Source: Chrysomallon squamiferum (Eukaryota > Animalia > Mollusca). Taken from it: 64,000 bases of DNA. The notes under the pieces were generated by a model. The model did not search any database, was not told the DNA's origin, and was given only the letters and a program-made list of their open reading frames with translations. The stretch lies in assembly GCA_012295275.1 (NCBI GenBank), contig CM022676.1:11594001-11658000 (forward strand), given 5' to 3'. Of this stretch, positions 1 through 64,000 are shown piece by piece. Each line of letters opens with the position of its first letter. Position 1 is the stretch's first letter. Position numbers and translations under genes: made by a program.

Positions 1-10
1 CTTGTTTCAG

Positions 11-92
11 CACTACTTAAGAGCTGTAGCTAATCCTGACCAGTCGCTCAGTGACAACTGTTTCAAGTTTGCAATCTCTTCATCTGACTCAG
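11..92 (+). CDS. BACE1: Beta-secretase (BACE)-like aspartic protease, internal exon (third from last)
   Basis: ttcag acceptor ending at 10, GT donor at 93. Encodes HYLRAVANPDQSLSDNCFKFAISSSDS, resembling human BACE1 [26 protein letters not shown]. Ends in phase 1 and joins the next exon in frame. Confidence 0.85.
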
Positions 93-269
93 GTACATTT
101 ATCCCATTCCAAACCACTAACAGTGCCTACATTCACAACCACACTGTTTTTCATCTTTGTTTTCATTACAAAGTCACCTCTTTCATAAATAGTGTTCTTT
201 ATTTCTGTTTTGTTTTTAAAAAATTTATTTGAGTTGATACAGTTTTTAGTTGAATTGTGCTGTAAAGTC

Positions 270-518
270 TGTGTTCTGGTTAATACTGAAAACTGATGTT
301 TTAATAGACTGGTGTGTGGTTAATACTGAAAACTGATGTTTTAATAGACTGGTGTGTGGTTAATACTGAAAACTGATGTTTTAATAGATTGGTGTGTGGT
401 TAATACTGAAAACTGATGTTTTAATAGACTGGTGTGTGGTTAATACTGAAAACTGATGTTTTAATAGACTGGTGTGTGGTTAATACTGAAAACTGATGGT
501 TTAATAGACTGGTGTGTT
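270..518. repeat. 40-bp intronic minisatellite (~6 copies)
   Basis: Unit ggtgtgtggttaatactgaaaactgatgttttaatagact, ending about 15 nt before the acceptor at 532. Confidence 0.9.
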
Positions 519-532
519 ACTTTGATTTGCAG

Positions 533-682
533 GCTCAGTTCTAGGAGCAGTTTTCATTGAAGGGTTTTATGTTGTGTTTGACAGAGAAAATGAAAAAATT
601 GGATTCGCTAAGACAACCTGCAAGCGACAACCTTACTATTATTCACTGATAGGTGCTTTTGTTGAAGGCCCCTTTACTTCAG
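533..682 (+). CDS. BACE1: BACE-like protease, penultimate exon
   Basis: ttgcag acceptor, gtacac donor. Encodes [30 protein letters not shown]...AFVEGPFTS, matching BACE1 [30 protein letters not shown]...AAVEGPF. Confidence 0.92.
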
Positions 683-865
683 GTACACTGCAGTATCTTT
701 GTAACATGTTACCCAGTATCTTCGGTACATGTTACATAGTTTCTTTAATAACATGTTACTCGGACTATCTTTATAAAAAGTTACATAGTATATTTTATAA
801 CAAGTTACATAGTTTCTTTAATAACATGTTACATAATATATTTACAAATATTTTAATGTTTAAAG

Positions 866-1310
866 ATGTAGGAGATATTTACAAACATGTAAAATGTTTA
901 TAGGAGATATTTACAAACACATAAAATGTTTATAGAAGTAAGAGATATTTACAAACACACAAAGTGTTTATAGGAGATATTTATAAACACATAAAATGTT
1001 TATAGAAGTAGGAGATATTTACAAACACAAAATGTTTATGAGATATTTACAAATATGTAAAATGTTTATAGGAGATATTTACAAACAAAATGTTTACAGA
1101 AGTAAGAGATATTTACAAACACATAAAATGTTTATAGGAGATATTTACAAATACATAAAATGTTTATAGAAGTAGGAGATATTTACAAACACAAAATGTT
1201 TATAGAAGTAGGAGATATTTACAAACACAAAATGTTTATAGAAGTAGGAGATATTTACAAACACATAGAATGTTTACAGGAGATATTTACAAACATGTAA
1301 ACTGTTTGCA
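866..1310. repeat. ~32-38-bp intronic minisatellite running into the BACE last-exon acceptor
   Basis: Unit ggagatatttacaaacacataaaatgtttata(gaagta), about 12 copies. The last copy grades into aaactgtttgcag. Confidence 0.88.
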
Positions 1311-1311
1311 G

Positions 1312-1523
1312 GTGCAGACCTGTCAGAGTGTGCGTACAAGAAGATAGAGAGAGGTTATGTGATGACGTTGGTGGTTGCCTACGTGATGGCCGCTGTGTGC
1401 GTGTTGGGCTTCGTGCCGCTGCTTGTCATGGTGGTCTACTACAAAGTTCAGCAGTACAGATGCAAGTCTGAGACAGACATCCGTCCGGACTCGGAGAATC
1501 TGGTTGAGGAACGTCCACCATGA
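1312..1523 (+). CDS. BACE1: BACE-like protease, last exon (transmembrane helix and cytoplasmic tail)
   Basis: tttgcag acceptor. Encodes GADLSECAYKKIERGYVMTLVVAYVMAAVCVLGFVPLLVMVVYYKVQQYRCKSETDIRPDSENLVEERPP then TGA at 1521-1523. AYVMAAVC parallels BACE1 AYVMAAIC. Confidence 0.9.
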
Positions 1524-1656
1524 CGTCATTAAAACTGTTTTTTGGGGGGTTTTTAGGGGTGTGGTTTTTATTCTTCCCTTGATTTCCTTTAATGAAATCT
1601 GTATTCAGTATTATCACTATTATTATTATTTATTTTATTATTATTAGTGTTATTAT

Positions 1657-1691
<35 letters not shown>

Positions 1692-1727
1692 CCTCCCTTG
1701 ATTTTCTTGAGTGAAATCTGTACTCAA

Positions 1728-1824
<97 letters not shown>

Positions 1825-2830
1825 CCCTATTTATTAATTATTGGTGATTTGGAAGGTAAAGAAGTAAATATTTGTTCATTTTCTTACAAAGAAGGAAGAT
1901 GAATATGTTATATCACCATGGTAACGCACAGTAGTTTGTTGCTATGACAATAATCAAGTGCCTTTTTTTATGATGTGTTTTTTTTTTTTCGTTTGCTTGT
2001 TATTTTTATTACTATTTATTATCATTTTATTATTTATTTGTTTTTGAGTTGTCTTCTTGCATAATGTGCTGTCTCAGTGTTCAAACTTTATTTGTAAAAT
2101 CAATGTGTAACTAACCTGCTGTGCAATAATAAAAATAATAAAAGTTGTGAGAGATAAACAAGAAAACACATCTGACAAATCAGAAACAAACAAAAATAAA
2201 TTAGTAATTAAATAAAATAAAAAAAGCAACAAATTAACAAAGAAGCAAAAAATAAACAAAAAAATAAATAAATAAAAGCAACAACAAACAAATAAATAAA
2301 TAAGTTGAAGTGTTTATAGCTAAATGTTTTATACATTTTGAAATGTATTTATTCTGTTTGTGGTGAAGTGTACTAATTTTCTGTTAATACTGTGAACAGC
2401 TTAAAGAGGATAAAACAAAAGTTTTAAAAGTTCAGAAAAGAGCAGATGACAACAAACTGTAAAGTGAAACCTCAGAATTTTTTTAAAATTTTCGACTCCA
2501 TGACTGGGTATTGGTAGGAGTAACAGAAAAATCACATTTTTCTTCTTTCTTTCTTTTTTTTTTTTTTTTTTTCTTTTGTTTTTCACTGGTTACCATGACA
2601 GCTTTCTTTAGTCACCGTTTGTATATTTCTAATTGGAAAAAAAGAAAGATCTAAAACAGAAATTATGAACTTTTACTTCAACTCAGGAACCTAATGTATT
2701 TATTTAGTCAGTGCCTTAAACGATTGTCAGCCATGTTAGGTAAACAGGTAGAGTGCTACACAGAATCTTTTATTGATCTGTGATCTGTTTATAAATATGT
2801 GTTAGTGCAAGAGATGACACAGGTAATTAC

Positions 2831-3835
2831 AAACATTGTTTTATGATTTAACTAGATCAGTGAAGTATACTGAATACAATAGTACAAGATATGATATAGT
2901 TTACTTATAAACATTGTTTTATGATTTAACTAGATCAGTGAAGTATACTGAATACAATAGTACAAGATATGATATAGTTTACTTATAAACATTGTTTTAT
3001 GATTTAACTAGATCAGTGAAGTATACTGAATACAATAGTACAAGATATGATATAGTTTACTTATAAACATTGTTTTGTGATTGAACTAGATCAGTGAAGT
3101 GTATGAATACAATAGTACAAGATATGATATAGTTTACTTATAAACATTGTTTTGTGATTTAACTAGATCAGTGAAGTATATGAATACAATAGTACAAGAT
3201 ATGATATAGTTGTAAACATTGTTTTATGATTTAACTAGATCAGTGAAGTATACTGAATACAATAGTACAAGATATGATATAGTTTACTTATAACATTGTT
3301 TTGTGATTTAACTAGATCAGTGAAGTATATGAATACAATAGTACAAGATATGATATAGTTGTAAACATTGTTTTATGATTTAACTAGATCAGTGAAATAC
3401 TGAATACAATAGTACAAGATATGATATAGTTGTAAACATTGTTTTATGATTTAACTAGATCAGTGAAGTATACTGAATACAATAGTACAAGATATGATAT
3501 AGTTTACTTATAAACATTGTTTTATGATTTAACTAGATCAGTGAAGTATAATGAATACAATAGTACAAGATATGATATAGTTGTAAACATTGTTTTATGA
3601 TTTAACTAGATCAGTGAAGTATACTGAATACAATAGTACAAGATATGATATAGTTTACTTATAAACATTGTTTTATGATTTAACTAGATCAGTGAAGTAT
3701 AATGAATACAATAGTACAAGATATGATATAGTTTACTTATAAACATTGTTTTATGATTTAACTAGATCATTGAAAATGAATACAATAGTACAAGATATGA
3801 TATAGTTTTTATAAACATTGTTTTAACAAGATCAG
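2831..3835. repeat. ~78-bp minisatellite (~13 copies) downstream of the BACE stop
   Basis: aaacattgttttatgatttaactagatcagtgaagtatactgaatacaatagtacaagatatgatatagtttacttat starts at 2831 and again at 2909. Shorter variants lack part of the tttactta segment. Confidence 0.92.
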
Positions 3836-3990
3836 TTTGACTGGAGGGTGATATTTGACTGTGGGGGGTGATGGGTGGGTATTTGACTGGAGGGTGATGG
3901 GTGGGTATTTGACTGGAGGGTGATGGGTGGGTATTTGACTGTGGAGGGTGATGGGTGGGTATTTGACTGTGGAGGGTGATGGGTGGGTAT
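3836..3990 (+). repeat. G-rich ~26-28-bp minisatellite with G-quadruplex potential
   Basis: Unit tttgactg(tg)gagggtgatgggtgggta, about 6 copies, mostly with three GGG tracts per unit. Confidence 0.8.
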
Positions 3991-4964
3991 ATCAAGAAGC
4001 ACTGATTTAGAAAATTACACAACAAACCATTTCTTACAAGTAAAAATTTATGTATTTAAAGTTTTCAAATTAAATTTACTAAAATTCGGATATTATTTTA
4101 CTAAATCTAACAATAGTTTACTAATTTCTGTGAATCAAACATGTATCTAGTCACAGAGTGTTTATTTTGTGTAAAGCACTTTGCTAATTACACTCTTTGA
4201 ATGTTTTGTGTAGTAAGATACAAGACTAAATGAGTAGACTGTTAACAGCTGTATTTCAGTGTACAAGACTAAATGAGTAGACTGTTACAACTGTATTTCA
4301 GTGTGTTGAAAACTTGTTTAAATTTTTCTGTGTTTATCACTAATTTGAGTTTCGAACTGAAACATGCCAACACATTGAACCAGATAACTCAGATTTTTCA
4401 TCAGATTTTAAATATAAATTTATAAAACTAAATTTTTTGTTTTCAAATTTAAGTTGTGTTACATAATTTTGAGGGATTATAATTTGTTAATTTTTTTGTT
4501 TTAAATGTGTAATTGTTTCAGAAAGCTTTGTCTATGGTTTTGTGCTGTAGAGCTAAGACTTTGTTAAATTGTTTTATATGTGTTTCAGTTTTTGTAAGTA
4601 ACAACAAATCTGTAAAACTTTGTACAAACTTCTTACAACTTTTCTCTAGTAGAAAATGTTCTTTATTAAAAAATTAAAAATTGAAAGTTAAAACCACTTT
4701 TTTGTTTGTTTTCGTGATCCTGTTTGTGGTTTCAAATGGTTTTTAAAATATTTATTTGCGTTTAGTTTATTTAAATTTTTGTGTGTTTAAATAAATTAAG
4801 GTTTGCTTTATGTTTCTTTGATTAGCTGCTTTGTTTTGTTAATTTTGTTTTTCAGATTTTACTTGTTATGACTGAGGTTGGTGGTAAAAGAGAAATCAAA
4901 TACATTTAAGTAATAATAATTAGATATTAATTAATACTGAGCTTATTTCACTGTATGTTATATC

Positions 4965-5225
4965 AGAATTGTTTCTGTGTATAAGTAATATCAAGTTTAT
5001 TTCTGTGTATAAGTAATATCAAGTTTATTTTTGTGTATACTAAGTAATATCAAGTTTATTTCTATGTACACTAAGTAATATCAAGTTTATTTCTGTGTGT
5101 GTGTATACTGATGTTAATTTTATTTCTGTGTGTGTATATATTGATATTAATTTTATTTCTGTGTACACTAAGTGACATCAAGTTTATTTTTGTGTATACT
5201 AAGTGATAACAAGTTTATTTCACTG
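4965..5225. repeat. Degenerate ~28-32-bp tandem repeat
   Basis: aagtaatatcaagtttatttctgtgtat(ac) repeated with decay. Confidence 0.7.
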
Positions 5226-6316
5226 TAAGTTATATCAGAATTATTTCACTCTAAACAGTGATATCAACTTTATATTAATGAATAGTAAGTGAAATCAATT
5301 TCATTTCTGTGTATATTAAATATTTTATACCAAGTAATACTGAATTTATTTTATATTGAGTTTATTTGAGTGTATTTGATATATAGGTTTTGAAATGTAT
5401 ACTGAATGATATCCACTTTATATTAATGTACACTATTGATATCAAATTTATTTCATAGTATTGTTACAGGATCTTTGTTACTGGGTTCAGAAATTCATAG
5501 CTAAACACAGCATTGTAGGGATTGTCATAGAGTACCCACTGTATTATTCTGTACCCATTTGTACCATGCTATACAATACAAAACACACCACTGTGTGTGT
5601 GAGTGTGTGTGAGAAAAACCATCTCCCTCATGGTGAGTGGTTATTTCGTTTTGTTTGTGTTACATCCATTTCCAAAAAACATTAAATATTTGTGTTTCTT
5701 CAAACGGGAACAGCATTCTTTTCATCTGCCCCTAAATAGGATTAATTAGTCTCGAAAGTGATAATAATAACAGACATACAGACCTTCGTAAAATAATACG
5801 TACTGTTCTTTGTCATCTGATTCAAACACGTTATTACCTCCCTTTATTTACATGCTATAATGAATTGATGTGTTAAAACAACCCAATGAAGGAAAGACAA
5901 ACAAATTTCTTTGTTTTGAACTTTTTATTTCAAGTAAGAAAACAGAAGAGGAAAAGAAAACAAAATTTAAAAAAAAAAAAAAAACAGAATAAATTAATAA
6001 AATTGTTTTCAGAAAACGACAGAAATAAAAAAAAAACAAACATACTGCACTGTTTTCAAAACTTTTCATAAATAAATAAATAATGCGAGTGATTTTTAGA
6101 AAATCTGGTTTGATTAAGGAAATGAACGACATTCGCTGGCTCACAGAACTGACACTTTTTTTTCTTCTTTTTCCTTTTTTTTTTTTTTTTTTTTTTTTTA
6201 ACAATATGCACTTTTTTTCTCTAAATCTTTCTCTCTCTTTCTTTCTCTCAATCTCTTTCATTCCATTCTTGTCCTGACAAAGCCAGTTAACGCAGTGGAG
6301 AGGGCGAGTCACGTGT

Positions 6317-6660
6317 TCAGATGGTGATGATGGAGTCGAAGGAGTCGAGGCTGATCTCCGAGTTGTTTCTGTGCTTCTCGTCGACGAGGTTGGCGATGTC
6401 GGACTTGCCCATGTTGCGCAGCGCCCGGCAGAGCACGTCAACGGCGACGTCGCGCCGGTTCTTCAGCCGCCGCTTCCAGTACATGAGAATCTTGTACGTC
6501 ACGTCCGCCATGCCCATTCCGTTTGATATGGCGTCGAAACCGAGGCCGGTGATCGTGCTGTCGGGAAGGTCAAGGTGAACGGCTAACGTGAGGCCTTCCG
6601 GAACAACTTTAGAGAGACTCATCAAACTTCTTCCCGTGAGCACGCGGGACTCTTTTTCAA
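6317..6660 (-). CDS. ZU5/death-domain protein (DTHD1/PIDD-like), exon 7: C-terminal death domain
   Basis: Acceptor CAG at 6663-6661, phase 1. Encodes VEKESRVLTGRSLMSLSKVVPEGLTLAVHLDLPDSTITGLGFDAISNGMGMADVTYKILMYWKRRLKNRRDVAVDVLCRALRNMGKSDIANLVDEKH..., which fits the death-domain pattern (LAxHL, ILxxW, LxxALxxMGxxDIA). Stop at 6319-6317. Confidence 0.88.
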
Positions 6661-6663
6661 CTG

Positions 6664-6694
<31 letters not shown>

Positions 6695-6915
6695 ACAAAT
6701 AAATAACAGGAATAGTAGTGGGGGTGAAGTAGTAGAAAATTGTATTGATGTTTATAGGATACATACACAAAGACACACACGCACATACATATATGTATGT
6801 ATATATGTAGTTGGTTCTTGTGATGCTTTTACTAACAGAGTAGTGTTTAGAAATCGAACCCGTTGTACTTAGTTTATTTTATATTTTATCTGTATTTGTG
6901 TGTCTGTGTGTTTAC

Positions 6916-7718
6916 CTGTTTTTGTTCGTCTCGGACAGCGGGTCAGTCGCTCGGTGACCTCCAGTGAGATCTGTTTCTGCGTCTTGCCGGGCAGCACGTC
7001 AGTTCTCAGCGCCACCTGGGGCCGGATCTGCACGTTCGCGCTCAAACTCAGCCTCGTCCTGCGAGCACTGGGCGCGGGTTGCGTCACTTCCTCTGTGGGC
7101 TTCACTTCCGGTGGCTTCTCTTCATCTTTCGGCTTGAAGTACTCTTTGACCGCGTCCTCGCTGATCTCCAGGTTGAAAACGAGGCTGTCGCCCGAAACGA
7201 CGACGTCGTCTTCCTGCACCGGCGTCAACTCGACCACGCCTATCAGCGCCTTCTCCTCGTTGTTGCTCGGCTCGATGGCGAACTGCCGGTAACTCTCCGG
7301 CACTTGCTTCAGAAACTGCAGCACCCGGTTATCATGGTAATCGCTGTGGAAACTGGCCTTGACGTCATTCTCGATGTGGATCTCCCACCGCTGTCCGTCC
7401 TGCAGCTCCAGACAGTCCGAGCTCCGCGTCTGCTTCCGTCCCCTCACCCCTCGCTTGCTGAACGGCTTCTCATCGTCTTCGTCGTCATCGACGTTTGCGT
7501 ATCTCTTGACGACGACGTAGCCGCTGGACGTGCGTTTGCTGATCCGCGACTCCGCCGTCTGCTGCAGAAAGGCTTCCACCGTCAGCGTCCACGTCTTCTC
7601 CTCCACTGACAGGAACACGACCACCTCGCCCTTCTCGCGTGATATCTCCTTTTCCACGACGGACACGGCGTGAGGCATCGCCCTCAGCCTGTCTGGCTTC
7701 ATCTGACAGACACAGAAC
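6916..7718 (-). CDS. ZU5/death-domain protein, exon 6 (end of ZU5-b, UPA-like region, linker)
   Basis: Acceptor gttacag (CAG at 7721-7719) gives HLSR-FCVCQMKPDRL in frame with the phase-2 upstream exon. Donor GTAAAC at 6915. Long GC-rich open frame. Confidence 0.85.
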
Positions 7719-8070
7719 CTGTAACATCAAAGTAACAAAACCTGTAACATCATCGAAGTAACAAAACGTGTAACAAAACACACACAGAGAGAGAGATATG
7801 CATGTATGTATCTGACAGACACAAAACCTGTAACATCAAAGTAACAAAACCTGTAACATCATCAAAGTAACAAAACCTGTAACATCATCGAAGTAACAAA
7901 ACCTGTAACAAAACACACACACAGAAATATATATATATGTATGTATGTATCTGACAGACACAAAACCTGTAACAAAACACACATAGAGATATATATATGT
8001 ATGTATGTATCTGACAGACACAAAACCTGTAACATCAAAGTAACAAAACCTGTAACCACATCAGTGTAAC
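7719..8070. repeat. Intronic repeat made of duplicated copies of the exon-6 acceptor junction
   Basis: tctgacagacacaaaacctgtaac (minus strand gttacag|GTTTTGTGTCTGTCAGA) recurs at ~7811, 7950 and 8010. The shorter aaaacctgtaac occurs about 8 times. Confidence 0.85.
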
Positions 8071-8404
8071 AAAAACACACACACACACGTACAAATATAT
8101 ATTTATGTATTTATGTATGTATGCATGTGTATGTGTGTGTGTATATGTGCATATATAATTGTTATACACACACACTCTCACACGTACCACAGAAATATAA
8201 ACTCATTCACAAAAAAAAAAAACAACGTACATTCATACGCATACACTAACAAACACATACATACATCATCAAATACATATATACATACACACACATTAAC
8301 ATACACATACACACACACATGTATAGACACACACGCATGTACATAGATCCACAAATACACACGCCCGCACACACGCACACACTTATTCATGTAAGTATTC
8401 ATAC

Positions 8405-8697
8405 CTTGACAAGTGTTTGACATCAAAAGACACGGAATTTCTGGAAAACTTGTAGTGCGACTCCACCACCCTCCAGCCCCCCTCCTCCGTCCTGCTCAGC
8501 ACCACGACGTCGTTGGAGTCGTCGCCGTCAAGCTCGACGCCCGCCGGAAGCGGAAGTTTGACGGTGGCGGCGCGTCTGAAGTTGGGCTGCACGTTGGGCA
8601 GGAAGTCGATGAACTCGGACAGCCGCAGCAGATTGTGACACTCGAGCGCGAACTGGCGCGCGATGTCGTCCAGCCTGTTCACTGACACCGGCTCAAT
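8405..8697 (-). CDS. ZU5/death-domain protein, exon 5 (second ZU5)
   Basis: ttgcag acceptor, phase 0; GTATGA donor, phase 2. Encodes IEPVSVNRL...FRRAATVKLPLP...VVVLSRTEEGGW...VSFDVKHLS, a typical ZU5 second half. Confidence 0.87.
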
Positions 8698-9062
8698 CTG
8701 CAACACAAAGCGTCAAACACAGCGTTAAACACAGCGTTACGTTTACACACAGCGTTACACTTGAACACAGCTTTACATGTAGACAGTTTTACATTTAAAT
8801 AGTTTTATATTTAAACACAGCTTTACATTGGAACATCCTAGTTCTATCTACAAAACAGTTTTTACATTTAAACCGTTTTACATTTAAACATCCTAGTTCT
8901 ATCTATAAAAAACAATTTTACATTTAAACATCCAAGTTCTATCTATAAAACACTATTTTACATTTAAACACACAGTTTACCCATTTTTCATCACTTTTTG
9001 ATCGGAGACTGAATTACTAATCAACAGATTCCATCTAAACAAGACAACATTATTTTATACAA

Positions 9063-12000
9063 TACCTGGATGTTCTGAGACTACGTTTTACATTGGATGA
9101 TCTGTGACTACGTTTTACATTGGATGTTCTGTGACTACGTTTTACATTGGATGTTCTGTGACTACTTTTAACATCTTTGAATATTGGATGTTCCTGCAGA
9201 GAACACTGGATGTTCTGTGACTTTTCACATTAGATGTTCTGTGACTACTTTTTACATTGGATGTTCTGTTACTACTTTTAACATCTGTGAATATTTTGTT
9301 CCGTACCTGCAGAGAACACTGGATGTTCTATGACTACGTTTTACATTGGATGTTCTGTGACTACGTTTTACATCTGTGAATATTTTGATGTTCTGAGAAC
9401 ACTGTGACTGTTTTTTTTAACATTTTTTGAATATTTTGTTTGAATATTTTGCAGAGAACACTGGATGTTCTGTGACTACCTGCAGAGAACACTGGATGTT
9501 CTATGACTACGTTTTTGTTCTGTGACTACGTTTTTTTGTTTCTGTGACTACGTTTTACATCTGTGAATATTTTGTTCCGTACCTGCAGAGAACACTGGAT
9601 GTTCTGTGACTACGTTTTACATTGGATGTTCTGTGACTACGTTTTACATCTGTGAATATTTTGTTCCGTACCTGCAGAGAACACTGGATGTTCTGTGACT
9701 ACGTTTTACATTGGATGTTCTGTGACTACGTTTTACATCTGTGAATATTTTGTTCCGTACCTGCAGAGAACACTGGATGTTCTGGATGTTTTACATTGTG
9801 ACTACGTTTTACATTGGATGTTCTGTGACTACGTTTTACATTGGATGTTCTGTGACTACGTTTTACATTGGATGTTCTGTGACTACGTTTTACATCTGTG
9901 AATATTTTGTTTCGTACCTGCAGAGAACACTGGATGTTCTGTGACTACGTTTTACATTGGATGTTCTGTGACTACTTTTTACATTGGATGTTCTGTTACT
10001 ACGTTTTACATCTGTGAATATTTTGTTTGGATACCTGCAGAGAACATTTTGGATGTTCTGTGGACTACGTTTTACATTGGATGTTCTGTGACTACGTTTT
10101 ACATTGGATGTTCTGTGACTACGTTTTACATCTGTGAATATTTTGTTTCGTACCTGCAGAGAACACTGGATGTTCTGTGACTACGTTTTACATTGGATGT
10201 TCTGTGACTACTTTTTACATCTGTGAATATTTTGTTTCGTACCTGCAGAGAACACTGGATGTTCTGTGACTACGTTTTACATTGGATGTTCTGTGACTAC
10301 TTTTTACATCTGTGAATATTTTGTTTCGTACCTGCAGAGAACACTGGATGTTCTGTGACTACGTTTTACATTGAATGTTTTGTTTTCGTACCTGCAGAGA
10401 ACACTGGATGTTCTGTGACTACGTTTTACATCTGTGAATATTTTGTTTCGTACCTGCAGAGAACACTGGATGTTCTGTGACTACGTTTTACATCTGTGAA
10501 TATTTTGTTTCGTACCTGCAGAGAACATTGGATGTTCTGTGACTACGTTTTACATCTGTGAATATTTTGTTTCGTACCTGCAGAGAACACTGGATGTTCT
10601 GTGACTACGTTTTACATCTGTGAATATTTTGTTTCGTACCTGCAGAGAACACTGGATGTTCTGTGACTACGTTTTTACATCTGTGAATATTTTGTTTCGT
10701 ACCTGCAGAGAACACTGGATGTTCTGTGACTACGTTTTACATCTGTGAATATTTTGTTTCGTACCTGCAGAGAACACTGGATGTTCTGTGACTACGTTTT
10801 ACATCTGTGAATATTTTGTTTCGTACCTGCAGAGAACACTGGATGTTCTGTGACTACGTTTTACATCTGTGAATATTTTTTTCATACCTGCAGAGAAATG
10901 GATGTTTGTTTCGTACCTGTACCAGAGAGAACACTGGATGTTCTGTGACTACGTTTTACATCTGTGAATATTTTGTTTTCGTACCTGCAGAGAACACTGG
11001 ATGTTCTGTGACTACGTTTTACATCTGTGAATATTTTGTTTCGTACCTGCAGAGAACACTGGATGTTCTGTGACTACGTTTTACATCTGTGAATATTTTG
11101 TTTCGTACCTGCAGAGAACACTGGATGTTCTGTGACTACGTTTTACATCTGTGAATATTTTGTTTCGTACCTGCAGAGAACACTGGATGTTCTGTGACTA
11201 CGTTTTACATCTGTGAATATTTTGTTTCGTACCTGCAGAGAACACTGGATGTTCTGTGACTACGTTTTACATCTGTGAATATTTTGTTTCGTACCTGCAG
11301 AGAACACTGGATGTTCTGTGACTACATCTGTGAATATTTTTACATCTGTGAATATTTTGTTTCGTACCTGCAGAGAACACTGGATGTTCTGTGACTACGT
11401 TTTACATCTGTGAATATTTTGTTTCGTACCTGCAGAGAACACTGGATGTTCTGTGACTACGTTTTACATCTGTGAATATTTTGTTTCGTACCTGCAGAGA
11501 ACACTGGATGTTCTGTGACTACGTTTTACATCTGTGAATATTTTGTTTCGTACCTGCAGAGAACACTGGATGTTCTGTGTTTTACATCGTTTCGTACCTG
11601 CAGAGAACACTGGATGTTTTGACTACGTTTTACATCTGTGAATATTTTGTTTCACTGGATGTTCCTGCAGAGAACACTGGATGTTCTGTGACTACGATTT
11701 TACATCTGTGAATATTTTGTTTCGTACCTGCAGAGAACACTGGATGTTCTGTGACTACGTTTTACATCTGTGAATATTTTGTTTCGTACCTGCAGAGAAC
11801 ACTGGATGTTCTGTGACTACGTTTTACATCTGTGAATATTTTGTTTCGTACCTGCAGAGAACACTGGATGTTCTGTGACTACGTTTTACATCTGTGAATA
11901 TTTTGTTTCGTACCTGCAGAGAACACTGGATGTTCTGTGACTACGTTTTACATCTGTGAATATTTTGTTTCGTACCTGCAGAGAACACTGGATGTTCTGT

Positions 12001-15000
12001 GACTACGTTTTACATCTGTGAATATTTTGTTTCGTACCTGCAGAGAACACTGGATGTTCTGTGACTACGTTTTACATCTGTGAATATTTTGTTTCGTACC
12101 TGCAGAGAACACTGGATGTTCTGTGACTACGTTTTACATCTGTGAATATTTAGTTTCGTACCTGCAGAGAACACTGGATGTTCTGTGACTACGTTTTACA
12201 TCTGTGAATATTTTGTTTCGTACCTGCAGAGAACACTGGATGTTCTGTGACTACGTTTTACATCTGTGATTATTTAGTTTCGTACCTGCAGAGAACACTG
12301 GATGTTCTGTGACTACGTTTTACATCTGGTTTGTTCTCTGCAGAGAACACTGGATGTTCTGTGACTACGTTTTACATCTGTGAATATTTTGTTTCGTACC
12401 TGCAGAGAACACTGGATGTTCTGTGACTACGTTTTACATCTGTGAATATTTTGTTTCGTACCTGCAGAGAACACTGGATGTTCTGTGACTACGTTTTACA
12501 TCTGTGAATATTTTGTTTCGTACCTGCAGAGAACACTGGATGTTCTGTGACTACGTTTTACATCTGTGAATATTTTGTTTCGTACCTGCAGAGAACACTG
12601 GATGTTCTGTGACTACGTTTTACATCTGTGAATATTTTGTTTCGTACCTGCAGAGAACACTGGATGTTCTGTGACTACGTTTTACATCTGTGAATATTTT
12701 GTTTCGTACCTGCAGAGAACACTGGATGTTCTGACTGTTTACATCTGTTACATCTGTGACATATGTTTTGTTTCGTACCTGCAGAGAACACTGGATGTTC
12801 TGTGACTACGTTTTACATCTGTGAATATTTTGTTTCGTACCTGCAGAGAACACTGGATGTTCTGTGACTACGTTTTTACATCTGTGAATATTTTGTTTCG
12901 TACCTGCAGAGAACACTGGATGTTCTGTGACTCTGTGAATATTTTTACATCTGATGTTCTGTGATATTTTGTTTCGTACCTGCAGAGAACACTGGATGTT
13001 CTGTGACTACGTTTTACATCTGTGAATATTTTGTTTCGTACCTGCAGAGAACACTGGATGTTCTGACTACGTTTTGACTACGTTTTACATCTGCAGAGAA
13101 CACTGGATGTTCTGTGTTTTACATCTGTGAATATTTTTGTTTCGTACCTGCAGAGAACACTGGATGTTCTGTGACTACGTTTTACATCTGTGAATTTTTG
13201 TTTCGTACCTGCAGAGAACACTGGATGTTCTGTGACTACGTTTTACATCTGTGATTATTTTGTTTCGTACCTGCAGAGAACACTGGATGTTCTGTGACTA
13301 CGTTTTACATCTGTGATTATTTTGTTTCGTACCTGCAGAGAACACTGGATGTTCTGTGACTGTTTTACATCTGTGATTATTTTGTTTACATCTGCAGAGA
13401 ACACTGGATGTTCTGTGACTACGTTTTACATCTGTGATTACTTAGTTTCGTACCTGCAGAGAACACTGGATGTTCTGTGACTACGTTTTACATCTGTGAT
13501 TATTTTGTTTCGTACCTGCAGAGAACACTGGATGTTCTGTGACTACGTTTTACATCTGTGATTATTTAGTTTCGTACCTGCAGAGAACACTGGATGTTCT
13601 GTGACTACGTTTTACATCTGTGATTATTTTGTTTCGTACCTGCAGAGAACACTGGATGTTCTGTGACTACGTTTTACATCTGTGATTATTTGTGAACACT
13701 GGATGTTCTTGTTTTTCTGTGAATATTTTGTTTCGTACCTGCAGAGAACACTGGATGTTCTGTGACTACGTTTTACATCTGTGAATATTTTGTTTCGTAC
13801 CTGCAGAGAACACTGGATGTTCTTGACTACGTTTTACATCGTACCTGCACCTGCAGAGAACACTGGATGTTCTGTGACTACGTTTTACATCTGTGATTAT
13901 TTTGTTTCGTACCTGCAGAGAACACTGGATGTTCTGTGATTACTACTTTACATCTGTGANNNNNNNNNNNNNNNNNNNNNNNNNNNNNNNNNNNNNNNNN
14001 NNNNNNNNNNNNNNNNNNNNNNNNNNNNNNNNNNNNNNNNNNNNNNNNNNNNNNNNNNNNNNNNNNNNNNNNNNNNNNNNNNNNNNNNNNNNNNNNNNNN
14101 NNNNNNNNNNNNNNNNNNNNNNNNNNNNNNNNNNNNNNNNNNNNNNNNNNNNNNNNNNNGTACCTGCAGAGAACACTGGATGTTCTGTGACTACGTTTTA
14201 CATCTGTGATTATTTTGTTTCGTACCTGCAGAGAACACTGGATGTTCTGTGACTACGTTTTACATCTGTGAATATTTTGTTTCGTACCTGCAGAGAACAC
14301 TGGATGTTCTGTGACTACTTTTTACATCTGTGAATATTTTGTTTCGTACCTGCAGAGAACACTGGATGTTCTGTGACTACGTTTTACATCTGTGATTATT
14401 TAGTTTCGTACCTGCAGAGAACACTGGATGTTCTGTGACTACGTTTTACATCTGTGATTATTTTGTTTCGTACCTGCAGAGAACACTGGATGTTCTGTGA
14501 CTACGTTTTACATTGGATGTTCTGTGACTACGTTTTACATTGGATGTTCTGTGACTACGTTTTACATCTGTGAATATTTTGTTTCGTACCTGCAGAGAAC
14601 ACTGGATGTTCTGTGACTACGTTTTACATCTGTGAATATTTTGTTTCGTACCTGCAGAGAACACTGGATGTTCTGTGACTACGTTTTACATCTGTGAATA
14701 TTTTGTTTCGTACCTGCAGAGAACACTGGATGTTCTGTGACTACGTTTTACATCTGTGATTATTTTGTTTCGTACCTGCAGAGAACACTGGATGTTCTGT
14801 GACTACGTTTTACATCTGGATGTTTCGTACCTGCAGAGAACACTGGATGTTCTGTGACTACGTTTTACATCTGTGTTCTGTGATTTTTACATTGTGAGTT
14901 TCGTACCTGCAGAGAACACTGGATGTTCTGTGACTACGTTTTACATCTGTGAATATTTTGTTTCGTACCTGCAGAGAACACTGGATGTTCTGTGACTACG

Positions 15001-18000
15001 TTTTACATCTGTGAATATTTTGTTTCGTACCTGCAGAGAACACTGGATGTTCTGTGACTACGTTTTACATCTGACTACCTGCAGAGAACACTGGATGTTC
15101 TGTTTTTACATCTGTGAATATTTTGTTTCGTACCTGCAGAGAACACTGGATGTTCTGTGACTACGTTTTACATCTGTGATTATTTTGTTTCGTACCTGCA
15201 GAGAACACTGGATGTTCTGTGACTACGTTTTACATCTGGATGATTATTTATTTTGTTTCGTACCTGCAGAGAACACTGGATGTTCTGTGACTACGTTTTA
15301 CATCTGTGAATATTTTGTTTCGTACCTGCAGAGAACACTGGATGTTCTGTGACTACGTTTTACATCTGTGAATATTTTGTTTCGTACCTGCAGAGAACAC
15401 TGGATGTTCTGTGACTACGTTTTACATCTGTGAATATTTTGTTTCGTACCTGCAGAGAACACTGGATGTTCTGTGACTACGTTTTACATCTGTGATTATT
15501 TAGTTTCGTACCTGCAGAGAACACTGGATGTTCTGTGACTACGTTTTACATCTGTGAATATTTTGTTTCGTACCTGCAGAGAACACTGGATGTTCTGTGA
15601 CTACGTTTTACATCTGTGATTACTTTGTTTCGTACCTGCAGAGAACACTGGATGTTCTGTGACTACGTTTTACATCTGTGATTACTTTGTTTCGTACCTG
15701 CAGAGAACACTGGATGTTCTGTGACTACGTTTTACATCTGTGATTATTTTGTTTCGTACCTGCAGAGAACACTGGATGTTCTGTGACTACGTTTTACATC
15801 TGTGATTATTTTGTTTCGTACCTGCAGAGAACACTGGATGTTCTGTGACTACGTTTTACATCTGTGATTATTTTGTTTCGTACCTGCAGAGAACACTGGA
15901 TGTTCTGTGACTACGTTTTACATCTGTGATTATTTTGTTTCGTACCTGCAGAGAACACTGGATGTTCTGTGACTACGTTTTACATCTGTGATTATTTTGT
16001 TTCGTACCTGCAGAGAACACTGGATGTTCTGTGACTACGTTTTACATCTGTGATTATTTTGTTTCGTACCTGCAGAGAACACTGGATGTTCTGTGACTAC
16101 GTTTTACATCTGTGATTATTTAGTTTCGTACCTGCAGAGAACACTGGATGTTCTGTGACTACGTTTTACATTGGATGTTCTGTGACTACGTTTTACATCT
16201 GTGATTATTTTGTTTCGTACCTGCAGAGAACACTGGATGTTCTGTGACTACGTTTTACATCTGTGATTACTTTTGTTTCGTACCTGCAGAGAACACTGGA
16301 TGTTCTGACTGACTACGTTTTACATCTGTGATTACTTTGTTTCGTACCTGCAGAGAACACTGGATGTTCTGTGACTACGTTTTACATCTGTGATTACTTA
16401 GTTTCGTACCTGCAGAGAACACTGGATGTTCTGTGACTACGTTTTACATCTGTGAATATTTTGTTTCGTACCTGCAGAGAACACTGGATGTTCTGTGACT
16501 ACGTTTTACATCTGTGATTACTTAGTTTCGTACCTGCAGAGAACACTGGATGTTCTGTGACTACGTTTTACATCTGTGATTACTTTGTTTCGTACCTGCA
16601 GAGAACACTGGATGTTCTGTGACTACGTTTTACATCTGTGATTACTTAGTTTCGTACCTGCAGAGAACACTGGATGTTCTGTGACTACGTTTTACATCTG
16701 TGATTATTTAGTTTCGTACCTGCAGAGAACACTGGATGTTCTGTGACTACGTTTTACATCTGTGATTACTTAGTTTCGTACCTGCAGAGAACACTGGATG
16801 TTCTGTGACTACGTTTTACATCTGTGATTACTTTGTTTCGTACCTGCAGAGAACACTGGATGTTCTGTGACTACGTTTTACATCTGTGATTACTTAGTTT
16901 CGTACCTGCAGAGAACACTGGATGTTCTGTGACTACGTTTTACATCTGTGATTACTTAGTTTCGTACCTGCAGAGAACACTGGATGTTCTGTGATTACTT
17001 AGTTTCGTACCTGCAGAGAACACTGGATGTTCTGTGACTACGTTTTACATCTGTGATTACTTTGTTTCGTACCTGCAGAGAACACTGGATGTTCTGTGAC
17101 TACGTTTTACATCTGTGATTACTTAGTTTCGTACCTGCAGAGAACACTGGATGTTCTGTGACTACGTTTTACATCTGTGATTACTTTGTTTCGTACCTGC
17201 AGAGAACACTGGATGTTCTGTGACTACGTTTTACATCTGTGATTACTTAGTTTCGTACCTGCAGAGAACACTGGATGTTCTGTGACTACGTTTTACATCT
17301 GTGATTACTTAGTTTCGTACCTGCAGAGAACACTGGATGTTCTGTGACTACGTTTTACATCTGTGATTATGTTCTGTGTTTTTACGTACCTGCAGAGAAC
17401 ACTGGATGTTCTGTGACTACGTTTTACATCTGTGATTACTTAGTTTCGTACCTGCAGAGAACACTGGATGTTCTGTGACTACGTTTTACATCTGTGATTA
17501 CTTTGTTTCGTACCTGCAGAGAACACTGGATGTTCTGTGACTACGTTTTACATCTGTGATTACTTAGTTTCGTACCTGCAGAGAACACTGGATGTTCTGT
17601 GACTACGTTTTACATCTGTGATTACTTAGTTTCGTACCTGCAGAGAACACTGGATGTTCTGTGATTACTTAGTTTCGTACCTGCAGAGAACACTGGATGT
17701 TCTGTGACTACGTTTTACATCTGTGATTACTTAGTTTCGTACCTGCAGAGAACACTGGATGTTCTGTGACTACGTTTTACATCTGTGATTACTTAGTTTC
17801 GTACCTGCAGAGAACACTGGATGTTCTGTGACTACGTTTTACATCTGGATGTTCTGTGACTTACTTTACTTTTGTTTCGTACCTGCAGAGAACACTGGAT
17901 GTTCTGTGACTACGTTTTACATCTGTGATTATTTAGTTTCGTACCTGCAGAGAACACTGGATGTTCTGTGACTACGTTTTACATCTGTGATTACTTAGTT

Positions 18001-20665
18001 TCGTACCTGCAGAGAACACTGGATGTTCTGTGACTACGTTTTACATCTGTGATTACTTAGTTTCGTACCTGCAGAGAACACTGGATGTTCTGTGACTCTG
18101 TGATTACGTTTTACATCACTGGATGTTCTGACTACGTTTTACATCTGTGAATATTTAGTTTCGTACCTGCAGAGAACACTGGATGTTCTGTGACTACGTT
18201 TTACATCTGTGATTACTTAGTTTCGTACCTGCAGAGAACACTGGATGTTCTGTGACTACGTTTTACATCTGTGATTACTTAGTTTCGTACCTGCAGAGAA
18301 CACTGGATGTTCTGTGACTACGTTTTACATCTGTGAATATTTTGTTTCGTACCTGCAGAGAACACTGGATGTTCTGTGACTACGTTTTACATCTGTGATT
18401 ACTTTTACATCTGTGTTTCGTACCTGCAGAGAACACTGGATGTTCTGTGACTACGTTTTACATCTGTGATTACTTAGTTTCGTACCTGCAGAGAACACTG
18501 GATGTTCTGTGACTACGTTTTACATCTGTGATTATCTTAGTTTCGTACCTGCAGAGAACACTGGATGTTCTGTGACTGTGATTACGTTTGTTCTGTGACT
18601 CTGTGATTACTTAGTTTCGTACCTGCAGAGAACACTGGATGTTCTGTGACTACGTTTTACATCTGTGATTACTTAGTTTCGTACCTGCAGAGAACACTGG
18701 ATGTTCTGTGACTACGTTTTACATCTGTGATTACTTAGTTTCGTACCTGCAGAGAACACTGGATGTTCTGTGACTACGTTTTACATCTGTGATTACTTAG
18801 TTTCGTACCTGCAGAGAACACTGGATGTTCTGTGACTACGTTTTTACATCTGTGATTACTTAGTTTCGTACCTGCAGAGAACACTGGATGTTCTGTGACT
18901 ACGTTTTACATCTGTGATTACTTTTAGTTTCGTACCTGCAGAGAACACTGGATGTTCTGTGACTACGTTTTACATCTGTGATTACTTAGTTTCGTACCTG
19001 CAGAGAACACTGGATGTTCTGTGATTACTTAGTTTCGTACCTGTAGAGAACACTGGATGTTCTGTGATTACTTAGTTTCGTACCTGCAGAGAACACTGGA
19101 TGTTCTGTGACTACGTTTTACATCTGTGATTACTTAGTTTCGTACCTGCAGAGAACACTGGATGTTCTGTGACTACGTTTTACATCTGTGATTACTTAGT
19201 TTCGTACCTGCAGAGAACACTGGATGTTCTGTGACTACGTTTTACATCTGTGATTACTTAGTTTCGTACCTGCAGAGAACACTGGATGTTCTGTGACTAC
19301 GTTTTACATCTGTGATTACTTTAGTTTCGTACCTGCTGGATGTTCTGTGACTACGTTTTACATCTGTGATTACTTAGTTTCGTACCTGCAGAGAACACTG
19401 GATGTTCTGTGACTACGTTTTACATCTGTGATTACTTAGTTTCGTACCTGCAGAGAACACTGGATGTTCTGTGACTACGTTTTACATCTGTGATTACTTA
19501 GTTTCGTACCTGCAGAGAACACTGGATGTTCTGTGACTACGTTTTACATCTGTGATTACTTAGTTTCGTACCTGCAGAGAACACTGGATGTTCTGTGACT
19601 ACGTTTTACATCTGTGATTACTTAGTTTCGTACCTGCAGAGAACACTGGATGTTCTGTGACTACGTTTTACATCTGTGATTACTTAGTTTCGTACCTGCA
19701 GAGAACACTGGATGTTCTGTGACTACGTTTTACATCTGTGATTACTTAGTTTCGTACCTGCAGAGAACACTGGATGTTCTGTGACTACGTTTTACATCTG
19801 TGATTACTTAGTTTCGTACCTGCAGAGAACACTGGATGTTCTGTGACTACGTTTTACATCTGTGATTACTTAGTTTCGTACCTGCAGAGAACACTGGATG
19901 TTCTGTGATTACTTAGTTTCGTACTGGATGTTCTGTGACTACGTTTTACATCTGTGATTACTTAGTTTCGTACCTGCAGAGAACACTGGATGTTCTGTGA
20001 CTACGTTTTACATCTGTGATTACTTAGTTTCGTACCTGCAGAGAACACTGGATGTTCTGTGATTACTTAGTTTCGTACCTGCAGAGAACACTGGATGTTC
20101 TGTGACTACGTTTTACATCTGTGATTACTTAGTTTCGTACCTGCAGAGAACACTGGATGTTCTGTGACTACGTTTTACATCTGTGATTACTTAGTTTCGT
20201 ACCTGCAGAGAACACTGGATGTTCTGTGACTACGTTTTACATCTGTGATTACTTAGTTTCGTACCTGCAGAGAACACTGGATGTTCTGTGACTACGTTTT
20301 ACATCTGTGATTACTTAGTTTCGTACCTGCAGAGAACACTGGATGTTCTGTGACTACGTTTTACATCTGTGATTAACACTGGATTTCTGTGACCTGCAGA
20401 GAACACTGGATGTTCTGTGACTACGTTTTACATCTGTGATTACTTAGTTTCGTACCTGCAGAGAACACTGGATGTTCTGTGACTACGTTTTACATCTGTG
20501 ATTACTTAGTTTCGTACCTGCAGAGAACACTGGATGTTCTGTGACTACGTTTTACATCTGTGATTACTTAGTTTCGTACCTGCAGAGAACACTGGATGTT
20601 CTGTGACTACGTTTTACATCTGTGATTACTTAGTTTCGTACCTGCAGAGAACACTGGATGTTCTG
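9063..20665. repeat. 62-bp satellite (~180 units visible) derived from the exon-4 donor junction
   Basis: Unit cctgcagagaacactggatgttctgtgactacgttttacatctgtgattacttagtttcgta; period 62 (19571, 19633, 19695). The terminal unit overlaps the last 24 nt of exon 4. A 27-bp sub-repeat occurs at the far end, and the array contains an assembly gap. Confidence 0.97.
13960..14159. other. Assembly gap (200 N)
   Basis: Run of N inside the satellite; the true array length is unknown. Confidence 0.99.
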
Positions 20666-20833
20666 GTCGATGCCCTTTTTCGGAAAGCGGATGCTGATTT
20701 GTCTGTTTCTGCGCGCGTTGTACAGACAGCCTTGCGTGGTGACGTCAAACGTCTCCTTCCGCGGGGTGAACGTCACGACGAACTCGCCCAGCTTCGACAG
20801 CTCCAACTCCACATACGGTGGCGTGGTTTCCTG
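20642..20833 (-). CDS. ZU5/death-domain protein, exon 4 (ZU5-a end, ZU5-b start)
   Basis: ttcagCAG tandem acceptor. 192 nt, phase 0-0. Encodes QETTPPYVELELSKLGEFVVTFTPRKETFDVTTQGCLYNARRNRQISIRFPKKGIDQNIQCSLQ. Donor GTACGA at 20641. Confidence 0.85.
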
Positions 20834-21056
20834 CTGAAATCATAGCAGTGTTGTCGTTGTCGTAAATTTTGCAATAATAATAACCACAGCAACAAATAGT
20901 AATACTATGTTTTATAATAATTACTGTTATTAAGTATTGTTGAAACCATGGTGGTGTTGTTGTCGCTGTTATTATTATATTATTATTATGATTATGATTA
21001 TACGTATTATGATTTTTTAATTTTTCAATTGTTGTTATTTTTGACTGTCGTCGTCG

Positions 21057-21090
<34 letters not shown>

Positions 21091-21232
21091 AACGCACATG
21101 ACAATCACAACAACCTTTGGACGTTTACTTGTAGCATTTAATAAACATTACTATAAAGAGACAAATACATCTGGTGCAACAAATTAATGCAAAAAATCAA
21201 ACAAGCAAACAAACAAACAAACAAATAAATAC

Positions 21233-21569
21233 CGTTTTCAAAAATCCAATGTTTATCCAATCATCTTCGTCGTTCCATTTTCCTTTGACGTTCAGTTCGC
21301 AGAACTCCTCGTCCACTGGGTAGAACGGGAGTTTGATGATGACTGCTTTCTTCATCGTCGTCGCTGTTGTTGAGATCACAAAAAACTCGCTGGTGACGTG
21401 TTCGTCGGGCGCCAGCTGGACCGACTGGCGCCATCTATCGGACGGGTGTACTGCTGTACAGGTCACGTGATCCTTCTTGCCAAACGTACCTTCCTCCACG
21501 GAGAGCTTCGCCTGCAGGGGCAGTGTGAAGTTACCTCCCTTTTTTCCAGGCGTGACCGTCACAGACAGA
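21233..21569 (-). CDS. ZU5/death-domain protein, exon 3 (first ZU5)
   Basis: gtcag acceptor, phase 2; GTATTT donor, phase 0. Encodes LSVTVTPGKKGGNFTLPLQAKLSVEEGTF...HVTSEFFVI...KKAVIIKLPF...DDWINIGFLKT. Confidence 0.83.
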
Positions 21570-21689
21570 CTGACAATGTAATAGAAGATACAATATCTGT
21601 GCGTCCGTCTGTCGGTCTTATGTGCTGTGTGTGTGCGTGTGTGCGTGTGTGCGTGTGTATGTGTGTATGTGTGTATGTGTGTATGTGTG

Positions 21690-21801
<112 letters not shown>

Positions 21802-21812
21802 TGTGTGTCTGT

Positions 21813-21851
<39 letters not shown>

Positions 21852-22042
21852 AGTTTCTATGTTTATATGTAAGTATTTATGTTTGTGTTTGTTTATGAAT
21901 GTATGTACATGTGTATCATGTTTTTATATGTATCTATGACATAAAAAAAAGAAAGAAAGAAGGAGAAAAGAAAATAGAAGAAAGAAAGAAAAAAGAAAGG
22001 AAGAAAAAAGGAAAGAAGAAAAAAGAAAAGAAAGCAACTCAC

Positions 22043-22123
22043 GGGGGTTTGGATGACACATGTTTTGTCTCGCTCACAATGGAACAGTTGCACGAGTTAT
22101 CTTTCTTTGAATCACAGTTTTCA
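22043..22123 (-). CDS. ZU5/death-domain protein, exon 2
   Basis: tttccag acceptor, GTGAGT donor, 81 nt, phase 2-2, open frame ENCDSKKDNSCNCSIVSETKHVSSKP. Confidence 0.7.
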
Positions 22124-22539
22124 CTGGAAATAGAATCACACAGTATACGTATAATAGCCGCAAAGAACAAAACATATGCTTAGAATGAAAAGGGTAAAAT
22201 TATACAGAGTAAAATTATACGTAGACAGAGAAAGAAGTACGTTTACAAAGAACAATTGTTTTACACATAAAACACACAATATGTGTCTACAAACAACAAT
22301 TTACGTGTACAGGGTAGATGGGTCACTGGTATCGGTCAGTTAGGTCAGTTGTTTAGTGAACTAGATAAATATACTTTGAGTTAAAATGTCCGCCCAGGAA
22401 CAGACAAACAACAACAAAAAAGAAAGAAAGTTGCGGACGAAGGTTTGCAGTGAAATGCTGTAACAGATCTTGTCGTCCACGTGTATCATGTTGATCAGTA
22501 AGAAAAAATACGTAGTAAGTTTGTTTTTAATTCAGCCAG

Positions 22540-23072
22540 TCAGTTACTCTTACTGCTACTTCTATTACTCCATTACTACTTCTACTAATACAACTACTAC
22601 TACTACTTCTACTACTTCATTACTACTTCTAATACTACTATTACTCCAATACTACTACACTACTACTACTAATACTTCTACTACTCCATTACTACTTTTA
22701 CTAATAGAACTACTGCTAATAATAATACTTCTACTACTACTAATACTACTCCAATACTACTACTACTACTACTACTACTATTACTACTTCTACTACTCCA
22801 TTACTACTACTACTTCTACTAAAACTACTCCAATACTACTACTACTAATACTACTACTATTACTACTTCTACTACTCCATTACTACTTCTACTAATACAA
22901 CTACTACTACTACTTCTACTACTCCAATACTACTACACTACTACTACTTCTATTACTCCAGTACTACTTCTACTACTGTTTCTACTAATACTACTATTTC
23001 TGCTACTAGTACTACTACTTCTACTACTACCACTACTTCTACTACTACCACTACGTCTACAACTACTACTAG
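22540..23072. repeat. Degenerate (TAC)n microsatellite
   Basis: Imperfect tactac/tactaa/ttctac array. Confidence 0.9.
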
Positions 23073-23715
23073 TCTTACTACAGGTAAACGCTCTGTATGT
23101 GATGTCTGCTGTTCCCATCCCACTATACAATACATCAACACAAATTTCACATTTTCTTTTCAGCATTTCCGACCTTTTGTTTTCTACATCATCATCAACA
23201 TTATTATTTTCGGTTGTAAAAATGTTTCTATCGATAAACATAGCAACACACGTGAGTGTTCGTATCTGTATTTATTACAAAGAGTTGGTATGTGTTGTGT
23301 GTGTGTGGGGGGGGGGGTGTTTATACCTGTGTATATCTGCGTGTGTCTACCAGGACATTTGTCCACAGAAAAGCTGCTTAAAAAAAAAAAAAAAAACCAA
23401 AAATATAAAATCGACAATAACAACACATTCATGCACAAAATAAATGTTTTCTTTAAGTGTTCGCCGTTAACACTTGAGTGAAAGTGTCGTGACGTCACAG
23501 ACAGTCGAAAGTCACGAGGTTGTTCAGATGTAGCAATGTCTACCAATGTCTACCCGACTTTGTTTTATGTAGCAATATAACCTCGGTTTCACAATTTGTT
23601 GCACTTGTAAATTTCATTTCGGTCTAACGGACTTAATCGAGATTAACCCGAGCAGTTAATCGTGGGATTTCGGAAAACTTCCTCAACCTGTAACATTGAA
23701 GCCTGTTGGAGCCGT

Positions 23716-24945
23716 TGTTCATAACTCAGAGTAACAACGTGTACGACGTGCCACAAACGACTTTGTTCATAACTCAGAGTAACAACGTGTACGACGTGCC
23801 ACAAACGACTTTGTTCATAACTCAGAGTAACAACGTGTACGACGTGCCACAAACGACTTTGTTCATAACTCAGAGTAACAACGTGTACGACGTGCCACAA
23901 ACGACTTTGTTCATAACTCAGAGTAACAACGTGTACGACGTGCCACAAACGACTTTGTTCATAACTCAGAGTAACAACGTGTACGACGTGCCACAAACGA
24001 CTTTGTTCATAACTCAGAGTAACAGCGTGTAACGTGCCACAAACGACTTTGTTCATAACTCAGAGTAACAACGTGTACGACGTGCCACAAACGACTTTGT
24101 TCATAACTCAGAGTAACAACGTGTACGACGTGCCACAAACGACTTTGTTAATAACTAACTGTAACAGCGTGTACGACGTGCCACAAACGATTGAATAACT
24201 CACTGTAACAGCGTGTACGACGTGCCACAAACGACTTTGTTAATAACTAACTGTAACAGCGTGTACGACGTGCCACAAACGACTTTGTTAATAACTCACT
24301 GTAACAACGTGTACGACGTGCCACAAACGACTTTGTTAATAACTCACTGTAACAGCGTGTACGACGTGCCACAAACGACTTTGTTAATAACTAACTGTAA
24401 CAGCGTGTACGACGTGCCACAAACGACTTTGTTAATAACTAACTGTAACAGCGTGTACGACGTGCCACAAACGATTGAATAACTCACTGTAACAGCGTGT
24501 ACGACGTGCCACAAACGACTTTGTTAATAACTCACTGTAACAGCGTGTACGACGTGCCACAAACGACTTTGTTAATAACTCACTGTAACAACGTGTACGA
24601 CGACGCCACAAACGACTTTGTTAATAACTCACTGTAACAGCGTGTACGACGTGCCACAAACGACTTTGTTAATAACTAACTGTAACAGCGTGTACGACGT
24701 GCCACAAACGACTTTGTTAATAACTCACTGTAACAACGTGTACGACGTGCCACAAACGACTTTGTTAATAACTAACTGTAACAACGTGTACGACGTGCCA
24801 CAAACGATTGAATAACTCACTGTAACAACGTGTACGACGTGTCACAAACGATTGAATAACTAACTGTAACAGCGTGTACGACGTGCCACAAACGATTGAA
24901 TAACTAACTGTAACAGCGTGTACGACGTGTCAAAAGCGATTGTTA
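23716..24945. repeat. 48-bp minisatellite (~25 copies, with a 42-bp variant)
   Basis: Unit ataactcagagtaacaacgtgtacgacgtgccacaaacgactttgttc; reads as a 16-aa repeat in the ORF track. The variant type changes at ~24150. Confidence 0.95.
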
Positions 24946-25139
24946 ACAACGCTGATCTCATGGGTGTTTATCTTGGTGTTTATCTTTCATAAGCTACTAG
25001 TGTATTACTCGAGGTTTATTAAGCCCGACACAAAAACTTGATATTCTACTCGACTTCTTTGTGTCGGCGCGTGGAGGTGTTGTCGTCGGCGACAAACCAT
25101 AAAACTATCTCTGGAATGAATCGTCTTTACATTGGCAAC

Positions 25140-25298
25140 ATACCACTGTTCTGAAATAACGTCCCATTGTATTGAAGAAAGAAAGAAAAAAATGTGTTTT
25201 GAAATACGCTACCACAGTTTTGAAATAACCTCCCACTGTTTTGAAATACCGTACCGTTGTTTTGAAATACCGTACCGTTGTTTTGAAATACGCTACCA
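25140..25298. repeat. 21-bp tandem repeat
   Basis: tgttttgaaataccgtaccgt and variants, about 6 copies. Confidence 0.7.
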
Positions 25299-25514
25299 GG
25301 GTATCATTTTACGTAAACTTTACTGTATGTCAGCTTAGTCATACTTGATATCAGTTTTATTGTTTCTAAACTCAGCTACGCTTTATTACCAGCAGTTTGT
25401 TAGGTTTTATTACTATTTTTTATTTATGTGCTATTTTTTGTTATTGACGAAAGAAAAATATTTGACGCTGTAAACTACTCCGAAAATACCACACTGTATG
25501 ATATATATTCATAC

Positions 25515-25549
<35 letters not shown>

Positions 25550-25711
25550 TGTGAGAGAAATGCTTTTATATGAATGTATGTACATTTATTTATTATTATA
25601 TTAACATACACGTACGTGTGTGTGTGTGTTTATGTGTGAGTGTGAGAGATGTGTTTTTATAGGAATGTATGTACATTTATGTATTGTTATTATATTAACA
25701 CACACATACGT

Positions 25712-25779
<68 letters not shown>

Positions 25780-25804
25780 ATTTATTTATTGTTATTTTAC
25801 TCAC

Positions 25805-25851
25805 ATATTTTTCTTCCTCTGTCTTTGGTGCGAGTTTTTATCCGAGTTCAT
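25805..25851 (-). CDS. ZU5/death-domain protein, candidate first coding exon (proximal)
   Basis: ATG at 25851 preceded by an in-frame TAA. Encodes MNSDKNSHQRQRKKN, GTGAGT donor, phase 2 matching exon 2. The seven exons sum to 2097 nt (698 aa plus stop). Confidence 0.55.
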
Positions 25852-26436
25852 CGTAATTTACCTTCCCACCAGCCACATCTGACTTCGAATTATCGAAGAG
25901 GTTTTCTCTCTTAACTCGACAGAATCGCGTTTAGCGAGAACACGTGTGTCACGCGAACAAATCACGTTTGACTGCGACACACGGGTAAATCACGTTTCGG
26001 CTAGTGACACTGGAAAGTGTGTGTAACTTTCTGAACGTGTCTGTCTGTTTGTCTGGCAGTCTGTACTGTCAGCTCTGCCTTGTCCTCGCAATGTGACGAG
26101 AGATGGGGTGGGACTGGGGAGGGGGGTGTTGAGTAACACTACCTGGACACCCGGTGACCGGTCCTTGACGACGAGACTGGTAACAGGCTCGCTTGGCCGG
26201 TCACTACTGTGTGGGATTGTCTAACGTCGTAAGTAGAGGCCTTGTCAGGGCTCACTCGATTGCACTTAATGTTTTAATGTACGAAAAGTTCAGATTTTCA
26301 AATATTGTGAGAATAGTATACATATTGTAAATACAGCAGCAACAATAACAACAACAACTACTACTACTATTACTACCACTACAACTACTACTATTACTAA
26401 AACAACTATTACTACTACAACAACAACTACTACCAC

Positions 26437-26494
<58 letters not shown>

Positions 26495-26717
26495 TAAATA
26501 AATAAATCGATAACAACTCCGATAATTTATAAGTGAATAGTTGTATCGCCATGTTTTCTGTATCACACATTTACAAATGTTGTTGTCTGCCTCGTGTAAA
26601 CTATGAAATCATTATTTTAATGAGACACACAGTCAGACAGACAGACAGAGACAGAGAGATAGACAGCCAGACACCGCGAGATATTCATATATATATATAT
26701 ATGACAGCGAGAGAGAC

Positions 26718-26891
<174 letters not shown>

Positions 26892-27244
26892 AGAGAGAGA
26901 GAGAGAGCAATACAGTCATCTAAAGTTTAAACAAAACTCATTGAACTGGTGAACTCTGGGTTAACCGAGGTTGGGCTAAATACACAACACTGTACAAAAC
27001 ACAACACAGTGTAAACAATGAGTAATTGAAATATTCCTGTAACCCCTAACGGGCCTCGCACTGCACTGTAAGCGCGACAAGTAACACACGAGTATTACGT
27101 GTCTAAGGAGTCACGTGACTCACTGACACGCCTGACCTCGTTTCTCATACACCGCAAACACAGCTATAAACGGAACAGTCATATTCTGAAACACGCGTGT
27201 CAAGATAAAATAAAACAGTCACACAAACATAATGGAACACGTGT

Positions 27245-28168
27245 GTTACACATGTAATGAAACAATTACACACATCGTGAAACATGTGTCACAGATATAA
27301 TGTGACATATATAATGAACCAAACACACGTAATAACACAGATATAATAAAACAAACACACGTAATAACACATATATACTGAAATAAACACACACGTAATA
27401 ACACAGATGTAATGAAACACACACACACGTAATAACACATAAAATGAAACACACGTAACAGATAATGAAACACGTAACAGATAATGAAACACGTAATAAC
27501 AGATGTAATGAAACATACACACATAACACAGATGTAATGAAACATACACACACGTAATAACACATAAAATGAAACACACGTAACAGATATAATGAAACAC
27601 GTAATAACAGATGTAATGAAACATACACACGTAATAACACAGATATAATGAAACACACGTAACAGATATAATGAAACACGTAATAACACAGATATAATGA
27701 AATAAACACACGTAATAACACATATATACTGAAATGAACACACACGTAATAACACAGATATACTGAAATGAACACACACGTAATAACACATATATACTGA
27801 AATGAACACACACGTAATAACACAGATGTAATGAAACACACAAGTAATAACACGTATAATGAAACACACATAATAACACAGATATAATGAAACGCACACG
27901 TAACACAGATATAATGAAACACACGTAATAACACAGATGTAATGAAACACACACACACGTAATAACAGATATACTGAAATAAACACGTAATAACACAGAT
28001 GTAATGAAACACGTAATAACACAGATGTAATGAAACACACGTAATTACACACACATAACACAGATGTAATGAAACACACGTAATAACACAGATATAACGA
28101 AATAACACACGTAATAACACAGATGTGATGAAACACGTAATAACACAGATGTAATGAAACACACGTAT
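27245..28168. repeat. Degenerate ~28-32-bp minisatellite
   Basis: aacacacgtaataacacagat(g/a)taatga repeated about 30 times. It accounts for the three long low-complexity minus-strand ORFs. Confidence 0.9.
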
Positions 28169-28323
28169 AAAATCTGTGCATTTTCACATAAAAATAAAAA
28201 AGTGATAAAGTGTAGCAGACGTTAACAAGGTCGCTGATTATCGATTTTGTCAACAGAGAAATCCGTTCCGCGCATTAATAACACATCTATCAGTGTCACC
28301 GCCATTTCTTTTGTGTGTGTGTG

Positions 28324-28360
<37 letters not shown>

Positions 28361-29336
28361 GTGTCTGTGTGTAGTGTGTACTGTATCAGTATGTGCTTGT
28401 GTATGTAAATGCGTATATTTGACTGCATAATAATTATGTATCTGATATGTGTTTGTATACTATGTAATGAATTATGTATAATAATATAAGGTTGTGCGTA
28501 TATACGTATGTGTTTACGTGTCTGTGTGTGTGTGTGTGTGTGGTTAGCAGAAAATTTATAACATTCATTTTACGTTTTTAATGTATGTTTTTGTATTCAT
28601 ATATGTGTTTACGTATTTATTTGTGAGTGCACGTTGTCATGAATGTATGTTTGCGATGTGTTATTCAGTAACTCACTCACTCCCTCTCTCCCCCTCCCTC
28701 TCTATCTTTCTGCCTGCCCGCCTGCCTATGTTTATATCTATGTAATCTATCCCCTCTCTCTTTCTATTAATATATATATATATATATATATGCACAAACA
28801 CACACATACACACACACACACATATGTATATTTGTTATTTCAAACTGAAGTGTATAAAGAAATGCTAACAATATATATATTTAAAATGTTTTGTTAGTAT
28901 TTACATATTTAATTTATTACTATTATCTCATCTACGTATTTAATTTATGTATGTAAATTAATTCCACTGTTCGCGACCTTATAGTGCATGTCAGACAGAT
29001 AGTATTACTGATCACGTGACTAGACATGTCTGCTTCCCGTGGGCGGTGAACACATTTGCAGACGGCAGTTTTTAAAACGCAGTCACTTGAAAACATTACA
29101 CTTGAAGAGGGGTGACAAGAAGTAATAATATTATCTATTAACTTAGAAACCCTTGACTCTTGTTCAGATTAAATCTCTTTTCTGATCTTAGGTCACACTT
29201 TATTTTCTTCTTCTTCTTCTTTTTTTTTTTTTTTTTTTTTTTTTTGCTTTCTTTCTTTCTTCTTCTTCTTCTTCTTATTTATTAATTATTAATTATTATT
29301 ATTATTATTACTATGATTATTATTATTTAATTATTA

Positions 29337-29375
<39 letters not shown>

Positions 29376-30100
29376 TTTTTGATTTTGATTTTATAAATGG
29401 TTACTGACTGACGTCTTCAGTTTAACTCGAGAATGTGTGACGTCATCGTTCCATTTTTACCGCGTGAACACTTTTCTGATTAAAATGAACATTAAACAAA
29501 CAAATTTTAGTTTTACAAGTTGCTTCTCTGTCATTTTCATTTGAAGAGTGTTTATAGAAAAAGATAAAAGTTCAGCAAAATAGGAATTATATTTATATTT
29601 ACAACTCGGTCGTTCGTTCTGTTCTTCCAGTGACGAAACCCAGAAATTAAATAAACCTGGCGTTATTGGGGTTTACCAATAAATAATAATAAAAAAAAAA
29701 AAAAAAAAAAACGCGAGAAATGAATCTAAACAGTGAATGTAACAACGTGCGTGCTATTCAAAGCTGGAAGTACGAGTATTTCAGTCACGTGATATTAAAC
29801 GGTACTAACAATTAAAACTTGTCTAGTGACACACTACAGCGCGTTTGTGTAGTGTCACGATAAAGACGGTGTTGTTGACGTTTATGAAGTCTGACTTGCA
29901 CAACGATGTCGACGGTGTTAATTAGCAGATGTTAGGTGAATGACGCCGTTGACGTCTGTTACAGACCCGAACAGATAGTCGCTGTCAGTGATTTCTAAAA
30001 CTTTGATTTATCGTCTTTTTTTATCTCACTGTTTACTTTACATCAAAGAGACGTGACGCTTTGTATGTTCACACAGATTCTTTACAATACATACTTACAT

Positions 30101-30156
<56 letters not shown>

Positions 30157-30519
30157 GATGTGAATGAAACGTAGTACTGACATTAAAAAAATACCAGTAA
30201 GCGTTGGTTTATATACATTTTATAACACAAACGAAATCTCTCTTTTTCTCTCTTTCTTTTACACACACACACACACATACACACACACACACACACACGC
30301 CATCTAGTTGTAGTAATAACCTGAAATAATGATAACGCATGAGTGAAATATTGACCACGGCTAAATACATTTAAGTACGGCAAAGTTGGTGTTATTTTCA
30401 TTTTACATCGATTGTTCACTCTCACTGTAATTGCAAGTCATATCCATTACGAATAAAAACGTATTTTGTAGAACATTTTAGATACCTATTGTTAATAACC
30501 TTTACTATTTCAAACTTGG

Positions 30520-30703
<184 letters not shown>

Positions 30704-31247
30704 GTAATACAAAATAGCAGTAACTAGAGTGAAGTGGTAATGGCAGTAAGAAAAACCCTGATACAATGCAAGTTTTCAGAAGTGTGTTACTGTTGATAGA
30801 AAATAGTGAAAGTTTGTTTTGTTTTAATTACTTTGCCTACACGCTTTTGACGTTACTGCAATTCTTTAGTTTGTTTTAACGTTTTCAGTTAAGTGTTACT
30901 GTTAGAAAGGTGGTTCTACTTACGTCATCACTAGTTAACGCCTCGTACTTTAACTAGTGTCTTTCTAGGTGATATTATTGTCAAAACATTTACCATCGCA
31001 GTTCAAATGACGAATTATCCTAATGATCATTCGGGATACCTCGTATCTTTTCGTGAGCAGTGCATTTGACACAAGAACACATTGCATGACGTGATGTCAA
31101 ATAGATTTTTATGAATGACGTCATTGGTTTAATAATAATTTCAGTGTTCTAATATAAAGAGAATCATTATAAAAAAATAAATAAATAAATAGATAAATAA
31201 ATAAATAAATAAACGTCACTGTTATATCGCTTTGATTATATATATAT

Positions 31248-31278
<31 letters not shown>

Positions 31279-31666
31279 TTGTTAATAATAATTGACGTGA
31301 CATTTAGACAATTCAGTGTAGATCAAATAACGTTAGAAAATCAATTACGATAAATGTCATGGTTAGCTGAACTGTGAGAAAAATTTGTTGTTTATTAAAC
31401 TGTGATAAAACGCGTGGTTAAATTGTTGCATAACATGTTGTTCACTTGTGATAAACATGTGTTCTTAATTAAGTTATTAAATATGTGTTGTTAATTAAAT
31501 TGTCATGTATATGTGTTGTTTATTACATTGTGTTAAAATTGTCGTGGTATCATAAATTAAAAATATTTCAGATATTGTGTTAGCTTATATTTAAAAATAC
31601 ATGTAGTACTGACATTTAAAAAATATCAGTATGTCGTTGGTTTATTTACATTTTATAACATACACG

Positions 31667-31768
<102 letters not shown>

Positions 31769-31973
31769 TACAGCAGGAACAGTATAACTATGAACTAGTA
31801 TAGTTATTAACAATCAAAAGCGGTACTGTCACATTAATTTCTAAACAAGTATTACTAATTATCTGTAGCGAACTCTTGTTGTTACAACTACGATAACAAC
31901 TACTAGTATTGTAAAGCTGTTTTCTTATTAACAAAATACGGTTTCAGGTAAGTACAAAACATTTCGTTCCTAC

Positions 31974-32005
31974 CTTTCGACGTCCGTGTTGTTATTTTCA
32001 TCCAT
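31974..32005 (-). CDS. ZU5/death-domain protein, candidate alternative first coding exon (distal)
   Basis: gcggcATGG Kozak-like start, MDENNNTDVE, AG|GTAGGA donor, phase 2 compatible with exon 2. Upstream in-frame TAG. Lies in a CpG-rich island (~31980-32240). Confidence 0.5.
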
Positions 32006-32734
32006 GCCGCGTTCAGTAAGCAGAGTTTGTGTTCGCTACGTGCGTGTGACAGCCGGCAGGAACGTGCACGCCGAAGTCATGGCTTATGGCGGGTTCAGAC
32101 CGCCACCCAGATGTCTTTTCAAACAACAACTGTCACTTCGTTATGCGGCACGCGCCACCCTCGCTACAACAGTAAGCTCACCCGCTGACGTTTCCATGGC
32201 TCGGTTACAGTGGGCGTGACGTCAGTCGTTCCCAGACGCTTTTCTAATAGACACTTGTGAGAGATTATCTTCTTGACTTGAGGTCAATATGGCAGACGAC
32301 AGCTGTATTAATGTGTTTATTGCTGTCTTCGCGAATTTCTCTCTCGGAGAACGATAGCTAATAAACGGAATGAAACTCGCGGAAACAGTCGCCCCTATCA
32401 AAACAGGATTCATTAAATAAAAGAGGAGGGTTCTGTGGTTAGAGCGAGTTACTGAAACACGGCACAGTTTCTCTAACACGTAATAAATAACATTTTACTT
32501 TGTCTTCAGTTCACCACATTGTTAAAAAATATATATTTAAAATACACCTACCGCCGCGTTACGAACAAATAGTTTTAAATAAAATAAAATAAAATAAAAT
32601 AAAATACATAAATAATGATGATGATGATGATAAATTAAAAAAAATATATAAACGATTATGATTCAAATTTTAGAACACTCATTTCACTCCATAATCAAGG
32701 AGAAAAAATTAATAATAATAATAAAAAAAAGTAA

Positions 32735-33320
32735 AAAAGTAAACTATGGTAAAACTAAAATAAAGTAAATTAAAGTAAAACAAAATAAAGTAAAATAAGG
32801 TAAAATAAAATAAAGTAAAGTAAAATAAAATAAAGTAAAGTAAAGTAAAGTAAAAAGTAAAGTAAAGTAAAATAAAATAAAATAAAGAAAAATAAAATAA
32901 AATAAAGAAAAATAAAAAAAAGTAAAGTAAAGTAAAGTAAAGTAAAGTAAAGTAAAGTAAAATAAAATAAAGTAAAGTAAAGTAAAATAAAATAAAGTAA
33001 AATAAAAAAGTAAAGAAAAGTGAAAATAAAGTAAAATAAAAAGTAAAGAAAAATAAAAAAGTAAAAAAAAATAAAGTAAAATAAAAAATAAAGTAAAGTA
33101 AAAAAGTAAAAAGTAAAGTAGTAAAATAAAAGTAAAAAGTAAAAGTAAAGTAAAAATAAAAAAGTAAAGTAAAATAAAGTAAAGTAAGTAAAGAAAGTAA
33201 AATAAAAAGTAAAAAGTAAAGTAAAAGTAAAAAAGTAAAGTAAAGTAGTAAAGTAAAGTAAAGTAAAGTAAAGTAAAGTAAAGTAAAGTAAGTAAAGTAA
33301 AGTAAGTAAAGTAAGTAAAA
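32735..33320. repeat. (GTAAA/ATAAA)n pentanucleotide microsatellite
   Basis: About 580 bp of imperfect gtaaa/ataaa. Confidence 0.92.
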
Positions 33321-33766
33321 TGAGTTTTAACGCAACTGAAAGCGGCCAATGTAGGCGGCTCGCTATCCTCACAAAGAAAAGCGTTGACAACTAACACTGA
33401 GCACGTAATTAGTTCTTTAAGTCAGATTATCACAAGCTAATGTTTTTTAATTGCGTGATTACGTTTCAAACCCTAATTGAAGTGTGTAAATAAGCTGTCT
33501 GCAGTTCTCTGTACAAACACTGTTCAACGCCAGCCGAATGTGACACGCATTTGTACCACGTGAATTTCATAAACTGAAAACAATTATTTATTTAAAATTA
33601 AAACTATCTGCGTATTAGCGTGTATGTGTGTAATAGCGTGTATGTGTGTGTCTGTATATATATATATATATATATATCATCCATTAGTGTTAGTAACCAT
33701 ACATTTAATATTTCAATAAACATTTTATGAGCTAGCATTTTTATTTTAAACTTACATATGTATATA

Positions 33767-33810
<44 letters not shown>

Positions 33811-34709
33811 CATCCATTAGTGTTAGTAACACACACACACAATATTTCAATAAACATTTTTGAGCTAGCATTTTTTTATTTTAAACAGACCAGTTACAAG
33901 CTTTAATCTGCTTCCTCCATTCTGTTGCAGGGTTGTAATTAAATTCCACCAGGATTAGTTTTAAAAGCAGTTCGTGTTCACAGCTCTAAGCTAACTGAAC
34001 ACTCATCAGTGAAAAACAATGTATGATAAACTTTGAATATAAACACACACACATATTGTGTTTTATTTGAGGTGTGTGAAAATTGCACAACAGACCACAC
34101 ACAAGCTTTAATCTGCACACACCATTCTGTTGCACACACACACAAATTCACACATTACACATAAAAACAGTTCACACACACACAACAACACTCATCAGTG
34201 AAAAACAATGTATGATAAACTTTGAATATAAACACACACACATGCACACACACACATACACACACACATGTACACATACATATATAAATACACACATATA
34301 TATATACTTTTACATATGATGCAAAACACAGACAGGATAGGTTACGTGAACATAAAGTTGTAAAAGTATATAACCAGCATGTATGATTTATAGCTCAGAA
34401 TGTATATTATGTTTGCCTGTGTGTTTGTGTGTGAAATAAAAGATGATTTATGTGTTTCACTGAAAACAGGAGATGTTGTCAATGAAATGTCATACCCCAG
34501 TGACCCCCGTTTTAAACAATTCCCTGTTACAGTAAGTGATCTATCAACAAACAATTAAATAAACTCAAGTTACACTTCAAAGTGTTTTTTCCTTTCGAAT
34601 TATTGAGACAATGTACTGCATAGCTGTAACTTGACTCTTTTTAAAATGAGGCAAAAACACTTGTATGTATGTGTGTATGTATGTATGTATATGTGTGTAT
34701 ATGTATGTA

Positions 34710-34740
<31 letters not shown>

Positions 34741-35183
34741 ATATGTATGTATGTATGTATGTGTGTGTGTGTGTATGTATGTGTGTGTATATGTATGTAT
34801 GTGTGTATATGTGTGTGTATATGTATGCGTGTAATTATTGATAGATATATACGTCGATAGTTTGTGAAAACAAGAGATGTCTGTTTGATAGGAATATTTT
34901 AAGTTTAACGTAAAAAAAAAAAACAACAACGTTTGTTATACTCGACATACCGCGATATAATAGAGTTTTTTACGACACCCACAAAGGTGAGTAAAATTCA
35001 ATATAGCGATTATGTGATATACAGCAGTTCTCTCTCAGTGCATTACTCATACACTTAATAACGTTCAATCGTCGTGTTTGTACATGCCACCTGTTGTTTA
35101 AGTCTGTTTTGTCGAGAAACTCTACTTGCGTTCATACGAGGAATCAACAGAAAAGTAAGCGAGACAGAGACTGAGAGAGTGTA

Positions 35184-35247
<64 letters not shown>

Positions 35248-35337
35248 AATCAATCATCAGCAACATTATTGATAAGATTAATGATAATACTTAGTTATAA
35301 TAACACACTTACTATTACCATGCTTGAATACATCAAG

Positions 35338-35435
<98 letters not shown>

Positions 35436-36524
35436 TGTTGTTATTGTTGCTGTTGTTGTTACTGTTATTGTTATTATTATTATTGCTGCTGTTGTTGTTG
35501 TTGTTATTGGTGTTGTTGTTGTTGTATTGTTGTTGTTGTTGTTGGTACTGTTATTTTTTATTTTCCCCACTCAGTCGTTCACGATGTTGTCAAGTTTTCA
35601 CACGGGTATTTAGAGCACGTCACAACAATAGAAATTTTGATCTTGATAAAAACATTCTTACTCCAAATAAATGTATCCTAGCAACAGCATAATTTATATG
35701 TTCCTGTAAAACAGACATGGGTACATTTTTTTATTTTTTTTTTTTATTATTATTATTATTTTTTTTGTTGTTGTTGTTGTTGTTGTTATTTTGCTTTTTT
35801 ACTTTTGTTGTTAGATTATTCATTCTTACATTAATTTTATAACACTGAGGTAATTTTCAGTTTTTCTTACTGAAGAAAACGACACAGAGAAACGAACTCA
35901 CGAATAACAAAGGGCGTAAAAAATAAAAATGAAATAAATTTAATAAACAAACAAACAAACAGACAGACAGACAGACACAAGGAACGAAAAAGAGGTTAAA
36001 TAAAGAGCAAATAAGCAAACAAAAAGAAAAACAGCAAAACAAATGATAAAATAAATTTTTAAAAAATGTAAAATTACTTGACTTTTTATTTTTATTATTT
36101 ATTTATTTATTTATATATTTATTTATTTATTGTTATTATTATTATTTTATTTTATTTTATTCTTTTATACAAGAGGTCGCTGAAATCAGCCTGACTTTGA
36201 TCGATGGTTGGGTTAATAACGATAACAATAACATGACGTCATTTCTCTGTGATATTGACAATTACCCGGAATTGTAACAGTGACTCCAGTTACCTCCCTT
36301 ACCTGCTTATTATGCTAAGGTCAAGGATCGATATTGTGCTGGTGGCGGATTGTTGAAGCTGCTACAGTCGCGCGGAAAGCCTCGATGTGGCAGTCACTGT
36401 GAACAGCCTAACAGGTCCGTACTCGTCTGTCAGTACTCGCTTTGTTAAAGGTGCAAGCGCGCTAATCATAGACACTTATCTTACTAAGCTTTCCAGTTTT
36501 CTATAACGGTAATTTTACTTTCCA

Positions 36525-36576
<52 letters not shown>

Positions 36577-36801
36577 TTATTTATTTATTTATTTATTGAT
36601 TGATTTATTGATTTATTTTAAATATATCATATATTTTTTTTTTTGTAATGTATTATATCCTTTTATTTATATTTTTAATATACAGATATTATGTCTTTTA
36701 TTTTTAATTAATCATATCCCTTTCATATTAGATATGTTTTATTTATTTATTTATTTTTATTTTAATGTTTATAAATTTTTTAATTAACCAAATATTTGAT
36801 T

Positions 36802-36870
<69 letters not shown>

Positions 36871-37691
36871 CTTACAGTGGTGAAATATATACTACACTGT
36901 CAGTTTTGGTACGATTATTAAAATTATTTATTACGGGTCGACAGAAATGATTTGGCTTGTTCAAGCAGCCCAGTATGAGTACAACAGAAAATGTGATAGA
37001 TTTATTAGATCGTGTAACACTGGCAGCTCAGCTGGTTCATAACACTCAAGTCGTTGTCTCGTTTACTCAGATCGTTTCCTTTCTTTTCCACAAACACCTC
37101 ACTTAATCTCACGTGCTAAGACTTGACCAGCTGCCCACAGCATCACATTCTTTCTTACCAAACGACCCGTCGACTTGCAAAGACCTGTAAGGAGAAACTT
37201 GTAAATATGGAGACGAAATGTTTTTTTTTTTCCTGATGAATACTGATGACGCAGAAAGTTGCAATAAGCACGTGCTTCTGACCTGATCCGAACAGTGACG
37301 TGATTGATTAATAAATCATTCTGAGTCAGTTTGATTGATCAGATTCGACATCAGTCTTATTCTTTAGATCAGTTGTTTGAGCATCTTTGAGCAAATTTAA
37401 TGTCTATTCCAACGACTCCTTTGCACAATGAGAGAATCGAAAACTGACAAGAATTAAAGAGATCTGCTCATTTATAGGAGCCTGATGAAGATTCTTGTCA
37501 TCACGCACTGAATACAGTGAAAACAACTGGTTGAATATCAGGTCTGATTTGTGATCTCTGATTTTACTTGTAATCAGTTTGATCATAGAGAGCTTCTGGA
37601 GACAATCTGTTTCAGACCGTCACCGAAAAATACACTGCATACAGATGTTTATCTCTTTCTGCTGTGCGTGTGCGTGTGTGTGTGTGTGCGC

Positions 37692-37722
<31 letters not shown>

Positions 37723-37990
37723 GACGCAATACAACATGTTTGTCAGAGTGACAAAGAAATGACTGTGATTATTGTGAGGAAGACAAGAAGAAAGCGTCCA
37801 GGTTGCCGCGAAGTGTGTAAAACGTCACTGTTGAGGGAAAGGAGAGAAATCAGGCTTGAATCTATCAATACCACCACCACCACCTGCAGCAGCAGCAGCA
37901 GCAACAACAACAACAACAACAAAAGTAATAATAATAATAATAAGAAGAAGAAGAAGAAGAAGAAACATTAAAAAAGTGATTTTTATGATA

Positions 37991-38048
<58 letters not shown>

Positions 38049-39276
38049 GAAGAAGAAGAAGAGAAAGAAGAAGAAACATTGAAAAAATGTTTTTAGAAAA
38101 AAAAAAAAAAAAAAAACAAAAAGAAAAACTGAAAAATAAAATTTTATTATTACAAAAAAGAGGAGGATTACACTTCAAAAAAAAAAAAGAATTTATAATT
38201 AGAAAAATATATTATTCATTTTTAATTTCTTTCTTCACATTAAATCCAGCCAGGGGAGATAATCAATTCTTAAAAATGCTGCATGAGAATAAGGAGTTAG
38301 GTACATGTGTACCTGCATCTTTCTTTGTTTCTGTGTCTGTATCTGTATTTGTGTGTGTTTGTGTGTATGTACATGTGTCTGTGTGTCTGAACGTGTATAT
38401 GTGTGTTTTTGTGCAGGGTTCTAGTTAGCTGAGTTTTAACAAAGTGACAAGATATTAAATTAGTTGTGCAGGGTTCAGTTAGCTCGATCAAATATTAACT
38501 GTGTTCAAACATCAGTGTACTGTGTTTTTATTGTGCAGGGTTCAGTTAGCTCGATCAAATATTAACTGTTTTCAAACATCGCTCGTGTCATTGTTCCTCC
38601 CATTTCATTTTTATTGTTTGTGTGTTTGACAGACATCTTTTTTCCTTCTTTATTTCCGTTTGTTTGTTGATTTCATTTAAAAATCTTTTAAAAATTAACT
38701 TCATGTCTGAAGAGAAAATGTTATAAAGTATGTCAGACTGTTAATAATAAATTTATAATAAATCTCAACAGAGAACTAACTTTGTACTACACTGATATTA
38801 CACACATTCATTGTATTATACAGACAGACAGACAGACAGGTAGCCGAATGTAAAGGTAGCTGTACAGACAGACAGACATGCAGATGGGAGAACATCAAGA
38901 AACAAGGTAAATAGTTTTAAAATGTAAATAAAATAATAACAGAGTAATTGTATTTTATCATATAAATATTTTATTGCTCGTTTATTTGGTTAAATGACAA
39001 AACTGGGTAGAAATGTTAAATCAGATTTTGTTTTGAAATTGATCTTGTAATTTAGCATTTTTAAACAAGACATTAATTAAGAATAATAAATAAATAAATA
39101 ATAAATAAATAAATTTAAAAAAACAGTAAGCAAATCAATTAAATTAATTAATTATCTTAAAATAAATAAATAAATAATTTTCTGTTTATTTATCAGTTCG
39201 TGTAAAGAAAGAAATGTCTGTCGACTTTCAACTTCAGAAGACATAAGTGAAACTAACTTAGCAGACATGTTGAAGT

Positions 39277-40623
39277 TTACTTTTTACACCACGTAAATAT
39301 TTTTATTTTCCCGGTGAAGCGTTCTCCCACGTAGAGTTTGTTGTCATCACAACAGACACACGAAGGTTTGGACAGTCCATCCTGGTCAGTGAGGATGTCA
39401 CGTGTCATGTTACCATCTCGTGACAACTGAACAACACAATTTCTATCAGAATCACATCCAAAAATATTGCCCTCCCTGTCACATGTAACATCTGTCAACT
39501 TACCCAGTCTGTCTAAATCACGTGACTTCCATCTGACGTCACCTGATGACGTCACACAAAATAGACTGTTTACAGTTTTTCTCTCTGACACAACAATCAG
39601 ACATTGATCGTGAACTGTGAGACACAATGGTCAATCAAACATTGATCGTGAACTGTGAGACACAATGGTCCGGGGATCAAATCTCTTGTCATAGAATTAA
39701 TGAGCTGACCACTGTCTGTCAGTTATGTTTTGATCAGTTTGACTTTTTCAAATTTAAAAACAATATTTTTTTTGACATGGTCGAAAACAACAACAACATT
39801 GCTGATCACGTTTGTTGAATGGATAAGAGGAAGTTGATATCTGTTTATGATTTTCTTTCTAAACAAAAACATTTTACACAACTATTGATAATCTGATTTT
39901 TTTTAAACAAATCTTCACCAAGTTTGACGAGGATCATTTTTTGTGTTTCCATGTCAATGTTTTTGAGTGTCTGTTTGACAATCTGTTTGTTTGTGTTCAT
40001 ATTTCTCCAAACAGTTTGTCAATTTCTGAGTTTACAAAGTTCTGAGATTTTTTTTTTTCTTTTAAAGAGATTAACCTGTCTTGTTTGTTTTTTTGATAGG
40101 ACTGACTCTGATTTTTTGAAAAATCCTGTTTGATCATTTTTTACCAATCCTTCAGTAAACAGTTTGTCAATTTCTAAGTTAACAAACTTCTGACATTTTT
40201 CTATTTCTCTTATTAGCCTGTCTTGTTCTTTGTGGACTGCGGCTGTGAAATCTGTTATTAGTGTGTTACCAATCCTTCTGACCTCTTCTGTGGTGTCCAC
40301 GACGTTGATGTCGACGGCTTGGCGAAGTTGCTCAATCTTTTCATCCATCTCTGACTGAAGAATTTCTTTGTAGGATTTGAGACAGTCAGAAACAGAATTC
40401 AGAAGTGAAATGTGGCCTCCCTTTTTAGCTGAAATAAATAAATAAATAAATAATAATCATAACAACAATAATAACAACTAATAAAGATATGGGCACAATG
40501 TGAAGAGTTGTAGAATTTATTTATCATTTAATTTTAAAATATGAGTAGAAAAATGTGATCTAATTGTTTATGATGTGATTGTTAATACACGACAATTTTT
40601 TTTAGTTAAATGATCGGTCTATC

Positions 40624-40682
<59 letters not shown>

Positions 40683-41012
40683 TTCTATGATATTATAATA
40701 TAGCTAAAGACGATACTCTGACTCACAGAATTTTGAGTGTTCTATTTTATTAATGGCGTCCACTAGTGACTTGTTTATAGCGAATTGATCTGCCCATGTT
40801 TCCACTGGTCTCGTGCTGTCTGGGATTTTGACATTCTGCCTACAGAACGGGCAGGCGATTTGTACGTCGTTGTTGTTGTGACTTTTGCTGATGTAATTTT
40901 GTAGGCATTTAGAACAGAACGAGTGTCCGCAGCACAAAACTCGTGGATTGTCGAAAATGTCCAAACAGAGAGAGCATGAAATGTTGTCATCGGAGTTTGA
41001 AGCTGTTGCCAT
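39277..41012 (-). pseudogene. TRIM-like RING / coiled-coil / NHL-type beta-propeller gene, copy A (frameshifted as assembled)
   Basis: Exon 41014-40727 has ATG at 41012 and an intact C3HC4 RING (CSLCLDIFDNPRVLCCGHSFCSKC...CPFCR). It splices in phase 1 to exon 40428-39277, which has a coiled coil and NHL-like blades (DVTCDREGNIFGCDSDRNCVVQLSRDG...KLYVGE). The frame breaks at 40060-39630 (homopolymer run, stops, 32-bp duplication at 39600-39670). Confidence 0.8.
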
Positions 41013-41016
41013 ATCT

Positions 41017-41068
<52 letters not shown>

Positions 41069-41783
41069 GATATAATGAAGAATAGCAGTTTAAAACAACT
41101 GACTGGAGGTAAACATTACCCATTAATTCCATTTAATTCATACGACCAACGAAATACACAAACAAATATATAAATGAAATGATAAATATATAAATTTGCA
41201 AATATAGCACTATAATATTATAAAATTATACTATTTAAACTGTTTGTTTATTGATTTATTTTGTTTTATTTATAAAATAACAAAACTCTTAAAGTGCATT
41301 ATGAACTTGCTAAATTTAATCTTGTGACGTCACACTTTATTTCAGAAGGAAGACGACAGTTCTACTGTAAATTGCAGGGAGACAGAACTAATATAATAAA
41401 TTAAGTCAGCTGTAATAAATTGTATGAAGCTAAGAAAATGACAACAACAAAACAAAAACAACAACAAGCTAAACGTATGTAGGTGGCCGTGAATGCTGCA
41501 TAGTAATTTCGCACACTATAACTGGTGTCATGTTACGTATGATCTAACACATACAGTAAAAAACAACAAAAAAAACAACAAAAAAACAACAACAAACGTG
41601 ACCTTCAGCGAAGTAATATATTCAGTTTAATGATTATGAAGACAAAAATCTGAAAATAAACGAACGACATGGCTACTGAATGAGAATTCAATACATTTTT
41701 AAGCTAAATTACTGTTTTATTTTTAAATATCTTACAACAACAACAACAACAACAATAATAATAATAATAATAATTTTTCTTAC

Positions 41784-41951
41784 CTCTGTCTCAAGAAATG
41801 AATATTTTGACACCCGCAAAAGAATTCATGTCTATTCGTCTGCAACGTCAGTTTTGCTATTACACTTGGAGTGCAGAGAAGCCGGTTTGACAGACGACAC
41901 TCAGTGAATGGAAGATACCAATTCACCAATGAAAGGGGTGAAAGCTTTATA
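41784..41951 (-). promoter_or_regulatory. Candidate non-coding first exon and TATA promoter of TRIM-like copy A
   Basis: AG|GTAAGA donor at 41783 and TATAAA on the minus strand at 41951-41946. The block is nearly identical in copy B (50829-51000), where the TATA reads TTCAAA. Confidence 0.45.
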
Positions 41952-42480
41952 ATTTTCTAGAAAATATTTATTTCTTCTGAGAAAAAATAATAGTGAAAGT
42001 TTCAAATTCTTTTGGTAATGCAAACAGCTGTAAAAGTAACAACTACGATAACATAATTTGTGCATTTAACTAATTTTCAGGATGCTGGTTACAGTCTGTC
42101 ACATCTGTAGTAATAATAGACACAGCAACTGGTTTGTAGGACAGAGAAAGGTAAGTCTGGCGACATCAGGTGTTTTCGCAAGATAAATAAATAAACTGCA
42201 CGAATGAAAAGCATGATTATATGATTTTAGTCACGTATACTATATTCCTTCTATATGTCAAATAGCTTATTTCATCCTATTTAAACTAAATAAATAAATA
42301 AATGATTAAATTCATGTTATTATAATATTATATATTTTATTATTTGACTAAACCAAGCACGGATATTTATGTTTGTTTGAATGAGAGAGCAATTCTCAAG
42401 TGTTTGGTTTTGTGTTGTTAATTCAGGTACACACAAGATGGAGCAGAATGCAGACATTCATAAGAGAGAATGGTCATGCA

Positions 42481-42558
<78 letters not shown>

Positions 42559-43604
42559 GAGTGTGTAACAAATCTCAACAAGTAAAATTATTATTTTCTG
42601 TCAGTATAATTAAATTGATTTCCCGATATTAATTATTATATGAAAAATGTTGATAATGTGCAGCTGATTTGCACTTTATTTATCTAAAGTGAAGTGGACT
42701 GAATATTATGTGAGCTCTATTTAATAGTTTACAAAAACAAACAAAACTTATTTCAACACATGTGGCTGTAACCTTCTATTGTTTTCTTTTTCTCGATTTA
42801 AAAATGTTTTAGTTATATATAAATATACATATATTTTGACCCCAGGAAAGAAAAGTTCGAAATGACAAAGTGAAATCTCCGACGTTTGTTCACAGTTAAC
42901 TGTGAATGGTGTCAAGGGGAAAAAAAAAAATTCTTGACTGTAGCGACTGTAATGAGATAAATGTAAGATTTTATTTCACTGACGAACAAAGGCATTTTAT
43001 TTTTTTATTTTTTTTATTTTTTGTCTTTTTAAAAAAAAATTCTAGCTTTTCACATCTCTGTTCACGGCACACAGTATAAACTGACGAGAAATATTTCAAA
43101 TAACATTTTATTCGTTTAGTGTTATGTTGTTATGTTGTTTATTTACACGGGTGAATAATACAAAAGTTACCAGTTTTCTATAATGACCTGTTTATTCAAG
43201 AGTACTATAAAAAAACACATGTAACACACAAGGATGATCAAGAGATGATCGTCTTGTTAACTAAATAAATAAAGTACATTACAATTAAACAAATACAACA
43301 CAAACATACACCTAAATTTATGTCGGTATTAAACTAATTTCCCAATCCAGCATAGTATAAAATAAATGAAATCAAATTTAGCGATCTAATAGTCGAAAGT
43401 CTGCGCAAATATTAATATTTCTGAATGTGATTTATATATTGATAACTCAGTCCATGTAAATACTAACCAACAAACAATAACAATATAGACAGAAAACCTT
43501 TTCATCAAGGGAAAAAACAAAAAGAAAACCTTTTTTGTTAATTTGTTTCTTTTTTTCTTTAACATATGTATGTGATTGTGTCTATGTGTGTGTGAGCGTG
43601 CGCC

Positions 43605-43649
<45 letters not shown>

Positions 43650-44441
43650 CAAATATCAGTGATAACAGTTATTATTGTTTGTCAGAGAGAGAGTATTAGG
43701 ATCATTTATTTATTTATTTATATTTGTGTTTAAAATTGAATAATAAAGTTGCCCGAATGGGGTCTTCGTTATATGTCATTAACCACCACGAATAACAAAC
43801 CCGAGAGAAAATGAAGTTATTTTAAATCTCTCTCTCTCACCCACACACTAACACACACAAACACTGGAAAAATAAATCCTGTCTGAAATTAAACGATGAA
43901 CATAATACTGGATCTGGTTAATAAAAAAAAGTAACACAACTATTAGACGTACAAAGAGGTTGACATTTAATCACGTGTCACACTGACTTGCCAGTGTTCA
44001 TACCTATCATCTTCAGTTTAACAGAAGTGTACATTCTATTTGTTTACCCAGGCGAAACATACTTCATCCTGTTTAGTCACGTTTTGAATCTGCGTAGTCA
44101 TAAGTGTGGTAGCAAAATGAAGAAGAAAACATGTAAATAGAATGAAATTAAAGTAACAAAGTAACTATTAGTAGTAGTAGTATCTTTAGTGATAATGATA
44201 GTAATAGTAGCAGTAGTAGCAGTAGTACTAATAGTAGTAGTGGTAGTAGTAGCGTTTATATTAATATTAATATTAGTAGTAATAGTAGTAGCTGTTGTAG
44301 TTGTTATTTTTTTATCTTTTTTTATCTTTTTAAAAAATGTTTTCATTTCGCAAGATAAAATAAGAACATATGTTTAGCAGACGATGTTTGTTCAGTTCGG
44401 ATCAAGGCACCGTGTTTGTGAATATTATCAAACATATTAAT

Positions 44442-44494
<53 letters not shown>

Positions 44495-44605
44495 GCAGTG
44501 AATCTCTATAATGAGGTAGTATGTATATCTCCTGTTTCACTCAGCTAATATATATATTATCTGATTCACTCAATTATTCTTTCAACCAAACAACAGCCTT
44601 GCCAA

Positions 44606-44856
44606 TACCACTCAGGTAATATACGTTTTTCAGCTAATATACATATTACCTGAGTGAAACATGTAATATGCATATTACCTGAGTGAAACATGTAATATGC
44701 ATATTAGCTGAATGAAACATGTAATATACATATTACCTGAGTGAAACAGGTAATATACATATTACCTGAGTGAAACAGGTAATATACCTATTACCTGAGT
44801 GAAACATGTAATATGCATATTAGCTGAAGACAAAAGGCAATATACATATTACTTGA
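44606..44856. repeat. 29-bp self-complementary minisatellite
   Basis: Unit CATATTAC-ctgagtgaaacat-GTAATATG, about 7 copies from 44642, with inverted partial copies at ~44530 and ~44610. Confidence 0.85.
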
Positions 44857-44870
44857 TTACAGAGATTAGC

Positions 44871-44919
<49 letters not shown>

Positions 44920-45266
44920 AGATTAGCTATAACATATATATATATATCAGCTCATAAATTACATAATGAGAGGAAGCACTTGTTTTAATCCCCTCATTTA
45001 GTATAATTTAAAACTCAAATTTTAAATAATTATAATAAAAGAACAAAATAATTAAAATTTCATTCACATTTAGTCGTCCTGTGAAGACTAAATCAAATCA
45101 CATGTGTGTTGTATGTTAATTCAGACACTAATAAAATGTGAGTTTGCACAAACAACACAATCCAAAAAAAAAGATCAGATTTTATAAAATTTATATTATT
45201 TTGTTCTCGTTATGATGATGATGATGATGATGGTGATTATTATTATTATTATTAATATTATTATTA

Positions 45267-45333
<67 letters not shown>

Positions 45334-46539
45334 CATTGTAGTTGTTGTTGCTGCCGCTGTTGTTGTTATCATCGGCTAGTACCTATTTAAAACACTTTGA
45401 CAGGGATTAGTAAATTAAAACTGATGTTGTGTAATACTATACTCAACCACTAGACAAACAACACATCGACAGCTCAAAAGCATATTTTAGAAGAAAACAA
45501 AATCAAACAAATTATTTACAGATTTTGGGAAAGTTAATTCAAAATAGGGAATCAGTCAACCGAATCCTGATCAGAGACGGAATCGGTGCCTGGAGAAGCA
45601 GGATAATTATGTTACAAGAAGTTTCGTGTTACTGATAAAAGAAATACGCTGATAATGATTGCACTGCACGACGACGCTACCAAAAGTGAGAAACGTATTG
45701 TACCACGTCCCGCTGTCAAACACTTATCAAGTTATCAAACAACAACAACAACAACAATAATAATAATAAATATATGCCACTGTCAAAAAATTGTATGTCA
45801 AATCCTGATAGGAAAATTTGAAATTAAAATTATAATAAATTGTGTCCCTAAATTGTGAAGACTCAGTCTATCAGGAATTTTTGTATTTACTCTTCTATTA
45901 AATGTATCATTGTTCACTTTGTTTAATCAGTTCTTACAAGTAAAGTAGTAGATTAATAATAATAATAATAATAATGATAATAATAATAATAATAATAATA
46001 GTAATAGTAGTAGTACCAGTAATAGTAATAATAATAATAACAACAACAACAACAACAACTCTAACTAAAAATAAGGATAATGATATTAACATTACTAAAG
46101 ATAATCATCTAAGTATTGCTACACATGTTAATAATGCTGTCTAAGAATGAGCAGTCAGATGCATGTGTCTTTCTTTGTCTCTGTGTTTCTGTATGTGCGT
46201 TAACGTGTCTGGGCTGGTGTGTGAGAATAAGAACGTGTATATGTGTGCTGTGTGAGTTTTACCAAGTGACAAGATATTAAATTAGAAACCTGATTGGAGA
46301 ACCACATTGATGTGTTTTTATTGTGCAGGGTTCAGTTAGCTCGATCAAATATTAACTGTGTTCAAACATCAGTGTACTGTGTTTTTAAACAAATATCTAA
46401 TATTTTAACACAGTTATTTTATAAAAAGTCGTATTTTTTACAATCATGTTAAAATATTTTATGTACAGCATTTCGGGATGGTAACGAAGAAAAACAACTA
46501 TTTTTTTGTTTTTTCTTTAATCTTTAAAAGTAAACTAAA

Positions 46540-46574
<35 letters not shown>

Positions 46575-47580
46575 AAATGAATTGAGTAAAAAAACAATTT
46601 TTAAAAAGATAAGAAAGAAAAAGAAAAGAAAATAGGTAATAGGAAATAATATAAATGTACAAACTGTGTAATAAATCTAAATCAGTAAATATTATTATTC
46701 TCTGTTTGAAAATTAAATGTATTTCCTAATCATACATTTAATTACTATATCAAAAACTGTCATATTTCCAACTCTATTGATGTACATTTGGGGATAGTAA
46801 GAAAGAGAAGCCACAACTGATTTCTATTTTGTGTGTATATATTTAAGAATTTGAATATTCTCTGTCTTATTTCAATCGGTCACGCACTGGCGCAGGAGGA
46901 CAAAGTCCAATCACGACCTCACAAACCCGTCAGATACCGCTGACTAACGACAACACACTGCCATGAAGACAACGTTGTGTACGTGTGTGTGTGTGTGTGT
47001 GTGTGTGTCTGTATGTGTGTGCGCGCACGCTGCTATCTGTGTATGAACACATTTGTATATGAATGTTGCTATGTACATATTTGTGTATATAGGAGTAACA
47101 TTTCTGTTTTCTTTTGTATAGACTGCTCAACGATTATTATTATTATTTATTTATTTATTTATTTATTTGTTTACTTATTTTTTCTTTGTCTTTGTAAAAC
47201 AATAAACTGATCCAAAAATAGTAGTACTAGTAGTTGTAGTAGTAGTAGTAGTAGTAGTAGTAACAGTAGTAGTAGTAATAATAATAATAATAATAATAAT
47301 AAATATAAATAAATAAAAAATAATAATAACAAATTAAAAATATATAAATAAATAAAATTAATAATTAAATAATAATAATAATAATAAATAAATAAATAAA
47401 TAAATAAATACAATACGTAGCTTTCTTTCTCATTAAGCAAACCTCAGTAATGTACAAGTGCCTATGCTATGTGATGAATATTGTGAATTGTTTCCCTACT
47501 CAAACTAACTTGAACGTGCACACTGAATAAAGACGAAACATGGCCCCTAACACCCGGATTTAAAACACGTGTCTGTAGAC

Positions 47581-48050
47581 CTGAAATTAATTGAAATACC
47601 ATTAATCCGTTCCAGCCCCTCCCCTCCAAAAAAACAAACACCCCAGTTTTTTGTAACGTGTTATTTAATAAGGAAAATGTATGCATAAATGACAAATATT
47701 GTATAAAAAAACAAAATAAAAGAGAACGTAAAGAAATAAATTGGTTTTGTAAAGTGTACAGGGTTAGGGTTTCTCCATCTTTTCATGGACAGAGGTCCGC
47801 AGCTTAGAAATTATTTTAACGCCTTTGTCTGTAGTTACAGCCTTTATTGATTCCTTCTGCTTCGGTTTGGTACATGTCGTAAAAGTAGTATGCTTGCACT
47901 GCCTAGCCATGCTGACTACACGCACATCTCGTTCATGTTTTTTCTGTGATTTCATGCTTTAAACCAATGGACATCACCCGCTTCTTCTTCTCATTTTGCA
48001 ATTACTTTCTTAGGTATCCAGTTTCACATTTAGTCAAGTTTTTAAACCAT
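47581..48050 (-). mobile_element. Internally deleted Tigger/pogo-family DNA transposon remnant
   Basis: Across one frameshift the minus strand reads EKKKRVMSIGLKHEITEK/HERDVRVVSMARQC...KQKESIKAVTTDKGVKIISKLRTSVHEKMEK, resembling the CENP-B/psq HTH N-terminus of Tigger transposases. The downstream ggctggaacggattaatggtatttcaatt resembles Tigger 3' sub-terminal sequence (recalled, not searched). Confidence 0.75.
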
Positions 48051-48061
48051 CAATTGTGTTT

Positions 48062-48099
<38 letters not shown>

Positions 48100-48684
48100 C
48101 TAATTTTCTGAGTTTAGCAATTATCGTTAATGCCGTTGTTTCTCTGATTTTATATTTATTGTGTGTGTGTGTACGTGGGTGTGCGTGTGTTTTTTTTTTT
48201 TATTTTGTTTGTTAACATTTAAATATAAATTAATTAATTAAAATTAACAACATGTCTATAAAAAGAGAATTTATAAAATATGTCAAGCAGAATAAAAAGA
48301 AAAAGAAGAAGAATAGTTGAGAATGCTAGGGATCCCCAAAACAATAATCTATTTATAATAAATGTATAATAAATGTCAACAGTGAACTACTTTGTACTAC
48401 ACTGATATTACACGTTAATTATATTATACAGACAGACAGACAGACAGGTAGGCAAATATATAGATTTTCTGTACAGACAGACAGAAGAAGAAACAATGTA
48501 AACAGTTTTAAAATTTAAATGCAATAATAACAGAATAATTTCATTTTCTGATAGAAATATTTTATTGCAGTTTTGTTTCTTTTTCACTGGAATAAGTACA
48601 GATATATTCTGAATATCACAACATTCTATGGATTAAACTACTTTTCAAAATAACAGAAAAGTTTAGATGTGTGTGTGTGTGTGT

Positions 48685-48775
<91 letters not shown>

Positions 48776-49048
48776 AACTAGGTGAAATTTTAAAAGTAAA
48801 TTAGATTTCGTTTTGAAATTTATTTTGCACTATAGCAAGTTTGAACGCGACATTCATTAAGAATAATAAACAAACAAATACATTTTTTTTTAAAGTTAAC
48901 AAAGTAAACATATTAACTAAATTAATTACTTTACAGAAAACAAACAACTGATTTTCTGTTTATTTATCAGTTCGTGTAAAGAATGAAATGTCTGTCGACT
49001 TTCAGCTTCAAAACAGTTAAAGTGAAAAAACAGCAGACAGGTTGAAGT

Positions 49049-50070
49049 TTACGTTTTATAATCAGGCAAATATTTTATTTCTCCGGTGAAGATATCTCCT
49101 ACATACAATTTGTTGTCATCACAACAGACAGACTCACATGAGGACAGTCCATCCTTGGAAGTGAGGATTTCACGTTTAGTTTTACCATCTTGTGACAACT
49201 GAACAATTTCAGTAAGAGAACAGAAAAAAATATTGCCCCCCGTGTCACATGTAACATCTGACATTTCGTCCACTATGGGTGAACTAGACGGGTCCCATAA
49301 GCTCTTGCCTGATGTCGTCATACAAACCAATTTGCGTGAAAAATTTGTCGATGACACAACAAACAAACGTTCACCGTGAGCTGTGATATTCGTAGGGTCG
49401 TCGAACAGATCTGTTGAGATAGATTTAATGAGCTGACCGCTGTCTGTGAGTATGTCCATGTCCATACCAATTTTCTGTTTCAACTGCGTCGAACAGATCT
49501 GAGATAGATTCAGTGAGCTGACCGCTGTCTTTGGGTTTCCTCACGCAGCGATACGTGACCGCGAGACGGTTGCCAGGTAACACAGCGATATAGTTATACG
49601 ATTTCTCTGTTTCAACTGTTTTGATCAGCTTGAAGGTTTTCAAATTCAAAACAATAATTTCTTTTCATCTGGCAGAGCAACAACAACAACAATATCACCC
49701 TGCTGATCACGTAATTCAGCAAGACCGAATGGTTGAGAGGAAGTTTTGTATTTGTTTATCAGTGATAGTCTTTCTAAACAAAAACATTTTACACAGTCAT
49801 TGTCACGATCACTAACAACAATTTTACTTTTGTCCTCACCTGACACCAGGATGGAAACCGGTAAAGGTGAGTCTTTATCTCCTTCTGTTTTTAAGTCAAT
49901 GTAGCCTGTGAGTCGAAGTGGATCTTTCGAAATTTCTCTTATTTGCAGAAACATTTCTGACCCTTTATCAGATTTTATTAGATTTATTTTGAATTTTGCT
50001 TTTTCTATTTGTGAAAATGATTTGGACAGAAACTCGGAAGTTTACCATCAGATTGGTCCCGTTGCCGTAT
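49049..50070 (-). pseudogene. TRIM-like gene copy B: NHL propeller only, start codon mutated, RING and coiled coil deleted
   Basis: Same acceptor context as copy A (cag|ATACGGCAAC versus cag|ATATGGCAAC, i.e. ATG to ACG). It runs straight into linker and propeller sequence (IVVSDRDNDCVKCF, PFGLAEL, DVTCDTGGNIF, CCDDNKLYVGD) split over three frames. Confidence 0.82.
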
Positions 50071-50168
50071 CTGTGAATAATAATAATAATAATAAAAACA
50101 ACAACAACAGCAGCAGCAGCAGCAACAACAACAACAACAACAACAACAACAGGGAAGAATGAGAAGAA

Positions 50169-50230
<62 letters not shown>

Positions 50231-50760
50231 GAGATAACAATGAACAGTAGTTAAAGTAATATATTCAGTTAATGATTATGAAATAACGTTTCAAAAGTCA
50301 CGAACGACATTGCTACTGAATGAGAACTCAATATATTTTTAATCTGCAGTTACACGTCTTTATGTATAACGTTTTAAAGACTTCTATATAGTGGATGGAC
50401 AAAAAATCCTTTCCTTGATAATTACAACCACGCACGACCTTGATAAAGTAATCGTGGAACTGACTTTGAGAAGGAAAAATGCGAAAACTCAATAAAATGA
50501 AATGAAATAAAATAGATAAATAGTTTATACATTATATTTATAATATCATATCCTTACATTCACAAGTTTATATATTTTATCATTTCATTCATTTATTTAT
50601 TTATTGTATATTCCGTTCAAAATAACTTGCCAGACATTACTTTCCTCTGACCACTGAGCCACACCCTGCACTCTAACAATTAGTAAAACACACACAAATT
50701 ATATACAGACATTTTATTAAGAACACAACTAAATTACTAAATTTTATTTTAAAATATCGT

Positions 50761-50798
<38 letters not shown>

Positions 50799-51668
50799 AA
50801 TAATAATAATAATAATAATTTTTCTTACCTCTGTCTCAAGAAATGAATATTTTGACACCCGCAAAAGAATTCTTGTCTATTCGTCTGCAATGTCAGTTTT
50901 GCTATTACACTTGGAGTGCAGAGAAGCCGGGTTTTTACAGACGACACTCAGTGAATGGAAGATACCAATTCATCAATGAAGGGGTGAAAGCTTTGAACTT
51001 TTCTAGAACACTTTTTTTCTTCTGAGAAAAAATAATCTTGAAAGTTTTAAATACTTTCGGTAATGTAAACAGCAGTAAAAGTAACAACTACGATAATATA
51101 GTTTGTGCACTCAAATAATTTATAAAATGCTGGTTACAATCTATCATACATATAGTAATAATAGTCATAGGAGCTGATTTGCAGAAGCACAGAGAAAGGT
51201 AATACAATTAGCCGCTAAAATTAATCTTGTTTAAACTTGAATAGTGAACTGGCGGTATGTTTTACCTTTCATTATAATTATCTATCTACCTATCTATCTA
51301 TCTATCTATCTATCTAGCTATCTAATTATATATATGTGTGTGTGTGTGTGCGTATGTGTGTGTCTGTGTGTTAGTGTATATGTGTGTATATTTTAAACTA
51401 ATTAATTAAATGTATTATAATATAGTACATATATCATTAGTTGACTAATTAAAAATTATCTTTGTTTCTATGCCTGAATGACAGAGCAGTTTTTAAGTGT
51501 TTGACAATGTCAGGATTATTCAGGTGCACACAAGAGACATATGATGCAAATCTTTTAGGTGTCACGTTTATTAAAATAATACAATTTCACAAATATACGC
51601 AAACTAGAAGTATAATTGTAACATTTGTAAATTTAATAAATTGTATTATTTTAATCACTAATTAACCT

Positions 51669-51744
<76 letters not shown>

Positions 51745-51960
51745 GAACCTAGATATACATGTATGTGAATGCGTGTGTGTGTGTGTGTGTAACAAATTTC
51801 AGTGAGTCAAAGCTATTATTTTATGTCAGAGAGAGTATTCCTTTTTTTCTTTTTCTTTTTTTTAAATTAGAATAATAAAGTAGCTGGAATCGGGTCTTTG
51901 TTAAATATCATTAACCACCACAAATAACAAACTCGAGAGAAAATGAAATTATTTTAAATA

Positions 51961-52013
<53 letters not shown>

Positions 52014-53094
52014 CACACACGCACTGGAGAAATCCTGTCAGAAATTAAATGTCAAACTGCATGATACTGGATTCGGCTAAGATAAAAGAAAAGAAAAGAA
52101 AGAACGTAACACAACTGTTAGACATAAAAAGAAGTTGACATTAAGTCACGTGTACACACTGACACGCCAATGTTCATACCTACATGTTCAGTCTAACACA
52201 AGTTTACATTCTATTAGTGTACCGATGCGAAACATGCTTCACCCTGGTTAGTCACGTTTTGAACACACGCAGTCAAAAGTGTCGCAAAAAAATAATTCAA
52301 GTACACACAAAAAGGGTGTAGCAAAGTGAAGAAGAAATTATTTTCTAAAAATTATCACAAGCGTTAATTATAAATAAATTAATTAATTACTCAAATAAAA
52401 TTAAATAACAAAAGTAATTAACAGATCTGTATTATTATTACTAGTAGTATACGTTTGGTAATAATGATAGTAATAGTAGTAGTAGTAGTAGTAGTAGTAG
52501 TTGTTGTTGTTGTTGTTGTTGTTGTTATTGCTGTTGTTGTTGTACAATGTTTTTTATTTTTATTTGGGTTTTTTTTTTAATTTTATTATTATTTTTATTT
52601 TTTGAAATTTTTTGAAGATAAAATAAAGACAAACGTTAGTAGATGACGTTTGTTCAGTTCGGGTCAAGCCGCTGTGTTTGTGAATTTTACCTAACATACA
52701 TCCTGAACGTCATTACATCAAAAAAATTAATAATTAGAGATAAAATAACAGACAGCACACATCAGTAGCGCGCGCCTCTATGGTTACCGACCTGATACTG
52801 GTCAGAAACAGTCAGCTCACAGAACATTCGTCTTCACAAACTAATCTTGTTTAGTTTAACACTGAAATGCTGGGTATCGAATGTCACACTGGGTAAAGAG
52901 GAAGGATGTGGTATGATTTAAAAATCAATTAAAAAATGATAAATAAAAGAAAAAATAATTAAATATACCTCACAATTTAGTCATCCTGTGAAGAATAAAT
53001 AAAAACACAGGTGTTAAGTTGTATGTTAATTCAGGTGATAATAAAATGCAAAAAAAAAAAGATAAATTTTGTAAACTTTATTGTTTTTGTTTTC

Positions 53095-53140
<46 letters not shown>

Positions 53141-53619
53141 GTTATTATTATTATTATTATTATTGTTGTTGTTATTTTTGTTGTTGTTGTTGCTGGTGGT
53201 GGTGGTGGTGGTGTTGATGTTGTTGTTGTTGTTGCTGTTGTTGTTGTTGTTGTCACGGTGCCAGTGTCTAGGGTTCTCATTATCTCGGACTAGGGCATAT
53301 AGGTGTTTAGAACACTGTGGTCAGTAAATTCAAACTGATTATCGTGATGGTATAATACTATTTACAGATTTTAGGAAACCTAATTCAAAAAACGAAACCA
53401 GTCAACTGAAACCTATTTAGAGAAGAATAATTATATTACTATAAGTTTGGAGTTGTGCGTGTGTGTGTGTGCGAGTGAAACAAACACACCTTTAATGACA
53501 CAAATTACACTGCAAAATGATGGTAACAAAACAAATGATATATATATATATTATATTATGTTATATATTATATACATGTAAAAAATATTACTTTTGTGAC
53601 GGAAAATTGTTTTCATCTT

Positions 53620-55583
53620 CTATCTGTAAAATGTCACATGTCTCATGGTTGTTGTTTCGGTCTCCCGGGGAATTGTGGGATTGGTTTTCACCTCCGCAGC
53701 GGTAGACGTTACTGGGTTTTGTTCAGCAGAATGACCTCGTGACAGACGTCTGCCGGCAGGGGTCGGAACACGCTGATAAATAACACGAGTCTCTTTTCTT
53801 TTTACTAGAACAACGGAGTTTTGTTGTTTTTTGTTAGGAAAAAACTCTGGAACGATTCCAGAGGAACGGTCGCTGTCGACTGAACTCACTGTGTAACTTT
53901 ATATACACAGACACACAATATCGCAATCCATCTATATTATTCTTTCCTTCTATAATGACCCTTGTTAACCCTTATGTGATCGTTGTGACAGATTACAATA
54001 TCTGAATCCATCTATAATATTCTTTACTTCTAAACTGAACGCTCAAGGCTGGCGCTAATACTGTTTTTAAAAATGTTTGTGTTCTAGTATACAAAAACGT
54101 GATACAGTATTTATATCCATACATGCATACATAGATTCTATGTCAGGTATCCCTAGAGCGAAGCCAACTCAAGTAGTAACCTGCCCGATACAGATATATA
54201 GTTACAGCTTAAGATTTTCTGTAGACAGTGTATTGAAGAGGGTTTTTTTTTTTTTTTTTTTTTCCGTTATGGTTTTGTTTTATTTTATTTTATTTTATTT
54301 TATTTTATTTTATTTTATTTTATTTTATATTTTATTTTATTTTATTTATTTATTTATTTTTTTTTTTTTTTTGGCTTTGTTTTGTTTTGTTTTGTTTTTG
54401 TTAATTAATTTTTGTGGGTTAAGATTTTATTTTATTTTATTTATTTATTTACTTCAATTATTCAACAATCAATATAAATATCAGACGCAGAAGTAAGTGT
54501 ACTGAGCAACTGTTGAACAAAATTATTTTCGTGTAATTTTCATCTGATATATTATTCATGACAATTTTAAATGTGCTGAGCAGGGTATTGATTTGTTAGA
54601 ATTTTGATTGTGTTGAGAAATGTACTAATTTATACCTGTATCTTTTAATTATAATTTTGTTCTTTACTTCTCTTCTTTTAATTTCCACCCAAAATATAAT
54701 ATGTTTGGTAGAGGTATTCTATTGTATCAGTTTTAAGACCTTTAAGAGAGTATTAATTTGCATCAGTTAAATGCAGTTTTAGTCTTTATTTTCCATTATT
54801 TTATTTTAAATATGTATATTTGGTCTATATCCAGTATTCCGGCAACTCTGTAAATGTGGACTATCTCTGGTTCCAAACTTGCAGATTAATAATGTGACTG
54901 TCACTCAGAGGTTTTCAACAGATGTAAATAAATAAAATAAAACAAAATAAAATAAATAAATAATAAATAAATAAAATAAAATAATAATAAAATGAAATGA
55001 AACAAAATAAAATAAAATAATAAATAAACAAAGTAATAAAATGAAATGAAATAAAATAAATAAATAAATAAATGAAATGAAATGAAATAAATAACGAAGA
55101 TAAATAAGAAAAGAAAAACAAAGATGATAATTTTATTGTAAACATTTATTTGACAACAGCCATATACAAATGTAAAGTAAAAGTTACAAATATAAATGCA
55201 AGTTGGATTTAAATTCATCCATTAACCCTTTCTGCGCCATGTTACATTATGATCGAAACTTGTGAAATATAATACATTAATTTCAATAATTTACTTGGAG
55301 GAAAACATTTTAAAAATTACACAGAAATTCTGTTTATTTTTGTTTTATTTTTAATTTTCAAAAAGAACCAAGCAACTGCAGTAAAAATTTACAGGAAGAA
55401 ACGTTTAGAAAATTGAGCTCATTTTATGACGTCATCATTTTATGGGCACCGTTTTGGCAGGGAAAGGGTTAATAAATGTTTCGCAAAAAAGACATAATTT
55501 CAAAGATGAAGTTTACTCACAAAAAAGCTTCATTAAACTGTTTTGTTTTCTCCAAATTTTAGCTAATACTTCCAGACTGAAGT
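53620..55583 (-). CDS. Candidate uncharacterised spliced ORF (exons 55583-55521 and 53888-53620)
   Basis: A 63-nt exon with tttaccag acceptor and GTGAGT donor (phase 1-1, FSLEVLAKIWRKQNSLMKLF) joins in frame to a GC-enriched 89-codon terminal exon after a cacag acceptor (LSSVDSDRSSG...HVTFYR*). No recognisable domain. Confidence 0.35.
55222..55472. mobile_element. piggyBac-like MITE (~243 bp) with TTAA target duplication
   Basis: TTAA-CCCTTTCtgcGCCA ... TGGCaggGAAAGGG-TTAA. Confidence 0.7.
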
Positions 55584-57454
55584 CTGGTAAATTAAAGTAA
55601 AATAAAAAAATAAAGAAGCTTTATGATAAAAATCCCCAATGGAAATTATGAAAACATTAAGTTAACGAAGCGAAATATATCGAAATATATATTACACATA
55701 TACAATACAATTTATAAACAAGTGTTTCAAGTTATCATTTATAATATTAATTCATTTCAGTTAAGTAAAAAGGTGTTAAAACAAATAAACTGAATCTTCT
55801 CACTTTTTCTATTCTTTCCTTTTTTTTTTATTTTATTTTTTCAAACGACAATCAGTTGTCACACCAAGTAACTGGTCTTCTCCGATGAAAAGGAAGTTAA
55901 CAAGCCAAACACCAATCAATAAACAGCTAACATAGTGTGATGTAACTGTTAGCCAATGAAAATCGTCAATACTGTTCTTGAAGCTGTTTTAAGATTAAAA
56001 TGACAAATGAAATGCGTTTAACTTCATCATTACCCTTGTTGAAACAAGAAACGTGTGTGAGTTATACACATCAATGCAACTACGACGTTGGTAACGCTAC
56101 ATATACTACGTAGACTGTTTCTACAACAACTAAGATTATATTACGTCATATAACAGCAATTGCAACGAGAAGTTTTCAGTAAAATGAAAAACCACTCACT
56201 TTTGAATGAGACAGGAAGTCAAAAATCTAAATCTATTTGTAGTCACGTTGGTAGCTGGCCTGGTTGTCATGGTGATAAAGTAAGGAAGGATCTGAAAGTC
56301 ATTGTAGGGGATCTCAGTGCCAATATTGTTACAGAATTTATTTGATAAAGAGAATTTATTACTGAAACTGATAAAACATTGGCTGAGAACCCACTGTTGT
56401 GAAAAATCGTCTGAAAGCAGAAAGGTTTTCTGACTCTGTTAAGAAAATCAACATCAAGTCAAATCCAGACAGTAACACTGACATTGGTAGTGACCAGAAT
56501 GATAAAAATAAATGTAAAAATTTTAAAAATATAAAAAATTTAAGAAAATATCTTGGTAATTTGTAAAATATTGCAAAATGTATTCACTGTTTGTACTTTT
56601 TTAGGTAATCAAATAACAGATGTATTTTACAGTCCCTTTGACTTTATTTATTTATTTATGTTTATTTCTCTTAAAAAACAAAAAAAAACAAAATTAAATA
56701 ACATCAATAAATCTACTTTATATATATAGTTATTGTTACAGACTAATTGTCTGTTTAATATTTAAATTTAAAATAATAATAATAATTATTATTATTTTAT
56801 TTACTTATATATATATTTTTTTAAATTTATCTTTATTCTAAGTTATGAGGTAAAAATAATCATGTTTACTGTCATCTCAGATACTCTTGTCGGTCTGTTT
56901 TATTCAAACACAGCATTGTCAGGACAAAGTGAGCCTCTTACTTTTGATCAACCAGGCAAGCCTCTAGGTACAAAGCTAAAAACTAATAACAGAACACTAC
57001 TCACAACCATCTTTTCAAAAGGAGAAGAAACCAAACTAAAAATGAAAAAAAATAAAAAATAAAAAATAAAAATAAAAAAGAAAGAAAGAAGGATACTACT
57101 GTCAGAGATAGAAAAATCAGCATGCAGAGCAAAAATATGTACACGTTATTTATTCTGACAAACATATGGATAGACAGACAGACGTTCATCTTTGTGTGAA
57201 TTCAGACTGATGAGTTTTACTAAAACATAAAATCTATATTTTACCAATTTAAATTTAAACTTAAAGGTTCTTTTTCATGTAATCTGCCAGAATAATAATA
57301 ATTGTGATTTTTGGGATCTAGCAATTATTTAGTATTATCCAATGAAAAACCGTTTATCATTTTGGGCATGAAAATAACGAAAAAGACAACCGAGATAGAC
57401 ATATGCAATAGAAATAGAAAAATGCTTCATACTGAGTCAAAAAAAACAACAAAT

Positions 57455-57600
57455 TTACTTTATAGTATCTAATCAAAACAAGTTCATTTAATAGTATCCC
57501 ATTAAAAAAATTGTTTATCTAATAGCATCCAATCAAAACAGGTTTATTTAATAGTATCCAATTAAAAACTGTTTATTTAATAGTATCCAATCAAAACACT
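57455..57600. repeat. ~29-bp tandem repeat with CCAAT-like core
   Basis: tttaatagtatccaatcaaaaca-like unit, about 5 copies. Confidence 0.7.
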
Positions 57601-59290
57601 GTTCTCATCGTAGTGTTCTTTAAAGAAGAGCAGTACTGACGAGTCCAGACAAATGACGAGATTTTGTTTGTTTTGAGATTGAAAGTCTGAACGTCACATG
57701 ACGTGAACACTTTGAGATTTGAGACTCGGATGATTAGTCAGTAAAATATCACACAAAGGTTAAAACAAAGCAACTCATAATGGAAGACACAAAGCTAAAA
57801 CAAACAACACTGAAACGTTAATATTCCTGGACATAACACGTTTAAAAATATAATGAAAACATCGAAAAAAGTTTGTAAACTACTTCAGAAAGTATTTATA
57901 GTTAGAAAAAAAAAAAAAAATGGTATAAACAGCTTGAAAAAATCAATTCTATTTACATTTTTGTTAAAACTGGTAAGTTTTATTTTCAGAATCTCATAAG
58001 AGCTATAATGTATATATGGTAATCAGGGCGGGGGGGTGTTATATAAAGACTTAGAAATAAAATAAAAGTAATCTTTTTAAAAACTAATATTGTTCATTTT
58101 TAATGAGTTTTGTTCAGTGTTTTGTTTTACTCTCCATATCCTATACAATGGTTCTTTTTTTTATACGACAATACGGAGGGGGTGAATTAAGTTAAAATTA
58201 CGTAACTAACACTCTTTCTTTATTAATGCATGTTGTTCTATATTTAAATAACAACTGAAAATGAGTGATCTGCCTTTTTTTCTGACATGAATGATGATGA
58301 CCTACATAATAACAAATCATAAATAACTGATTTCCCATGTTAATGAAATGAGTTATACCCCTTTTGTGAAACAATGCATGTATGAGTAATGTCCATTACC
58401 TTTGAAATAGAATAATTACCCCTTAACTTAAATAGACTATTGTCTTCGGTTAAACAATAAAACAAATTAACAGTTGAATTTTTTGCTAAAAACAATAATA
58501 CAAATAATAAAATGTTTAAATTTATAAATGAATTGTCAGAATCTGAAAGTAAATGTAAAGTAATTAATGGAATGCAATGATAGTTAAAGCAAATCACCAA
58601 TCAAAAATATTTCTAAAATATTTCACAAATGTGAAAACAGAAAAGGACAGAGGGGGAAAAAATCAATTACTTACATAAATTCATTAAATATGTCATTAAG
58701 TAATAATAATAGTTGTAGTATTAGTAGCAGTAGTAATTCTGTCTATATATTACATACAAAGGTTTTTGTCTTTTAACTAATAAAAGTAAAAATCAAATTT
58801 TAGAAACACCATTAAAAATATCTTTAAAAGAATTGAAACAATTAATATATATTTTTAAGAAGATAAAAGAATTAGTGAAAAATCTTATTACAAAAATTGA
58901 TAAAATATATAGAAATAGTGCAAATTCAAACAATAAAAATATATAGGTATAAGTGAATTATTTTAAAAACAAGCTATTTATGAAAAACAAATGCAGAAAG
59001 CATTTAAAATAAAAAAAGAGATACAAATGTATAATAGAATTCTGCTTGATTGTCATAATAAACAGAAAAACTTCAAAATAAAATTTAAAATTACAAACAT
59101 GTTAAAAATATCAAAAACAATACATTTCTGTTATTTTCAAAACAAAGTGAATATCAAAACAAAATATAATGTAAAAGAAGCTCATAGAAAGTCAGCCATA
59201 TTGAAAATAACAAATATCAAAATCTCTGTCTTCTGTTAAAACAAAAACACAACATTCTCTGGAATACCAGAACCATAATATGTAATGTTC

Positions 59291-59332
<42 letters not shown>

Positions 59333-60331
59333 TAATAATAAATAATAAATTTAAAAGATAAACATTTTTAAAAACATATAAATTAAAACAAATACATTAT
59401 TAATTTATATTTGAACACAAAATTTTCTTCACAAAAACAAATTTAAAATAATAAAATATTTAATTTAATTTAATTTATCTCATCTCATCATCTCATCTCA
59501 TCTTGTCTCATCTAGAATATCTTATTTAACACAGTGATTATAAAACTGCATTTTAGTCACAAATCACTCGTTTCATTTTAATGCTGATAAGTGTATTTTT
59601 TTCAAAATTATTGTGAAATACAATCAGCTAAATTCCAGTATAAGCAAATAAAAAAATAATCATAATAACTTAAATAAAATTGGATTAAAAATATGTTAAT
59701 AAATTGTAACATTTTGAGCACTTTATTTCATTTGTCATCATATTTTGACTAGAAAAACAGATTTTTATTATTATCCTTTTATTTATTTATTTATTTAATT
59801 TATTTAAATTATCAATTATAATACAGAATAAAAAAAACCAATACCCATAAAACAATTTATTTTCACTCAGTGAGGACTAGTTTATTTTCAAGAGCAGTGC
59901 TGTATTTCACTTCAGCTTCCTTCCAATTAATAGTTTACCTTCTTAGTTACATAAAAGTATTAACAAATTGAGCAGACTAATATATCTGTGAAACTAACAT
60001 CGAGTTTTGTTTTGTCCGTCCTGGAATGTGCAAACAAGGAGCAATGCAGAATAAATATAAATTTAAAAACATTCTATCTACGTTTTCTTTACAAAATGAC
60101 ATCAGACATATAGTAGTAGTAGTAGTAATTAATCATTAATAATAATAAGATATTAAACAGTTCACAGAGGCTGTTAATCTCACATTTATTTAAAAACAAA
60201 TTTAACCTTTTACCAGCCACCAAATTAAATAAATCGAAGAAACCGCTACAAGCACCAAAACAGCATTTTAACACTGCTAAAACATCTAGAGTGTTGACTA
60301 TTTATAATTTAGTTAAATGAAACAACTGACT

Positions 60332-60412
60332 TTAACCCTTTCTAAGAAGTGAGCAAGAACAGAGTGCAAGACACAAAAAGCAAACTAACTGCACTAGCAC
60401 AGAAAGGGTTAA
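60332..60412. mobile_element. Very small piggyBac-like MITE (73 bp)
   Basis: TTAA-CCCTTTCT ... AGAAAGGG-TTAA, the same termini as the element at 55222. Confidence 0.55.
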
Positions 60413-62484
60413 CACACCAGACAAATGTTGATTAAAATTTACTATCCCCATTATGCATATAAATAAACATGGAGGTAATTCTTTATTAATCTATCAGCAA
60501 TAATAAAAAAAAAATACTGGATTTTAAAAAAATTATAATAATTACTGGATATTATAAAAATAATAATAATTAAGGGACATTAAAAAAAAAAATAATTAAT
60601 TACTGGATATTAAAAAAATAATTACTGGATATTATTCTTAGCCTGTTAATGCTTTTGTCGTTCAATATGCTGAGAAGAAAGATAACTCTAATCACTTCAA
60701 AGAATTCAGAAGGGAGATAACTTCAATTACCTTCACATTAAAGAATTATTATAAGGTTTAACTTTAGTCAACTCCAAGTATATGCAAGGGAGATAATTAA
60801 AACTAATTCTCTTTAGATATTATAAAGGGCAATAACTACAATTAATGTCACCTGTTACGAAAGGAAACAATATCTGCATAGGTGTTGACAATATGCAATT
60901 AAAATTATTACAGCTGGAGGAAATACAACAAAGAAAACCTGTAAATGGAGAGAGTGCCAGTAACTTGTACAGAACCCAGTGACGGAATCACAGACTTACA
61001 GACGACAATGATACAAACCTCCTGACACCTCCACCTCATAGTGGACTGACCCACTTGTTGCAATATTAAGGCCATGATTTGTTTGTTTCACATGGAAAAC
61101 GGCTGCATCCAACTGTTTTAGTCTGGGGGGGGGGCAGAGTTACCAGATTCAGAAATTCTTTGACATTTGCTGCCTTAACAAAGAAATATGTGTACACTGG
61201 GAAGGGCTGGGATGGGGAATGGCAAGATGTATTTAGTAAGTTTTTAAAATTATACTCAGAAGTGTTTACTTGTATTGTAAGCAGTGACCATGAAACTGAA
61301 TTAAAACAATAATGATGATGATGATGATGATGATGCTGATGATGATAACGAGAGATTTTTAAGCATTTTTTTCTTGATGTAGTCAAATTCAGTAAATTAC
61401 TTTGTTTCTTTATTTTGCAGTAGCCCTTGTTTGATGAAAATGATGAAATTTTTGGGACTAGAAATTTTATGATCCCTGAAGAATGTTGATTACTATTAAT
61501 TTGATAACCATGTTGATAATATCAGAAAATAATGGTGATTTAGATATATTGTGTTTTTGACAAAACAAAATTTTATCAATTTCAGCTGTAGTAATAATAA
61601 TAATAATATTATTAATAATAATAATAATAAAGGAATAAATAAATAAAATTTCAGTGTTTTCAAACCAACAAACAAAAAATGTGGTTAAAATAATAAAACA
61701 TTTATCAAAGAGAAATACAGCATTTTAATTTGTAACAATAATGTTTTGTTTTTGTTTTAATCAGAAAACATTTTAAAATAAAAGATTATACAGCTCAGAG
61801 AAGAATTGAAAAAGAATATATATATTTATATATTCAGATTAAACACCACACTGATGAAGCTGCTGTTTTGGTCAAGATGATGATGCACATACTGCCAATG
61901 ATGTCACTGTGTAAATAGTTTTTAATTTTTCCTTTTCTTTTTTGTCTAACGTCCAATTTAGTATAAAGGATTTCTATTCTATGTTTTACTGTTTTGTTGG
62001 ATTAATTTTGGAATTCTTTATTTAGTTTTGTATACATAAATGTGTTATTACGATAATAATATCATTGTAAGTCTGTTTGATTTAACAATTTGTGCTGTTT
62101 GAAAAGCTAAGCAACATGTGAAAAACAAATTTAAAATATAATTAAATATTTGTTTTTCACTAATTTAAAAATAACAGTTTTTAAAAGTGCTTCTAAATAA
62201 CATTTCAAAATAATAAAGCGATAAAAAAGAAAAAAGAATATAATTATAATAATAATAATTTGAGAAATAAAAAGAATAATGTAAAATTTGTTGATGAATG
62301 CAAGCTGGACTTGGTCCCAATGGTTTCTATAATTTATCAGTTTAACAGAAGTGCAAAATAAACCAGGTGTTGAGACCGCATGAAAGGATTTAACGCGTTA
62401 CAACATTGTCGCATTGCACCATAAAATTTGAAGCCCATCAAGCAGCTGTCACACGCATTCTAAAAGAGACTCTTCCTGTACCCA

Positions 62485-62574
62485 TCATGCCTTGGGCTCA
62501 TCACTTTCACCTTTGACCTCTGGGGTTTCAGTCAGAGGAGAGGTCTTAGGAGAAACTTCATTTTGTTTCTCAAC
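62485..62574 (-). CDS. NCAM: NCAM-like last coding exon
   Basis: ttgcag acceptor, phase 0. Encodes [29 protein letters not shown] then TGA; the ending resembles NCAM1 ESKA. Confidence 0.78.
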
Positions 62575-62629
62575 CTGCAATTTAAATATAAATAAAAATG
62601 TATTAAATAGACTGAGAGAGAGAGGGAGG

Positions 62630-62722
<93 letters not shown>

Positions 62723-62787
62723 AGGGAGAGGGAGAGGGAGAGGGTGTGTGTGTGTGTGTGTGTGTTTTAGTTAAGGTAAAATTATAC

Positions 62788-62890
62788 CTGGTCAGTTTCA
62801 GTTGGTTGTTCTATCAACAAGTCTGTAGGTTTCTCTTCTTTGTCTTCAGGCTCTTTTTCTTCCATCTTCTCTTCTTCTTCAGCTTTACCA
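62788..62890 (-). CDS. NCAM: NCAM-like cytoplasmic exon (acidic, PEST-like)
   Basis: ttacag acceptor, CAG|GTATAA donor, phase 2-0. Encodes [34 protein letters not shown]. Confidence 0.78.
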
Positions 62891-62987
62891 CTGTAATAAC
62901 AATAACAATAATAAATAAATAAATAAATAAATAGTGTTTTCTTATATTTTAAAAGAAAAACTAATTTTGGGAAAAATAATAAATGAA

Positions 62988-63272
62988 TTGTAATGAACTG
63001 TAAATGTCACTGTAATGAACTGTAAATACTACTGAAATAGAACTGTAAATACAACTGTAATGAACTGTAAAAATTACTGAAATAGAACTGTAAATACGAC
63101 TGTAATGAACTGTAAAAATTACTGAAATAGAACTGTAAATACAACTGTAATGAACTGTAAAAATTACTGAAACAGAACTGTAAATACGACTTAATGATCA
63201 TAAAAATTACTGAAATAGAACTGTAAATACAACTGTAATAAACTGTAAATACAACTGTAATGAACTGTAAAC
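62988..63272. repeat. ~45-bp intronic minisatellite abutting the donor at 63276
   Basis: aactgtaatgaactgtaaaaattactgaaatagaactgtaaatac, about 6 copies, starting immediately after GTGAGT. Confidence 0.85.
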
Positions 63273-63276
63273 TCAC

Positions 63277-63345
63277 GTTTCTTCGGGTGTGTCCTCTGAT
63301 TCTATTTTCACTTCATCCTTGGCAAGCAGCGGCTCCTTCCTCTCA
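63277..63345 (-). CDS. NCAM: NCAM-like cytoplasmic exon
   Basis: ttgcag acceptor, GTGAGT donor, phase 2-2. Encodes SERKEPLLAKDEVKIESEDTPEE (compare NCAM ESKEPIV). Confidence 0.8.
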
Positions 63346-63459
63346 CTGCAATCAGTTTGTAATATGTCATTTCATTGGTTGTTTTAACAATGCATTTTCT
63401 AACACGTTATTTCATTGGCTGTTGAATTAGTAACATAACAGCTCTTTGGTTATTTATCT

Positions 63460-63497
<38 letters not shown>

Positions 63498-63599
63498 TTT
63501 GCAATTTTATGATATTTATATAGAAATATGGTGGCTGAGGGTTACTGTATAGTTATTTTTTTTATTATTTCTGATTTGGTGGTATCCTCTGTTATATAA

Positions 63600-63663
<64 letters not shown>

Positions 63664-63855
63664 GTAAATTTGATACTGATCTATCAAAACTTCAAAATGT
63701 CAACATAACACAGTTATGATGAAAAAAACCCAGTGATTTCAAAGTTTGGTTAGAACTCAATTTTAAGCAAAAAAAAAAAAAAAAAAAAAAATATAATAAT
63801 AATAATAATAACTGGTTGCTATAGGCAACGTATTTTTAACAACACAATGACCCAC

Positions 63856-64000
63856 CTGTCTCCTGCTTCCAACGCGGATGCAGCCCCACCCGCTTCTCCG
63901 CCCCCTCCACCTACTTTGTGCTGCAGGAACCAGATGATGCCAGTTTGTTTTGTGAAGTACAGCGACACGTCAATGACAACAAACAAGATGATCAACACAG
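63856..64000 (-). CDS. NCAM: NCAM/fasciclin-II/apCAM-like cell adhesion molecule, transmembrane exon (partial)
   Basis: Encodes VLIILFVVIDVSLYFTKQTGIIWFLQHKVGGGGGEAGGAASALEAGD, comparable to NCAM1 IFVLLLVVVDITCYFLNKCGLFMCI...DMEEG. Donor AG|GTGGGT at 63855, phase 2. Confidence 0.8.

Follow-up and report, generated by a model that had tools for sequence, protein, structure and literature searches.

Results

The window, a 64,000-nt stretch of the Chrysomallon squamiferum assembly GCA_012295275.1 (contig CM022676.1, positions 11,594,001 to 11,658,000), carries on its minus strand a gene of seven exons, modelled as a 693-aa frame with GT..AG boundaries in all six introns. The probable coding part of exon 1 (31974..32005) was assigned from frame and from likeness to the start of the Gigantopelta protein P0001; the 3' end of the 81-nt exon 2 (22043..22123) is the loose end of an RNA contig and its 5' end was set from the frame. 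Exon 3 (21233..21569), which encodes the first ZU5 domain, is defined by an RNA contig, Pfam and homology, and exon 4 (20642..20833; 192 nt, phase 0-0) by an RNA contig and homology, with 82% identity to P0001 over 65 aa. In RNA, exon 5 (8405..8697) follows exon 4 without intervening sequence; intron 4 measures 11,944 nt as assembled. Exon 6 (6916..7718) has RNA over 7436-7716 as well as homology, and exon 7 (6317..6660), with the Death domain and the stop, is probably joined to it, judging by frame and homology.

The host protein has a pair of ZU5-like domains and, at its C-terminus, a Death domain. This ZU5-ZU5-...-Death layout is common to the ankyrin ZU5 tandem and to Gigantopelta aegis LOC121386465, although the host frame, in contrast to ankyrins, encodes no ankyrin repeats; the layout presumably also resembles those of DTHD1 and PIDD. 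Ankyrin chains match the host protein (E 1e-9 to 4e-4) and a profile-free search of representatives returned 39 hits; a homologue search with exon 6 gave no matches among 1,796 candidates, and for exon 5 the Atlas pointed to no family clearly (ZU5 ranked 7, score 0.91). The original prediction had set the exon 4–exon 5 junction in the ZU5 domain, which is right for the second such domain; the Pfam match (E 7e-4, just under the cut-off) lies in exon 3 only. At the junction the peptide NIQCSLQ is predicted to form a core strand of the second domain (P0001 residues 216-223, pLDDT about 91) and aligns with ankyrin ZU5. It occurs as a single copy in all six Gigantopelta isoforms, and neither these nor six of six further homologues aligned across the junction have an insertion there.

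Over the exon 4 donor lies a junction-spanning tandem array (9063..20665, minus strand) with a 62-bp unit and about 165 donor copies; its coordinates, strand, unit and junction were confirmed in the sequence as first described. The first monomer spans the real exon 4–intron 4 boundary, which is the junction used in RNA, and includes the authentic donor CAG|GTACGA (20633..20644). Each unit consists of 38 nt from the start of intron 4 and the last 24 nt of exon 4 (20642-20665). The 41+21 split proposed earlier describes a layout found in 111 of 162 donor-to-donor intervals (42 are identical to unit 1), but the AG ahead of the 21-nt cassette belongs to a Gln codon of the exon itself, and the duplication is therefore 38+24.

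Within 9040-20680 the motif CTGCAG|GT occurs 165 times on the minus strand, against one further minus-strand copy and none on the plus strand in the rest of the window; the 21-mer encoding NIQCSLQ occurs 167 times there and nowhere else in the window. A junction 16-mer (8+8) has 152 exact extra copies, so the donor is reiterated identically in tandem, at a spacing of exactly 62 nt in 112 of 162 intervals. The earlier figure of about 180 cassettes is sound as a length, the span divided by 62 being 183.5 (about 184 unit-lengths), but too high for intact donors, which number about 165. A metagenome scan with a 30-nt junction motif returned no matches.

Three zones can be distinguished, the limits between the first two being approximate. 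The 5' zone (16347..20641) holds mainly type A units, which carry T10, G13 and A16, match the real intron start and contain an in-frame TAA; the middle and 3' zone (10331..16346) passes through intermediate types to type D (A10, A13, T16), which has no TAA at +10. The tail (9063..10330) is degenerate and mostly built of a 27-bp sub-unit without a donor, 10-mers of which have 27-37 copies there as against 7-12 for pyrimidine and donor 10-mers. A TAA at +10..12 is present in only 65 of 162 units, so that the immediate stop predicted on read-through is always met in unit 1 from the real donor but not throughout the array; nonetheless none of 162 downstream donors leaves the frame open, and each gives a stop.

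No extra constraint on splice motifs is detectable in the array. Its three recurrent variable sites miss the exon and donor positions, an outcome with a chance probability of 0.10-0.13 within the array. Across the 112 regular units there is one singleton change in the donor core and the exon-derived part, a near-invariance that selection could also produce.

The array is genuine. In DNA run X4 unit unitigs reach depths of 8,581 and 9,021 against 21-25 in neighbouring bins, and in run X1 the summed unit depth is 33,700 against 75 on exon 4; these depth ratios are rough. The X1 contig of exon 4 extends 6 nt beyond the exon and ends at the point from which sequence is shared with the array. A 200-N gap inside the array (13960..14159), which the original prediction did not mention, means that the assembly does not fix its length; the DNA runs suggest a real array no shorter than the assembled one, with a copy number of at least 165 and perhaps 350-450.

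RNA support comes from one contig of 1,292 nt (run X8, depth 10.5), which joins exons 2 to 6; exon 4 is not covered by run X9. Its blocks run 21568-21237, 20834-20642 and then 8702-8403, and position 20642 is spliced straight to 8697 with no inserted bases (contig positions 716 then 717), the end of exon 4 being present once. This is the direct 20642-to-8697 junction named in the original prediction, and the one RNA contig that covers exon 4 uses donor 1, as seen in assembled contigs, which drop rare isoforms and in which minor forms are not detectable. A mature junction of this kind cannot separate one-step from stepwise removal of the intron. The zero depth of X8 and X9 at unit 20560-20631 is a stretch that the filtered contigs leave uncovered; it was not counted as evidence. 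A further RNA contig is intronic, lying on the 3' end of intron 4, and the direct junction does not account for it.

The same gene carries a smaller junction-seeded array (7712..8060, minus strand), in which the acceptor core of intron 5, TTACAG|G, recurs in eight extra copies. Here too the authentic, exon-proximal copy is used in RNA, the joint skipping 686 nt. Eighteen other complex minisatellites lie in the window. Enrichment of junction-seeded arrays is unproven: two of 12 junctions carry one, and the chance that one of the remaining 11 would also have an array is about 0.1 (21 arrays counted, three being pieces of the intron 4 array).

Discussion

We think it probable that the array is a very large minisatellite over the exon 4 donor, expanded neutrally and tolerated through choice of the first donor; of the readings listed in the original prediction, this one, named last, fits best. 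It is supported by the direct junction in the RNA contig, by the junction without insertion in homologues and by the lack of any open frame behind the 162 downstream donors, and also by the acceptor-seeded array, which is likewise spliced at its authentic site. The lack of detectable extra constraint on the splice motifs, the expansion of a donor-less sub-unit in the tail, the 18 other complex minisatellites of the window and the human F7 precedent point the same way. The starting point would be a tandem duplication of 62 bp over the junction, amplified by slippage or unequal exchange, a process that may have left the haplotype gradient and the decayed 3' tail. Donor 1 would then win because it is the sole donor paired with a real acceptor across a normal 192-nt exon, and the first to be transcribed, as was demonstrated in human F7. 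Transcripts from rare use of another donor would meet a stop 9 nt beyond the exon, and their clearance by nonsense-mediated decay would mean that the array costs little. Masking of the downstream donors by RNA structure was considered and rejected: accessibility is equal (0.47 at donor 1, 0.44-0.50 in 11 copies), and the 245-nt fold is no stabler than shuffles (z -0.79; 48 of 200 shuffles fold as well).

A much less likely alternative is that the array works as a self-regenerating ratchet, in which donor 1 is spliced to an internal YAG|GT site that rebuilds both exon end and donor, so that the intron is removed stepwise and the mRNA is unchanged. The internal acceptor (CTGCAG|GT) has 12 of 18 pyrimidines at -20..-3, within the 11-13 of 18 found at the gene's six real acceptors, and is followed at once by GT (CAG|GTACGA), giving it the form of a ratchet point; the donor so restored agrees with CAG|GTAAGT in seven of nine positions, and AG and GT flank every unit as they do an RS-exon. 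YAG|GT exon ends can serve as 3' sites (PMC10156609), and this reading is compatible with the RNA junction as well as with the RNA contig on the 3' end of intron 4. Against it, a competing AG stands at -14, whereas the nearest upstream AG at the real acceptors is at -25 or further, and the pyrimidine run is predicted to lie in a 7-bp hairpin, less often unpaired (0.17-0.21) than at the real acceptors (0.31-0.61). No intermediate was seen among the assembled RNA contigs, and fly recursive segments are nearly all longer than 1 kb (PMC6110457). The unit looks like a ratchet because the motif consists of the codons of the conserved, predicted-strand peptide NIQCSLQ, and selection for ratcheting is not needed as an explanation. 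We are equally sceptical of the corollary that this is a self-erasing satellite, whose cost-free growth would follow from an intron ratcheted out via hundreds of recursive sites that stem from one duplication.

Somewhat more doubtful still is leaky use of donor 2 or 3, which would yield stop-containing transcripts and let gene output vary with array length, either by tuning through nonsense-mediated decay or by U1 titration. The donor copies are identical and equal the gene's best donors (7/9), two downstream copies are in use in human CBS and IFI6 (PMC1557585), and the products, all carrying a stop, would be hidden in steady-state contigs. By analogy with CBS and IFI6, some leak past strict first-donor use would be plausible. 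The sole RNA contig on exon 4, however, leaves that exon by the first donor and runs on into exon 5, and splicing of human F7 is constant over 1-12 monomers. Neither form of tuning put forward originally gained positive support, and a U1 sink from a single locus is without support here.

Variable insertion of extra NIQCSLQ copies as microexons into the second ZU5 domain is very improbable: 160 cassettes of 21 nt do have the required form (phase 0-0, AG before and GT after), but their acceptor is poor (7 of 18 pyrimidines, against 11-13 at real acceptors, with another AG at -8), the insertion is absent from the one RNA contig, from six of six orthologue isoforms, where the peptide occurs once, and from seven of seven aligned homologues, and the peptide is itself a predicted strand that aligns with ankyrin ZU5. 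We give as little credence to an assembly artefact or an array far shorter than assembled, the refutation that had been foreseen; the 200-N gap and the many irregular units with homopolymer indels of noisy-read type would agree with it, but the unit unitigs are very deep in both DNA runs compared with this region, and the X1 contig halts where array-shared sequence begins.

The bases at +10, +13 and +16 vary along the array, and a ratchet event to a downstream unit would make a join of exon 4 to a type D unit that is absent from the genome. With these marker bases, whether tandem duplication creates recursive sites becomes testable with ordinary total-RNA reads. The importance of the locus is limited by a host gene that is uncharacterised, with no phenotype in view.

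In the Rogers model, introns arise by tandem duplication: a segment with AG|GT is copied and reportedly provides a donor in its upstream copy and possibly an acceptor in its downstream copy. The duplication described here differs from that model of intron birth (PMC3265369) in that it lies over a junction already present and makes an old intron longer. With recursive splicing, ratchet points and RS-exons the array shares an AG|GT after a pyrimidine run in a long intron (PMC6110457, PMC6224609 and PMC10156609), and the downstream 5' site, 62 nt off in each unit, could define an RS-exon. In these sources the known sites are single, mostly more than 1 kb apart and up to seven per fly intron, and are backed by junction, saw-tooth or lariat reads, whereas the array has about 16 per kb and its coding-derived candidate sites are known from sequence. 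At least one published pipeline for recursive sites would be blind to such an array because it discards sites in repeats or less than 100 nt from annotated sites (PMC10156609). Among the open-access literature matches listed, none describes recursive splicing within a minisatellite of the junction-spanning kind, or such arrays in gastropods.

In architecture the array belongs with the junction-spanning minisatellites of human F7, CBS and IFI6, and only its scale is extreme. Common to them are a first monomer that spans the boundary, identical intronic donors and use of the most upstream site. The human cases comprise F7 IVS7 (37 bp, 5-9 copies), CBS IVS13 (15-20 copies), LMNB2 (100 bp, 10-15 copies), PDGF intron 4 (81 bp, 16-18 copies) and IFI6/6-16 (25 pseudo-sites); in F7, of 5-9 identical donors the one furthest upstream is alone in use, and this holds for 1 to 12 monomers (PMC1557585). 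The original prediction does not refer to these published human cases or to their usual outcome. The array differs in its gastropod host and its at least 165 copies, about six times the largest case in that paper. Its copies end in 24 nt of exon with a pyrimidine-rich YAG and so also resemble 3' sites, which the F7 donor TGG|GT does not, and, unlike the human class, the array has unit haplotypes that grade along its length and so mark position. First-donor scanning is known from mammalian cells with up to 12 copies, a narrower setting than a mollusc with at least 165. If our preferred reading of a tolerated neutral expansion is true, first-donor selection among identical sites extends from mammals, with a ceiling of 25 pseudo-sites in the cases described and 12 monomers tested (PMC1557585), to a mollusc and at least 165 copies, and the same gene adds a mirror case at an acceptor.

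Results

Exon 4 (minus strand) ends at 20642 and runs directly into head-to-tail 62-bp units that continue to ~9063, so the array (9063..20665) lies where it was originally placed. Between 9040 and 20680 there are 165 copies of CTGCAG/GT and 167 of the 21-mer, versus one (on the minus strand) and none outside this interval, a contrast too large for chance to be a concern. The ~180 cassettes of the original prediction agree with a span of 183.5 unit lengths but exceed the motif count, and a 200-N gap lies inside the array (13960-14159). Donors are spaced by exactly 62 nt in 112 of 162 intervals, 42 of the 162 are identical to unit 1, and 160 cassettes have an upstream AG and a downstream GT. 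The unit does join the exon end to the intron start, as proposed, but the stretch in common with the exon is 24 nt rather than 21, and thus the AG preceding the cassette is that of the exon's Gln codon. With these corrections, the observation is confirmed. The last 21 nt of exon 4 (20668-20680 region and unit copies) contain an inverted repeat, with a 7-bp hairpin predicted in every copy that may have favoured slippage.

The host gene has an open frame of 693 aa from seven exons, with GT..AG at all six introns; intron 4 is 11,944 nt as assembled. A Pfam scan assigned exon 7 to Death and, with an E-value (7e-4) that narrowly passes the cut-off, exon 3 to ZU5; exons 4-6 had no match. Exons 4-5 can be aligned to the second ZU5 of ankyrin-1, and a seven-homologue profile matches six ankyrin sequences. 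Exon 4 is 82% identical to the Gigantopelta aegis homologue, and LOC121386465 of that species was the sole match to exon 5 among 145 candidates (56%). The window thus probably derives from a gastropod related to this species. In the model of the G. aegis protein (P0001), the NIQCSLQ segment lies within strand 216-223 (pLDDT about 91); the peptide is single-copy in 6/6 Gigantopelta isoforms, and in all seven aligned homologues no insertion interrupts the alignment at the junction.

Assembled contigs and unitigs were compared for seven different runs altogether (four on 20560-21620, four on 6250-9060) out of 11 sequencing runs, two of them recorded as RNA. A 1,292-nt contig from RNA run X8 (depth 10.5) spans 21568-21237, 20834-20642, 8702-8403 and 7716-7436. 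At 20642 the loose end of this contig corresponds to the beginning of exon 5; at 8702 it is the unique end of exon 4, with the NIQCSLQ peptide once. Its record positions are consecutive across the join with no gap; donor 1 was therefore joined to exon 5 with zero inserted bases, in one contig of one run, where rare forms are dropped from contigs and the mature junction is identical whether the intron left in one step or stepwise. In the other RNA run, X9, exon 4 is without cover. The exon 4 acceptor is a tandem CAGCAG (20830-20835, minus strand), of which the RNA contig takes the upstream AG, giving an exon start at 20833.

A second X8 contig, intronic, on 8870-9060 (250 nt, depth 3.2), reaches 46 letters into the array tail and has 12 differences, two of them common to DNA run X2; its source may be pre-mRNA, a splicing intermediate or genomic DNA. 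DNA runs X2 and X7 have a different sequence at 8908-8968, which makes intron 4 structurally polymorphic at its 3' end.

Among 112 regular units, variation recurs only at positions 10, 13 and 16 (62, 63 and 42 units), besides two singleton changes. Type A units (T10, G13, A16), which match the real intron start, prevail in the 5' part and give way, through intermediate types, to type D units (A10, A13, T16), which prevail in the 3' part. The final 1.2 kb is dominated by a donor-less 27-bp sub-unit, whose 10-mers occur in 27-37 copies; 10-mers from the pyrimidine run or the donor occur in 7-12. This pattern fits ordinary tandem turnover in which the youngest copies would adjoin the exon. A weak test, based on the three variable sites avoiding exon and donor positions (P 0.10-0.13), detected no selection on the splice motifs of the unit.

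Eighteen complex minisatellites occur elsewhere in the window. Intron 1 of the gene holds a 48-bp minisatellite (23715-24950; 26 copies, 95% matches). Intron 5 (7712-8060, minus strand) carries eight extra tandem acceptor-junction copies, with acceptor cores at 8049-7741, some including ~17 nt that resemble exon 6; in the RNA contig, splicing is to the authentic, exon-proximal (last) copy. Junction-seeded copies are thus found at two of 12 gene junctions, with no significant excess (chance about 0.1). The region 692-1560 (plus strand) contains an exon-like frame with a hydrophobic stretch (~1330-1525), and a 24-36-bp tandem array stops ~20 nt upstream of its likely acceptor. A gene at 39280-41010 (minus strand) has a Cys/His spacing that we take to resemble a RING finger; its long downstream exon appears frameshifted, through pseudogenization or consensus errors.

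Discussion

The array is probably a neutral junction-spanning minisatellite, tolerated through first-donor choice: it would expand neutrally across the exon 4 donor, and the spliceosome's preference for the first donor would make it tolerable.

Stepwise recursive removal of the intron through the internal YAG/GT is unlikely, though its signals have part of the form originally ascribed to them. The internal acceptor has 12/18 pyrimidines, as real acceptors do, and the rebuilt donor fits 7/9 consensus letters; against this, a competing AG lies at -14, and the predicted 7-bp hairpin covers the pyrimidine run, with an unpaired P of 0.17-0.21 versus 0.31-0.61 at real acceptors, the lowest real value (0.31) being that of intron 4. 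The pyrimidine run and YAG are simply codons of the conserved peptide, and the ratchet-like form requires no explanation by splicing. Positions +10, +13 and +16 of the unit serve as markers, which make ratcheting a question of direct read counting.

Leaky use of downstream donors with a regulatory effect seems less likely still. The reading frame is preserved by 0/162 downstream donors and by 2/6,981 donor pairs after ratcheting, so under the established rule the products would be decay substrates. Reading through to any downstream donor had been said to meet a TAA at once; TAA is at +10..12 in 65/162 units, and read-through from the real donor encounters it in unit 1. Donor 1 and its copies look alike in the predicted folds.

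Insertion of the cassettes as microexons is very improbable, since the cassette acceptor is poor (7/18 pyrimidines and a second AG at -8, versus 11-13/18 and no AG nearer than -25 at six real acceptors) and the sole RNA contig on exon 4 has no extra base. An assembly artefact, or a much shorter array, is hardly credible given how deep the unit is in both DNA runs compared at the junction.

In X4, unit unitigs reach depths of 8,581 and 9,021 versus 21-25 in neighbouring bins, and in X1 the summed depth at 20629 is 33,700 versus 75 for the exon 4 contig (ratios 345-449); such depths are not copy numbers, summing unitigs overcounts, one run may be the assembly source and unit copies elsewhere in the genome are possible. 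These depths show no more than that the array is genuine and not shorter than its assembled form, in which the type A part (54 copies of the motif) may have been collapsed. The X1 exon contig stops 6 nt inside the intron, 30 nt into the shared sequence, as expected where an exon enters a repeat.

Recursive sites in flies delimit segments nearly all >1 kb, with up to seven per intron (PMC6110457). PMC10156609 describes YAG/GT exon ends serving as 3' sites, and filters that exclude repeats and sites <100 nt from annotated ones; PMC6224609 is a further source on recursive splicing, and PMC3265369, PMC2812944 and PMC10078293 treat tandem duplication and gene structure. Among the matches listed in our search of the open-access literature there was no array this large and no recursive use of one, and the supplementary site lists of PMC10156609 or PMC10078293 might hold more junction-spanning cases. 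The architecture of the present array was described in F7 by Borensztajn et al. (PMC1557585), where the most upstream donor alone is used, unchanged across 1 to 12 monomers. These authors also report 25 pseudo-sites in IFI6, two in use besides the authentic one, 15-20 monomers in CBS, two in use, and the authentic donor only in LMNB2 and PDGF. All three structural and usage features of the F7/IFI6/CBS class are present here; for copy-number polymorphism, a further feature of the class, the coarse X1 and X4 depth ratios and the gapped assembly point neither way. The array is an unusually large case of this already known class of junction-spanning minisatellites.
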